The translations under genes were made by a program, and so were the position numbers. 64,000 nucleotides of DNA. Origin: a virus. Its lineage: Duplodnaviria > Caudoviricetes. The stretch's first letter is position 1. Each line of letters begins with the position of its first letter. Below, piece by piece: positions 1 through 64,000 of this stretch. The notes below the pieces were generated by a model that was given only the letters and a program-made list of their open reading frames with translations, was not told the origin of the DNA and did no database searches. The stretch lies in the IMG/VR virus record IMGVR_UViG_3300011113_000415. One strand, given 5' to 3'.

Positions 1-936
1 ATTGTCAATGTAGTAATCCAAATTGAAATACTGATTACGTGAGGCTCCAACCACTGTGGTTCCTGGAACGGTGTCAAGATATGTTTTGTTGTATGCTGGA
101 ACAGTGACATCGATTGGAGTGCTGACTCTTGTGCCTGGTGCTGTGCCTGCTCCGCCACTTTGTGCCAAGAGGTAATAACCACTGAGTTCAGGATTTTTCA
201 TTCTTATGATGTTTGAATTGTATGATGTTGGCGTGGCCAGGTACCAACTGATAGAGTAGGTGTAACTGGCATAATTATCCAATACATTTGCCTTTTCAAA
301 TATAGGATTTTTTTCCGCAGAGTACAAGTCATTCAAAGTGTTGGCAACTACGTTGGGTGTCTGTGGTGTGTTGTCATCTCTAGGACCGCCGGCTCCTGGT
401 CCACCTAGATCTGTACGTCTAGGATCACGAGAGGCAAAATCAGCGGTGCTTTGTCCTGCACCTGCGCCGGCTGTGGCACGATTGCTGGCATTGTTGATGG
501 CTTGTGTTTGCGAAGTGGGTCGCAAATTGGCATTGGTTCCGTCGGTGGGTGTGTTTTCCGAGGTAGGAGTTGGGTTGGCATTGGTGCCTGATCTAGGTTC
601 CACTTGTTCAATGCGTTTGTCTGGAGTCAGTATCTGTTGTCCTGTTATGGGACGAGAGGCATTGGCATTTTCATCTCTGGCCTGATTGGCATTGCCTACG
701 ATAGCACCCGAACTGGCCACAGGTTGTTGGGCAAAGTTGTTGTACTCAATCAACACGATGTCAAGTCGTTGTTGCAATTCTGCCAAATAAGATCTTGCAC
801 TTTCAATTTGTTGTTGCAATCTAGCGTTGCCAGGTGCTTGAGCCAAGATGGCTTCATCTCTGGCAATAATTGCTTGTTGTTGCTTGATTTCGGCTTGAAT
901 TCTTGCTAGTTCGGCAGCCCAGGGATTTGTTGCCAT
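1..936 (-). CDS. Large virion/baseplate (hub-like) protein, 5' portion; runs off the left edge
   Basis: Hand translation from ATG at 936 (MATNPWAAELARIQAEIKQQ...) stays open to position 1. Contains NVLDNYASYTYSISWYL and RNQYFNLDYYIDN. Lies just downstream of two baseplate-type genes. Missing from the ORF track because it is truncated. Confidence 0.75.
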   Translation of the reverse strand, partial: MATNPWAAELARIQAEIKQQQAIIARDEAILAQAPGNARLQQQIESARSYLAELQQRLDIVLIEYNNFAQQPVASSGAIVGNANQARDENANASRPITGQQILTPDKRIEQVEPRSGTNANPTPTSENTPTDGTNANLRPTSQTQAINNASNRATAGAGAGQSTADFASRDPRRTDLGGPGAGGPRDDNTPQTPNVVANTLNDLYSAEKNPIFEKANVLDNYASYTYSISWYLATPTSYNSNIIRMKNPELSGYYLLAQSGGAGTAPGTRVSTPIDVTVPAYNKTYLDTVPGTTVVGASRNQYFNLDYYIDN

Positions 937-938
937 GT

Positions 939-1238
939 TTAGAATCCTAACACGTTGCGTAGTGTGCTGAGTTTGGGCAGATAGATTTGAGTACCTGCCC
1001 GGAAGTCTAGTGGTGGTGCTTGTAGTGTGTTGGGGTTGCGTTGATAAAACACCCACCACAAGGCCGCAGTTGAATACAAGTCATAGGCCAACAAATCAGG
1101 TCTGTACTGATAGGTTTGATTGATCAACATTATGGTATCATCTGTTTCTTTGGGTATGGGCCGATTGGTCATGGTATCCAAAAAGAACTGACTGTATCCA
1201 GTGGCAAAATAAGGACTGGTTGCGTTGTAGGTGGCCAT
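939..1238 (-). CDS. Baseplate wedge protein, T4 gp53-like / LysM-like
   Basis: 99 aa with YQYRPDLLAYDLY...LWWVF...NP...DFRAGTQIYLP, the pattern of gp53/LysM-type wedge subunits. Confidence 0.7.
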   Translation of the reverse strand: MATYNATSPYFATGYSQFFLDTMTNRPIPKETDDTIMLINQTYQYRPDLLAYDLYSTAALWWVFYQRNPNTLQAPPLDFRAGTQIYLPKLSTLRNVLGF

Positions 1239-3310
1239 TACCAGAATCCTTTCTTGAGCAAATTGCCATTGGCATAGTCTCTCACACTGAATTCTCGGGT
1301 AACTTGATTGCGCGACTGCACCGGTAACAAACTTATCATGATGTCAATCTTGGTGGGCACATAAGTGGGTTGATTTTGTCCCAGAGTTGGTGGGGGCGGT
1401 CTGCAGATTTCTGCGCCATAACTGATGCCTTGACCACTGAACAAGTTCTGCAGGCGAGCCACAGCACCTGATATGGGATTGGTTGGTAAGTCTTGTCTGT
1501 TTCTGCGTGTGAGCATGTTGGTACCATTGATGTTGGTGGATCTAGCACGTATGTAGTCAACGTCACTGGGCAGGTTGTAATTAAAACTGGTTACCACGCA
1601 GGGGTGCTGGGAGAACTGATATTGCCCCAGACCAGACAAATATACCAAAGGTGGTGGCGCACCACGTTGCGGATCTTGGCCATAAAACATCTTGGTCACC
1701 GAGCGAAAGAAATGTATCACTGCCAAGAGATAGTTGGCTTCGGTGGTATCTTGCGCTGTGAATGTGGCTGTGATACCCACTTGATCAGTGTAACTGCTCT
1801 TGTAAAAATAGCCTTTGTAGTTGCTGTGAGTCAAGGCATAACTTTCATAGTCGGCCTTGTAACTCATTTCAATCTTGGGGGTGTAGGGAAATATCACCCC
1901 ATTTGTAATGGCCAGTGGCGCCAGTATGCCATCGGCATCCACATTGTACAAATAGTTGGCACCAGGTGCCAGGCTCAGTCGCACACGCCAATCACCGTTG
2001 TTGGCTATTTTCTTTTGCGCGGCTCGTACTGCCTGTTGTTGGGCTGCCTGACGTCCTACTTCCACCTGTGCGGCTTCATCTGCAACTGCATCATTGGCAC
2101 TTTGTAAAAGACGACCTTGTGCAATTTGTTCGGCGTCACTTACATAACCAGTATTGATAGGATTAACTGCCGCGGCGCTGGTGGTAGGATTAATCACTGT
2201 GGCAGTGATCTGTTGCGGCCCTACAAAACTAGGATCACTATTGACTTCTATCACAGGAACATTGGATCCGGCTGTGGTGGCTCGGTAACTGGCTGAGTTA
2301 GCATCAATGGAGGCTTCGTTGAATTGGATTGTTTCTTGTGCGGTAGTGATGTAGTTTTGATTGGTAGTTATGTCTTGGGTTGATTCAAAGATAATTTGAG
2401 CATTTTCTGCATTGTTGGCTTCTAGTACTGCTCGGCGTTCTGCACTGATGTTTGGATCAGCCAGTTCAGCATTGTTCTGTGCAATATAGCCTTCAGCATT
2501 GGCAATATTTTGTTGTGCTGTTTGAATATTTTTAGTGGATCTTGCTATACCGTCTTGGCCTTGAGAGATGTAAGCGGCGGCTTGATCAATATTTTCAAGG
2601 TAAGGATTAGGCGACTGAGCATTGAGTCTGGCTGCCGAGGCTGCTGTCTGTTGATTGGCAGCGGCGATTGCGTCACCTGCACCTGTGTTAACTGGTGTGG
2701 CAGATGTGTTTATAGGATACTTGGGATTTTCTACCCAGTCACCGGCAGCATTTTTAATAAATGTGTCTGGCGGCCCAGCAAGATTGCTTTGACCTGGATT
2801 TACTGGGGTGGCAACTGACTTGGCTCCTGCCCCAAACATCTCAAGCCTTACCTGGGCCGCCGAATCAGTTACGGCCAATACATCCGCAGGTATTAGTTGT
2901 TTGCCTGAGGCTTTGTCAACTGGATAACTTACTCCTGTCCTTGAATCAAATGCAAGTCCAGTTTGATCAACATACGCAGGTTGTGCGGTAGCAGATTTAT
3001 TCACTGCATTTGCGACATTTTTTGCTATTGGTGCATTAGGATCAACAAAATTATTAATGAATGCAGGATTGATATTTCTTGTTAGTTGTGCTGTTTGTTC
3101 AGCATTGAGAATGGTTAGACCGTATGCATCTTGAGTAGGGTTGGCGGCTGTGTCTGTTATTTGTCCAGGATAATTATCATCCCACCAGGCAGGATTGCCA
3201 GCCTCATCAGCAACCTGTTCACCTGAGTTGTCTTCTGTTACAGCGCCGTCCGACTGTATTTCTGCAGGCACATCTTCGGGTGCGGTCCAGATAAAATTTT
3301 CTTCATCCAT
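1238..3310 (-). CDS. Tail tube initiator / baseplate-tube junction protein (gp48/gp54-like C-terminal domain) with long N-terminal extension
   Basis: C-terminal ~250 aa (GVIFPYTPKIEMSYKADY...THSNY...FTAQ...YLLAVIHFFRSVTKMFYG...PPPLVYLSG) resembles tube-fold baseplate proteins. N-terminal ~430 aa is Ala/Asn/Gln-rich. SD AAGGA and TAAATA upstream. Confidence 0.6.
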   Translation of the reverse strand: MDEENFIWTAPEDVPAEIQSDGAVTEDNSGEQVADEAGNPAWWDDNYPGQITDTAANPTQDAYGLTILNAEQTAQLTRNINPAFINNFVDPNAPIAKNVANAVNKSATAQPAYVDQTGLAFDSRTGVSYPVDKASGKQLIPADVLAVTDSAAQVRLEMFGAGAKSVATPVNPGQSNLAGPPDTFIKNAAGDWVENPKYPINTSATPVNTGAGDAIAAANQQTAASAARLNAQSPNPYLENIDQAAAYISQGQDGIARSTKNIQTAQQNIANAEGYIAQNNAELADPNISAERRAVLEANNAENAQIIFESTQDITTNQNYITTAQETIQFNEASIDANSASYRATTAGSNVPVIEVNSDPSFVGPQQITATVINPTTSAAAVNPINTGYVSDAEQIAQGRLLQSANDAVADEAAQVEVGRQAAQQQAVRAAQKKIANNGDWRVRLSLAPGANYLYNVDADGILAPLAITNGVIFPYTPKIEMSYKADYESYALTHSNYKGYFYKSSYTDQVGITATFTAQDTTEANYLLAVIHFFRSVTKMFYGQDPQRGAPPPLVYLSGLGQYQFSQHPCVVTSFNYNLPSDVDYIRARSTNINGTNMLTRRNRQDLPTNPISGAVARLQNLFSGQGISYGAEICRPPPPTLGQNQPTYVPTKIDIMISLLPVQSRNQVTREFSVRDYANGNLLKKGFW

Positions 3311-3328
3311 GTTTGTTCCTTGACCCTG

Positions 3329-3334
3329 TATTTA
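3329..3334 (-). promoter_or_regulatory. Late promoter TAAATA
   Basis: GGTTAAATACAG on the minus strand upstream of the baseplate operon start at 3310. Confidence 0.6.
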
Positions 3335-3366
3335 ACCAAAAAATTAACTGGTCCGTTTATAAAAGG

Positions 3367-3394
3367 TTGACAACTAGTACAAATGTGCTACAAT
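3367..3394 (+). promoter_or_regulatory. Sigma70-type promoter for gp55-gp47-gp46 operon
   Basis: TTGACA (3367-3372), 16-nt spacer, TGcTACAAT extended -10 (TACAAT 3389-3394), 30 nt before the ATG at 3424. Confidence 0.65.
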
Positions 3395-3423
3395 AAGTAA
3401 TATTTTAAAGGAATCCCCAGTCA

Positions 3424-4317
3424 ATGACTGCAACTATCCGTGCCACACCCAAAACCAATTATCTCAACAACAGAGATATTCTCAAAGAGATACACCTAAG
3501 CAAAAATACCTACTGCTCTTTCCGAGATCCAGCAATCGATCATCAATTTGATATAATCCTGCCCTCTGTAAGCAAGATCAATCAAAAGACCATAGCCGAA
3601 GCCCGACGCAATCGTGCTGACCGTCTCAAGCGCGAAGGTATCATAGTTGACCCAAAGAAAATACCCAATACTGACTGTGTGTTTCGAGTCACTTGTTGGG
3701 ATCACATACCCATGGCACCCAAGAAAGTCACCAAAGCCGAAGCCAAAAAACGGAAATTAGAGGACTTGTTGGAACTGGATGATGTGACTGAAGATCCTCT
3801 AGCGGACCTTGTAGAGGAGCCTATTCTGGATCCCACACACATGCGAGTTAACTTTCCTCCGTTCTGGCATTACCGAATTGATGACAATAAAGTGCCTTTT
3901 GTGGTGGGTAAAAGCCACTGGCGGGGTACCTTAGATGCGGGCGAGTTCTGTAAAGATCATGGCAAAATGACCCGAACTTTGGCCACAATGTTTATGAAAC
4001 TGTGCGAAAGATACGCCACAAGGTCAAACTGGCGTGGATACACCTACAACGAAGAAATGCGGGGTCAAGCCCTGCTACAACTGTCTCAAATAGGACTCCA
4101 GTTCGATGAATCAAAATCGCAGAACCCTTTTGCGTATTATACTGCCGCTATCACTAATAGTTTCACTCGTATCCTAAACATCGAAAAGAAAAACCAAAAC
4201 ATTCGAGATGACATACTAGAAATGAACGGACTCAATCCTTCATGGACTCGCCAGAATTCTGGCAAGTATTCAATGGAAGCCTTGTCCGGACCGGTTGTGA
4301 GTAGCCTTGATGAGTAG
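3424..4317 (+). CDS. gp55: Late transcription sigma factor
   Basis: NYLNNRDILKEI N-terminus and RYATRSNWRGYTYNEEM...ALLQL...LQFDESKSQNPFAYYT...NSFTRIL core. Sits next to gp47/gp46 as in T4-like phages. Confidence 0.85.
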   Translation: MTATIRATPKTNYLNNRDILKEIHLSKNTYCSFRDPAIDHQFDIILPSVSKINQKTIAEARRNRADRLKREGIIVDPKKIPNTDCVFRVTCWDHIPMAPKKVTKAEAKKRKLEDLLELDDVTEDPLADLVEEPILDPTHMRVNFPPFWHYRIDDNKVPFVVGKSHWRGTLDAGEFCKDHGKMTRTLATMFMKLCERYATRSNWRGYTYNEEMRGQALLQLSQIGLQFDESKSQNPFAYYTAAITNSFTRILNIEKKNQNIRDDILEMNGLNPSWTRQNSGKYSMEALSGPVVSSLDE

Positions 4318-4329
4318 TATACTAACAGG

Positions 4330-5346
4330 ATGACTAACTTATTTCGGAAGGCCGCGGTCTTCACTGACATTCACTTTGGCTTGAAAAGCAACAGTACTCA
4401 GCACAATGAGGACTGTATGAACTTTGTAAAATGGGCCACAGCCAAGGCCCGGGAGGAAGGTTGTGAGACCTGTTTGTTCCTGGGCGATTGGCACAACAAC
4501 CGTGCCAGCCTAAACATTGTTACCCTCAACTACAGCCTGCGGGCCTTGGAGCATCTCAATGACAATTTTAACGCTGTGTACTTTATTCCTGGTAATCATG
4601 ATCTTTATTATCGCGACAAGAGAGATATCCAAAGCGTTGAATGGGCAAGACATTTACCTAACGTCGATATTTGCAATGATTGGTTTGACAGTGGTGACGT
4701 TGTTATTGCACCTTGGCTGTGCGGTGATGACCACAAGCGTATTCCAAAACTAAAAGGCCGTTACATGTTTGGGCATTTTGAACTGCCTGGATACTTGATG
4801 AATGCAATGGTAGAAATGCCGGATCATGGCGAGGTGCGCAGAGAAGACTTTGCCAACTTTGAACATGTGTTTACTGGACATTTTCACAAGCGACAGACCA
4901 AAAAGAATATCACATACATTGGTAATTGCTTTCCGCACAACTATGCTGATGCAGGAGACGACGAACGCGGCATGATGATACTAGAGTGGGGCAAAGAACC
5001 CGAGTTTCATGCTTGGCCTGATCAACCTCGATATCGTGTGCTGGGCCTGGCCAATATTATTGACAATGCATCCACCCTACTGGCACCTGGCATGCATGTG
5101 CGTGTGCAGTTGGACATTGAGATTTCATACGAAGAAGCCAACTTCATCAAAGAAACTTATATAAAGGATTATGGTTTGCGAGAGATGGCTTTGATACCCA
5201 ACAAGAATTCATCTGTGGACACTGACATGGCGCCTGGTGAAGTCAAGTTTGAAAGTGTAGATCAAATTGTTACAGATCAGATTACCAATATTGAATCGGA
5301 ATTCTACGACAACAAATTATTGTTGAAGATTTATCAGACCTTATGA
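4330..5346 (+). CDS. gp47: Recombination endonuclease subunit (Mre11/SbcD-like)
   Basis: Metallophosphoesterase motifs FTDIHFG, LGDW, GNHD, FGHFE, GHFH. Confidence 0.92.
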   Translation: MTNLFRKAAVFTDIHFGLKSNSTQHNEDCMNFVKWATAKAREEGCETCLFLGDWHNNRASLNIVTLNYSLRALEHLNDNFNAVYFIPGNHDLYYRDKRDIQSVEWARHLPNVDICNDWFDSGDVVIAPWLCGDDHKRIPKLKGRYMFGHFELPGYLMNAMVEMPDHGEVRREDFANFEHVFTGHFHKRQTKKNITYIGNCFPHNYADAGDDERGMMILEWGKEPEFHAWPDQPRYRVLGLANIIDNASTLLAPGMHVRVQLDIEISYEEANFIKETYIKDYGLREMALIPNKNSSVDTDMAPGEVKFESVDQIVTDQITNIESEFYDNKLLLKIYQTL

Positions 5347-5804
5347 CATGGAGACAAACACAACTGGGTCAATCGCTGTGTGACCAAGATAATATAATCT
5401 TGGATCTATTTGCCAATAAAGAGGTAAATTACATAGGCAAAGATGTTGAATTTAAAAAATTATTAAATCACAGTGACGTTGCATCAAATTTAATTATAAT
5501 CATTAATGATCAAATTTGGTGTTCAGAAATTGCTAGACTGCTAAATCAACACTTGAAATCAACAGTTGAAACTTTTTACATCGGACTCAATAGGTACTGC
5601 GTGAACGGCAACGACACGGTAGAAAACTTTGTACATACTGGTAATCATGGCAACGATATTATTTTGATGATTGCTGTCATGGTTTCCAAATTAGGGTATT
5701 CTATAACAAAATCTGGGTGCTATGATAATGATCTTGGTAGACACTTTAATTTTGTACAACCGTTGACTTGGGCGTATGGATCTAAAACAAACAAAAGTAT
5801 CTAA
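5343..5804 (+). CDS. Hypothetical protein (AT-rich cassette)
   Basis: 153-aa ORF, ATGA overlap with the gp47 stop. No recognisable motif. Confidence 0.65.
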   Translation: MTWRQTQLGQSLCDQDNIILDLFANKEVNYIGKDVEFKKLLNHSDVASNLIIIINDQIWCSEIARLLNQHLKSTVETFYIGLNRYCVNGNDTVENFVHTGNHGNDIILMIAVMVSKLGYSITKSGCYDNDLGRHFNFVQPLTWAYGSKTNKSI

Positions 5805-6339
5805 TCAAAACAGATCTCAATTTTATCAACAGATGTATCCACATCAGTTTGAGTCAAGAAGTCAACTGATCAACATTGCCTCTATTGATGCAGATAATAT
5901 AATCACGGTTGACTGTTGCGGATGGCACTACAAACGCACGTTTGCAGAAAAAAATGTGTTATCCATAGATCCTATCAAGGCTGCATTGGAATTCAAACTG
6001 CCCAAAGATAAAGTATACAAATTTGTTGATAACAGAACTGATCATGTGTTACAGTGGCCAACACTAAATGTTGACAACTGTGCAGTGGTTTTTGATCGCA
6101 GTCCACTGTTGAGGTATCTTACAATTGATCAACTCAATACTGTTTTAAATGATGTTCAACAACAATACCAACCAAAATTTATTGTTACAAGATTAAAATC
6201 AATGTCTATTGATAGTGATAGATTGATTGATAGATTTTACAGCATGTGTAATATTCAAATTAAAGATTGTGTAGTTGAACAGTTTCACTATAATGTAAAT
6301 TATCTGTACATTTGTTTCAGAAAAAAAACACAAGTATGA
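5776..6339 (+). CDS. Hypothetical protein (AT-rich cassette)
   Basis: 187-aa ORF overlapping both neighbours. No recognisable motif. Confidence 0.65.
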   Translation: MDLKQTKVSNQNRSQFYQQMYPHQFESRSQLINIASIDADNIITVDCCGWHYKRTFAEKNVLSIDPIKAALEFKLPKDKVYKFVDNRTDHVLQWPTLNVDNCAVVFDRSPLLRYLTIDQLNTVLNDVQQQYQPKFIVTRLKSMSIDSDRLIDRFYSMCNIQIKDCVVEQFHYNVNYLYICFRKKTQV

Positions 6340-7211
6340 TAATTCCCATTGATTTTGTGGCTGGCAGCCATGGCAATTTTTTAGAAACTGTATTAAACAA
6401 GTATTTTAACATTGTTGATACGCCAGACGCATTTACCACTCTCGGTACCAGCCACTACAAATCTACTTACTATCAACAAAACAAATTATTTTCAGCCAGT
6501 CATTGGTTCGACAAGTATAGATCAGAAGATTTTAAAAAATTTGATAAAATTATTTCTATTAAATTTGATCAAGATGATTTGCTTTTATTGTCTTCATTGA
6601 GTTTGTTGCGATCCGGGGACATGAGGATTGAGAATGATTACCTAGAAGTTGACACCAGACAAAAACTAAAAAATCAATTTTACAATCATCTACTTGAACA
6701 AATTGATAATGCCTATCCCTTTTTAAATCCTAGTGAATCTTCAATTCCAAGATACGTGTTGAGAGAATTTTTTAAGTTTGGATTTCGTAACCCTGATCAA
6801 CACGGTTTTTGGCTAGAACAACAGCGCATGCAATATCATCAAGACTGCTGTGTGTTTGTTTTTCGATTTAAATCTTTTTACAATCAAAATCAATTACAAG
6901 AACAAATTTTAGATTTGGAAAAATTTTTAAATATGAAGTTTGATTTTTCAAGTGATTTTTACTCGCAATACCAAAAGTTCATGAGATTTATACCATATAT
7001 AAATCACAAACAAGACTGTGACAACATTATTCAATGCATACAATCTTCGGTTGATGTACCCATACCATCGCTGTCATTATTTCAAGAAAGTTATATCAAT
7101 GCACAATTGGAGAATATTTTTTTAAAAGAAATGCCTTTCCACCAAGATATCTACTTTACTTCTACAAAAGATATGTTATACTATATCAATAACAATGCGC
7201 CCAATTTATGA
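6336..7211 (+). CDS. Hypothetical protein (AT-rich cassette)
   Basis: Start placed at ATG 6336 (ATGA overlap with previous stop): MIIPIDFVAGSHGNFLE. ATGA overlap into gp46. Confidence 0.7.
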   Translation: MIIPIDFVAGSHGNFLETVLNKYFNIVDTPDAFTTLGTSHYKSTYYQQNKLFSASHWFDKYRSEDFKKFDKIISIKFDQDDLLLLSSLSLLRSGDMRIENDYLEVDTRQKLKNQFYNHLLEQIDNAYPFLNPSESSIPRYVLREFFKFGFRNPDQHGFWLEQQRMQYHQDCCVFVFRFKSFYNQNQLQEQILDLEKFLNMKFDFSSDFYSQYQKFMRFIPYINHKQDCDNIIQCIQSSVDVPIPSLSLFQESYINAQLENIFLKEMPFHQDIYFTSTKDMLYYINNNAPNL

Positions 7212-8971
7212 TCCAAATTAAAAATTTAACTGTTAGAAACTTCATGAGTGTAGGTGCCGCAACTCAAGGTGTTGACTTTGATCGTACAGATCTTACATTG
7301 GTACTAGGTGAAAACTTGGACCTAGGAGGTGACGGCTCAAGAAACGGTACAGGCAAAACCACAATCATCAATGCCTTGAGTTATGCGTTGTATGGACAGG
7401 CACTGTCAAACATACGCAAAGACAATCTAGTAAACAAGACCAACGGTCGGAACATGTTGGTTAGTTTAGACTTTTCGGTTAACGGTCAAGAGTACAGAAT
7501 TGAAAGAGGACGCAAACCCAACGTCTTAAAGTTTTACATCAATAATCAAGCACAGACTGCCACAGACGAAGCACAAGGTGACAGTCGTGAAACACAGGAT
7601 GCCATTGAGCGAGTGATGAACATGAGTCATGACATGTTTCGACATGTGCTGGCTTTGAACACTTATACAGAACCATTTCTAAGTTTAAAGGCCAATGACC
7701 AACGCACTATCATTGAACAGTTGCTGGGCATCACCTTGTTGAGTGAGCGTGCTGATGCTATCAAAGAACTCAACCGGCAGACCAAAGATGGTATTCAACA
7801 GGAAGAGTTTCGTATTCGTGCTGTTCAAGAAGCCAACCGACGCATTGAAGAACAGATTGAAAGTCTGCGTAAACGTCAGCGACTATGGACAGCCAAACGT
7901 GACGAAGATGTTGTTAAATTAGAGCAGGCCATTGCGGATCTTGAACACATTGACATCGATGCCGAAGTTCAAGCACATAGAGATCTAGAAGAATTTCATA
8001 ACAAGAAAAAAGCCATTGATGATGCTAACCGGTACATTCGACAGATTGCCGCAGATGATGCTCGACTACAAAAGATACTGGACAAACTAAAAAATGAAAT
8101 TGCGGCATTGGACAATCACCGGTGTCACTCGTGCGGTCAAGACTTGCATGACGACAAACAAGAAGAATTAAAACAGGCCAAACAGGCATTGGTACAAGAA
8201 ACAGCACTACAACTCTTGGCTAATGATACTCAACGACAAGAACATCTAGACAGTTTGGCACAGATTGGTGATTTGGGCATCGCACCCACAGTGTTTTATG
8301 ACACTTTGGAGCAGGCCTTGAACCATCGCAACACAGTAGAAATCTTGCGAAAAGACTTGGCCGCACGATCCTCAGATGTAGATCCTTATGAAGAACAGAT
8401 CTCAGACATGCAAGGACAGGCTCTGCAAGTTGTAACATACGACACACTAAACGAACTTACCAGAGTACAAGATCATCAGGACTTCTTGCTCAAATTGTTG
8501 ACATCCAAAGACAGTTTTGTTCGCAAGAAAATCATTGATCAGAATCTAAGTTATCTCAATCAACGTTTAACACACTATTTGGACAGGATTGGTTTGCCAC
8601 ACACAGTAAAGTTCCAAAACGATTTGACTGTGAGCATTGAAGAATTGGGTCGTGAACTAGACTTTGACAATTTAAGTCGCGGTGAACGCAATCGATTAAT
8701 CTTGAGCATGAGTTGGGCCTTTCGTGATGTTTGGGAGAGCCTATACTCTCCCATCAACTTGTTGTTCATTGACGAATTAATTGACAACGGTCTTGATACT
8801 CAAGGTGTAGAAAATGCCTTGGCTTTGCTCAAAAAAATGAGCCGAGAACGACACAAATCAATCTGGCTTGTGAGTCACAGAGATGAACTTGCAGGGCGTG
8901 TGGAGAACATACTCAAAGTTGTCAAAGAAAATGGTTTTACCAGTTACAATACGGATGTTGATCTTGCGTGA
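7208..8971 (+). CDS. gp46: Recombination ATPase subunit (Rad50/SbcC-like)
   Basis: Walker A RNGTGKT, coiled coils with zinc hook CHSCGQ, signature LSRGE, Walker B LLFIDE, H-loop SHR. Confidence 0.93.
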   Translation: MIQIKNLTVRNFMSVGAATQGVDFDRTDLTLVLGENLDLGGDGSRNGTGKTTIINALSYALYGQALSNIRKDNLVNKTNGRNMLVSLDFSVNGQEYRIERGRKPNVLKFYINNQAQTATDEAQGDSRETQDAIERVMNMSHDMFRHVLALNTYTEPFLSLKANDQRTIIEQLLGITLLSERADAIKELNRQTKDGIQQEEFRIRAVQEANRRIEEQIESLRKRQRLWTAKRDEDVVKLEQAIADLEHIDIDAEVQAHRDLEEFHNKKKAIDDANRYIRQIAADDARLQKILDKLKNEIAALDNHRCHSCGQDLHDDKQEELKQAKQALVQETALQLLANDTQRQEHLDSLAQIGDLGIAPTVFYDTLEQALNHRNTVEILRKDLAARSSDVDPYEEQISDMQGQALQVVTYDTLNELTRVQDHQDFLLKLLTSKDSFVRKKIIDQNLSYLNQRLTHYLDRIGLPHTVKFQNDLTVSIEELGRELDFDNLSRGERNRLILSMSWAFRDVWESLYSPINLLFIDELIDNGLDTQGVENALALLKKMSRERHKSIWLVSHRDELAGRVENILKVVKENGFTSYNTDVDLA

Positions 8972-9809
8972 TATAAAGGTATTACATTTAGAATCCACAG
9001 ACGTATGCCAAGCCGCATGCGCCATGTGTGCAAGAGAAACTGATGCTGACTTTGAAAAGCATCGTCAGCATCATCTTTCTATGAATCAGATATTGAAAGT
9101 ATTTGATCACGAAAAAATCCAGCAACTACACAAGATGTTTATGTGTGGCAACTACGGAGATCCTGCTGCCGGCAAATATTCTTTGGACATTTATCGAGAA
9201 TTTAGACGTATCAATCCCAACATTGTTTTGGGTATGAACTCCAATGGTGGCATTCAAACAACATTTTGGTGGCACGAATTGGCCAAGATCATGAATCAAC
9301 CACATGACTACGTGGTGTTCAGTATTGATGGTACGGAACACACCAATGGTATATATCGCAAGAATGTAAACTGGCAGAAACTTATGAGCAATGCTAGATC
9401 ATTTATTGAAGCAGGCGGATCGGCTCATTGGGATATGTTGGTGTATCGACATAATCAACATGAAGTAGATGAGTGCCAACAGGTAGCCCAGCACTTGGGA
9501 TTCAAATGGTTTAGAGCCAAGGTTTCAAAACGCGGATTTACGCAATCACTACAGTTTCCATTGGGATGGCAACCAATTGAACAACACGCTACTGGTGTTA
9601 GTTGTCATGCACTACAAGAACAAAGTGTTTATATAGATGCACAAGGACGTATTGGGCCTTGCTGTTGGTTAGGGTCAAGGCAAAAGGATTTTGTTACTGA
9701 TGTAGATGCTATTCCCACCCAGGATCCTGTGTGCTGGTCTGCTTGCGGGCAAACCGATCAGGGCACAAGATTTACCCAACAATGGCAGCGAGAAACAGAA
9801 TTAACTTGA
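8955..9809 (+). CDS. Radical SAM protein with SPASM/twitch-like C-terminal Cys cluster
   Basis: CQAACAMC (CxxxCxxC), CGNYGDP, C-terminal CHAL...GRIGPCCW...CWSACG. Start moved to ATG 8955 (MLILRDIK), overlapping the gp46 end. Confidence 0.85.
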   Translation: MLILRDIKVLHLESTDVCQAACAMCARETDADFEKHRQHHLSMNQILKVFDHEKIQQLHKMFMCGNYGDPAAGKYSLDIYREFRRINPNIVLGMNSNGGIQTTFWWHELAKIMNQPHDYVVFSIDGTEHTNGIYRKNVNWQKLMSNARSFIEAGGSAHWDMLVYRHNQHEVDECQQVAQHLGFKWFRAKVSKRGFTQSLQFPLGWQPIEQHATGVSCHALQEQSVYIDAQGRIGPCCWLGSRQKDFVTDVDAIPTQDPVCWSACGQTDQGTRFTQQWQRETELT

Positions 9810-9869
9810 AAAATCACAAATAGGCAGCAACGGAGATAACTATACAGCAGGACAAATCACACCAAACAC

Positions 9870-18706: not shown

Positions 18707-19918
18707 ATGTCAGAACAACTATTAGAAAGTCGCTGGGGCGAAACCAAAGAAGCATTGCTTGAAGGTTTGAACGGTTCCAAGCGCAACTCAATGAGTGTGA
18801 TCCTCGAAAACACTCGCAAGTACTTGAAGGAAAACGCAAGTTCTGGTTCAACAGGCAGTGGCAATATTGCAACATTGAACCGTGTGATTTTGCCAGTGAT
18901 CCGACGTGTAATGCCAACTGTTATTGCTAACGAGTTGGTAGGCGTTCAGCCAATGACAGGTCCAGTTGGTCAAATCCACACTCTGCGTGTGCGTTATGCC
19001 AACTCTATGACTGACAACAGCCCAGCACAAACTAGTGTTGCCGCTGGTCAAGAAGCATTGAGCCCATTCACTATTGCTCAAGCATACTCTTCAGCATCTA
19101 GCGTGACAGCAGGTACTGTTGACTCAACACAAAACATCTACTCTGGTGCTAACACATCAGTTCTAGAAGGTTCTGGTGGTCGTCAAATTAGCGTGCAAAT
19201 CTTGAAGCAGGCTGTTGAAGCCAAGACTCGCAAGTTGCAAGCACGTTGGACATTTGAAGCCGCTCAAGACGCACAAGCAATGCATGGTATCGACGTTGAA
19301 GCCGAAATCATGGCTGCTTTGGCTCAAGAGATCACTGCTGAAATTGACCAAGAGATTCTTTTGAGTCTCCGTAGTTTGGCCGCAACTGAGTACACATACA
19401 ACCAAGCAACCGTTTCAGGTACTGCTACATTCGTTGGTGACGAACATGCCGCATTGGCAGTTTTGATCAACCGTGTTGCTAACTTGATCGCACAACGCAC
19501 ACGTCGTGGCGCAGGTAACTACGCAGTTGTATCTAGTGCAAGTTTGACAGTGTTGCAAAGTGCAACTACTAGTGCATTTGCACGTACTACAGAAGGTACA
19601 TTTGAAGCACCAACAAACACCAAGTTTGTTGGTACACTCAACGGCGCAATGCGTGTGTTCGTTGACTCTTATGCTAGTGACACAACTCCTGTGTTGGTTG
19701 GCTACAAGGGTTCTTCAGAAGCAGACGCTCCAGCATTCTACTGCCCATACATCCCATTGATGTCAAGCGGTGTTGTGTTGGATCCAACAACCTTTGAACC
19801 AGTCGTATCATTTATGACACGTTATGGCTTCATTGAACTCACTAACACTGCCTCTTCATTCGGCAATGCTGGTGACTATGTCGGAGAAATTGCCGTTTCT
19901 AACCTGAGTTTTTCGTGA
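18707..19918 (+). CDS. gp23: Major capsid protein
   Basis: LPVIRRVMP, ELVGVQPMTGPVGQI, VEAKTRKLQARWTFEAAQD, EITAEIDQEI, FYCPYIPL, SFMTRYG. Confidence 0.97.
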   Translation: MSEQLLESRWGETKEALLEGLNGSKRNSMSVILENTRKYLKENASSGSTGSGNIATLNRVILPVIRRVMPTVIANELVGVQPMTGPVGQIHTLRVRYANSMTDNSPAQTSVAAGQEALSPFTIAQAYSSASSVTAGTVDSTQNIYSGANTSVLEGSGGRQISVQILKQAVEAKTRKLQARWTFEAAQDAQAMHGIDVEAEIMAALAQEITAEIDQEILLSLRSLAATEYTYNQATVSGTATFVGDEHAALAVLINRVANLIAQRTRRGAGNYAVVSSASLTVLQSATTSAFARTTEGTFEAPTNTKFVGTLNGAMRVFVDSYASDTTPVLVGYKGSSEADAPAFYCPYIPLMSSGVVLDPTTFEPVVSFMTRYGFIELTNTASSFGNAGDYVGEIAVSNLSFS

Positions 19919-19942
19919 TCTATCGATTACAATTACTTTAAT

Positions 19943-19967
19943 AAAAACGCCCTTCGGGGCGTTTTTT
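19943..19967. terminator. Intrinsic terminator, probably bidirectional
   Basis: AAAAACGCCC-TTCG-GGGCGTTTTTT between convergent gp23 and TPR-glycosyltransferase genes. Confidence 0.9.
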
Positions 19968-19995
19968 ATTGACAAAAATATTAAAAAAGTTTATA

Positions 19996-21153
19996 TTAAA
20001 TCTTAAACCAACCCAAGAACTTGGCGATTTTATTCATAGGACCTGACCAGTCGCCATAGCGTTCTTGACGAAACAGTCTAGCAGTGGTATACCAAGGCGA
20101 GTCATCGCGATTCTGCATCCAGCGCCAGCAGTGGCCATAAGCATTGAGTGGGATCCATAACGGACGTCCCATGGCACCTGCTAGATGTGCGGCAGCAGTG
20201 TCTACTGAAATCACAAGATCCATGTGATGCATGAGTGCGGCTGTGTCAGCAAAATCGTTTATGGTGCCTGGGTAGCACTCTACTCCTGCTGCCTTGACCG
20301 TAGCAGTGTCTTCATCCGACGCATCTACCTGCAGGTTGATCCATTGATGTTCAGGAAATCGCCGCACCAGTTCGGCCATGGTCTCAGCCGGCATGCTTTT
20401 GTGTTGGTTGATCCAGGAGTCTTTGCGTCCTGACCATGCAATGCCAATTCTCATGCGTTGTTTTGGGATGCCCAGGCGTTCAGCCCAGGCCTGTACTCTA
20501 GCCTGATCAGGTTGCACATATTGCAAATAGTGTTGTACATTCTCCAGTCGCATGTTCAGCAGTCTTGGCAGGCTCATCATGGCCACCCAGTAGTCAAAAT
20601 CACCTATCACATCTTCAGTATTGGCAGTCACACTCAGGATGGCTGGGGGTGTGTTGATCAACAGGGGCTTGATACTGGGACTCACATGCAGTCTAATTTT
20701 GGCACCCCGGTCTTGCAAATTGCCACAGAATCTCAAAAACTGAATTTGATCTCCCAATCCCTGCTCACCTATGACCAAAATGGTCTTGTCACGTAGATCT
20801 TCACCGGCCCATTCAGGTCGGGGCAATCGAGGCTTGGTACCCTCCAGGTGTTCGTAGCGCCAGCGACTTTCGTACAAGCGCCAACCCTGCTCATAGTTGC
20901 CCAGCATGAGATGTGCCACGGCCAGATTGAATTCTGCTGTGACATTTGTGGGATCTATCAGTCGTGCTGTTTCCAAAAAAGGAATGGCACGTTGAGCGTC
21001 GCCCATTTCTCTCAGCACGTTGCCATAGTTGTTGAAACCTGCAAAGCAGTTGAGGTCTTGCACAAAAGCCTGTGCATAGCATGCTATGGCCTGTTCGGGA
21101 CGGTGTTGTTCTCTTGCTTGATTGCCCAGGGCAATTAGATCATCTGTGGTCAT
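19996..21153 (-). CDS. TPR-repeat glycosyltransferase (GT9/GT-B-like)
   Basis: N-terminal TPRs (FNNYGNVLREMG, AEFNLAVAHLMLGNYEQGWRLYESRW), then EQGLGDQIQF, IGIAWSG, DFADTAAL...DLVISVDTAAAHLAGAMG. Start ATG 21153 is 5 nt after a minus-strand TAAATA. Confidence 0.88.
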   Translation of the reverse strand: MTTDDLIALGNQAREQHRPEQAIACYAQAFVQDLNCFAGFNNYGNVLREMGDAQRAIPFLETARLIDPTNVTAEFNLAVAHLMLGNYEQGWRLYESRWRYEHLEGTKPRLPRPEWAGEDLRDKTILVIGEQGLGDQIQFLRFCGNLQDRGAKIRLHVSPSIKPLLINTPPAILSVTANTEDVIGDFDYWVAMMSLPRLLNMRLENVQHYLQYVQPDQARVQAWAERLGIPKQRMRIGIAWSGRKDSWINQHKSMPAETMAELVRRFPEHQWINLQVDASDEDTATVKAAGVECYPGTINDFADTAALMHHMDLVISVDTAAAHLAGAMGRPLWIPLNAYGHCWRWMQNRDDSPWYTTARLFRQERYGDWSGPMNKIAKFLGWFKI

Positions 21154-21158
21154 CACAA

Positions 21159-21164
21159 TATTTA
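21159..21164 (-). promoter_or_regulatory. Late promoter TAAATA
   Basis: Minus strand TTAAATA-ttgtg-ATG(21153). Confidence 0.55.
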
Positions 21165-21202
21165 AATCAATGACAGCACAGCCCAAAATAAACCAATGAC
21201 CA

Positions 21203-21298
21203 TAAATACAGTCAACGCAATTGGGCGTTTTATGCGGCGATTAATACCCACCGCGTAGCGGCTAGAACCCGCATGGGGCTTCTATAAGGAGAAATCAA
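21203..21298 (+). promoter_or_regulatory. Late promoter TAAATA (21203-21208) plus structured 5' leader
   Basis: ATGCGG 21232-37 / CCGCAT 21269-74 enclosing CCGC-GTA-GCGG 21251-61. Alternative pairing TAGAA/TTCTA next to the SD AAGGAG. Confidence 0.5.
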
Positions 21299-22129
21299 AT
21301 GGGAAGAGCACTAAAAATTCAAAAAAACAACGTTGGTTCAGGTAGTACAGTTACCGGTTCCAATCCTGAGGTCACAACCTACAACCAAACTATCTTGACA
21401 GATGCTGGTTTTCCAAACTTCGGTAGTTTAACCTCACCAGCAACGCCATACAACTCGGCTGACACACTCAATTCTGATCAGTTCCTGGGTGTGGTCGGTG
21501 GTTCACCTACTACCAGCACAGCCAGTGCCACATTCCCAGAAGTGTTGGCAGCAGTCAATATTACTTTAGCAGATGGTACAAGCACTACTGCCGGTGCTGG
21601 TCGTTTGATACGCCAAAAAGGTGCGCACAAGTTCTTGGTGGCCTACACAGCCAGTGCCACAGCAGATGAAAGTTTTATTGTTGGACAGGCCTATCAGATT
21701 TCCACGCTGGGCACAACCGACTGGCAGGCATGCGGCGCAGGTGCTGATGCCGCAGTGGGTGACATATTCACAGCAGTAGCAGTGGGATCAGGCACAGGCG
21801 AAGGCTATCCAGTCGGCGTATGTGTGTTGAGCAACACAGGCACACCCACAGCCGGCAATATGAGTATTCAATACTCAGTGGGCGACTCAGCCGCTGTGTA
21901 CGCCAGTTATATTACCAACAAATGGATTCGTGACTGGAACGGTATGACTTATGGCAACTACAGCAGTAGCAATCTTGGTGAAAACATCTACTCAAGTGAA
22001 AACTTCTATGTGACCAACTTCTTCACAGACGAAGGCACTGTGACATGGTCAGGTGCAGAAATTATCAACGGTGTGGAAGCCGCAAACGGTTCACTGCAAT
22101 TGGCACAAGTGGTCAACGTTACAAGTTAA
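21299..22129 (+). CDS. Hypothetical virion structural protein
   Basis: 276 aa, Gly/Thr/Ser-rich, late promoter, strong SD. Contains IRQKGAHKFLV. Confidence 0.7.
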   Translation: MGRALKIQKNNVGSGSTVTGSNPEVTTYNQTILTDAGFPNFGSLTSPATPYNSADTLNSDQFLGVVGGSPTTSTASATFPEVLAAVNITLADGTSTTAGAGRLIRQKGAHKFLVAYTASATADESFIVGQAYQISTLGTTDWQACGAGADAAVGDIFTAVAVGSGTGEGYPVGVCVLSNTGTPTAGNMSIQYSVGDSAAVYASYITNKWIRDWNGMTYGNYSSSNLGENIYSSENFYVTNFFTDEGTVTWSGAEIINGVEAANGSLQLAQVVNVTS

Positions 22130-22145
22130 TTTGTAACCTGTCAAC

Positions 22146-22177
22146 ATCCTCCTTGCTAACTACAAGGAGGATTTTTT
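22146..22177 (+). terminator. Terminator-like hairpin that also sequesters the next gene's SD
   Basis: ATCCTCCTTG-ctaacta-CAAGGAGGAT then TTTTT-ATG(22178). Confidence 0.7.
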
Positions 22178-22765
22178 ATGACCAGAGCATTTGTATTGGG
22201 CAACGGCATCAGCCGACAAGCAGTTGATCTAACTCAACTGCAATCATTGGGTAAAATTTACGGCTGTAACGCACTCTATAGAGATTTTGAACCTGATTGT
22301 CTTGTGGCCACTGATAGACCCATTGCTGAAACTATTCAAAATTCTGGATATAGTATTCGACACAAATTTTATACTCGCAAGCCCTTACACGGGTTGGGTG
22401 CATTGCCTGTACCTAAAAAATATCATGGCAACAGTTCAGGACCTATTGCAGTTGCCCTTGCGGCACTAAACGGAAATCAAACGGTATACATGTTGGGTTT
22501 TGATATGGGACCTACAGAAAATCAACGGTTTAACAATGTGTATGCCGGCACAGATTTTTATAAAAAACACGACGCCGCTCCTACATATACTGGTAACTGG
22601 GTCCGACAATTGTGTGCGATTGCCCAAGATTTTCCGCAAACTAACTTTGTAAGAGTATGCGGAGCAACCACAGCAGACATAAAAGAGTTAAAAGTGTTTA
22701 GTAATCTACTTCATATACCCCTACAGATGTTTTTAGATCGTGTGGTAACTGGTCAAGATCTCTAG
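22178..22765 (+). CDS. MptE/DUF115 (Maf-like) family nucleotide-sugar transferase-like protein
   Basis: AFVLGNGISR, IYGCNALYR...PDCLVATD, SSGPIA, VYMLGFD are motifs typical of this fold. Confidence 0.6.
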   Translation: MTRAFVLGNGISRQAVDLTQLQSLGKIYGCNALYRDFEPDCLVATDRPIAETIQNSGYSIRHKFYTRKPLHGLGALPVPKKYHGNSSGPIAVALAALNGNQTVYMLGFDMGPTENQRFNNVYAGTDFYKKHDAAPTYTGNWVRQLCAIAQDFPQTNFVRVCGATTADIKELKVFSNLLHIPLQMFLDRVVTGQDL

Positions 22766-22798
22766 TGTCCAGCGAGTTCTGGGTATGTTTGATTGCGG

Positions 22799-22804
22799 TA
22801 AATA
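22799..22804 (+). promoter_or_regulatory. Late promoter TAAATA
   Basis: GCGGTAAATA upstream of the fibre cluster start at 22824. Confidence 0.6.
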
Positions 22805-22823
22805 TACTCAGAGACTCTAATTT

Positions 22824-25772
22824 ATGACACAGTATATCATTGACATCGGTGCATACCCAGATGATGGGCAAGGCAGTCCGTTACGCACAGCATTTGACTA
22901 TACCAACGAAAACTTCAATCAGATTTTTGCGGCTGGGCCGGTACTCAGCAACATTCAAATTGGTAATAACACTATTACCACCACAGTACTCAACAGCAAC
23001 TTAATTCTAAGCCCATCTGGCATTGGGCGTGTACAATTCAACAACACCCTGTTTCCTAGACTGGACAATGTTTACGACATTGGCACACCCAGTCTACGGT
23101 TTAATTCTATCTATTTAGGCACAGGCGGTATTGATACCACGGGTGGTATAACAACCACAGGCAATATCACAGCCAATTATTTCATTGGCAATGGCAGTCA
23201 ACTCACAGGCATCGTGGCCACAACTGGCAGTGAAGTTGTCAACGGCAACAGCAACATTCTTATTCCTAATCCTGGTTCTAATATTGTTGTCACAGTCAAT
23301 GGTACCAGCAATGTTGTGACATTTGCTAACACAGGTGTGTATGTTGCTGGCACTGTGACTGCCACAGGTAACATTGCCGGCAATTATATTTTGGGTAACG
23401 GTGCGCTACTGACTGGTATCAACATTGGTTATGGCAACTCAAACGTAGCAGACTTCTTGCCCACATACACAGGCAACCTAGCGAGCCTGACAGGACCAGT
23501 TACAACCACTGCTAACATAACGGGCGGCAACTTACGCACCGCGGGTCAGATCACAGCCACGGGCAATATCACTAGCGGTAATGTTAACACAGGTAGATTA
23601 AACGCAGGCTATGTCACTGTAGGTACTACTATAAGTGCAATTGGTAACATCACTACTAATAGTTACTTTATTGGTGATGGTAGTTTACTTACAGGCATTA
23701 ATGCCAACTATTCAAATGCCAATGTGGCTGCCTTCTTGCCCACGTACACAGGCAATCTGGTCAGCCTGACTGGCCCAGTAACAACCACAGCCAATGTCAC
23801 AGGTGGCAACCTGAGAACCTCAGGCACAATACTAGCCTCAGGAAATATCACTGCGGCTAATCTTGACACCAGCAGAGTAAATGCGGCCAACATCACTGCC
23901 AGTGGTTCGGTATCAGCGGTGGCCAACATTATCACCAGTGCATACTTCATTGGTGATGGCAGTCAACTCACAAACTTGCCAGCAGGTAATTATTCTAATG
24001 CCAATGTAGCAGCCTTCTTGCCAACTTACACTGGCAGTATGCCAAACATGACTGGACTGCTGAGAACCACTGCCAACATTGTAGGTGGAAACATTTCCAT
24101 AGTTGGCAACATCACAGGCAGCAATGTTGATACCAGCAGAGTTAATGCCGGCAATGTCACGGTAAGTGGACCAGTAAGTGCTGTAGGTAATATCACAACC
24201 AGTGCATACTTCATTGGTGATGGCAGTCAACTAACAAACTTGCCAGCCGGCAACTACTCAAATGCCAATGTGGCTGCATTCTTGCCCACATACACTGGTA
24301 ATTTGGTCAGTCTAACAGGACCAGTTACAACCACTGCTAACATCACAGGTGGTAATTTACAAACCACAGGACAGGTATCGGCCACTGGCAACATAACTGG
24401 TGGCAACATTGATGCCAGCAGAGTCAATGCCAACACAGTTACAGTTAACACAACTATAAGTGCTGGTGGAAATATTACTGGCAATAACCTAATAGGGTCC
24501 ACAGTCACAGCCACCACAGTCACAGCCATTGCCAATGTTGTTGGTGGTAATGTTATAACTAGCGGGCAAGTTTCTGCCGTTGGTAACATACAAGGTGGCA
24601 ATTTAAATGCACCTGGCGGTACTGTAACATCTTATATTGTTAGTGCTACTGGTCGAGTACAGGGTGGTAATCTTGTTACAACTGGATATATTACAGCCAC
24701 AGGCAACATCACAGGCGGCAACGTAGATACTGGTAATATACATGCTGGCAACGTCAATGTGGACAGTAGAATATCGGCTGGCGGCAATGTTATTGGACAA
24801 TACTTTATTGGTAATGGTAGTCAACTAACAGGTATTAATGCTTCTGGTGGTACCAGTATAAACTATGGTAACAGCAATGTCAAAATAGACAGTGCCAACG
24901 GCAACGTCAGTATCAATATTGACAATAGCAGTAACGTAGCATTGTTTACCACTTCGGGTGAGTATGTCACTGGAGTTGTCAGTGCCACTGGAAATATTCT
25001 TGGTAATGGCTTCTTGTCAGACAATTATTACTACGCCAATGGTACACCTGTTCCTTTTGGTATTACCTACACTGCCAACGTAGCCCCTCCTGCAACCTCC
25101 AAAGTAGGCGATCAATGGTACGACACTTCTAATGACGTTTTGTATGAGTATATCAATGATGGTACTAGCACTTACTGGGTTGATACCACTTCACCGGCAT
25201 TTGCTGGAGGAGTTGTAGCCAATGTGGCCATATCAGGTACTCTGGTGCCAGTGGCTAATTTAACCTATGACATTGGCACCAGCACAGTCTATTTCCGTAA
25301 CACCTACACTCAAAATCTTTACACCAACAACAGATTATTAGCACGAAATATGCCTGTGGGTGCTGTGGTACAAACAGTAATGAGTTCGAGCCTAGGTGGT
25401 GGTATAACAAATAGCACTGCTTATGCTGATATCAGTTATGCAAACGTAACCATTACGCCTTCCAGCACAACCAGTAAGATTTTTGTCATAGCAACTGGCA
25501 CTGCAAGTTTTACATCATTGTCGGGACAAAACGTTAATGCTGATACTCAATTGGTTAGAAGTCCCAGTACCAGTTTGCAAATACAAACCTGCGGTACAAC
25601 AGTAACAGGCGGCGGCATTGGTGTAACTGGTTCTATTGCATACAGTTATATAGACTCACCGGGCACCACTGGTGCTGTGACCTACAAACTACAGCAAAAA
25701 GTAAGCAACGCCAGTAGCACACTGACCAGTACAAATATTTGGTTGATAGCCATGGAGATTGCCGCATCATGA
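22824..25772 (+). CDS. Baseplate-anchored fibre protein (gp9/gp10-like N-terminus, Gly/Asn/Thr repeats)
   Basis: IDIGAYPDDGQGSPLRTAFDYTNENF anchor motif. YSNANVAAFLPTYTG block repeated four times (first copy variant). GGN repeats. Confidence 0.75.
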   Translation: MTQYIIDIGAYPDDGQGSPLRTAFDYTNENFNQIFAAGPVLSNIQIGNNTITTTVLNSNLILSPSGIGRVQFNNTLFPRLDNVYDIGTPSLRFNSIYLGTGGIDTTGGITTTGNITANYFIGNGSQLTGIVATTGSEVVNGNSNILIPNPGSNIVVTVNGTSNVVTFANTGVYVAGTVTATGNIAGNYILGNGALLTGINIGYGNSNVADFLPTYTGNLASLTGPVTTTANITGGNLRTAGQITATGNITSGNVNTGRLNAGYVTVGTTISAIGNITTNSYFIGDGSLLTGINANYSNANVAAFLPTYTGNLVSLTGPVTTTANVTGGNLRTSGTILASGNITAANLDTSRVNAANITASGSVSAVANIITSAYFIGDGSQLTNLPAGNYSNANVAAFLPTYTGSMPNMTGLLRTTANIVGGNISIVGNITGSNVDTSRVNAGNVTVSGPVSAVGNITTSAYFIGDGSQLTNLPAGNYSNANVAAFLPTYTGNLVSLTGPVTTTANITGGNLQTTGQVSATGNITGGNIDASRVNANTVTVNTTISAGGNITGNNLIGSTVTATTVTAIANVVGGNVITSGQVSAVGNIQGGNLNAPGGTVTSYIVSATGRVQGGNLVTTGYITATGNITGGNVDTGNIHAGNVNVDSRISAGGNVIGQYFIGNGSQLTGINASGGTSINYGNSNVKIDSANGNVSINIDNSSNVALFTTSGEYVTGVVSATGNILGNGFLSDNYYYANGTPVPFGITYTANVAPPATSKVGDQWYDTSNDVLYEYINDGTSTYWVDTTSPAFAGGVVANVAISGTLVPVANLTYDIGTSTVYFRNTYTQNLYTNNRLLARNMPVGAVVQTVMSSSLGGGITNSTAYADISYANVTITPSSTTSKIFVIATGTASFTSLSGQNVNADTQLVRSPSTSLQIQTCGTTVTGGGIGVTGSIAYSYIDSPGTTGAVTYKLQQKVSNASSTLTSTNIWLIAMEIAAS

Positions 25773-26425
25773 TAACACTGTTTCATGCCATTCAAAGTCT
25801 GGTGCCTGGCGCAGAAGTCAGCGTGGGTATATACGATCAAACAATAGTATGGCACCAGCCCGAGACTGCACCCGTTACTATGGAGCAGATTTTAGCAGAA
25901 CAACAGCGTCTGCAACAGGCCTATGACTGGAACGAATATCAAAGAAATCGAGCCAAAGAGTATCCCAGTATTGAAGAACAATTGGATGCCCTGTATCATG
26001 CTGGTGTGTTTCCTGCAGAAATGGCAGCCCGAATACGAGCAGTGAAAGAAAAATATCCACGCTATACTCCAAACAACACTCAAACTGCTGAACAACCAGC
26101 ACCAAAAATGTCAGTTGAGCAGTGGCTAGCAGAACAAACAAAAATGACAGCCGAACAGTGGTTGGCACAACAACAGTCCACTGCACCCATGACTAGAGAA
26201 CAATGGCTGGCATCACAGGCTCAAGTCAACACCGCGCCACCCCAACAGTCCACAAGCACAGTAAACAGAACAATGACTGCTGAAGAATGGCTGCGAGAAC
26301 AGTCCACTCAAGAAAATTCACAAAAAATGACCCGAGAACAGTGGTTAGAACAGCAAAAAACCCTTGTACAACCGCCGCCAATGACTCGAGAACAGTGGTT
26401 GGCGGAGCAGGCAAAAATACAATGA
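25769..26425 (+). CDS. Tail fibre assembly chaperone-like protein with six C-terminal MTxEQWLxxQ repeats
   Basis: ATGA overlap at 25769. YQRNRAKEYPSIEEQLDALYH...AVKEKYP domain followed by repeats. Confidence 0.6.
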   Translation: MITLFHAIQSLVPGAEVSVGIYDQTIVWHQPETAPVTMEQILAEQQRLQQAYDWNEYQRNRAKEYPSIEEQLDALYHAGVFPAEMAARIRAVKEKYPRYTPNNTQTAEQPAPKMSVEQWLAEQTKMTAEQWLAQQQSTAPMTREQWLASQAQVNTAPPQQSTSTVNRTMTAEEWLREQSTQENSQKMTREQWLEQQKTLVQPPPMTREQWLAEQAKIQ

Positions 26426-26481
26426 CCAAGAAAGAAAAGTTTCTAATTGGCATAAGTACCACATAGCAGGAGCAAAGTCAT

Positions 26482-29400
26482 ATGTCATTCCCAGTATCGC
26501 CTACAAATGGACAAGTTACCGTAGTAAATCAGGTATCATACCAATATTCCAGCGCCACCAACTCGTGGACTAGAATTCTCAGCACAGCCAACATTATCAC
26601 AGCCAATACTGTTGCTGTAAACGGTGCGCTCACAGTAGGTACGACCATTGTTGCCAACGGTAACATAACAGGCAGTTACTTTATTGGTAATGGCTCGCAG
26701 TTGACTGGTGTTACTGCTACCAGTGCTGGCTTCCCAATTACTTCGGGTACCAGTAATATTGCGGCTCCTGTTGCCAACGGCAACATTGCAATCACTGTAG
26801 GCGGTACCGCTAACGTTGCGGTATTTGCAACTACTGGTGAATACATCACAGGGCTTTTAAGTGTAAGTGGTAATGTAAATGGCGGCAACTTAAACACTGT
26901 TGGTTTAGTAACTGCTACAGGTAATATACAAGGTGGAAATCTGGTTACAGGCGGCCTGGTATCAGCCACTGGCACAGTAACTGGTTCTACACTAATTGGC
27001 TCAGTGGTCACAGCAAGTGGCAATGTGGTTGGTGGTAATATCAACACAGGTGGAGTGATATCAGCAACAGGTAATATCACAAGTGTGGCCAACATCGCTG
27101 GTGGTAATTTATTAACGGCTGGCCAAGTATCAGCAACTGGTAATGCCACTTTTGGAAATATCAGTACCAGTGGTTCAGGCGGCAATATTTCAGGTGCCAA
27201 CGTAATTTCTGGAACAACACTCAGTGCCACTGCTAACGTGGTAGGTGGCAATATTAACACAGGTGGGCTAGTAACTGCCACTGGTAACATCACTGGTGGA
27301 AATGTATTAACTGCTGGTCAAGTTTCAGCCACTGGTAACGTTACTGGTAATTATATTTTGGGTAATGGCTATTTCTTAACAGGTGTTATCACCTCAGTGG
27401 CCAATATCAACAACGGAAATTCTAACGTTTCAATCTATACCGCTGGCGGCAACGTAGCAGTCAGTGTAGGCAACGTGGCCAACGTGGCTGTGTTTACCAC
27501 AGCAGGCGAACTTATTTCTGGATTATTAAGTGTCAGCGGCAACGTCACTGGCGGTAACGTCCTAACAGGTGGACTGGTTTCAGCAACTGCCAACGTTACT
27601 GGTGGTAATTTGTTGACTGGTGGGTTAATATCTGCCACAAGTACAATTACAAGTGCTGCCAACATCACTGGCGGTAACGTCCTAACAGGTGGACTAGTAA
27701 GTGCAACAGGAACAGTAACTGGTTCTACCTTGATCGGCACAGTAGTCACTGCAACAGGCAACATTGTTGGTGGTAACATCAATACAGGTGGCGTAATCAG
27801 TGCCACAGGTAATATCACAAGTGTGGCCAACATCGCTGGTGGTAACTTGCTCACCGGCGGATTGGTAAGTGCTACTGCCAACGTCACAGGTGGCAATCTG
27901 GTTACTGGTGGACAAGTATCAGCAACAGGTAATATCACAAGTGTGGCCAACATCGCTGGTGGCAATATCTTGACTGGCGGATTGGTAAGTGCTACCGCTA
28001 ATATTACAAGTGCTGCCAACGTCAATGCCAACAACGTGATGGCAACCACAATTGTCAATGCACCAAGTTTGACAGGTACTATTGTAAGTGTAACAGGTAA
28101 CGTAACTGGTGGTAACGTTAACACAGGTGGTGTAATTAGTGCTACGGGTAATATTACCAGCGTGGCCAACATTGCTGGTGGCAATATCTTGACTGGTGGA
28201 TTGGTGTCAGCAACTGCTAATATTACAGGCGGTAACTTGCTGACAGGTGGTTTAATATCAGCAACTAGTACTATCACAAGTGCTACCACAATCACTGGCG
28301 GCAATTTGGCCACAGGCGGTTATGCAAGTGCCACAGGTAATGTCACTGGTGGTAACATCAACACAGGTGGTTTGGTCACAGCAACTGGTAACGTGGTTGG
28401 TGGCAATATCTCTACTTCAGGTGTGGTAACTGCCGCAGGCAACGTATTTGGCAACAACATTTTTGCCACAACATCAGTTAGCACAGCCGGAAACGTAATT
28501 GCCGGCAACGTAAACACAAGCACGATTCGTCCAACTAGCGGTGCGTTGACAATCAGCACAGGTACAGGTGCAATCAACTTGAACCCTGCTGGTAATATTG
28601 TGTTGAGTGCTAATACTTACATTAACAATTTGGCAAGTCCGGTACAAAATGCTGATGCGGCAACTAAAGAATATGTTGATAACTTTGCCACAACAGGCAT
28701 CAGTTATCACCAGCCAGTATACGTAGCAACAACTGCTAACTTGGCCACAACTACAGGTGGTACAATTACCTACACACAGCCCAATGGCGCAGCCAATGGT
28801 GTTGGTGCAAAACTAACAACTACTACGTCGTTCAACTTGATCGACACAGGTAATGTGCAAACAATTGGTACACGTATTTTGGTTAAAGACGAGGGCAATG
28901 CAGTATACAATGGTGTTTACACCTGGGCCAACGCCACAAACATTGTGCGTTCCACAGACACTGACGAATACGGCGCAGATAGCGCAAACGCATTCAGTAT
29001 CAACGACTACTTCTTTACCACAAACGGTAACGTCAACGCCGGCACAGCCTTTGTTGTGAGTGCTCCAGCAGGCACAATTACCTTTGGTACGTCAAACATC
29101 ACGTTCAGTACATTCAGTACTAGCCAAGTTTACTCGGCCAATACTTCAGCAGGTTTGAGTTTAACTGGTACTGTATTTTCAGCCAAAGTTGACAACACAA
29201 CCACAGCATTTGATGGTACAGGTAACATCATTGTCAAGGCCAGTGCTCAACTCACAACACCCAACATTGGTGCCGCTACAGGTACAAGCCTAAACGTCAC
29301 TGCCAACGTTGATGCAGGCAACTTGCGTACAGGTGGACTAGTAAGTGCTACCGGCAACGTAACTGGCGGTAACATCACAACAGGCGGACAAGTAACTGCC

Positions 29401-32127
29401 ACTGGTAATATCACAAGTGTGGCCAACATTGCTGGTGGCAACTTGCTCACAGGCGGATTGATATCCGCAACTGGAACAGTAACAGGATCAACCTTGATTG
29501 GTTCAGTTGTGACCGCAAGTGGTAACATTACTGGCGGTAACGTATTAACAGGCGGATTGATTTCTGCAACCTCAACAATTACAAGTGCTGCCAACGTTAC
29601 TGGTGGCAATTTGGTCACAGGTGGACAAGTGTCTGCCACAGGTAATATCACAAGTGTGGCCAACATTGCTGGCGGCAACTTGCTGACAGGTGGGTTAGTA
29701 AGTGCTACTGCCAATGTGATTGGTGGTAATATTAACACTGGTGGCGTAATTAGTGCCACAGGTAATATCACAAGTGTGGCCAACATTGCTGGTGGTAATG
29801 TATTAACAGGTGGATTAGTATCAGCAACTGCTAACGTAATTGGTGGTAACCTGGTCACAGGTGGGCTAGCCACAGTCACCGGTAATATCACTGGTGGTAA
29901 TCTATTAACAGGTGGATTGATATCAGCCACAGCCAACGTCACCGGCGGTAACTTGGTCACAGGTGGTGTAATATCGGCCACTGGTAATATCACAAGTGTG
30001 GCCAACATTGCTGGTGGTAACTTGCTCACAGGTGGATTGATCAGTTCGACTGGCAACATTATTAGTGCCGCTAACGTGTCGGGTGGCAACATCTTAACAG
30101 GCGGGTTAATGTCCAGTACTGGTAATGCTGTACATGGTAATATTTCAACTGGTGGTGTAATATCAGCAACTGGCAACATCACAAGCGTGGCCAACATCGC
30201 TGGTGGTAATATTTTAACTGCTGGTCAAGTATCAGCAACTGGAAACGTTACAGGTAACTATATCCTTGGTAACGGTGCTTTCTTGACAGGTGTTATCACC
30301 TCAGTAGCCAATATCAACAACGGTACGTCAAATGTAAACATTGCCACAGCCAACGCCAACGTAACTGTAAGTGTTAACGGCACACCAAACGTGGTAGTAT
30401 TTGCCAACACTGGTGCTTATGTGACTGGACTTGTAAGCGTTAGTGGTAACATTACGTCAGCCGCCAACGTAAGCGGTGGTAACTTGCTCACAGGTGGATT
30501 GATAAGTGCAACTGCTAATATTACAGGTGGCAATCTGTTAACTGGTGGATTGATCAGTTCTACAGGAACTATTACAGGTTCAAGTCACTTGGGTAGCGTT
30601 GTATCGGTAACTGGTAACATCACTGGTGGTAATATTACCACAACCGGCCTAATCAGTACCACAGGCAACGTCGCTGGCGGCAACATACTCAGCAACAACT
30701 ATTTCTATGCCAATGGACAAGCCATTGTGTTTGGTGTAAACTATACTGCGGCTACAACACCTCCTTCAAGTCCTGCCAATGGATGGCAGTGGTACAACAC
30801 TTCAACAGACGTATTGTACGAATATCTAAGCGATGGCACAACACCATACTGGGTAGACATCTCAAGTCCTGCATTTGCAGGCGGCGTGGTAGCCAATGTG
30901 TCAATCACTGGCAGTTTGTTGGCTAATGCCAATGCCACATATGACATTGGTAGTTCAAGCCAAACATTCCGTAACGTTTATGCGCAGAACTATTATGGTA
31001 ACGGTGCTACACTTACTGGTATTATTACCAGTGTCAGCAACATCAACAACGGAACATCAAATGTCACAGTGGTAAGTTCAGGTGGTAACATTGCGGCATC
31101 AGTTGGTGGAACATCAAACGTGATGGTGATCAGTTCAGGTGCTGTGGCAATTACAGGTGATTTGAGTGTATCTGGCAACGCAAGTTTGACTGGTAATATT
31201 GTCGGCGATGCTATCTACAATGGTACAACTAGCATACAAATTCAAGCATCTGGTGGTAATGCCAACGTCACAGTTGGTGGAACATCAAACGTGGCTGTAT
31301 TTGCATCAGATAGATTGACCCTGGCCGGTAACTTGTTGCCAAGTGCCAACATCACATACGATTTAGGTACATCGACACAGCGTTGGAAAGATTTGTGGTT
31401 GAGCAACAGCACAATCTATCTGGGTAATGCTCAGATCAGTGCCAATGCCACAGCAGTCACAATTACTAACCCAGCAGGCGGAACCACAGTGTTACAAGGT
31501 GCTACTCCAAGTATCACAGGTAGTGTGGTCAGTGCAAGTGGTAACGTAACTGGTGGCAACATCTTAACTGGTGGATTGATATCAGCAGGTGGTAACATCA
31601 CCGGTGGTAACTTGACCACAGCGGGCATACTTACTGTAAACTCTGGTGGTGCCGCAACAGCCATTGTGAACGGCGCTGGCAATGCGGTGGGTAACATTGG
31701 AACATCGAGCACATACTTTAATAGATTGTTTGCTCAAGCAACCACAGCACTCTACGCTGACTTAGCAGAAAATTATGTAAGTGACGCCGACTACGCACCA
31801 GGCACGGTTTTAGATTTTGGTGGCAACCAAGAGGTTACACTAAGTACAGCGGATTCCAGCAAACGGGTTGCTGGTGTGGTTTCAACAAATCCGGCTCACT
31901 TGATGAACGCAGGCTTACAAGGTGAACATGTGGTCACAGTGGCCTTGATTGGTCGAGTACCAGTAAAGGTTTCAGGAACTGTACGCAAAGGAGATGCCAT
32001 GGTATCTGATGGTGCTGGTGGTGCGCGAGCCGAAGCCGATCCTGGTGTGGGTACCTTGATTGGCAAGGCGTTACAAGACTTTGATGGTGATAAGGGCACA
32101 ATTGAAATCGTAATTGGCAAGCACTAA
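26482..32127 (+). CDS. Giant repeat-rich tail fibre with C-terminal Peptidase_G2 / intramolecular chaperone-like domain
   Basis: 1881 aa with ATGNITGGNLLTGGLIS-type repeats and DAATKEYVD. C-terminal ADLAENY...PGTV...AGVVSTNPAHLMN...VALIGRVPVKV. Confidence 0.8.
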   Translation: MSFPVSPTNGQVTVVNQVSYQYSSATNSWTRILSTANIITANTVAVNGALTVGTTIVANGNITGSYFIGNGSQLTGVTATSAGFPITSGTSNIAAPVANGNIAITVGGTANVAVFATTGEYITGLLSVSGNVNGGNLNTVGLVTATGNIQGGNLVTGGLVSATGTVTGSTLIGSVVTASGNVVGGNINTGGVISATGNITSVANIAGGNLLTAGQVSATGNATFGNISTSGSGGNISGANVISGTTLSATANVVGGNINTGGLVTATGNITGGNVLTAGQVSATGNVTGNYILGNGYFLTGVITSVANINNGNSNVSIYTAGGNVAVSVGNVANVAVFTTAGELISGLLSVSGNVTGGNVLTGGLVSATANVTGGNLLTGGLISATSTITSAANITGGNVLTGGLVSATGTVTGSTLIGTVVTATGNIVGGNINTGGVISATGNITSVANIAGGNLLTGGLVSATANVTGGNLVTGGQVSATGNITSVANIAGGNILTGGLVSATANITSAANVNANNVMATTIVNAPSLTGTIVSVTGNVTGGNVNTGGVISATGNITSVANIAGGNILTGGLVSATANITGGNLLTGGLISATSTITSATTITGGNLATGGYASATGNVTGGNINTGGLVTATGNVVGGNISTSGVVTAAGNVFGNNIFATTSVSTAGNVIAGNVNTSTIRPTSGALTISTGTGAINLNPAGNIVLSANTYINNLASPVQNADAATKEYVDNFATTGISYHQPVYVATTANLATTTGGTITYTQPNGAANGVGAKLTTTTSFNLIDTGNVQTIGTRILVKDEGNAVYNGVYTWANATNIVRSTDTDEYGADSANAFSINDYFFTTNGNVNAGTAFVVSAPAGTITFGTSNITFSTFSTSQVYSANTSAGLSLTGTVFSAKVDNTTTAFDGTGNIIVKASAQLTTPNIGAATGTSLNVTANVDAGNLRTGGLVSATGNVTGGNITTGGQVTATGNITSVANIAGGNLLTGGLISATGTVTGSTLIGSVVTASGNITGGNVLTGGLISATSTITSAANVTGGNLVTGGQVSATGNITSVANIAGGNLLTGGLVSATANVIGGNINTGGVISATGNITSVANIAGGNVLTGGLVSATANVIGGNLVTGGLATVTGNITGGNLLTGGLISATANVTGGNLVTGGVISATGNITSVANIAGGNLLTGGLISSTGNIISAANVSGGNILTGGLMSSTGNAVHGNISTGGVISATGNITSVANIAGGNILTAGQVSATGNVTGNYILGNGAFLTGVITSVANINNGTSNVNIATANANVTVSVNGTPNVVVFANTGAYVTGLVSVSGNITSAANVSGGNLLTGGLISATANITGGNLLTGGLISSTGTITGSSHLGSVVSVTGNITGGNITTTGLISTTGNVAGGNILSNNYFYANGQAIVFGVNYTAATTPPSSPANGWQWYNTSTDVLYEYLSDGTTPYWVDISSPAFAGGVVANVSITGSLLANANATYDIGSSSQTFRNVYAQNYYGNGATLTGIITSVSNINNGTSNVTVVSSGGNIAASVGGTSNVMVISSGAVAITGDLSVSGNASLTGNIVGDAIYNGTTSIQIQASGGNANVTVGGTSNVAVFASDRLTLAGNLLPSANITYDLGTSTQRWKDLWLSNSTIYLGNAQISANATAVTITNPAGGTTVLQGATPSITGSVVSASGNVTGGNILTGGLISAGGNITGGNLTTAGILTVNSGGAATAIVNGAGNAVGNIGTSSTYFNRLFAQATTALYADLAENYVSDADYAPGTVLDFGGNQEVTLSTADSSKRVAGVVSTNPAHLMNAGLQGEHVVTVALIGRVPVKVSGTVRKGDAMVSDGAGGARAEADPGVGTLIGKALQDFDGDKGTIEIVIGKH

Positions 32128-32137
32128 AGGATAGAGA

Positions 32138-35100
32138 ATGGCCTTTCCAGTATCGCCGACGAACGGCCAAACTGCTGTTGTTAACAACATAACATACCAG
32201 TTTTCCAACGTGGGCAACACGTGGACACGCATACTGTCTACAGCCAATATCATCACAGCCAATACCTTGGCCTCAAACGGCTACATCTCGGCTGTTGGCA
32301 ATATCATAACCGGCAACTATTTCATAGGTAACGGATCGTTGCTGACTGGAATAACATTAAATCCAGGAAACATCTCTAACGGTACTTCAAACGTCACTGT
32401 TGTGAGTTCAGGTGGCAACGTCACTGTGGGTGTGGGCGGAACAGGCAATGTAGCAGTGTTTGCCACTACAGGCGAGTATGTAACAGGTGTAGTATCAGCG
32501 TCGGGCAACATCACCGGCGGTAATATTTTAACAGCGGGATTGGTAAGTGTAACTGGTACACTGAGTGTGACTGGTGCCACAACATTAGGCACAGCCAGCA
32601 CAGGTAACTTGTCAGCAGGCAATGTGACCACAGGCGGTTTAGTAAGTGCCGCAGGCAATGTCACTGGTGGTAATTTATTAACGGCTGGACTAATCAGTTC
32701 TACAGGCACAATCACAGGATCAAGTCACTTGGGCGCAGTGGTCAGTGTCACTGCCAATGTCACTGGCGGTAACATCTTAACTGCTGGATTGATATCAGCC
32801 ACCGGCACCATCACTTCAGCAGCCAACGTGTTGGGTGGCAACTTAACCACGGCAGGGTTGGTCACGGCAACTGGTAATGTTACAGGTGGAAACATAATCA
32901 CAGGCGGATTAGTATCAGCAACTGCCAACGTAACTGGTGGTAATATCGTAACTGCAGGGTTGATATCAGCCACTGGCACTATCACTTCAGCAGCCAACGT
33001 GTCGGGTGGCAATCTTACCACAGCAGGTTTGGTCACAGCAACTGGTAACATTATTGGCGGCAATTTAACCACGGCTGGATTGATCACTGCCACAGGTAAT
33101 ATCACCGGTGGCAACATATTAACAAGTGGATTGATATCAGCCACTGGCAACGTGCAAGGCGGTAATCTTGTATTGACCACTGGTGCTTTGACTTTAAGCA
33201 ACGTAAACGTAACTTCTAGCACATCAGCAATTCAGGGTTGGAGTTACGCCAACGTCAGTTTATCTATCTCAGCGTCAGAAGGTACGTCTACTGGTTTGTT
33301 CTTTGGCAACTCTGGATCAAGTTTTTATGTAGTTGGAACCACAAACGATCGTGTTTATCAATACAACATGAGCACTACCAACATGGCCAACACTGGCACT
33401 GTGTTTGGCAACGTAAGCGTAACCACACAAGATGGTACACCAGCCGATTTGTTTATTGACAGTACTGGTGCCAACATGTATATGTTGGGATCTACCAATA
33501 GAGTTGTATATCAATACACACTGTCATCGCCGTGGAATATTACCACAGCATCTTATGCTACGCTAAGTGCCAACATCAGTGCTCAAGAAGCAACACCAAC
33601 TGGTGTATGGTTCAAGCCCGACCTTACAACCATGTATTTGGTTGGTACGACTAACTCAACAGTTTATCAATACACACTGACAACGCCAGGTAACATAGCA
33701 ACCGCTGCCTACGCAACTAAATCAGTGTCGGTATCTACAGCAACTACACCACACGCTGTAAATTTAAGCAGCGACGGTGCCAAGATGTGGGTTCTAAGTC
33801 AATCCGTTCCAGCGGTGTATGAATGGAACCTGGCTACTCCTTGGGATATCAGCACAGCAACTCACTCATTGGGCAACAGTTTTGGTATTCTTCCGCAAGA
33901 AGGCACACCTACTGGTATGTATGTTGACCTGGCAAATACCAAGGCATGGGTAGTTGGATCGGCTAGTGATGCAGTATTTCAATACAACACAGCAAACTCA
34001 ATCATTGCTCAAGCCAATGCAGTGGGTATTCAAGGACAATTGGCGGTTCAGGGCAATGCTTGGTTTGGTCAACAAGTACAATTTGGTGGTGCAGTTCGAG
34101 CAGAAACCACACTAACTGTTGACTCATCATTTTCAGCCGGTAGCACCTCGACTTTTTCGACCACAACTGGCACCATTGGTATTGGCACTAGCCAAACCAC
34201 AGGAACCACAACCATTGGCGGCACTGCACAAACTGGTAATATTTTGATAGGCCAGAGCACTGCCACACAAATTTTAAACATTGGCACAGGTGCAGTCTCT
34301 AGCGCCAACACCAAGAGTATTAATATAGCAGCCAACGGTGTTGCAAACTCTGTCAGTAACGTGACTATTTTCAGTAACGTAGCCGGTAATAGCACAATGA
34401 CCATTGGCGCAAACACTGGCAACACCACGGTGAGTCTCACTGGTAACACCATAGTTGCCATTGCCAACACATCGGGCTCAGCACTCAGCGTAGCAGGTAA
34501 TATCACAGGTGGTAACATATCTACTGCTGGATTACTGTCAGCCACAGCCAACGTTACTGGCGGTAATTTACTAACTGCTGGACTGATTTCTGCCACAGCC
34601 AATATTACAGGTGGTAACGTACTATTTGGTGCAGGCGTAGTGTCAGGTACCGGTAACATCTATGGTGGCAACATATCTGGCACCATCATAGCCAGTTCAT
34701 TCTCTACCGCTGGCAATATCACCGGTGGCAATTTGCTAACAGGTGGTCTTGTATCAGCCACATCAACAATCACCTCGGCTGCCAATATCACTGGTGGTAA
34801 CTTGCTCACAGGTGGACTTGTGTCAGCCACTGGCAACGTCACTGGTGGTAACTTGCTCACAGGTGGACTGATCAGCGCCACTTCGACTATAACTTCAGCA
34901 GCCAACATCACTGGTGGCAACATCTTGACAGGTGGATTGATCAGTGCCACAGCCAACGTTGTGGCCAACAACGGTATGTTCACTAACATTGTGAACACAG
35001 CAAGTTTCACTGGATCAGTGGCATCACTAAGTGGTAACGTAACAGGTGGCAATCTACTAACTGCTGGTCTGGTATCAGCCACCAGTACTATCACAAGTTC

Positions 35101-36604
35101 GGCAAACATCACAGGCGGTAATCTACTAACTGCTGGCCTGGCCAGTGTTACAGGTAACGTGATCGCTGGCAACGTCAACACCGCCACTGTTAGACCCACA
35201 AGCGGCGCATTGACTCTAAGTACAGCATCGGGTGCTATCAACTTGAACCCAGCCGGTAACATTGTTCTAAGTGCCAACACCTATATCAACAACTTGAACA
35301 GTCCAGTTCAGGATGCAGATGCTGCCACCAAGGCCTATGTTGACAACTTTGCGGCACAAGGCATTTCATACCACTCACCAGTGAGCGCAGCCACCACAAC
35401 CACTTTGGCCACAACCACAGGTGGTACAATCACTTACACACAGCCTAACGGGGCGTCAAATGGTATTGGTGCATATCTAAGTACTACAGGTAGTTTCAAC
35501 TTGATTGACACAGTAAACGTTCAGACTGCAGGAACCCGTATTCTTGTCAAGAACGAAGGCAACGCTGTATACAATGGCGTGTACACTTGGTCAAATGCCA
35601 CTGCTATTGTACGTTCAACTGACACAGATGAATATGGTGCAAATAGTTCAGAACAGTTGAGTCTGAATGACTATTTCTTTGTGTCAAATGGTAATGTCAA
35701 CGTTGGCAGTGCTTATGTTGTTAACGCACCCACAGGTACAATCACATTTGGTACTTCAAACATCACGTTTGCCCAGTTCAGTTCAAGCCAAGTCTACACG
35801 GCCAATGGTTCAGCAGGTTTGAGTTTAACCGGTACTGTATTTTCGGCCAAAGTAGACAACACAACCACAGCCTTTGATGGCACAGGTAACATTATTGTCA
35901 AAGCCAGTGCTAACTTGACCACACCCAACATTGGTGCCGCAACAGGCACAAGTTTGAGTGTCACAGGTAATGTCACAAGCGGTAACGTCAACACCGGGGG
36001 CGTAATTACAGCAACTGGTAATGTAACTGGTGGTAACATCCTGACAGGTGGATTATTGTCTGCTACAGCAAACGTAACCGGTGGCAATCTGTTAACAGGC
36101 GGGTTGATTAGTGCCGCTGGTTCTATTACCACAGGCGGTGATCATAGCCTAACAGGTAACATCGTTGACACTGGTACTCTTTGGATCAACACCAGCAGTA
36201 ACGGCAACATCAACTTAAATCCCAATGGCACTGGACAGACCAATATACCAGTGGGCATACTCAGCGTTACTGCTAACATTTCTGGTGGTAATCTATTAAC
36301 ACCGGGCCTAGTTAGTGCCGCTGGTACCATAACTGGCTCGAGTCACCTAGGATCAGTAGTTTCAGTAACAGCCAACATTACTGGTGGCAATTTGCTCACA
36401 GGTGGGTTGATAAGTGCCACAGCCAACATCACAGGCGGTAACATTATCACTGCCGGCTTGATCACAGCATCAGGCAATGTGAACGTGCTGGCCAACGTGA
36501 ACATTGGTAATGCTAATTCAGTGACCTGGGCCAATGCATCAGGTATAAGAGTGTACACATATTATAACAACAGCGCCACAAGTTTAGACACGGTGTTCTT
36601 ATAA
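32138..36604 (+). CDS. Giant repeat-rich tail fibre with internal beta-propeller-like region
   Basis: 1488 aa. FPVSPTNGQ N-terminus shared with the 26482 gene. Repeated GxxF..DG..MY.VG....VYQY blades at about 33240-34000. Confidence 0.8.
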   Translation: MAFPVSPTNGQTAVVNNITYQFSNVGNTWTRILSTANIITANTLASNGYISAVGNIITGNYFIGNGSLLTGITLNPGNISNGTSNVTVVSSGGNVTVGVGGTGNVAVFATTGEYVTGVVSASGNITGGNILTAGLVSVTGTLSVTGATTLGTASTGNLSAGNVTTGGLVSAAGNVTGGNLLTAGLISSTGTITGSSHLGAVVSVTANVTGGNILTAGLISATGTITSAANVLGGNLTTAGLVTATGNVTGGNIITGGLVSATANVTGGNIVTAGLISATGTITSAANVSGGNLTTAGLVTATGNIIGGNLTTAGLITATGNITGGNILTSGLISATGNVQGGNLVLTTGALTLSNVNVTSSTSAIQGWSYANVSLSISASEGTSTGLFFGNSGSSFYVVGTTNDRVYQYNMSTTNMANTGTVFGNVSVTTQDGTPADLFIDSTGANMYMLGSTNRVVYQYTLSSPWNITTASYATLSANISAQEATPTGVWFKPDLTTMYLVGTTNSTVYQYTLTTPGNIATAAYATKSVSVSTATTPHAVNLSSDGAKMWVLSQSVPAVYEWNLATPWDISTATHSLGNSFGILPQEGTPTGMYVDLANTKAWVVGSASDAVFQYNTANSIIAQANAVGIQGQLAVQGNAWFGQQVQFGGAVRAETTLTVDSSFSAGSTSTFSTTTGTIGIGTSQTTGTTTIGGTAQTGNILIGQSTATQILNIGTGAVSSANTKSINIAANGVANSVSNVTIFSNVAGNSTMTIGANTGNTTVSLTGNTIVAIANTSGSALSVAGNITGGNISTAGLLSATANVTGGNLLTAGLISATANITGGNVLFGAGVVSGTGNIYGGNISGTIIASSFSTAGNITGGNLLTGGLVSATSTITSAANITGGNLLTGGLVSATGNVTGGNLLTGGLISATSTITSAANITGGNILTGGLISATANVVANNGMFTNIVNTASFTGSVASLSGNVTGGNLLTAGLVSATSTITSSANITGGNLLTAGLASVTGNVIAGNVNTATVRPTSGALTLSTASGAINLNPAGNIVLSANTYINNLNSPVQDADAATKAYVDNFAAQGISYHSPVSAATTTTLATTTGGTITYTQPNGASNGIGAYLSTTGSFNLIDTVNVQTAGTRILVKNEGNAVYNGVYTWSNATAIVRSTDTDEYGANSSEQLSLNDYFFVSNGNVNVGSAYVVNAPTGTITFGTSNITFAQFSSSQVYTANGSAGLSLTGTVFSAKVDNTTTAFDGTGNIIVKASANLTTPNIGAATGTSLSVTGNVTSGNVNTGGVITATGNVTGGNILTGGLLSATANVTGGNLLTGGLISAAGSITTGGDHSLTGNIVDTGTLWINTSSNGNINLNPNGTGQTNIPVGILSVTANISGGNLLTPGLVSAAGTITGSSHLGSVVSVTANITGGNLLTGGLISATANITGGNIITAGLITASGNVNVLANVNIGNANSVTWANASGIRVYTYYNNSATSLDTVFL

Positions 36605-36605
36605 A

Positions 36606-38120
36606 ATGCCAATAGCAACTAGACTCACCAATACAGGAACATTATTGGTCAACGGCTCGTTTGACGAGAATACCTCAATCACTCCTGCAAAATTTCGCAC
36701 AACATCAACCACGGTGTATGCTGGCACATTGGATGAGGCCAGCCTGACCGCAGGTGCTATTAGTTTCAATGGAACTAGTCAGTATTTGACTGCTACAAGT
36801 CCGAACTTATCCGGAACTTGGACAGTAGAGATGTGGTGTTACTGGACAACCGGAGCAACACAAACCACTATAGTTAGTTTTAACAATGGTAGTAATAGTG
36901 GAATTAATTTGTGGAAAAACTCATCTAATCAACTGGTAGCCGACGATGGAGTAAATGGTGTGACGCCAATGTCCACAGTCACTCCCACAATAAATGCATG
37001 GAACCATATTGCGTTTGTTAGAGTCGGAACAACCACAAGTGGCTATGTAAATGGAGTATTGGCCGGAACAACCACTTATACTCCAGGAACAACATCCGTG
37101 ATTAGTGTGGGTCGATATAATGGTACTCCTTTTTATTATTTTCCAGGATATATTTCCAATCTTCGAGTGGTCAATGGAACAGCAGTTTACACAGCCGCAT
37201 TTACTCCACCACAGTCAATACTACCTGCTATATCAGGAACAAGTTTTCTGTTGAATGTAGTTAACTCCGCAAACTTTATTCAAGACAACAGCCCAAATGC
37301 ATATACCGTAACCAACAACGGTACGGCTACCTGGACTGCTACTGGCCCATTCAATCAAGGTTCTACCACATTAAAACAACGACTAGTCAATGACGGCACT
37401 CAGGAAGTGTACACTCAATTTGATGAATTTACGGGAGCACCAGTTGTTAATACCAATTTGATGGTTTGGGTAGATGCCGGACAAACAGCCAGTTATTCAG
37501 GTTCGGGTACCACTTGGACTGATCTTAGTGGTAATGGTAAAACTTATACTTTAGGCAACTCGCCAACTTTTAATTCAATCACCGGCGGCGGAGTTATAAC
37601 ATTTGCTGGAGCCAGCAGTCAGTATGCCACCACAGCCTCTACACTGTTCAACTCCACCACAACCAATACCTACAGCATGAACATTTGGGTTTATCCTACA
37701 GGTGCTGGCCAGATTGTACAAGTGGATGGACAATCAACTCCCAACACCGGATATCATTATACTGCCCTAGAAATTACTGCGGCAGGATTGATATATTTCG
37801 GACAATGGACCGGCACAAACTCTGTGATTGCCACAAGTTCTCAGAGTTTAAATGCCTGGTACAACCTGGCGATCACTTATGATGGAAACACAGCCACAGC
37901 CTATGTCAATGGAACCAGCGTAGGATCTAGTACTATTGCATGGAGTGCTCCAGGCGCTAGTACATTTTTTGGTTTAATGGCGCAGGATGGTACCAATATG
38001 ACTGGCACAGCGGCCTATGCCAGCGGTAGTATTGGTGCGTTTATGGTGTATAACCGTGCTTTAACTGCAGATGAAGTCACAACAAATTTCAACGCTCTGC
38101 GAAACAGATACGGTAGATAA
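36606..38120 (+). CDS. LamG/concanavalin A-like domain virion protein (two lectin-like domains)
   Basis: WTVEMW, WNHIAFVR...YVNG...GYISNLRVVNG and WYNLAITYDG...YVNG...VYNRALTADEVTTNFNALRNRYG. Confidence 0.8.
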   Translation: MPIATRLTNTGTLLVNGSFDENTSITPAKFRTTSTTVYAGTLDEASLTAGAISFNGTSQYLTATSPNLSGTWTVEMWCYWTTGATQTTIVSFNNGSNSGINLWKNSSNQLVADDGVNGVTPMSTVTPTINAWNHIAFVRVGTTTSGYVNGVLAGTTTYTPGTTSVISVGRYNGTPFYYFPGYISNLRVVNGTAVYTAAFTPPQSILPAISGTSFLLNVVNSANFIQDNSPNAYTVTNNGTATWTATGPFNQGSTTLKQRLVNDGTQEVYTQFDEFTGAPVVNTNLMVWVDAGQTASYSGSGTTWTDLSGNGKTYTLGNSPTFNSITGGGVITFAGASSQYATTASTLFNSTTTNTYSMNIWVYPTGAGQIVQVDGQSTPNTGYHYTALEITAAGLIYFGQWTGTNSVIATSSQSLNAWYNLAITYDGNTATAYVNGTSVGSSTIAWSAPGASTFFGLMAQDGTNMTGTAAYASGSIGAFMVYNRALTADEVTTNFNALRNRYGR

Positions 38121-38127
38121 CTTGCGG

Positions 38128-38133
38128 TAAATA
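38128..38133 (+). promoter_or_regulatory. Late promoter TAAATA
   Basis: GCGGTAAATA-tacaact-ATG(38141). Confidence 0.65.
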
Positions 38134-38140
38134 TACAACT

Positions 38141-38935
38141 ATGGCCAAACTCAACTCCGGAACCAGAATTTATGGCAACGTTACAATAGATACGTTTGTC
38201 ACAGCCACAGGCAACGTGATTGGTGGTAACGTATTGACTGGTGGATTAATATCAGCCACATCAACAATCACAAGTGCTGCCAATATCACTGGTGGCAACA
38301 TCTTGACTGGTGGATTAATCAGTTCAACTGGCACTATTACAGGTTCAAGTCATCTTGGTTCTGTAGTGTCAGTAACTGCCAATGTCACTGGTGGCAACGT
38401 GTTAACAGCAGGATTGATTTCTGCCACATCAACAATCACCTCAGCAGCCAACGTGATTGGTGGAAATATTACCACAACTGGTGTAGTCACAGCAACTGGT
38501 AATATCACAGGTGGCAATGTTTTAACTGGCGGGTTGGTCAGTGCCACTGCTAACGTTGCAGGTGGAAATCTTACAACAGTTGGGCAAATTTCAGCAACTG
38601 GTAATATCACTGGTAATTATTACATTGGAAATGGTGCGTTCTTAACTGGACTCAACGTAGGTGCAGCCAGCCAAATTGCCAACGGTGCTACGACTATCAG
38701 TATCCCCCAGGCTTCGGGCAATATTACTTTCAATGTGGCGGGTGCGTCAAATACTGTGGTTATAAACCTGGGCAGTTTGACCATGTACGGCACATTTGCG
38801 GGACCAAAAACGCTGAACGCTAACGTGTCGGTGGCAGATTCAGTAAATGCCCTGCTGTTGGGCCCTGTTACTCTGGCAAATAACTACAACATCACAGTGC
38901 CCGATACATCAACGCTGTATGTTTTTGCACCATAA
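38141..38935 (+). CDS. Short repeat-containing fibre protein
   Basis: MAKLNSGTRIYG then the same GGN repeat units. Confidence 0.75.
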   Translation: MAKLNSGTRIYGNVTIDTFVTATGNVIGGNVLTGGLISATSTITSAANITGGNILTGGLISSTGTITGSSHLGSVVSVTANVTGGNVLTAGLISATSTITSAANVIGGNITTTGVVTATGNITGGNVLTGGLVSATANVAGGNLTTVGQISATGNITGNYYIGNGAFLTGLNVGAASQIANGATTISIPQASGNITFNVAGASNTVVINLGSLTMYGTFAGPKTLNANVSVADSVNALLLGPVTLANNYNITVPDTSTLYVFAP

Positions 38936-38938
38936 ATA
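38933..38938 (+). promoter_or_regulatory. Late promoter TAAATA (overlaps the previous stop codon)
   Basis: CCATAAATAC-agccaggaatagaattt-ATG(38957). Confidence 0.55.
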
Positions 38939-38956
38939 CAGCCAGGAATAGAATTT

Positions 38957-40165
38957 ATGTCATTATCACTAGACGGCACAACAGGTATATCAGCAACGGG
39001 TAACATCATATCTAGTGGTGGTATTATCTCCGCTACAGGCAACATCTACGGCGGAAACATTATTGGTACTTTGGTAGTTTCTACTGCTACATTTTCGGGT
39101 AACGTCACAGCAGGTAACTTGCTGACCGGTGGGTTAATAAGTGCAACTGGCACAGTCACAGGATCAAGTTTCCTTGGCTCAGTGGTTTCTGTCACAGCCA
39201 ACGTAACCGGTGGCAACTTGCTCACAGGTGGACTTATATCAGCCACTTCTACAATCACATCAGCGGCCAATATCACCGGTGGCAACTTGCTCACAGGTGG
39301 ATTGATAAGTTCAACTGGTACAATCACTGGCTCAAGCCATTTAGGATCAGTTGTGTTTGTAACAGCCAACATAACTGGTGGTAACGTACTAACTGCTGGC
39401 GTTGTAAGTGCAACAGGCAACATTAACGCCAACTTTTTTATTGGCAACGGTAGTCAGTTATCGGGTCTAAGTGCCAGTAAAATATTCAACGGAACATCAG
39501 AAGCCAACATTGGTGCATCAGGTGGCAATGCTAACATTACAATTGGTGGTACATCAAACGTGGTGGTTGTTGCAACCACTGGTGTACTAGTTACTGGTAT
39601 CACAAGTGCAACAGGTAACATTACAGGTGGTAATTTGACCACAGCCGGTATCTTAACAGTAAACTCGGGCAATGCTTCAGGTGCAGTTATTGTTAATGCA
39701 GGCGGCAACGCTGTAGGTAATATTGGCAGTGCCACAACCTACTTCAACAGATTATATGCTCAAGCCACCACAGCACTCTACGCTGACTTGGCTGAGGTTT
39801 ACAAAAGTGATGCACCATATCCCCCAGGTACTGTGTTGGTGTTTGGTGGTACGCAAGAAGTCACAATGAGCACAGTGAGTCACGATACCAAAATTGCTGG
39901 AGTAGTTTCTACGCACCCAGCACACGTTATGAATTCAGGCTTGCAATCAGAATTCACTGTGGAAGTTGGCTTGATTGGTCGTGTGCCGTGTCGTGTAATT
40001 GGACCAATCTCAGCAGGTGATCGTGTGGTGTCAAGCAATCGTGCTGGTGTTGCCGAACGCCTAGACATGTCACAGTATCAACCAGGCGTAATCATTGGCA
40101 AGGCAGTAGAAAGTTATTCAGGCTTAGATGTGGGCACGATTGAAGTTGTGGTTGGTAGACTATAA
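38957..40165 (+). CDS. Repeat fibre protein with C-terminal Peptidase_G2 / chaperone-like domain
   Basis: GGN repeats. TYFNRLYAQATTALYADLAE...PGTVLVFGG...AGVVSTHPAHVMN...LIGRVP, paralogous to the C-terminus of the 26482 gene. Confidence 0.78.
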   Translation: MSLSLDGTTGISATGNIISSGGIISATGNIYGGNIIGTLVVSTATFSGNVTAGNLLTGGLISATGTVTGSSFLGSVVSVTANVTGGNLLTGGLISATSTITSAANITGGNLLTGGLISSTGTITGSSHLGSVVFVTANITGGNVLTAGVVSATGNINANFFIGNGSQLSGLSASKIFNGTSEANIGASGGNANITIGGTSNVVVVATTGVLVTGITSATGNITGGNLTTAGILTVNSGNASGAVIVNAGGNAVGNIGSATTYFNRLYAQATTALYADLAEVYKSDAPYPPGTVLVFGGTQEVTMSTVSHDTKIAGVVSTHPAHVMNSGLQSEFTVEVGLIGRVPCRVIGPISAGDRVVSSNRAGVAERLDMSQYQPGVIIGKAVESYSGLDVGTIEVVVGRL

Positions 40166-40588
40166 AGACCGTTCTACCTGCTCTAGTTTTTGTTGCACAG
40201 CATCCATATTCACAGTGTTCCACAGGCCAGGATGCAATGGTCGAGGCCAACGTCCTGATTCAATCCAGGCATAGCCAGTGTGTTCGTGATTCAAATCTGG
40301 CACAAATTCATAATCTACTCTGCACCAAAAAGTATGGTATTCGAACGCACCGTCAGGTGATGTGAATTGTTCTATAGGTATGAGTCGTTCGTAGTCAGGA
40401 ACACTACCCAGTTCTTCTTCACACTCGCGTTCTACTGCCACCAACAAACTTTCTCCTGACTCTACCTTGCCCCCGGCCAGCCCCCAGGTGTCAGGGTACT
40501 TGACATCATTTCTTAACAGATACAGATAGCGTTGTGTTCTGGCACAAAAAAACCAAACACCCACAGCCCTTATAGTATGAGGTTCCAC
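40160..40588 (-). CDS. NUDIX hydrolase
   Basis: Nudix box GGKVESGESLLVAVERECEEELG. GTG start. Confidence 0.9.
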   Translation of the reverse strand: MEPHTIRAVGVWFFCARTQRYLYLLRNDVKYPDTWGLAGGKVESGESLLVAVERECEEELGSVPDYERLIPIEQFTSPDGAFEYHTFWCRVDYEFVPDLNHEHTGYAWIESGRWPRPLHPGLWNTVNMDAVQQKLEQVERSL

Positions 40589-41976
40589 GAGCCTCCGGCA
40601 TACAAGCCATCAATGCTTTTGACCCAGGCATCGCCGGTCCACTTGTACTGTATGCCTGTGGTTAGATTGGTCACATACTGTGTTTCGGTGTCTGTGACAC
40701 TGTTGAATGCTATGATCCAACGCACACCATCAAATTCAATGATGTCATTGGCATTGGCCAGCAAGGGTTGACCAGCCATGCCCAACCATGCACTGGGATT
40801 TTGACTGTTTGAGGAATTGCCTGTTGCTTCGGTTAACAGGTATCTTTGACCCAATAGACTGCTGTCAAGTCCATCACCAGGACCAGACAGCAAAGGATTG
40901 ATCACAGAATCCACAGGCAACAAAGTGTTTTGCGGAGCAGTGTCAGGATCAATATTGAATATTAGCAGTCGATCATCAGCAGGATTTATGGTAACAGTAC
41001 CTACAATACTGGAGTCTGGATTCCAGGGATTGTCTAGAGTGATATAACTCACACCAGGTCGCAACACACCATATGCTTCAATCACAGCAGGCCAAGTTAT
41101 CTGGGGATCTTCCACAATGGGGAATGTGAAAGGTGACAAACTCAATCTGTTGGGCACTACCACTTCCGCTGGCTGTAAAATTTGCAGTTGTCCATCCAAC
41201 AACACCACTTGATAGTTCCAAGGCGTGACTTTGAGGCGTGTTCCCAACAGCAGATCGTTGTCTAATATGGCATTGGCAGCATCACCATTGGCATCAAATA
41301 TTGATGCAATCACACGTTCGACCACGCCCAGTTTCTTGACCTTGGCCGGTGAACTGATCCAAATAGGGATACCAAATGTCAAGGTCATGATGTCTATGGG
41401 ATTTTCTGTGTTAACAGGTATAACTCTTGAACTCCAGTTTACTTTTTCCAAATCAACCACACTCAATGAAGTCCAGTCAATGTAGTTTTCTGAACTTTGT
41501 ATCTCCAGGCTGGGATTGAACAAGGTGGCAATCTGCTCAAACAACTGCATTTTTTGGTTGGTGTTTGATGTCCAGATGTCCAAGTTTATGGTCATACGAT
41601 ATGGCACAGGCATCAAGCGTTCAATGGTAAAAGCATTGCCTTGGGTGGTTTCGTAGGAGTCTGTGGCAGCATCATAAGTGCGTTGACGAACCTGCATTTT
41701 GTTCACATGATACGGCTCTTGCATTCTGGGACGATCATAATCAAGTGCAGTTATGTAAAAAGTCATGAGCGGGGTTGATGGCAAGGCATTGGCTGAGTTT
41801 TGTTGCATGATTGTGGCGGCCTGACGAGTAGCATCGCCATAACGCACAGGAACACGAATCAAGTCTGTAGTGCCTTGCTCGTTGCGGCCATATTCCACTT
41901 GAAACAAACTGACCATGCGTGTGAACTGTAGCAGGTATCTGCGTATCTGTTCGTCGAAAAAATACATTTGACTCAT
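40570..41976 (-). CDS. gp15: Tail terminator / sheath stabiliser
   Basis: FFDEQIRRYLLQF, RVPVRYGD, MPVPY...DIWT...QLFEQIATLFNP, typical of T4 gp15-like proteins, with a C-terminal extension. Confidence 0.72.
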   Translation of the reverse strand: MSQMYFFDEQIRRYLLQFTRMVSLFQVEYGRNEQGTTDLIRVPVRYGDATRQAATIMQQNSANALPSTPLMTFYITALDYDRPRMQEPYHVNKMQVRQRTYDAATDSYETTQGNAFTIERLMPVPYRMTINLDIWTSNTNQKMQLFEQIATLFNPSLEIQSSENYIDWTSLSVVDLEKVNWSSRVIPVNTENPIDIMTLTFGIPIWISSPAKVKKLGVVERVIASIFDANGDAANAILDNDLLLGTRLKVTPWNYQVVLLDGQLQILQPAEVVVPNRLSLSPFTFPIVEDPQITWPAVIEAYGVLRPGVSYITLDNPWNPDSSIVGTVTINPADDRLLIFNIDPDTAPQNTLLPVDSVINPLLSGPGDGLDSSLLGQRYLLTEATGNSSNSQNPSAWLGMAGQPLLANANDIIEFDGVRWIIAFNSVTDTETQYVTNLTTGIQYKWTGDAWVKSIDGLYAGGSWNLIL

Positions 41977-41982
41977 TTTTGA

Positions 41983-43356
41983 TTAACTAGATGGTTGATA
42001 GGGTTGAGTTGGAGGATAGGGATTGGCAGGTTTGTTGCCACCTTGATCACCATTGCTCAAATCGGGTTGCAGGGCCTGACTCAAACTTTGGCGACTTGGA
42101 ATGTTGCCCATGTCTGTGGTCGGCGTAGTGTATGTATTGTTGACAAAACTCGACCGTAAAGTATTGTTGGTGGCTCCAGGTGTGAGTTGTGTGCGTACAT
42201 CACTTTCAATCTTGACCCAAGATCTGCCATTGTAGCGAAATAGTCGATTGGGAAAGTAATCCAATCTCAGTGCATACTGTCCAGCAACAGGATTCACAGG
42301 AAAATTCACACCGGCAGTGACGGGCAAACCATTGGGTGCGCGGCCATCGCCTGTGAGATAACCTGCGGTGTATCCATCTCCGCGTGGAGAATTGCCTTCG
42401 TTGGCCACTGTTCTTGATGCATCAGTTAAGGTATAGTCTGCGGTATAAGTTGCCGTGGAGGGATTGGCAGGTGTACCATCAGGATTGGTGGCCACAATAT
42501 AAAATTTCACAACATCAAAACCGGACTTGGGTATCTCTGCTTCGGCTTGAATCAATATAGCGTCATTGAGTTCAAGATCCTTGGGTCGAGTACTCATCCG
42601 GTCTGCCAATGTATCAGGATTGGATTTTTCTTGCCAATATTGTGTGTTGGTGATGTCCGTGCCCGGCGGCACATTCTTGGTACTGATATAATAGGTGTCT
42701 CCCGACAGCACCGTGACACCCCCAGGGTAAAAATTGCCAGGATCCCAAATGTTGAGTGGCTCAAATGGTTGTTTGGTGATTTCGTTGAACTCTTGAGCAT
42801 TGACCATGGGTGTGCATTTCACTCGCCACAAGTGAGGCAACCAAGTTTGGCTAAAGCCTTCAGAAGCAAATGCCGCATCCTGTATCACGTAAAATTTTGG
42901 TAAGGCACGTGGTATAGTTTGATTTAGTGGATTGTAGTCACGCAGATTGGGCAGTTCCAGCACATCGCCTGACATAAGTTTGCGTCCCACAGTGTCAATC
43001 ATGTTGTTGTAGTGAAACGTTATGAATATGGTATCATTGTTCAAGAACAAGCCAAATTGTGTGAGATCAAAATCAATGTCTTGAGTATTGTAAACTCCAC
43101 GCATGACATACACATCCGGATCGTAGTTGCGGTCTCTGTTTTCTAACAACAGCAAATCTTCGATAAAAAGTGGATTTGATTCTGAATACTTGGGAAGAGT
43201 AGCGTCATTGTCCCCGGTGTTGTCGTTGGTCAGCGGACCCAGGTATTTGTGCAAATACATATCAACGCCTCCAACCTGATACATCTCCGATATTGTTCTA
43301 TCGAAAAACTGGTAGTCGGCTGTTCTGTTGGGTCTGAATAAACTTAGGCGTGGCAT
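41983..43356 (-). CDS. Neck / head completion protein (gp14-like)
   Basis: GGVDMYLHKY, FDLTQFGLF, GDVLELP, LWRVKC. Adjacent to gp15-like gene with a late promoter. Confidence 0.65.
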   Translation of the reverse strand: MPRLSLFRPNRTADYQFFDRTISEMYQVGGVDMYLHKYLGPLTNDNTGDNDATLPKYSESNPLFIEDLLLLENRDRNYDPDVYVMRGVYNTQDIDFDLTQFGLFLNNDTIFITFHYNNMIDTVGRKLMSGDVLELPNLRDYNPLNQTIPRALPKFYVIQDAAFASEGFSQTWLPHLWRVKCTPMVNAQEFNEITKQPFEPLNIWDPGNFYPGGVTVLSGDTYYISTKNVPPGTDITNTQYWQEKSNPDTLADRMSTRPKDLELNDAILIQAEAEIPKSGFDVVKFYIVATNPDGTPANPSTATYTADYTLTDASRTVANEGNSPRGDGYTAGYLTGDGRAPNGLPVTAGVNFPVNPVAGQYALRLDYFPNRLFRYNGRSWVKIESDVRTQLTPGATNNTLRSSFVNNTYTTPTTDMGNIPSRQSLSQALQPDLSNGDQGGNKPANPYPPTQPYQPSS

Positions 43357-43363
43357 AGTCTAG

Positions 43364-43369
43364 TATTTA
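43364..43369 (-). promoter_or_regulatory. Late promoter TAAATA
   Basis: Minus strand CCATAAATA-ctagact-ATG(43356). Confidence 0.65.
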
Positions 43370-43389
43370 TGGGTAATACTTTTGTTTAC

Positions 43390-43418
43390 TTGACCAAAAA
43401 ACCTGTTGATGCTATAAT
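43390..43418 (+). promoter_or_regulatory. Sigma70-type promoter
   Basis: TTGACC-17 nt-TGcTATAAT. SD GGAG and ATG at 43441 follow. Confidence 0.75.
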
Positions 43419-43440
43419 TACAGCATATTTTGGAGAACCT

Positions 43441-44577
43441 ATGAAAGCCACTGCCGCACTCAAACCTCTCAATCCCCGTAGCCCTGATACCAAATATGTA
43501 GGATCGGAACCCACTTGGCGAATCCAGCCCACAGAAGGTCGCATCAGTGCTCTAAGCAATGCGTTTGGTTGGTACAATTACTTTTATGGCAAAAAAGAAG
43601 CCAAAGACTTTGTGGTGGCCTATTTGGACAAGCATGAAAAAAGCAAGGAAGCACGACAAATTCGTACCTTACCTGACAGCCAAATGCGACTGACCACAGG
43701 TTGGCTATGCCGTATGAGCATGATGGGCTTGCAATTAAGCGATCATGAACAAATACAGTTAGACAATCTGATTGCAGAACTTGTGGCTGTCAAGCAAGAA
43801 ATTCGGGCAGAAGCACAGGTTGCCGATGATGAACCTGCTCGACCCAATATCCAAGACCGTCTTCGTGAAAAAGTTAGCGAATGCGGTGCAGAACTCGAAG
43901 CCATGTTTGATGAGTTTATGTCAGCAGGTGCAAAAATGTCAGCAGACTTCAAGCCCATCATGCTAATCCGTGGCATGAATGTGGCACCGCAAATGATCAG
44001 TGTGATCAGTCATCACTGGAAAGCACGTCTTGCTGAATTTGAGCAGGCCATAGAAGGGCGGGACTCACAACTGGTAGAAGCCTACAGTTTCTTGACAAAA
44101 ATTCAATTGCGTAATTGTATCAAGTTCTGCGAAACAGTGATTAATGACTGTGGTGCTTATGTGCAGATTAAAAAAGTGGAACGTAAACCGCGCAAGGTCA
44201 AAGCCGTGCCACCAGAAAAACGTGCGGTCAAGTTCAAGATCATGGCTGAGTTTGCTGAACTCAAACTCAAGAGTTTGCCAGCCGCAAGCCTTGTGGACAA
44301 GTCGGAAGCCTGGTTGTATGACACCAAAAAACGCAAGTTGATTCACTTGGTAGCAGACAGCCACACACAGGCATTCACTGTGAAAAACAACTCAATCATT
44401 GGCTTCAGCACCGCAGATACACAACAAAAGACTGTGCGTAAACCTGCAGAAACGCTCAAAGCCCTAACAACCGCAGGCAAGCCAGCCGCACGTAAGATAT
44501 TCAAAGACATTAAGACCACAGAAACTGCCTGGAACGCTCGTGGTACCGAAAACTTGATCATTCTCAAGAGTTGGTAA
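43441..44577 (+). CDS. Hypothetical protein, early/middle-type promoter
   Basis: Start moved to ATG 43441 (MKATAALK). Helical N-terminus, basic C-terminal domain WLYDTKKRKL...KTVRKP. Function not recognised. Confidence 0.75.
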   Translation: MKATAALKPLNPRSPDTKYVGSEPTWRIQPTEGRISALSNAFGWYNYFYGKKEAKDFVVAYLDKHEKSKEARQIRTLPDSQMRLTTGWLCRMSMMGLQLSDHEQIQLDNLIAELVAVKQEIRAEAQVADDEPARPNIQDRLREKVSECGAELEAMFDEFMSAGAKMSADFKPIMLIRGMNVAPQMISVISHHWKARLAEFEQAIEGRDSQLVEAYSFLTKIQLRNCIKFCETVINDCGAYVQIKKVERKPRKVKAVPPEKRAVKFKIMAEFAELKLKSLPAASLVDKSEAWLYDTKKRKLIHLVADSHTQAFTVKNNSIIGFSTADTQQKTVRKPAETLKALTTAGKPAARKIFKDIKTTETAWNARGTENLIILKSW

Positions 44578-44582
44578 TGGGC

Positions 44583-44607
44583 TAAATATTGGGTACGGAG
44601 TACCCAA
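44583..44607 (+). promoter_or_regulatory. Late promoter TAAATA plus 8-bp hairpin covering the SD and start of gp13
   Basis: TAAATA 44583-88, then TTGGGTAC-GGA-GTACCCAA 44589-44607, whose last A is the A of ATG. Confidence 0.6.
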
Positions 44608-45374
44608 TGTCAGAAACCCAAGATAGTTTAACCACACTCAAATCCCAACTGTTTGATTATGTTCGCTTTACTTTGGGCGACCAAATTGTGGATCTTGAAC
44701 TGGACCCTGCACACTACGAAACTGCTTATCAACGCACCATTGGCACTTATAGACAGCGAGCCAACAATGCCTATGAAGAAAGTTACAGTTTCATGCAGTT
44801 GGTCAATCAGGTAAACATCTATACCTTGCCACAAGAAGTTCAAAGTGTGCGACAGATCTTTAGACGCACATTTGGTATTGCCACAGGTCCTTTTGGATCA
44901 AACTTTGACCCGTTCAGTCAAGCACAGATGAACGTGTACTTGATCAACTTCAACCAAGCAGGTGGCTTGGCCACTTATGATTTTTACAGTCAGTATGTGG
45001 AATTGGCCGCACGTATGTTTGGTGGCTACCTAAACTACACTTGGAATCCAGTGACCAAGAAACTGCAACTGATCCGTAGCCCCCCTGGTGGTGGCGAAGT
45101 TGTGTTGCTTTGGACCTATAACCTTAAACCCGAAATTCAATTGCTGAGTGACTACCAAATTCAACAGTGGATCCGTGACTACATGGTTGCGGCCTGCAAG
45201 ATGATCATTGGTGAAGCACGTGAGAAGTTTGGACAGATTGCTGGACCGCAAGGCGGCAGCGTCTTAAACGGCACAGCCATGAAAGCCGAAGCACAGGCCC
45301 AAATGGATGCCAAAATCCAAGAACTGGTCATGTACGTGGACGGATCACAGCCACTGACCTTTGTAATTGGCTAA
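44607..45374 (+). CDS. gp13: Neck protein
   Basis: LGDQIVDLELD, WIRDYMVAACKMIIGEAREKF..I.GPQGG.VLNG.AMKAEA are T4 gp13 family motifs. Confidence 0.85.
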   Translation: MSETQDSLTTLKSQLFDYVRFTLGDQIVDLELDPAHYETAYQRTIGTYRQRANNAYEESYSFMQLVNQVNIYTLPQEVQSVRQIFRRTFGIATGPFGSNFDPFSQAQMNVYLINFNQAGGLATYDFYSQYVELAARMFGGYLNYTWNPVTKKLQLIRSPPGGGEVVLLWTYNLKPEIQLLSDYQIQQWIRDYMVAACKMIIGEAREKFGQIAGPQGGSVLNGTAMKAEAQAQMDAKIQELVMYVDGSQPLTFVIG

Positions 45375-46093
45375 TGCCCACACTGATAGTAGGTTGTAGT
45401 TTTTGTAGCACCCTTGGTGAACAAAACCCAGATCGATGGCAATCGCGTCCTGACGTAGTGGTACAAGCAACATCAGGAACAGGTAATCAAGCCATGGCTG
45501 CAAGAGTAGCATTTGAATGTTCTAGGTACAATTATAATCGAGTGATTGTGATATGGACAGGAATCAATCGACTTGATACTATGATCACTCGAGATCTACA
45601 TGAAACGTATCCAGGCGCCAAACAATGTAGACCAGAATACAGTTTCTGTACTCCGTTAGAACAAAGTGTTTGGTACCATTCGGGTGGCCAGGCTGGATCT
45701 TGGACATGGAAAGATTGTCCATCAGAAATACATCAAATTTTTAAAACACAATATCTTGGAGCAAGTCCGAGATATCTTTCAGATATCAGTTTATGCAGTG
45801 TGTTTTACACACAAAGTTTTTTAGAAAAATTAGATATCAAATATCAAATGAGTTTTATCTACAATCCTCTAGCACAATGGTCACACACTAGACACGAGCA
45901 TTATTTTGGAACAATAGATAAACATTCTGCTTACTACAATCTAGTAGACTGGGCAAAGATAGATATCACCAACACTGCCTTTGAATGGGCCAATCAAGAC
46001 CTCAATCGATTGGAAATTGATCAATTGCATCCAACTCGAGACGCTATGAGAGAGTGGATAGATCTTACCTTTAACATAGACATTGCCGCGTAA
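45374..46093 (+). CDS. Hypothetical protein, possibly SGNH-hydrolase-like
   Basis: N-terminal LIVGCSF, GTGNQAMA, VIVIWTGINR, C-terminal DQLHP match the SGNH block pattern loosely. Confidence 0.5.
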   Translation: MPTLIVGCSFCSTLGEQNPDRWQSRPDVVVQATSGTGNQAMAARVAFECSRYNYNRVIVIWTGINRLDTMITRDLHETYPGAKQCRPEYSFCTPLEQSVWYHSGGQAGSWTWKDCPSEIHQIFKTQYLGASPRYLSDISLCSVFYTQSFLEKLDIKYQMSFIYNPLAQWSHTRHEHYFGTIDKHSAYYNLVDWAKIDITNTAFEWANQDLNRLEIDQLHPTRDAMREWIDLTFNIDIAA

Positions 46094-46105
46094 CTTTGCT
46101 ATAAT
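46077..46105 (+). promoter_or_regulatory. Sigma70-type promoter, ATG only 6 nt downstream
   Basis: TAGACA-17 nt-TGcTATAAT (46100-46105), ATG at 46112 without SD. Confidence 0.6.
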
Positions 46106-46111
46106 CTAGCA

Positions 46112-46633
46112 ATGCACCTGATGATTGATCTTGAGGGTTTGGCAACAGGCCCTGACACTACTATTCTTACCATAGCCGCCCAGGCCTTTGATCCGTTTGG
46201 GTCAGGCTATTACGATCAGCATTACTATGCTAGAATCACACCGGAAAGCCAGGAAAATCGCGCCATTGATGACGGTACAATTGCATGGTGGGCTACACAA
46301 CCAGAACACGCTAGAGAAGAAGCATTTGGCGAGCAAGATCGTATCCCCTTGGATCAAGCATTAGATGAGTTAGGCCGGTTGATTTGGCACTCCAAGATGA
46401 TCTGGGCCCAAGGTCCTACATATGACTGTAACATACTTGAACACGCCTACAAGAGTTATGGCAAAGCCTTGCCTTGGAAATACTATCAGGTACGAGATTC
46501 GAGAACTGTGTTTAGCCTATGGCCTGAACTGCCTATTCCTCCTACCAGCCATCATGCGCTAGAAGACTGTCGCAGACAAATTGGTATGCTTCAAGATACG
46601 CTTAAATATCTCAACGTAAAGGAACTCAAATGA
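46112..46633 (+). CDS. DEDD 3'-5' exonuclease (Rv2179c-like)
   Basis: HLMIDLEGL, WAQGPTYD, PWKYYQVRDSRT, HHALED. Confidence 0.85.
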   Translation: MHLMIDLEGLATGPDTTILTIAAQAFDPFGSGYYDQHYYARITPESQENRAIDDGTIAWWATQPEHAREEAFGEQDRIPLDQALDELGRLIWHSKMIWAQGPTYDCNILEHAYKSYGKALPWKYYQVRDSRTVFSLWPELPIPPTSHHALEDCRRQIGMLQDTLKYLNVKELK

Positions 46634-47295
46634 TCATTGGAGTATGTGGATTCATTGGCTCGGGAAAAGATACTATTGCTGATTATCTCACTAACTTTCA
46701 TGGATTCCGCAGAGAATCATTTGCATCAACATTAAAAGATGCTGTTAGCCAAGTGTTTGGATGGGACAGAACCCTACTGGAAGGGCGCACTAAACAGGCT
46801 CGTGAGTGGCGTGAGCGTGTGGATCCTTGGTGGGCAGAACGCTTGAACATGCCCACACTTACTCCACGTTGGATATTGCAGTACTGGGGTACAGAAGTGT
46901 GCAGAGCCGGTTTTCACGATGACATTTGGATTGCCAGTTTAGAAAACAAACTACGACACAGCCAAGATGATATTGTTATTTCGGACTGCCGTTTTCCCAA
47001 CGAGATTAAGGCCATTAAGAACGCCGGCGGGCGTGTGATTAGAGTAGTGCGTGGCCCTGAACCTGCCTGGTATGATGCGGCTGTAAGCGTAAACCGTGGA
47101 CCCAATGGCAACTCAACCTGGGCATTAAGTCACAAAAAACTTGAAAAATTGGGCATCCATGCCTCAGAAACTGCCTGGGTAGGCACTCAATTTGATGCGG
47201 TGCTAGACAACAACACTACAGTGGATGACTTGTATCAACAGGTCAATGATCTGCTTGCAAGTCTCCTGGACGCCAAGGCACAGTCAAACGTTTGA
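46630..47295 (+). CDS. Deoxynucleoside monophosphate kinase (T4 gp1-like)
   Basis: IIGVCGFIGSGKDT P-loop, LQYWGTEVCR, VISDCRFPNE. Confidence 0.9.
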   Translation: MIIGVCGFIGSGKDTIADYLTNFHGFRRESFASTLKDAVSQVFGWDRTLLEGRTKQAREWRERVDPWWAERLNMPTLTPRWILQYWGTEVCRAGFHDDIWIASLENKLRHSQDDIVISDCRFPNEIKAIKNAGGRVIRVVRGPEPAWYDAAVSVNRGPNGNSTWALSHKKLEKLGIHASETAWVGTQFDAVLDNNTTVDDLYQQVNDLLASLLDAKAQSNV

Positions 47296-47587
47296 CCTCT
47301 TCCACGCAGTTCAAGCAAATGGTGCGTAGGTTTGATAGTTCAGTGTTGGTCATGCGACCATCCACATGATAAACTAACAGTTGACTGGCGTATCTTGATT
47401 TAAACCCACAGCGATCGCACACAGTTTTTTTCTTATAGCCTGCTGACTGCCAACGTGCTACTGGTGTTTTTTCTCTGCGCCCACGACGTATACAATGATC
47501 GCATCGGTTGCGATAATAGACTGTTTCACCGCGACGGTAGTTCACAGCCACTGGGCGTTGCTTACATGCTCCACAAATGGGTCTCAT
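47243..47587 (-). CDS. Small HNH-like zinc-binding endonuclease
   Basis: CGAC, CDHC, CDRC and VYHVDG...N...SNLRTICLNC. TAAATA 5 nt upstream. Confidence 0.7.
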   Translation of the reverse strand: MRPICGACKQRPVAVNYRRGETVYYRNRCDHCIRRGRREKTPVARWQSAGYKKKTVCDRCGFKSRYASQLLVYHVDGRMTNTELSNLRTICLNCVEEVKRLTVPWRPGDLQADH

Positions 47588-47592
47588 GTGCT

Positions 47593-47598
47593 TATTTA
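47593..47598 (-). promoter_or_regulatory. Late promoter TAAATA
   Basis: Minus strand ACTAAATA-agcac-ATG(47587). Confidence 0.6.
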
Positions 47599-47654
47599 GT
47601 AAAGCGAACCTTTATAAAGGGCAACACAACCAGGGTGGTTTTAGTCTCTATCGA

Positions 47655-47660
47655 TAAATA
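47655..47660 (+). promoter_or_regulatory. Late promoter TAAATA
   Basis: GATAAATA upstream of AGGAG SD and the sheath ATG at 47712. Confidence 0.6.
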
Positions 47661-47711
47661 TCTTTATGAAAAAATATTTTTTGATATTTTACAAAATTTT
47701 AGGAGAATAAA

Positions 47712-50700
47712 ATGGCCCTTACCAGTCCAGGTGTACAAGTCACCATCGTAGACGAAAGCAACTATCTTTCAGCCGCAACAAATTCGGTACCATACTTTTT
47801 GATTGCCACAGCGCAAGACAAAGTATCCGGATCAGGAGTGGGTGTAGCCGCTGGCACACTCAAGGCCAATGCCAATCGAGCCTATTTGATTACCAGTCAA
47901 CGAGATCTGACTGCTACATTTGGCAATCCCTTCTTTTACAAGACCACTATTGGTACTCCAATCAATGGTTATGAACTCAATGAATATGGTTTATTGGCCG
48001 CTTATTCAGCACTGGGTGTGACCAATCGTGCCTATGTACAGCGTTGTGACATTGATTTAACCCAACTTACAGCCAGTTTGGTACGCCCTACAGGCGAGCC
48101 CGACAACGGTACCTATTGGCTAGACACTGCCAACACCTTATGGGGTATTTGGGAATGGAATGCCACAACAGGCGCCTTCAGTAACATGGTACCAAGTGTG
48201 ATTACAGATACTGCTTATTTAAGTGGTGGAGTTCCCATTGACAGTTACGGCAATATTGGTGACTATGCAGTTGTGGCCACAAACACAGCCAATCCTGTTT
48301 ATTATAAAAATGGAGCGGCCGATAGTACTCAAAGTACCTCTAGTCATTTGGTCAATCTATACAATACCTGGGTACTGGTGGGCAGTAATGACTGGAAAGT
48401 AAGTTATCCCACAATCACAGGTGCCAACGCTGTCACAAGCGATTTAACTGGTGGAAATACTTTGGTAATCAATGGAACTACTGTTACAGTTCCTGTAGCC
48501 CCTAACAACGATATTGCAGGACTCAGCGCCGCAATTAACTCTGCCGGTATCGATGGAGTCCACAGTGCAGTAATTGACAACAAGTTGACCTTGTATTGTG
48601 ATGCTACTTCCTCAGCAGACGGATCATCCGCTGATGATGGTATTATTGTGATCAACAGTTCGGGCAGTACTCCTGGTTTGATTACCACACTAGGACTTAC
48701 TACCAATACTGCTTTCTTTGCTCCACAACTGCAACAAAGTCCAAGTTATCAAAATCCACGTTGGAATTCAACAGGTGCCACACCAAGACCTACAGGTTCA
48801 GTCTGGAACAAGACCAACAGTGTGAATCTCGGCACTACAATGGTTGTGAAAAAATATTCAACTGCCTTGGCTGCTTTTGTACAACAGAGTGCTACAGTTT
48901 ATGCCAATGATTGGACAGCCAACGCAACTTTGGATGCAACAGGCGGAGGCAAACTGATTCCAGCCGGAACCACTTACACTCAATACAATGTGAGCCCTGA
49001 AACCAATGGCGGCCCCACCGGCAACTACCCTTTCAATCCCACGTACACACTGCAAGTGTTTGAAAGATCCGCAGTGGGCGCCACAGTGATCACTGGAGAT
49101 GACGATGCAGCCACGTTTACAATTGGTGATCAGTTTTATATCATGACATCAACTGCCAACAGCACCACACTTACAACACCTGTGTTGGCTACCTTGGCTG
49201 GTACTACACCTGCTGACTTTGTGACAGCAGTTAGTGCGGCTGCGGTGCCAAATGTCACTGCCAGTGTGGACAGTAGCGGATACATTGTGCTGACCCAAAC
49301 ACAAGGTGGTGTAATTTTGTTACAAAATGCCAATGCCACTACTCCAGTGACCAAAGCAGGTTTCAACACCACAGTAACAGGTTGTCGCAATGTGTACCTT
49401 GACACAGACACAAGTGTACCGATCACCGCGTCTGATGACACCTGGTTGAACCTAAGCAACTGGGTGGCAGCAACTTACACAGCCAGTGCTACAGCCCCTG
49501 ATCAGGATCCTGCTGACGGTCGTTATTGGTATTATTCAGCAACCAATCAAGTGGATATCATGATTCAAAGCGGTACAGGCTGGGTGGGTTATCGTAACGA
49601 AACCAATGACATTCGTGGCTACAACTTGAGTCTAACCAATGCTACTGGACCCATAATCAGTGCCACAGCACCTACCACTCAAACTGACAGCACAGCCTTG
49701 GAGTACGGTGATATCTGGATTGACACTAGCAATCTTGAACTGTACCCTGTGATCAATCGTTGGTCAGTAGTGGACGGAGTTGAACAATGGATCACGCTAG
49801 ACAACACAGATCAAACCACACAAAATGGTGTGTTGTTTGCAGATGCTCGTTGGAGTTCAACAGGCACAGTAAATCCAATCACAGGTGCATTGCCTACAAT
49901 TACCAGTTTGTTGACCAGCAACTACTTGGACATTGATGCTCCGGACTACACATTGTATCCAACTGGCATGTTGTTGTTTAACACACGCCGTTCGGGATTC
50001 AACGTCAAGAGTTTCCAAAGCAACTACTTTAATGCAACAGATTTTGCATATGATACCTGGAGTTCATCTACTCAGTATGCTGTAGGCGATCAGGTTTTGT
50101 ACAACACCGTGTTGTATGTGGCCATTGCTACTCCTCCTGTGTCAACTGTGCCTACCAATACCACCTATTGGAGTGAATTGCAAACCAACTGTTGGGTCAC
50201 CGCCAGTGGCAATCGCAATGACGGATCGCCAAACATGGGACGTTTTGCTCAGCGTGAACTGATTGTGGCAGCACTCAAAGCCGGTATTGACACCAGTGTG
50301 ACCATAAGAGAAGAACAAAACCAGTTCAACTTAACTGCATGTACAGCCTATCCTGAATTGATTCCCAACATGTTGGCACTCAGCAACGAGCGCAACAACA
50401 CAGTGTTTGTGGTAGGCGATACCCCAATGCGTTTGCCAGCGACTGGCGCAGACATCATCAGTTGGGCCACCAACAATGGGGGTGCTGGTTATGTCACAGG
50501 CGACGGACTCACTTCTAATTCACCATATGTGGGCGTGTTCTGGCCCAGTTGCCAGACCACTGACCTGTCAGGGGCCGCAGTGGTCACGGCTCCAAGTCAC
50601 ATGATGGTGAGAACTATTATTCGCAACGATGAAGTGGCTTACCCATGGTTGGCACCAGCAGGTACACGTCGTGGTGTGATAGACAATGCTGACAAAATTG

Positions 50701-51203
50701 GTTACATCAATGCTCAAACAGGTGAGTTTGTGACCTTGGGTGTTAACCAAGGCTTACGCGATGTACTATATCAAAATCAAGTAAACCCAATCACGTTTGT
50801 ACCTGGTGTGGGCATCACCAACTTTGGTAACAAAACCACACAAACAGCAACCACAAGTTTAGATCGCATCAACGTGGCACGTTTGGTTGTGTTTATTCGC
50901 AACAGGCTTGAATCAATTGGCAAGCAGTTCTTGTTTGAACCCAATGATCAAATCACCCGTGATGAAATCAAGAACGCTGTTACAAGCCTAATGATTGATC
51001 TGGTGGCCAAGCGTGGTATCTATGACTACCTGGTGGTGTGTGACGATACCAACAATACACCTGCTAGAATTGATGCCAACGAACTGTGGGTGGACATTGC
51101 AATTGAACCGGTCAAGGCAGTGGAATTCATCTATATTCCAGTTCGTCTCAAGAACACAGGCGAGATTGCAGCCGGCCAAACAGCAGTGGCACAAGCAGTC
51201 TAA
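47712..51203 (+). CDS. gp18: Tail sheath protein
   Basis: MALTSPGVQVTIVDES N-terminus. C-terminal PWLAPAGTRRG, LYQNQVNPI, DRINVARL, FLFEPND, IEPVKAVEFIYIP. Confidence 0.95.
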   Translation: MALTSPGVQVTIVDESNYLSAATNSVPYFLIATAQDKVSGSGVGVAAGTLKANANRAYLITSQRDLTATFGNPFFYKTTIGTPINGYELNEYGLLAAYSALGVTNRAYVQRCDIDLTQLTASLVRPTGEPDNGTYWLDTANTLWGIWEWNATTGAFSNMVPSVITDTAYLSGGVPIDSYGNIGDYAVVATNTANPVYYKNGAADSTQSTSSHLVNLYNTWVLVGSNDWKVSYPTITGANAVTSDLTGGNTLVINGTTVTVPVAPNNDIAGLSAAINSAGIDGVHSAVIDNKLTLYCDATSSADGSSADDGIIVINSSGSTPGLITTLGLTTNTAFFAPQLQQSPSYQNPRWNSTGATPRPTGSVWNKTNSVNLGTTMVVKKYSTALAAFVQQSATVYANDWTANATLDATGGGKLIPAGTTYTQYNVSPETNGGPTGNYPFNPTYTLQVFERSAVGATVITGDDDAATFTIGDQFYIMTSTANSTTLTTPVLATLAGTTPADFVTAVSAAAVPNVTASVDSSGYIVLTQTQGGVILLQNANATTPVTKAGFNTTVTGCRNVYLDTDTSVPITASDDTWLNLSNWVAATYTASATAPDQDPADGRYWYYSATNQVDIMIQSGTGWVGYRNETNDIRGYNLSLTNATGPIISATAPTTQTDSTALEYGDIWIDTSNLELYPVINRWSVVDGVEQWITLDNTDQTTQNGVLFADARWSSTGTVNPITGALPTITSLLTSNYLDIDAPDYTLYPTGMLLFNTRRSGFNVKSFQSNYFNATDFAYDTWSSSTQYAVGDQVLYNTVLYVAIATPPVSTVPTNTTYWSELQTNCWVTASGNRNDGSPNMGRFAQRELIVAALKAGIDTSVTIREEQNQFNLTACTAYPELIPNMLALSNERNNTVFVVGDTPMRLPATGADIISWATNNGGAGYVTGDGLTSNSPYVGVFWPSCQTTDLSGAAVVTAPSHMMVRTIIRNDEVAYPWLAPAGTRRGVIDNADKIGYINAQTGEFVTLGVNQGLRDVLYQNQVNPITFVPGVGITNFGNKTTQTATTSLDRINVARLVVFIRNRLESIGKQFLFEPNDQITRDEIKNAVTSLMIDLVAKRGIYDYLVVCDDTNNTPARIDANELWVDIAIEPVKAVEFIYIPVRLKNTGEIAAGQTAVAQAV

Positions 51204-51221
51204 CGATATCGCTAGACAGGG

Positions 51222-51250
51222 AAATGGGGTGGCAACACCCCATTTTTTTT
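51222..51250 (+). terminator. Intrinsic terminator after the sheath gene
   Basis: AAATGGGGTG-GCAA-CACCCCATTT followed by a T run. Confidence 0.85.
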
Positions 51251-51262
51251 GGCCTCAAACGA

Positions 51263-51270
51263 TATAAATA
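51263..51270 (+). promoter_or_regulatory. Late promoter TATAAATA
   Basis: Full T4 consensus upstream of AGGAG SD and ATG 51291. Confidence 0.75.
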
Positions 51271-51290
51271 ATCACATAGGAGATACTAAT

Positions 51291-51932
51291 ATGGCCGTTG
51301 CATCATTAACAAGAATGACAGTGCCCTTGGCAAGCGATCAAAGCGCAAGCAATCAGGGCATGCTCATGCCCAAACTCAAATATCGCTTTAGAGTGATATT
51401 TGAAAATCTTGGTGTAAGCACACCCAGAACAGAATTGACCAAACAGGTCATGGATTTCAAACGTCCCACAGTGAACTTTGATCCCATTGTGTTGCCCATC
51501 TACAACAGCGAACTCAAACTGAGTGGCAAGCCACACTGGACTGATGTCACCTGCACCTTGAGAGATGATGCATCAGGACAGGTGTCAAAACTGGTAGGCG
51601 AGCAACTGCAAAAGCAAATGGACTTCTTGGAAATGGCATCTGCGGCTTCGGGCATTGACTACAAGTTTACCACTAGATTTGAAGTGTTGGATGGTGGCAA
51701 CGGCGCTGCCACACCCATAGTACTGGAAACCTGGGAACTGTATGGTTGCTATTTGGGATCAGTAGACTATGCTGATGCCAACTATGGGGAAAATAATCCA
51801 ATGACCATTGCACTGACCATTGTGTACGACAACGCCAACCAGACACCCAATGGCACTGGTGTTGGTACTGCAATTGCTAGAACTGTCAACGACGTTGTAA
51901 CTGGCGCTGGCACAGCACAGTCCATACAATAA
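51291..51932 (+). CDS. gp19: Tail tube protein
   Basis: PKLKYRFRV, KLSGKPHWTDVTCTLRDD, ETWELYGCY, directly after the sheath. Start moved to ATG 51291. Confidence 0.88.
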   Translation: MAVASLTRMTVPLASDQSASNQGMLMPKLKYRFRVIFENLGVSTPRTELTKQVMDFKRPTVNFDPIVLPIYNSELKLSGKPHWTDVTCTLRDDASGQVSKLVGEQLQKQMDFLEMASAASGIDYKFTTRFEVLDGGNGAATPIVLETWELYGCYLGSVDYADANYGENNPMTIALTIVYDNANQTPNGTGVGTAIARTVNDVVTGAGTAQSIQ

Positions 51933-51944
51933 GGATCGACTGAT

Positions 51945-53096
51945 ATGCAATGGGGTCAGGATTTCCTGACAGGTTTTTTTGGTGGGCAAGGTCTTAAAGA
52001 TTATGCCCATGCCAGCAAGACCTTTAGAACCAATGGATATGAACTTGCTCCGCGGAACAAGTTCCTGTTTCATGTTTACTTCAATCTTAATACAACCGAA
52101 ATTCCCACACTGAGAAATGCATTTCCCACAACATCACAAGCAGAACTAGGGTTACTGGTCAAAACTATACAGTTGCCAAACTATAGTCTTGACACCGAAA
52201 CACTTAATCAATACAACCGTAAACGGATAATACAAAAGAAAATCAACTATCAGCCAGTAAGCATGACATTTCATGACGACGGCGGCGATCTAAGTAGACT
52301 GCTTTGGTATAACTATTATTCATACTATTACAAAGATCCCAATCAGCAGTATGGATCAGCACCCAACATGAATGGCAGTATAGGTCAAGTGGCCAATGAA
52401 CCAGGGTTTTCATACAACTCTAGAGACATTTATGCCAACAACAGACCAGTCAATGACTGGGGCTACATTGGCGAAGGATATATGCAAGCCTCTGCAGGTG
52501 CAAGCGGAAATCTAGGTGGTAACCAAAGCACCGGCAAACCTGCCTTTTTCAGAGATATTACCATTTATGGCCTAGATCAACACAAATGGGCTAGTTATGT
52601 ACTGATCAATCCGCTAATCAAAGAGTGGAAACACGATCAGTATAACTATAGTGAAGGCGGCGGCACTATGGAAAATTCAATGACAGTGGAATATGAAACC
52701 GTGAAATATTATACAGGTGCCATTGGCGGGTCAAGATCTGACACCAACGTCAAAGGCTTTGCTGATCCTGCACACTATGACAACATTAGATCAAGTCTGG
52801 CAAGACCTGGTAGCACAAGAACTGTACTAGGTCAAGGTGGATTGTTGGATGCTGGCATTGGTATTGTGCAAGACTTACAAAGCGGTGGAGTAACAGGCAT
52901 AATCGGTGCTGTGCAAAAAGCCGGCACAGCCTACAACACATTCAAAGGTCAAAACATCCGGAGCATCGTTAACGAAGAAGCCAATGCGGCACTGAAAAGT
53001 GTGATACGCAACAGCATACCAGGTGCTGTGAGACAACAACAAAGTGGCTCAGGTGGCTTTGTGTTTCCTAGATCACCGGGATACGGACAAGGATAA
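51945..53096 (+). CDS. Tail tube-like paralog / baseplate tube protein
   Basis: LLVKTIQLP.Y.LDTETLNQYNRKRIIQKKINYQPVSMTFHDD...LINPLIKEWKHDQYNY is a gp19-like fold pattern. Confidence 0.65.
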   Translation: MQWGQDFLTGFFGGQGLKDYAHASKTFRTNGYELAPRNKFLFHVYFNLNTTEIPTLRNAFPTTSQAELGLLVKTIQLPNYSLDTETLNQYNRKRIIQKKINYQPVSMTFHDDGGDLSRLLWYNYYSYYYKDPNQQYGSAPNMNGSIGQVANEPGFSYNSRDIYANNRPVNDWGYIGEGYMQASAGASGNLGGNQSTGKPAFFRDITIYGLDQHKWASYVLINPLIKEWKHDQYNYSEGGGTMENSMTVEYETVKYYTGAIGGSRSDTNVKGFADPAHYDNIRSSLARPGSTRTVLGQGGLLDAGIGIVQDLQSGGVTGIIGAVQKAGTAYNTFKGQNIRSIVNEEANAALKSVIRNSIPGAVRQQQSGSGGFVFPRSPGYGQG

Positions 53097-53098
53097 TC

Positions 53099-53461
53099 AT
53101 GGGCGGTTCAGTTAATTCACCAAATGAAAATAATGATTTAACAGTCAGAATCTTTGACGGCTTCTACAGTTACGAACAGTTTGTGAGTGCAGAAGAATAC
53201 GATGTGGTCTACAGTTATCTCAAGAGTGTGTTCACTACAGATGCGGCAGCAGGTAACTTTGCAGTGGCCCTGTTTAGAATTGCTGATGAAACTCGTACTC
53301 CTGTACTCACAATATTGCAAAGTTTACAAGGTCAAGACGCACTAACGTTGACACAGACCTTGTGTTACTATCTCAACAACATGCGAAGCGGTAGTACGTT
53401 GTTGGGCTTTGGTGCACCTGTAACTCCTAACTATTATACTGCTAGAAATGTCGTGGCATGA
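53099..53461 (+). CDS. Hypothetical protein
   Basis: 120 aa, tightly coupled between the tube paralog and gp4. Confidence 0.7.
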   Translation: MGGSVNSPNENNDLTVRIFDGFYSYEQFVSAEEYDVVYSYLKSVFTTDAAAGNFAVALFRIADETRTPVLTILQSLQGQDALTLTQTLCYYLNNMRSGSTLLGFGAPVTPNYYTARNVVA

Positions 53462-53889
53462 GTCGCTGGGCCAATGGTATATACACCCTGGTGAACCCTG
53501 CCAAGTATGTGGGCAAGGGTGTGCCTAGATACAGATCCGGCTGGGAGCATGCGTTCTTTAAATTCTGTGACTCAAATGACGCTGTGTTACAGTGGGCGTC
53601 GGAAAGCATAGCCATACCCTATCGCAATCCCATCACCGGCAAGCAAAGTCAGTACATACCCGACATACTAATGACCTATCGCACCAGAGGCAACCAAGTG
53701 CGAGCAGAGTTGATAGAAATCAAACCCAAAAAGCAAAGCGTGATCGAATCAAAAATGTCGGCCCGTGACCGTGCTGTGGTTGCTATCAACTATGCCAAGT
53801 GGGACGCCGCAACCAAATGGGCCAAACGAAACGGGCTCCTGTTCCGTGTGATCACCGAAGATCAAATGTTCAAGAACGGTAGCAAATAG
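53458..53889 (+). CDS. gp4: Head completion nuclease (TnsA-like)
   Basis: KYVGK...YRSGWE...FCDSN..VLQWASE...YIPD...IEIKP...NYAKW.AA. Confidence 0.85.
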   Translation: MSRWANGIYTLVNPAKYVGKGVPRYRSGWEHAFFKFCDSNDAVLQWASESIAIPYRNPITGKQSQYIPDILMTYRTRGNQVRAELIEIKPKKQSVIESKMSARDRAVVAINYAKWDAATKWAKRNGLLFRVITEDQMFKNGSK

Positions 53890-53910
53890 CCCCTACCCAC
53901 AAGTTTGCGG

Positions 53911-53916
53911 TAAATA
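53911..53916 (+). promoter_or_regulatory. Late promoter TAAATA
   Basis: GCGGTAAATA-tggc-ATG(53921). Confidence 0.65.
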
Positions 53917-53920
53917 TGGC

Positions 53921-54406
53921 ATGACCCGCAAATTAGAAGAACTCTTTGATTTACCCCCAAACGACGCCCCAGAGCCTGAAGATGCGCCCACTGTTGAAGA
54001 AACACGCACCTACATTGCTGAAATAGATGACACCATTGACAAGATTGATGCGGCCCTGCCGGGTGTGCGTGATCTCAGCGCCAGTGATGACGAAATGGAC
54101 GACCTGGCAAAAAAAGCCACTGACAGTTTTGACGAACTCATGACACTTGGGATGAACGTCGATTCAAGATTTGCCGCAGAAATCTTTGGCGTGGCCGGCA
54201 CAATGTTGGGCCATGCGCTCACAGCCAAAACAGCCAAACTAAACAAAAAACTCCGAGTGATTGATCTACAGTTGAAAAAAGCCCGACTGGATCAACAAAA
54301 CCCTGACGATGCACCCACACAGCCGGGCCAAGGCCATGTTCTGGATCGCAACGAAATCTTGGAACGCTTGATCGGCGACAGACGAACAATCGCCAAAAAA
54401 GAATAA
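53921..54406 (+). CDS. Helical protein, possibly terminase small subunit
   Basis: 161 aa, coiled-coil pattern (FDELMTLGMNV...AEIFGVA...AK.AKL.KKL...LQLKK) with a late promoter. Identity is inference only. Confidence 0.45.
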   Translation: MTRKLEELFDLPPNDAPEPEDAPTVEETRTYIAEIDDTIDKIDAALPGVRDLSASDDEMDDLAKKATDSFDELMTLGMNVDSRFAAEIFGVAGTMLGHALTAKTAKLNKKLRVIDLQLKKARLDQQNPDDAPTQPGQGHVLDRNEILERLIGDRRTIAKKE

Positions 54407-54409
54407 ATA
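54404..54409 (+). promoter_or_regulatory. Late promoter TAAATA (overlaps stop)
   Basis: GAATAAATA upstream of AGGA SD and ATG 54427. Confidence 0.55.
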
Positions 54410-54426
54410 TCATATAGGACCTTATC

Positions 54427-55035
54427 ATGAAGACATTTCATCAATATCTCGCAGAATCTCAGCGCACATACGACTACAGGATCAAAATCCTAGGTGAAGT
54501 GCCACCTGATTTTGTGAAAAACCTCGAAGAAAAAATGGCACAGTTTGACATTGTCAAAATTTCTCGCCCAAAAACCACACCTGTGCAAAAGTTGCAGAAA
54601 GACTTTCCTGGCGCAGAAAATGAGAGCATGACTTTCATGGATGTGAGTTTTAGATATCCTGCCATTGAACCACAGATCAAACAGTTGGCACAGTTGTTGG
54701 GTTTCAATCCCAACCGAATCACACTGCAAACAGCAGCCTATGATGACAGCATTGCCAAAGAGATTGCTGACATCACAGCACAGAACAAAGACTTGATTGC
54801 TGACACTGATTATCCTGCACCTGATGCAGAACAAAAAGCCTTGAGCCAAGACTACTCAGCCAATCCCTATCAACATGCAGTATTGAAGAATGAATACCGT
54901 TCAGACTTTACTGTGGCCGGCGGCAAGACACCTCCTGCAAAAACCACAAATGATATTCCAACACAGGACAAGAGCCCGTTCAACAATATCAAGCGTCAAC
55001 CCCGCCCAGCAACTGGTGCAACCCCAAGAGGATAA
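54427..55035 (+). CDS. Probable internal head protein
   Basis: N-terminus MKTFHQYLAE closely resembles the T4 internal-protein capsid-targeting sequence MKTYQEFIAE. Confidence 0.6.
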   Translation: MKTFHQYLAESQRTYDYRIKILGEVPPDFVKNLEEKMAQFDIVKISRPKTTPVQKLQKDFPGAENESMTFMDVSFRYPAIEPQIKQLAQLLGFNPNRITLQTAAYDDSIAKEIADITAQNKDLIADTDYPAPDAEQKALSQDYSANPYQHAVLKNEYRSDFTVAGGKTPPAKTTNDIPTQDKSPFNNIKRQPRPATGATPRG

Positions 55036-55039
55036 TACA

Positions 55040-57382
55040 ATGACATTTTTTTACGACTTAAACAAACGCATGGCTGAACTAAGCCAAAAACAAACTCTCA
55101 CCGAAGGCGCAGTTGCTTTATCCAACAAGTGGATCCAAGGTGCTGTTAATCCTGCACACAAAGGTGACCTGCACAAGGCGTTGCATGTGGCTGCTGGTGA
55201 AAAGATTCCTAAGGCCAAGATTAACAAAGCCACTCACAGCAGTGATCCACATCTGCGTCATATGGCACAGTTTGCCAAGAACGTGGCACCCAAACAAGAA
55301 GGTGTGGGAGAAGGCGATACAAGTAGTCCAACAAAAACCACTGGCGGTCGGGCTAACATGCCAACCAGCGACGTAAGGAGCAAATATTATCCTCCTGCAA
55401 AACCGCCAGTCAAGAAGTTTGCCCAGCCAACCACTGCGTTTGATAGAAACAAGACCGGTGGTCTTTCTACAGCGTATGCTCAAGATCAAGCATCACGTCC
55501 AGCAGGTATGAATCCAAGTCCTGAATCGCGTTATAAAATAGGCGAAGAAGGTGGCATTCCAATGACAGCCAAGCAAAAATCATTTGCTGCCTTGGCACCT
55601 CCCAAAGACAAAATTACATTTGCTGACAAGATTGCCGGTGCCAAACAAGAAGTTGAAGAAATGTTGGGCGACGTGGCTGCCGAAGCCATCAAGAGCGCAC
55701 TGACTCCCAAGCAAAAGAAACTTGACCGCAACAACAACGGTAAGTTAGATGCACAAGACTTTGAGATGTTGCGTAAGGGCGCAAAACAAGAAACCGACGA
55801 AGGCTGGGACGAAATGGAACGTGACGTTAAAAAGCGTATGGGTCCAAAGGTTGGTGATGTCCGTCGTGGCGCACGTCATGACATTGAAACCACTGCCACT
55901 GGTGTTCGTGCCACACGTCGTTATGATGACGAAGAAGATGACAATCAACCCACAGGCGAAAAACGCAAGGCTGGCCGTCCCAAAGGCTCACGCAAAGCCA
56001 TGGGAGCCAAAGGTCCCAGCGGCCGGTCAAAGTTGATGACCCGAGAAGATGGTGTGGACATTGTTGATCGTGGTGAATACGATCAAGAAGGAGCCATGGC
56101 CAAAGATGACATCAAGACCATTGTGCGTCATGCTCAAGCCCTGGAAAAAATCCTAGGCGACAACGACAACTTGCCAGAATGGGTGCAGGCCAAGTTGGCC
56201 AAGATCGAAGGCATGATGACTGCTGTGGATGATTACATGCAGAATCAACAAGATGATGATCAAGAGATTGATGAAAAGGCACCTCTAGGTGCCAAGGCTG
56301 AACGCATGGTCAAACATATCAAGGCTGGTTATGCCAAAGATGGCAAATTGACAGATGTTGAAAAGCGCAAAGCCTACGGTGCGGCCTGGAAAGCACACAA
56401 TGCTGGTAAAGTGGAAGAAGAGTCCACAGACAAAGAAGATCAACGTGCTGAACGTGCAGGTCGTAAAGTAGCCAAAGACATTGAGTATGATGAAGGCCAC
56501 AAAGGCAAAGACGATAACCGGGCAGAAAAAGCCGGTAAAAGAGTCACCAAAGACATTGAGTACGATGACAAAAAAGATCGTAAAGAAAAGAAAGTAGATG
56601 AAACTACCACCAGTGGTTCAGTTGCTGCCAGCGATGCCGCTCCTAAAAAGAGCAAGGGCGGCATGCAAATTGGCAAAGGCATCTACGACAGCATGAATCG
56701 TGAATTAGAAAACATGATCTCTGAGTCAATGAGCATCAATGTGTCAATGACCAACGATGACAGCGGCTCACACAAGAACATCACTGTGACAGCAGCCGAT
56801 GAGGATGCAGAAATGTTGGCACAATTGCTGGCACGTGCAGGTTTGACCGGTGGTGCACACGGTCATCAAGAGCCTTGCCCAGACTGCGGATCAACTGATT
56901 GCGGTTGCGACGAAGCAGTTGAAGAAGCCTACGGTGATGTCACTGCCACAGAGAACAAGCCTGATTGGCCTACCGACACTGAATACAGTGACGATGCCCT
57001 GCAATACTCAGGTGGCTTAAACAAGCCCAAGACTGATGTTGCTGGTGACGGACAAACAACAGTTCCTAACACTGCTGTTCACACTCAAGACGAAGATGAA
57101 CTGCGTCGCATGATGGAAATGGCCGGCATTGACCAAAGCAAACTCAAGCCTTGGGAACGCACCATGAAGGAAGAAGAAGCAGTTGAAGAAGGTGTTGTGG
57201 ACACAGTTAAGAGCGTTGTGAAAAAAGGCCTTGAGAAACTGGGTCACGGGTCGGATCAAGACATGCGCAAAGACTTGCAAAAGAAAATGGGTGTGCCACC
57301 AACAGGTCAAAAGCCCGAGCCCAAAGACGACAAAAAGATGCAAGAAAGCCTGATGAAAGAGTTTGCTAACTTTAAGATCTAA
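55040..57382 (+). CDS. Large charged modular protein, probable internal head polyprotein
   Basis: Start moved to ATG 55040 (SD GAGG). Short modules separated by xxE/EE linkers. EF-hand-like loop DRNNNGKLDAQDF at about 55724-55762. Confidence 0.65.
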   Translation: MTFFYDLNKRMAELSQKQTLTEGAVALSNKWIQGAVNPAHKGDLHKALHVAAGEKIPKAKINKATHSSDPHLRHMAQFAKNVAPKQEGVGEGDTSSPTKTTGGRANMPTSDVRSKYYPPAKPPVKKFAQPTTAFDRNKTGGLSTAYAQDQASRPAGMNPSPESRYKIGEEGGIPMTAKQKSFAALAPPKDKITFADKIAGAKQEVEEMLGDVAAEAIKSALTPKQKKLDRNNNGKLDAQDFEMLRKGAKQETDEGWDEMERDVKKRMGPKVGDVRRGARHDIETTATGVRATRRYDDEEDDNQPTGEKRKAGRPKGSRKAMGAKGPSGRSKLMTREDGVDIVDRGEYDQEGAMAKDDIKTIVRHAQALEKILGDNDNLPEWVQAKLAKIEGMMTAVDDYMQNQQDDDQEIDEKAPLGAKAERMVKHIKAGYAKDGKLTDVEKRKAYGAAWKAHNAGKVEEESTDKEDQRAERAGRKVAKDIEYDEGHKGKDDNRAEKAGKRVTKDIEYDDKKDRKEKKVDETTTSGSVAASDAAPKKSKGGMQIGKGIYDSMNRELENMISESMSINVSMTNDDSGSHKNITVTAADEDAEMLAQLLARAGLTGGAHGHQEPCPDCGSTDCGCDEAVEEAYGDVTATENKPDWPTDTEYSDDALQYSGGLNKPKTDVAGDGQTTVPNTAVHTQDEDELRRMMEMAGIDQSKLKPWERTMKEEEAVEEGVVDTVKSVVKKGLEKLGHGSDQDMRKDLQKKMGVPPTGQKPEPKDDKKMQESLMKEFANFKI

Positions 57383-57383
57383 T

Positions 57384-57563
57384 ATGACACAACAGTATCA
57401 AACCTACGCAGAAACAATGTCACGCTTGGCGGAAAGACACCCGCCAGCACCCACACCTGCAGAGGTGCGCAATCAACCTGCAATGATACCCGGCGTGTTA
57501 AGCCAGACCACAAATCTGTTTCGCCCAGTGGCAGTGGCAGATCTCAATAAGGAATTAAAATAA
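57384..57563 (+). CDS. Small hypothetical protein
   Basis: MTQQYQTYAETMSRL..., 59 aa, TAATG overlap with the next gene. Confidence 0.55.
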   Translation: MTQQYQTYAETMSRLAERHPPAPTPAEVRNQPAMIPGVLSQTTNLFRPVAVADLNKELK

Positions 57564-57886
57564 TGGCTATTCAAGTCGTCAACGCAGTATCAAATGTGGC
57601 CTGGACCACAGACAAGGTAGAAATTGCTACCACAACCGCCAACGTGACTTTTCAAGTTTCAGTTGTACAATTGACCTATGTACAAGCAAATGGTGTTCCT
57701 GCAAACGCTACAATGACCACACCCACCGGCAATCTATATGCTAACGTTATAGTGGTCCCTGGCAACACAGTGCAACAATACTATGTTGGTGCAGGAAACT
57801 ATTTGAACATTGTGACAGGCACTGGCTTCTCGGCCACAGCACTAGGCGCAGCCTCATCAGCCACGGCAGGTTCAAACGGCATCTAA
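57563..57886 (+). CDS. Small beta-rich virion protein
   Basis: 107 aa, Thr/Val/Asn-rich, SD AAGGA. Confidence 0.65.
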   Translation: MAIQVVNAVSNVAWTTDKVEIATTTANVTFQVSVVQLTYVQANGVPANATMTTPTGNLYANVIVVPGNTVQQYYVGAGNYLNIVTGTGFSATALGAASSATAGSNGI

Positions 57887-57887
57887 C

Positions 57888-58274
57888 ATGCGAGCCCGTG
57901 AGTTCATAACCGAAGGCGCTGGCAAGCGTGGCGGAACAAGAGCCGCCGCCAGCCACGAGTTTGAAACTGCACATCCTGGTATAGTAGGGCCTGGTGGCAA
58001 GGGAGACGTGTATTGGGGCCGTTATTACGATCATTATCGTGTGGCAACATTGGCCGGTATGGATCTGGAACAATTAGAAAACTCAAGCGACATAAACTTC
58101 TTTGGAAACTTGCCCATCTTCAGTGCCTACACTGAACACGATCGCAAGAAACTCACAGCAATTATGAAAAAATTGGGCATGAAGCCCCGAGATTCTATCA
58201 GTAACGGCAGTCATGAACCTGACTACGTGAATCACACAAGCCCAGTCACAGCATTCAAAGGTTATGCGAGATAA
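57888..58274 (+). CDS. MRAREF...FKGYxR paralog 1
   Basis: MRAREFITE ... YDHYR ... YTEHD ... SHEPDYVNHTSPVTAFKGYAR. Confidence 0.8.
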   Translation: MRAREFITEGAGKRGGTRAAASHEFETAHPGIVGPGGKGDVYWGRYYDHYRVATLAGMDLEQLENSSDINFFGNLPIFSAYTEHDRKKLTAIMKKLGMKPRDSISNGSHEPDYVNHTSPVTAFKGYAR

Positions 58275-58276
58275 CC

Positions 58277-59155
58277 ATGTGTGTAATACTTGCCAAATAC
58301 TTTGATGGTATTGGATGGGCCGGCGCCAAAAATCGCGATCGCAACTACACCCCTGTGCTAGACTTCATTGAAGACAACAGTCAAGACGTGCAACGCATGA
58401 TGATGCATGATCAAGTCACAGGCTACAAAGAAGGCATCAACAATCATGGCATCAGTATCCTGAACACCAGTTTGGATGTTTATGATGATGAAAGTGAAGT
58501 TGAAGCCGGCACAGCAGAAATCAGTCCTGACGGGCAAGTGATTGCCAAGGCTCTGTTACAACACACAGTGCCCGATGCTGTTCAAGTGTTATTAGACGGA
58601 AAACTGGGTGGTTGCACCATTGTGTTTGACCGGGAACAACTGTATCTAATAGAAGCCAGCGACTGGGATGGCACACGTGAATTCAAATCGATTGTGAAAG
58701 AGATTCCAAACACAGACACAGTGGCCAGAACCAACCATGGCATTTGGATGCAGGACACAGGATACCAACGCAGACCCAACAATCGGAGTGAAACACTCAG
58801 TAGAATTTCAAGTGAATCAAGACTTGCACTAGCCGAAGCAGTGGTGGCCACAGCCGAAGAACCTGAGGATTTAGTGGACGGTATGTGTCAAGTATACTTG
58901 AAGAATCCGCAACTAAATATAATGCGGACCAGCACAGAGCAAAAGAAAATGCGCACCACTAGTCAGCAGTTATGTGTTCCAGAAGAAAAGACACTGTATT
59001 GCCGTCCTGTTAGCAGTCATTTGCAATTTGATTTCTGGGGCTTGAATCAACCCAACACTGATGTATGGGTAGAGATCCTAAGCAACCGCGCACTGTGGCA
59101 GAATACACAAGGTGATCCTCCTTTTGGACACATGAAACTAAAAGACGTCAAATGA
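58277..59155 (+). CDS. Ntn-hydrolase fold protein (N-terminal Cys nucleophile; NRDE/C45/C69-like)
   Basis: MCVILAK...GAKNRDRNY, EGINNHGISI, VARTNHG. Confidence 0.7.
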   Translation: MCVILAKYFDGIGWAGAKNRDRNYTPVLDFIEDNSQDVQRMMMHDQVTGYKEGINNHGISILNTSLDVYDDESEVEAGTAEISPDGQVIAKALLQHTVPDAVQVLLDGKLGGCTIVFDREQLYLIEASDWDGTREFKSIVKEIPNTDTVARTNHGIWMQDTGYQRRPNNRSETLSRISSESRLALAEAVVATAEEPEDLVDGMCQVYLKNPQLNIMRTSTEQKKMRTTSQQLCVPEEKTLYCRPVSSHLQFDFWGLNQPNTDVWVEILSNRALWQNTQGDPPFGHMKLKDVK

Positions 59156-59550
59156 GAGCAAGAGAATTTGTAGCAGAAGCAAGATTTGGATCAGCCCAAG
59201 ACGTTCCTGCTGACGCAAAGAAATTACCCAAAAGCCACGCTAGTGCCATCAAGGGTGCTATCAGCATGCCCGACATATCAATGACCAAACAAGGTGGTAA
59301 TCCCTACACACAATGGCGTTTTAGTCTGGCCATGGCCGGAGCACCAGATTTCCCCACACCAGCCGCTGGCGCATTTGCTGGCGACCCGCTGTTGGCAACT
59401 TACACAGACGTCGAAATGGACATCATCAACGCCGCTGCCAAGAGTGTGGGGGCTGGAAGAGTTAACAAACTAACTGACAATCGCAGTCGAGAAGCAGACT
59501 ATGTGCAAAAAACAAGTCCAGTAAAAGGATTCAAAGGATATCCCAGATGA
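59152..59550 (+). CDS. MRAREF...FKGYxR paralog 2
   Basis: MRAREFVAE ... YTQWR ... YTDVE ... SREADYVQKTSPVKGFKGYPR. Confidence 0.8.
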   Translation: MRAREFVAEARFGSAQDVPADAKKLPKSHASAIKGAISMPDISMTKQGGNPYTQWRFSLAMAGAPDFPTPAAGAFAGDPLLATYTDVEMDIINAAAKSVGAGRVNKLTDNRSREADYVQKTSPVKGFKGYPR

Positions 59551-59918
59551 GAGCCAGAGAATTCTTAAAAGAACACGATGGTAACATCAGCGATGATTTT
59601 CGTTATCCCACAGTAGGTCTAAACACCTTTGGTGACGGCGAGCACATCAGTGGAGATTATACATCATACAGACTCATGATGGCCACTGCCATGGCTGACG
59701 GCACCAACAAGCCACTGGATCTTGATGCCAAAAGTTGGTACGGCAAAAGAAAAACAGCACACCCTTACACTCAAGCGGAACAAAACATGTTGAAGCAGGC
59801 TTATAAAGCAGTGGGCGCAGAGTGGCAAGATCTAAATCATGGCGACTTGGAGAGCCAAGAACCACCAGGTGGCAATGCCAAAAGCCCTATCGAACCATTT
59901 AAAGGGTATCTCAGATGA
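59547..59918 (+). CDS. MRAREF...FKGYxR paralog 3
   Basis: MRAREFLKE ... YTSYR ... YTQAE ... SQEPPGGNAKSPIEPFKGYLR. Confidence 0.8.
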   Translation: MRAREFLKEHDGNISDDFRYPTVGLNTFGDGEHISGDYTSYRLMMATAMADGTNKPLDLDAKSWYGKRKTAHPYTQAEQNMLKQAYKAVGAEWQDLNHGDLESQEPPGGNAKSPIEPFKGYLR

Positions 59919-60301
59919 GAGCCAAAGAGTTTATTACAGAAGATCAACATTTGCCTCCTGAGCAAGCAGATCCCATGAATCATGTGTTTGTGTTGCCTGG
60001 AGTTAAATCTTCAGATCCATATCAAATATATCGATTGGGTGTGGCCATGGCCCGAGCACGTAGTGATGCTGGCACACAAGATCCAATCCCCTACATGCCC
60101 ACTTGGAGTGCTCAAGCCGCATTTGGTGAAGAAGCAGTGATTGCTGGATTCAATGGTAATGTAGCGCCGGTGATTGATCAAGCATTGAAAATGGCAGGAT
60201 TATCAGGTGGCAAAGTACAAGTTAGCACACCAAACAGCCTTGAGCCTGCTTCTGTAGATACAACCAGTCCAGTGCGCGGATTCAAAGGGTACCCAAGGTA
60301 A
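59915..60301 (+). CDS. MRAREF...FKGYxR paralog 4
   Basis: MRAKEFITE ... YQIYR ... SLEPASVDTTSPVRGFKGYPR. Confidence 0.8.
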   Translation: MRAKEFITEDQHLPPEQADPMNHVFVLPGVKSSDPYQIYRLGVAMARARSDAGTQDPIPYMPTWSAQAAFGEEAVIAGFNGNVAPVIDQALKMAGLSGGKVQVSTPNSLEPASVDTTSPVRGFKGYPR

Positions 60302-60304
60302 ATA
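60299..60304 (+). promoter_or_regulatory. Late promoter TAAATA (overlaps stop of paralog 4)
   Basis: AAGGTAAATA-tacaac-ATG(60311). Confidence 0.6.
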
Positions 60305-60310
60305 TACAAC

Positions 60311-60691
60311 ATGAAAATTGCTGAACTATTAAGAAACCTAGCCGACGTAATTGATCAAAGCGTACAAAGTGAACATCAATCAACGGCAGAAATTAGTTCA
60401 AGTGAAGGCGATCTTGCGCCGCAACGGTTTGTTCCACCGCTACAACTAAAACTGGAATTGCTGAAACGAGCAGTAGATGTCAACAACATCTACTCGCCCG
60501 ACGTTCCTGATCAAGATGGCAATGTACCACCGCATCAGGTCAGTCTAAGCCAAGGTGACAACAATCCAGCAACAGCACAAGAACAAGGCCGAATAGAGTC
60601 TCAAGGCCAAGATGATGTTAACCAACTTCGTCGTAGAATAGCGGCGCTTTTACATGTTGATGGCGGCAGTGACGATCCTATAGACAACTAG
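60311..60691 (+). CDS. Hypothetical protein
   Basis: MKIAELLRNLAD...FVPPLQLKLELLKR, late promoter. Confidence 0.7.
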   Translation: MKIAELLRNLADVIDQSVQSEHQSTAEISSSEGDLAPQRFVPPLQLKLELLKRAVDVNNIYSPDVPDQDGNVPPHQVSLSQGDNNPATAQEQGRIESQGQDDVNQLRRRIAALLHVDGGSDDPIDN

Positions 60692-60701
60692 GAGTTGGTT
60701 A

Positions 60702-62108
60702 GTGACCACTGCTAACATTCCAAACGATCCTGTAGCAATACAAAAACTCTACACCAGTAGAGATAACTATGCAAATGCCAGCACCTTTGTAGGTGAAGTA
60801 CAACGGCTTTGGTATAATCCTATAACCAATTGTTTTTATGTTTCAGACGGCAATACTCCCGGCGGTATTGCTGTGGGCTGTTGTGGCAATGCCGCTTCTG
60901 GATCCGCTATTTCTGTATCAGATGAAGGCACAGTTATAACAGCCAACGTCGGTAGTTTCAATTTTACCGGAGGCTGGGTCACAGCCACTGCCAGTGGAAA
61001 TGATGTCACAGTATCCATACCCACACAAAGTTATATCATAAACGGCAACAGTTGGGCCAATATCAATACCACTGATGGTAATTTAATAATAAACATCAAT
61101 AACAATCAGTGGACATTTGACACTACAGGTAATTTGAGTGCCCCGGGCAATATCAGCGCAGTAGGAAACATACAAGGCGATTGGTTGATTGCCTCAAACG
61201 GTAACACCATAATTGATACTGGAGTCAGCACCACTGGAAACGTCACCGGAGGAAATCTTGTCACTGTTGGTAATATCAGTGCCACTGGCAATGTGTATGG
61301 AAATTATGGCGTATTCTCAGGTGGTAATACTGTAATTAACAGCACAATCAGCACCACAGGCAATATCATTGGCAATAACATTAGTGCTATTGGTAATGTG
61401 TATGCCAACAACATCATTGGCAATACAACTTATAATGGTGGATCCTATGGTGCTTTTCATACCAATTATCAAACCGCCCTTGATGGCGGCATAAATTCAA
61501 ACTCAACAGCACCTATTGCGGTGACCAGCACAGCAGGATGGCCCACCAGTGGAGCGTTGTTGATTGATGAAGAAGTTATTGCCTACACTGGTATTACTGG
61601 TAATACATTTACAGGTATCACCCGTGACGTAGCAGGATCCAATGGTGCAACTCACGCCAGTGGGGCCGCAGTAAGTTTTGCACAAGTTGCCGCGGCCAAC
61701 ACCCCAACTACCATGGTGATAGATCAAACTGATCTCAGCAATGGAGTAACCGTAAATGCTTCGCATGAAGTTATTATAGCAAATGCCGGAGTTTATAATT
61801 GTCAATTTAGTGTGCAAACAGCCTGTGCTGACAATGCACCAGATGATATTGTTGTATGGTTTGTGGTTGATGGCACCGCAGTTCCATCCTCAGCCAGTTA
61901 TGTGACCACACAACAAATACATGCCGGTCACCTTGGTGCCGCAATCATGACAGTAAACATATTTTATCAGTTCACAGCAGGACAACGACTCACACTAAAA
62001 TGGGCAACCCTGGCTGGTACCAGTGTAATCACTTCATATCCATCTGTGGCAAGCCCGGTAATTCCAGCATCACCATCTGTGATTGTTACCGTTAATCAAG
62101 TGGGCTAA
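60702..62108 (+). CDS. Fibre/decoration-like virion protein
   Basis: GTG start with GGAG SD. RLWYNP...FYVSDGNTPGG N-terminal module, GN repeats, C-terminal YGAFH...GVYNCQFSVQ beta-sandwich-like domain. Confidence 0.65.
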   Translation: MTTANIPNDPVAIQKLYTSRDNYANASTFVGEVQRLWYNPITNCFYVSDGNTPGGIAVGCCGNAASGSAISVSDEGTVITANVGSFNFTGGWVTATASGNDVTVSIPTQSYIINGNSWANINTTDGNLIININNNQWTFDTTGNLSAPGNISAVGNIQGDWLIASNGNTIIDTGVSTTGNVTGGNLVTVGNISATGNVYGNYGVFSGGNTVINSTISTTGNIIGNNISAIGNVYANNIIGNTTYNGGSYGAFHTNYQTALDGGINSNSTAPIAVTSTAGWPTSGALLIDEEVIAYTGITGNTFTGITRDVAGSNGATHASGAAVSFAQVAAANTPTTMVIDQTDLSNGVTVNASHEVIIANAGVYNCQFSVQTACADNAPDDIVVWFVVDGTAVPSSASYVTTQQIHAGHLGAAIMTVNIFYQFTAGQRLTLKWATLAGTSVITSYPSVASPVIPASPSVIVTVNQVG

Positions 62109-62111
62109 ATA
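62106..62111 (+). promoter_or_regulatory. Late promoter TAAATA (overlaps stop)
   Basis: GGCTAAATATTAGCC, a near-palindrome, upstream of GAGG SD and ATG 62135. Confidence 0.55.
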
Positions 62112-62134
62112 TTAGCCTATTTAGAGGTATCTTT

Positions 62135-62959
62135 ATGAAACGAATTCTTGCCCTTGTGGTTTTGGCTGTGAGTCTCTCGGCTCAAGCATGGGATCAACGT
62201 GCTCCTAATCCCCCACAAACCTGTGCAGTTCACTCGCCTTGGGGTTGGGCACAAACAGCCAGAACAGCCACACCCATCTGTAGAGAAGCCTACTTTGTGG
62301 CCTATGACGCTCCGGTAAAGATTCCTGTGTACGTGGCCTACACACTACTGCCACAAAACGCCTTGGGCTGTTTCCCACGTACCAATGCCTTTGTTGCTGA
62401 TGCCAGTTTGAATGGCACAGGTGCTAGACCCGATGACTATGCTGGTACAGGCTATGACAAGGGGCATGCCGTGCCTGACGGTGATTTATCATGGAGCCAA
62501 CAGGTGGAATATGAATCATTCTTGATGACCAACATGTATCCACAACACGGAAGTTTGAATCGTGGCATTTGGAAATTGTTAGAAACATCAGTACGTGGTT
62601 GGGCAGTGCAACGCAACCAAACCTACACTATCTACGTTGGTGCTATCTACGGAGCAGGTGATCCCACAATCGGCAATGGTGTGATTGTGCCACGTGGCTA
62701 CTACAAGATTGTGGTGAATCAACAGACCAACGAAACAGCCGGCTGGTTGTTCCCACACACCAAACCCTATGTTAATCTGGGCAACGATTTGACCAAGTTT
62801 CGTGCGCCCATTGCTCAAATTCAAGAGTATGCTGGTGTTAGATACGCACTACCACCAGGTGTGCGTGAACTAGCACCTGGAACAGAATGGCCTGTGGACT
62901 TTGGAAAATTAACTCAAATGAAACGCCAAAAATGTGGAGCCAGTGCCAGTGCAGACTGA
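62135..62959 (+). CDS. DNA/RNA non-specific endonuclease (NucA/EndA type) with signal peptide
   Basis: MKRILALVVLAVSLSAQA signal peptide. YDKGHAVP (DRGH-type), MTNMYPQ...LNRGIWK.LE, VPRGYYKI. Confidence 0.88.
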   Translation: MKRILALVVLAVSLSAQAWDQRAPNPPQTCAVHSPWGWAQTARTATPICREAYFVAYDAPVKIPVYVAYTLLPQNALGCFPRTNAFVADASLNGTGARPDDYAGTGYDKGHAVPDGDLSWSQQVEYESFLMTNMYPQHGSLNRGIWKLLETSVRGWAVQRNQTYTIYVGAIYGAGDPTIGNGVIVPRGYYKIVVNQQTNETAGWLFPHTKPYVNLGNDLTKFRAPIAQIQEYAGVRYALPPGVRELAPGTEWPVDFGKLTQMKRQKCGASASAD

Positions 62960-63032
62960 TCCCAACGAATATCCTGTATTACCAGAGGACGACGGTCGCG
63001 ATCGATATCGCAACCCTTACAGTCCTGTGTGA
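62949..63032 (+). CDS. Candidate 27-aa peptide (VQTDPNEYPVLPEDDGRDRYRNPYSPV)
   Basis: GTG start with GGAG 9 nt upstream. Overlaps the nuclease stop and fills the gap before terminase. Confidence 0.4.
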   Translation: MQTDPNEYPVLPEDDGRDRYRNPYSPV

Positions 63033-63072
63033 TTTTGCTTTTGGCTTGGCAATTTAGCATAACTAATAGACC

Positions 63073-64000
63073 ATGACCAAAACACTAGAAGGCGTACTGG
63101 TCAAAGCACCATACCGACGCCAGACATTCTCGGATGAGCAACTGCAAGAGTTTCTTGCCTGTGCTGATCCTGTTGACGGTCCACATTACTTTTTAGATCA
63201 CTTCTTTTACATACAGCACCCTACACAGGGCAAGATGTTGTATCACCCTTATAACTATCAAAAGCGACTGATCGATACTTACCACAACAATCGCTACTCA
63301 ATTTCCATGATGCCGCGACAGACCGGCAAGTCAACGTCGGCCGCTGGGTATATTCTTTGGTATGCCATGTTCATTCCAGATTCAACCATTCTCATTGCGG
63401 CACACAAGTACACAGGTGCTCAAGAAATCATGCAACGTATTCGTTTTGCTTATGAACTGTGCCCAGATCATATTCGAGCCGGAGTAACCAGTTACAACAA
63501 AGGAAGCATAGACTTCGAAAACGGATCAAGAATTGTGTCGGCCACAACAACTGAAACAACTGGTCGTGGTATGTCAATAACACTCTTGTACGCTGACGAG
63601 TTTGCGTTTGTGCGACCCACTATTGCTACAGAGTTTTGGACCTCCATATCACCTACCTTGGCCACTGGTGGTAAGGCCATTATCACTTCAACCCCCAACT
63701 CAGACGAAGATCAGTTTGCCTTGATCTGGAAAGGTGCCAACAAGTGCGTAGACGAGTTTGGCAACCCAACTGAACTGGGCATGAATGGGTTCCGAGCATT
63801 TAGAAGTTACTGGCAAGAGCACCCGGACCGTGACGAAGCCTGGGGTGAGAACATGCGGGCCCAACTGGGCGAAGATCGTTTCCGCAGAGAGATTGGTTGT
63901 GAGTTCATTATCAATGACGAAACACTTATTGCGCCCACCAAACTTCTAGATCTAGAACATAGAGATCCGTGGAAACGCACAGGACATGTGCGTTGGTATG
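63073..64000 (+). CDS. gp17: Terminase large subunit, 5' portion; runs off the right edge
   Basis: Hand translation from ATG 63073: YNYQKRLI (adenine-binding motif), Walker A MPRQTGKS, Walker B LLYADEFAFV, IITSTPN. Open to the end of the window. Confidence 0.93.
   Translation, partial: MTKTLEGVLVKAPYRRQTFSDEQLQEFLACADPVDGPHYFLDHFFYIQHPTQGKMLYHPYNYQKRLIDTYHNNRYSISMMPRQTGKSTSAAGYILWYAMFIPDSTILIAAHKYTGAQEIMQRIRFAYELCPDHIRAGVTSYNKGSIDFENGSRIVSATTTETTGRGMSITLLYADEFAFVRPTIATEFWTSISPTLATGGKAIITSTPNSDEDQFALIWKGANKCVDEFGNPTELGMNGFRAFRSYWQEHPDRDEAWGENMRAQLGEDRFRREIGCEFIINDETLIAPTKLLDLEHRDPWKRTGHVRWY

Follow-up and report, generated by a model that had tools for sequence, protein, structure and literature searches.

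Within the 64,000-nucleotide stretch of phage DNA analysed here (the window), four small paralogous genes form an array in which a gene for a Cys-Ntn hydrolase is embedded between the first and second copies. The phage that carries the array is an uncultured freshwater jumbo phage. The array and the window genes that bear on its interpretation are located as follows:

16926..17573, plus strand: T4 gp21-type prohead serine protease (Peptidase_S77; PF03420, 8.4e-25), the presumed cutter after the leader Glu
54427..55035, plus strand: 202-aa protein whose start, MKTFHQYLAE, comes nearest to the T4 capsid-targeting sequence (CTS) MKTYQEFIAE
57563..57886, plus strand: 107-aa gene, immediately 5' of the array; same position in every relative inspected, with lengths of 96-163 aa
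57888..58274, plus strand: copy 1, 128 aa, MRAREFITE...FKGYAR; accessory subfamily, tied to the hydrolase
58277..59155, plus strand: 292-aa Cys-Ntn hydrolase of the Peptidase C45/AAT-like type, flanked by copies 1 and 2
59152..59550, plus strand: copy 2, 132 aa, MRAREFVAE...FKGYPR; subfamily most constantly 3' of the hydrolase
59547..59918, plus strand: copy 3, 123 aa, MRAREFLKE...FKGYLR; one of two copies retained in relatives without the hydrolase
59915..60301, plus strand: copy 4, 128 aa, MRAKEFITE...FKGYPR; most widespread and most conserved subfamily
60311..60691, plus strand: 126-aa acidic protein MKIAELLRN..., 3' of the array both in this phage and in several relatives

The four tandem ORFs described in the initial annotation are present exactly at these coordinates, and the motif that it assigned to all of them, MRA[RK]EF[IVL]xE...SP[VI]xxFKGYxR, is indeed common to the four copies. 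In an alignment of the four, the other copies are 29-31% identical to copy 1, and the invariant positions are M1, R2, A3, E5, F6, E9, Y47, R51, S108, E110, S118, P119, F123, K124, G125, Y126 and R128. The DNA pattern encoding MRA[RK]EF has four occurrences in the window (expected: 0.01), exclusively at the four copy starts, and the synonymous codon differences among these starts (CGA/AGA, CGT/AGA, GAG/GAA and TTC/TTT) indicate that conservation acts at the protein level. Reading the junctions in the sequence also bears out the proposed translational coupling or 2-nt spacing of the genes. Specifically, copy 1 and the hydrolase gene are separated by 2 nt (TAA-CC-ATG), and ATGA overlaps join hydrolase and copy 2, copy 2 and copy 3, and copy 3 and copy 4. 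The idea that the gene junctions serve as recombination handles is unneeded, as the DNA similarity there consists of conserved C-terminal and N-terminal codons. Scans of 53.8-63.2 kb for sigma-70 promoters, terminators and the T4 late-promoter word TATAAATA gave nothing above chance.

The array has neck/head genes on one side and the terminase on the other, within a late block whose genes all run in one direction and are coupled in translation. Other accessory genes (secreted nuclease, SNase, radical SAM) likewise collect in the region ahead of TerL. Besides the S77 protease, the window encodes a T4-type portal protein (Portal_T4, PF07230, 8e-102) and a T4-type capsid protein (Gp23, PF07068, 2e-97). 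The capsid protein carries LLE, LLE, ILE and LKE sites N-terminal to its Gp23 domain, and 26 [ILV]xE sites are found in the product of a 366-aa gene between the protease and capsid genes.

The resemblance of the copies' N-termini to the T4 CTS, pointed out in the initial annotation, is real: the nine-residue leaders MRAREFITE, MRAREFVAE, MRAREFLKE and MRAKEFITE end in a T4-type (I/L/V)-x-E site (ITE, VAE or LKE). Across 102 diverse family members, leader residues M1, R2, E5 and E9 each show conservation of 90% or more, and residue 7 is I, V, L or M among the family N-termini listed. Mullaney and Black reportedly described in 1996 the T4 internal proteins IPI/IPII/IPIII and Alt with a capsid-targeting sequence. 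These proteins likewise carry a short N-terminal leader running to an (I/L)-x-E site: MKTYQEFIAE is found twice in T4 (NC_000866), and T4 Alt, which starts MELITE, has the same ITE as copies 1 and 4 and is cut at ITE-6 (PMC5694885). The internal head proteins of T4 all reach the core through such leaders, with processing governed by residues 8 and 10 (PMC5694885, PMC9026906; for reviews of the internal proteins and the capsid-targeting sequence, see PMC3012670, PMC9026906 and PMC5694885). Unlike the leaders here, the T4 CTS has 10 residues rather than 9, and its aromatic Tyr4 has no equivalent in the family.

Leaders of this type extend beyond the family. A similar start, M[KR]xx[ED][FYIL][ILV]xE, begins at least five non-homologous families encoded in the same module of relatives. 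Additionally, the family domain forms the C-terminal domain of nucleotidyltransferase-like and Zeta-toxin/AAA_33 kinase-like fusion proteins in other phages; these proteins start MKLRQLFEN or MKTNDVLNE, and have [LIVF]xE immediately upstream of the family domain, which often begins at profile position 10-14, without the leader. Given the T4-type portal, S77 protease and gp23, the ITE/VAE/LKE end and the at least five unrelated leader-bearing families, it is plausible by analogy that the leader is a capsid-targeting, cleaved propeptide; that the S77 protease cuts after the leader Glu is presumed, with its specificity carried over from T4 alone. The N-terminal 80 aa of the 202-aa protein share homology with PA5oct gp282, whose annotation describes a structural protein detected by MS. 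This PA5oct homologue is without the Glu of the supposed cleavage site, so a leader-like start does not by itself imply cleavage. The large charged protein encoded at 55040-57382 was considered as a homologue of PA5oct gp281; there is no significant similarity, and the two are positional counterparts only. The leader could also be part of the predicted fold, since AF2 models it at pLDDT 78.

The family search returned 5060 matches; the family comprises about 5000 metagenomic proteins, which form 496 clusters at 50% identity. Searches of Pfam and PHROGs with the four copies and their neighbours gave no family for any copy. Against 50,697 phage records, blastn of the DNA yielded no match, and tblastn gave no match for copy 4 and chance-level matches only for copy 3; the family was not found in any cultured phage of this collection. 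Copy 4 is modelled by AF2 at pLDDT 90, and comparison of this model with the PDB (Foldseek), BFVD, VIA-align wide, ESM Atlas and AFDB clusters returned noise only (best Z 2.7, TM at most 0.33). An Atlas feature search gave no usable match, and profile searches of PDB sequences returned nothing meaningful for either the family or the hydrolase.

The embedded Ntn-hydrolase of the initial annotation holds up in sequence and model alike. Its ORF starts MCVILAK...KNRDR, thus placing a Cys right after the initiator Met and an NRD motif about 18 residues further on, as in Peptidase C45/AAT (PF03417), penicillin V acylase (PVA), bile salt hydrolase (BSH), NAAA and TANGO2/NRDE. The AF2 model (pLDDT 63, pTM 0.70, with a poor C-terminal third) has the Ntn fold and matches Cys-Ntn hydrolases only: its PDB matches are PVA, BSH, NAAA, IAT and TANGO2 at E 4e-5 to 1e-3, and among AFDB clusters a Peptidase C45 hydrolase domain protein ranks first (E 6.6e-15, TM 0.66). 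Among 45 homologues, down to 45% identity, C2, N19-R20-D21, N153-H154 and R226 are invariant, and the last three of these may correspond to BSH R18/D21/N175/R228. PF03417 matches the hydrolase at E 0.012 with 15.8 bits, under its 23.2-bit gathering score, and weakly matches 18 of the 45 homologues (best 4e-5), which makes the protein a distant clan relative and not a member of the curated family; PHROGs searched with the hydrolase gave no family. It is a predicted C45-like Cys-Ntn amidase, probably active, whose nucleophile Cys2 would be exposed by removal of Met1. Unlike the characterised Cys-Ntn hydrolases, it falls in a clade of about 1000 proteins that is confined to phages, and is embedded in a virion gene block. 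Its matches in the 50,697 phage records are limited to Chryseobacterium phages MA9V-1/2.

Genomic linkage of the hydrolase to the family, as originally claimed, recurs in many relatives. At about 66 of the 80 hydrolase-anchored loci, the hydrolase (H) lies in or beside an array of family genes (F), in orders that include F-H-F-F-F, H-F-F, F-F-H-F and F-F-F-F-H. Copy-2-like genes occur at 68 loci with the hydrolase and 1 without, and copy-1-like genes at 55 and 0, respectively; in all these counts the loci are related and partly redundant and do not represent independent events. On the other hand, among the 79 family-anchored loci, gathered with the four-copy alignment as query, 50 have no hydrolase, and neither does any two-copy relative. 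Hydrolases at 46-48% identity are often encoded elsewhere, beside unrelated genes, and Chryseobacterium phage MA9V-1 has the hydrolase and no detected family member. With many family loci lacking the hydrolase and phages having it without the family, it cannot be needed for maturation of the whole family, and the claim that the hydrolase processes the family is not supported. The hydrolase is accessory, yet co-inherited with the copy-1 and copy-2 subfamilies, and the window lineage has an expanded array in which the cassette copy 1/hydrolase/copy 2 is added to the core pair of copies 3 and 4.

We propose, with a probability of roughly 0.55, that the four genes belong to a core, leader-loaded and head-processed family of the late structural module, with the hydrolase as an accessory. 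The clade would consist of uncultured jumbo myoviruses with T4-type heads, and the family would be large, unnamed and core to their late structural module. The proteins would be synthesised late with the nine-residue N-terminal leader M-R-A-x-E-F-(I/V/L)-x-E, which may steer them into the assembling prohead core as the T4 capsid-targeting sequence does; the gp21-type S77 protease would then cut the leader off behind Glu9, and the mature protein that stays in the head would measure about 13 kDa. The hydrolase would be expressed together with the array, and the family in its entirety does not depend on it. Most likely the copies serve as conserved internal proteins of the head and not as weapons that evolve fast: because they are conserved orthologues under purifying selection, with at least one copy in every relative, a constant role in head assembly, DNA packing or ejection appears likelier than host-specific anti-defence.

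The initial annotation had regarded the copies as diversified, possibly anti-defence effectors, that is, as packaged and injected proteins which, like T4 IPI*, would each act against a different host system. Such a role could account for the CTS-like leader, for paralog cores that are only about 30% identical, for the differences in copy number (1-5) and subfamily mix between related phages, and for the fusions to nucleotidyltransferase-like and Zeta-toxin/AAA_33 kinase-like domains, which recall polyvalent injected proteins. The pattern of conservation argues against it. Each copy forms its own orthologue group at >76% identity, with orthologues 77-94% identical; copy 4 retains 77-83% identity in distant relatives, where TerL retains 76-84% and the sheath 59-60%; and dN/dS is 0.03-0.14 for all copies, no higher than for neighbouring structural genes. 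In line with this, every relative examined has between one and five copies, always in the same place, with the ~100-aa gene on one side and the TerL region on the other, and Y36, R40, S108, E110, S118 and P119, conserved in the mature part across the 102 diverse members, point to a single shared activity or partner, not to many targets. The effector claim is thus not borne out and we consider it unlikely; as the evidence stands, the family is a conserved one of the structural module and introduces no new principle of defence or counter-defence. It is slightly less probable still that the proteins are late cytoplasmic factors outside the virion, with an N-terminus that belongs to the fold or is a signal unrelated to capsid targeting. 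The fair confidence of the AF2 model in the N-terminus fits this, as do predicted mature isoelectric points that range from 4.5 to 10 and are not uniformly basic like those of T4 internal proteins, but one fold hardly explains why unrelated proteins carry the leader pattern, the fusion-protein domain often begins beyond the leader, and the genes lie in the coupled late block between neck/head genes and the terminase.

Returning to the hydrolase, it and the family may form a functional pair, in which the enzyme would trim or deconjugate the copy-1 and copy-2 types, for example at the C-terminal tail, or act on their ligand. The frequent adjacency in several gene orders, the strongly skewed copy-1-like and copy-2-like counts and the ATGA overlap that joins the hydrolase to copy 2 favour such a partnership, but it is improbable given that most family-anchored loci do without the enzyme and that its relatives turn up by unrelated genes and in MA9V-1. 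Accessory genes gather before TerL, so the shared location may reflect a plastic region and common descent, and the known enzymes of this clan chiefly cleave amides of small molecules. A complex prediction for hydrolase and copy 2 with custom alignments (score 0.00, partner pLDDT 36-40) weighs neither way on binding. A broader scheme, to which we assign little likelihood, would make the family domain a general cargo or anchoring module that, with a T4-like leader, loads itself and fused nucleotidyltransferases or Zeta-like kinases into the capsid, while the hydrolase matures the copy-1 and copy-2 subfamilies at the SxE...SPVxxFKGY tail; this would be a two-enzyme maturation of head cargo with no T4 counterpart.

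The preferred reading, that of conserved head-processed proteins, can be set against known systems. Like the T4 internal proteins (IPs) and Alt, the family members are small, tandem-encoded and share a leader with otherwise dissimilar proteins, in a phage that encodes a gp21-type S77 protease, gp23 and gp20. Unlike the T4 IPs, to which their mature parts have no sequence or fold similarity, they have a conserved mature domain with a strictly conserved C-terminal motif, SxE...SPVxxFKGY, and are present in 1-5 copies per relative under purifying selection, whereas the T4 IPs are poorly conserved among T-even phages. A search of the T4 record with the family profile A3 found nothing; since homology is not what defines the T4 IPs, the null match excludes mainly orthology. 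SPN3US gp53/gp54 of the phiKZ-like phages (PMC5694885) offer a parallel in being paralogous head proteins with identical propeptides and a diverged remainder, cut after Glu by the prohead protease, but they come from another phage lineage with an S80 protease and the motif A/S/G-x-E, and have no sequence relation to the family. Should the leader act as its T4 counterpart does, targeting to the capsid through a short, cleavable N-terminal tag would reach far past the T-even phages, into abundant uncultured freshwater jumbo phages, and would give a simple sequence rule for predicting packaged proteins among the unknowns of those phages. The family numbers about 5000 proteins, is covered by neither a Pfam nor a PHROG model and has a confident predicted fold without known relatives, which makes it a good target for structural and functional work. 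T4 gp67/gp68 are also small, conserved prohead-core proteins of T4-type assembly that are processed by gp21. However, gp68 shows no homology to profile A3 (hhalign probability 0.8%), and gp67/gp68 are located between portal and protease, whereas the family lies ~40 kb off, next to the terminase region; in the window, the gp67/gp68 position is occupied by a separate 72-codon ORF.

The four small ORFs of the window (copies 1–4) are present exactly as the initial annotation described them, and their most plausible reading, with a probability of about 0.55, is as a conserved family of leader-bearing proteins of the internal head or prohead core in T4-type jumbo phages, which here would have been enlarged by a cassette bringing in a C45-like amidase. 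The window represents the structural gene module of a large myovirus, whose products include sheath, tube, a gp4-like head-closure protein and a T4-type large terminase (TerL). By TerL, the closest cultured phages are Pseudomonas phage PA5oct (52%), Sinorhizobium phage Phosso, Agrobacterium phage Atu_ph07 and Rak2-like phages.

Genes of the window referred to in the text
13969-15747, T4-type portal
~15755-15973 (+), ~72-codon ORF starting MILNEIYE, between portal and a 274-aa acidic gene
16926-17573, gp21-type prohead protease, Peptidase_S77
18707-19918, gp23-type capsid protein
53458-53889 (+), head-closure protein (phrog_218), also matching the TnsA-like endonuclease N-terminal domain (PF08722, 1e-18)
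54427-55035 (+), 202-aa gene starting MKTFHQYLAE
54890-57382 (+), large charged protein, 830 aa by ORF finder, overlapping the end of the 202-aa gene
57888-58274 (+), copy 1
58277-59155 (+), 292-aa Cys-Ntn hydrolase
59152-59550 (+), copy 2
59547-59918 (+), copy 3
59915-60301 (+), copy 4
60702-62108 (+), 468-aa protein with a conserved N-terminus (…QKLYTSRDNYANASTFVGE…), then many GN(I/V)xxxGN repeats
62135-62959 (+), DNA/RNA non-specific endonuclease (PF01223, 2e-38), directly upstream of TerL

Copies 2–4 share 29–31% identity with copy 1 and are alignable across their entire length, with M1, R2, A3, E5, F6, E9, Y47, R51, S108, E110, S118-P119 and the terminal F-K-G-Y-x-R invariant in all four. 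A degenerate DNA pattern for MRA[RK]EF matches exactly the four copy starts (0.01 expected in the window), and its codons vary synonymously among the copies, indicating that selection acts on the protein. A 2-nt gap separates copy 1 from the hydrolase ORF, and the remaining three junctions are ATGA overlaps. Near-identical DNA blocks lie at the copy 2/3 (59530-59563) and copy 3/4 (59898-59931) junctions; they fall on the conserved codons for FKGYxR-stop and MRAREF, and conservation of the proteins suffices to explain them.

The likening of the nine-residue leader to the T4 capsid-targeting sequence proved reasonable, given a T4-type protease in the window and the leader's occurrence on unrelated proteins. 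In T4, every internal head protein enters the prohead core via a capsid-targeting sequence; gp21 cleaves after Glu, with Alt sites at ITE-6 and LTE-619, and in IPIII targeting depends on residues 4 and 7 and processing on residues 8 and 10 (PMC5694885, PMC9026906). MKTYQEFIAE occurs twice in the T4 genome, in IPII and IPIII, and T4 Alt starts MELITE. The leaders of copies 1–4 end in ITE, VAE, LKE and ITE, respectively, and LKE is also the final candidate site ahead of the Gp23 domain in the capsid protein of this phage, the series there being LLE, LLE, ILE and LKE. Between protease and capsid lies a 366-aa gene with 26 [ILV]xE sites, in keeping with a scaffold of the gp22 type. In relatives, leader-like starts are found on unrelated proteins of the same module, namely the 202-aa family, a 172–433-aa family ending RYWSCRAW, proteins of 290, 323 and 397 aa and a 97-aa protein. 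The sole indirect evidence from virions concerns the 202-aa protein, whose N-terminal 80 aa show homology to PA5oct gp282, a structural protein detected by MS according to its annotation; gp282 lacks the Glu of the supposed cleavage site. The ~72-codon ORF lies where T4 has genes 67/68 and carries LNE and IYE close to its start.

The family domain also occurs in longer metagenomic proteins, in which it is C-terminal to cytidylyltransferase-like or Zeta-toxin/AAA_33 kinase-like domains. These fusions start MKLRQLFEN or MKTNDVLNE and carry [LIVF]xE, or even an internal MRAREFxxE, immediately before the family domain. The leaders, their occurrence on unrelated proteins and this architecture fit a putative T4-like leader and cleavage logic, with the protease specificity presumed from T4. 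The fusions (proteins P0257, P0258, P0261, P0294, P0308, P0311 and P0367; loci L093 and L094) span 330–760 aa, their cytidylyltransferase-like domain has HxGH, and P0270 and P0271 contain two family domains each. Neighbours at L094 include a separate CTP_transf_like gene, a weak ubiquitin-like gene and a carbamoyltransferase.

The family matched no Pfam or PHROG model and had no detectable member in any cultured phage searched; metagenomes yielded 5060 proteins at E<0.01, forming 496 clusters at 50% identity. Among 102 diverse members, M1, R2, E5, E9, Y36, R40, S108, E110, S118 and P119 are conserved in at least 90%, position 7 is I/V/L/M, and the C-terminus is F-x-G-Y plus 0–3 residues, or KKNKYGV. 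AF2 models copy 4 with confidence (pLDDT 90, pTM 0.63) as two main helices with long, ordered loops, and the model found no fold match in PDB, BFVD, ESM Atlas or AFDB clusters.

A diversifying effector family, as originally envisaged, is not supported by the comparison with relatives. Each copy forms a separate orthologue group with >76% identity; copy 4 is 77–83% identical in relatives whose TerL is 76–84%, sheath 59–60% and tube 63–71% identical. Pairwise dN/dS is 0.03–0.14 for the hydrolase and each of the four copies, a range shared with neighbouring structural genes. Gene order is likewise constant: head closure, a ~165-aa protein, a ~202-aa protein (MKxFxxYLxE), the large charged protein, an optional extra gene, a ~100-aa protein, 1–5 family members, accessory genes and TerL. 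Orthologue identity, dN/dS and synteny therefore establish the genes as real, functional and conserved. Clustering at 50% identity gives ~10 main subfamilies, combined into many array types; distant relatives (L005–L008) lack the hydrolase and have just two copies, orthologous to copies 3 and 4; in the clade of the window the array runs copy 1, hydrolase, copy 2, copy 3, copy 4, and L010 has five copies. The family is thus core, and variation is limited to the number and mix of subfamilies.

The proposal that the hydrolase services the family is not supported. Of 80 hydrolase-anchored viral contigs, ~66 have family members within 5 kb, mostly adjacent; in the reciprocal search, 50 of 79 family-anchored loci lack the hydrolase. 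These 50 mostly have 1–2 copies, and loci with the hydrolase mostly 3–4. Copy-1-like genes occur at 55 loci with the hydrolase versus none without, and copy-2-like genes at 68 versus 1, whereas copy-3-like and copy-4-like genes are found with or without it. The loci behind all these counts are related, and the counts thus overstate independent events. The position of the hydrolase inside the array differs between contigs, and hydrolases at 46–48% identity are often in unrelated contexts. Co-folding of hydrolase and copy 2 (score 0.00, partner pLDDT 36–40) is neutral on binding. We read the hydrolase as an accessory gene co-inherited with two subfamilies and not needed by the family in general.

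The hydrolase ORF starts MC and has 998 homologues, all metagenomic or viral, a few tagged PF03417; its language-model neighbours carry AAT, CBAH or TANGO2 domains. Its AF2 model is mediocre (pLDDT 63), and structure matches are exclusively Cys-Ntn hydrolases, the top AFDB cluster being a Peptidase C45 hydrolase-domain protein (E 6.6e-15, TM 0.66). Pfam AAT is sub-threshold for the window hydrolase, and 18 of 45 homologues match it weakly; homologues as distant as 45% identity all keep C2, N19-R20-D21, N153-H154 and R226. Fold matches, weak AAT signal and invariant residues hence mark the protein as a probably active Cys-Ntn amidase, distantly C45-like and belonging to a clade specific to phages. 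Homologues without the family include one in the cultured, 213-kb Chryseobacterium phage MA9V-1 (L011, 152544-153368), among hypothetical genes, and one on a 518-kb contig (L075, 4986-6590), directly upstream of a gene starting ...LLFGDSFADKNS that is GDSL/SGNH-like by eye.

The large charged protein is probably 780 aa, since the start in relatives corresponds to 55040 (MTFFYDLNK...). This highly charged protein terminates in FKI; relatives end FKG or YKG, as does its positional counterpart PA5oct gp281, with which no sequence similarity was detected. The 468-aa protein, without a family match, may be fibre-like; in relatives the corresponding proteins are 482–948 aa long. By eye, the endonuclease seems to have an N-terminal signal peptide, and some relatives have SNase-like or radical SAM genes in its place. 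Gene content directly before TerL thus differs between relatives, which makes this stretch look like a plastic accessory region. The PF08722 match of the head-closure protein is kept in all relatives.
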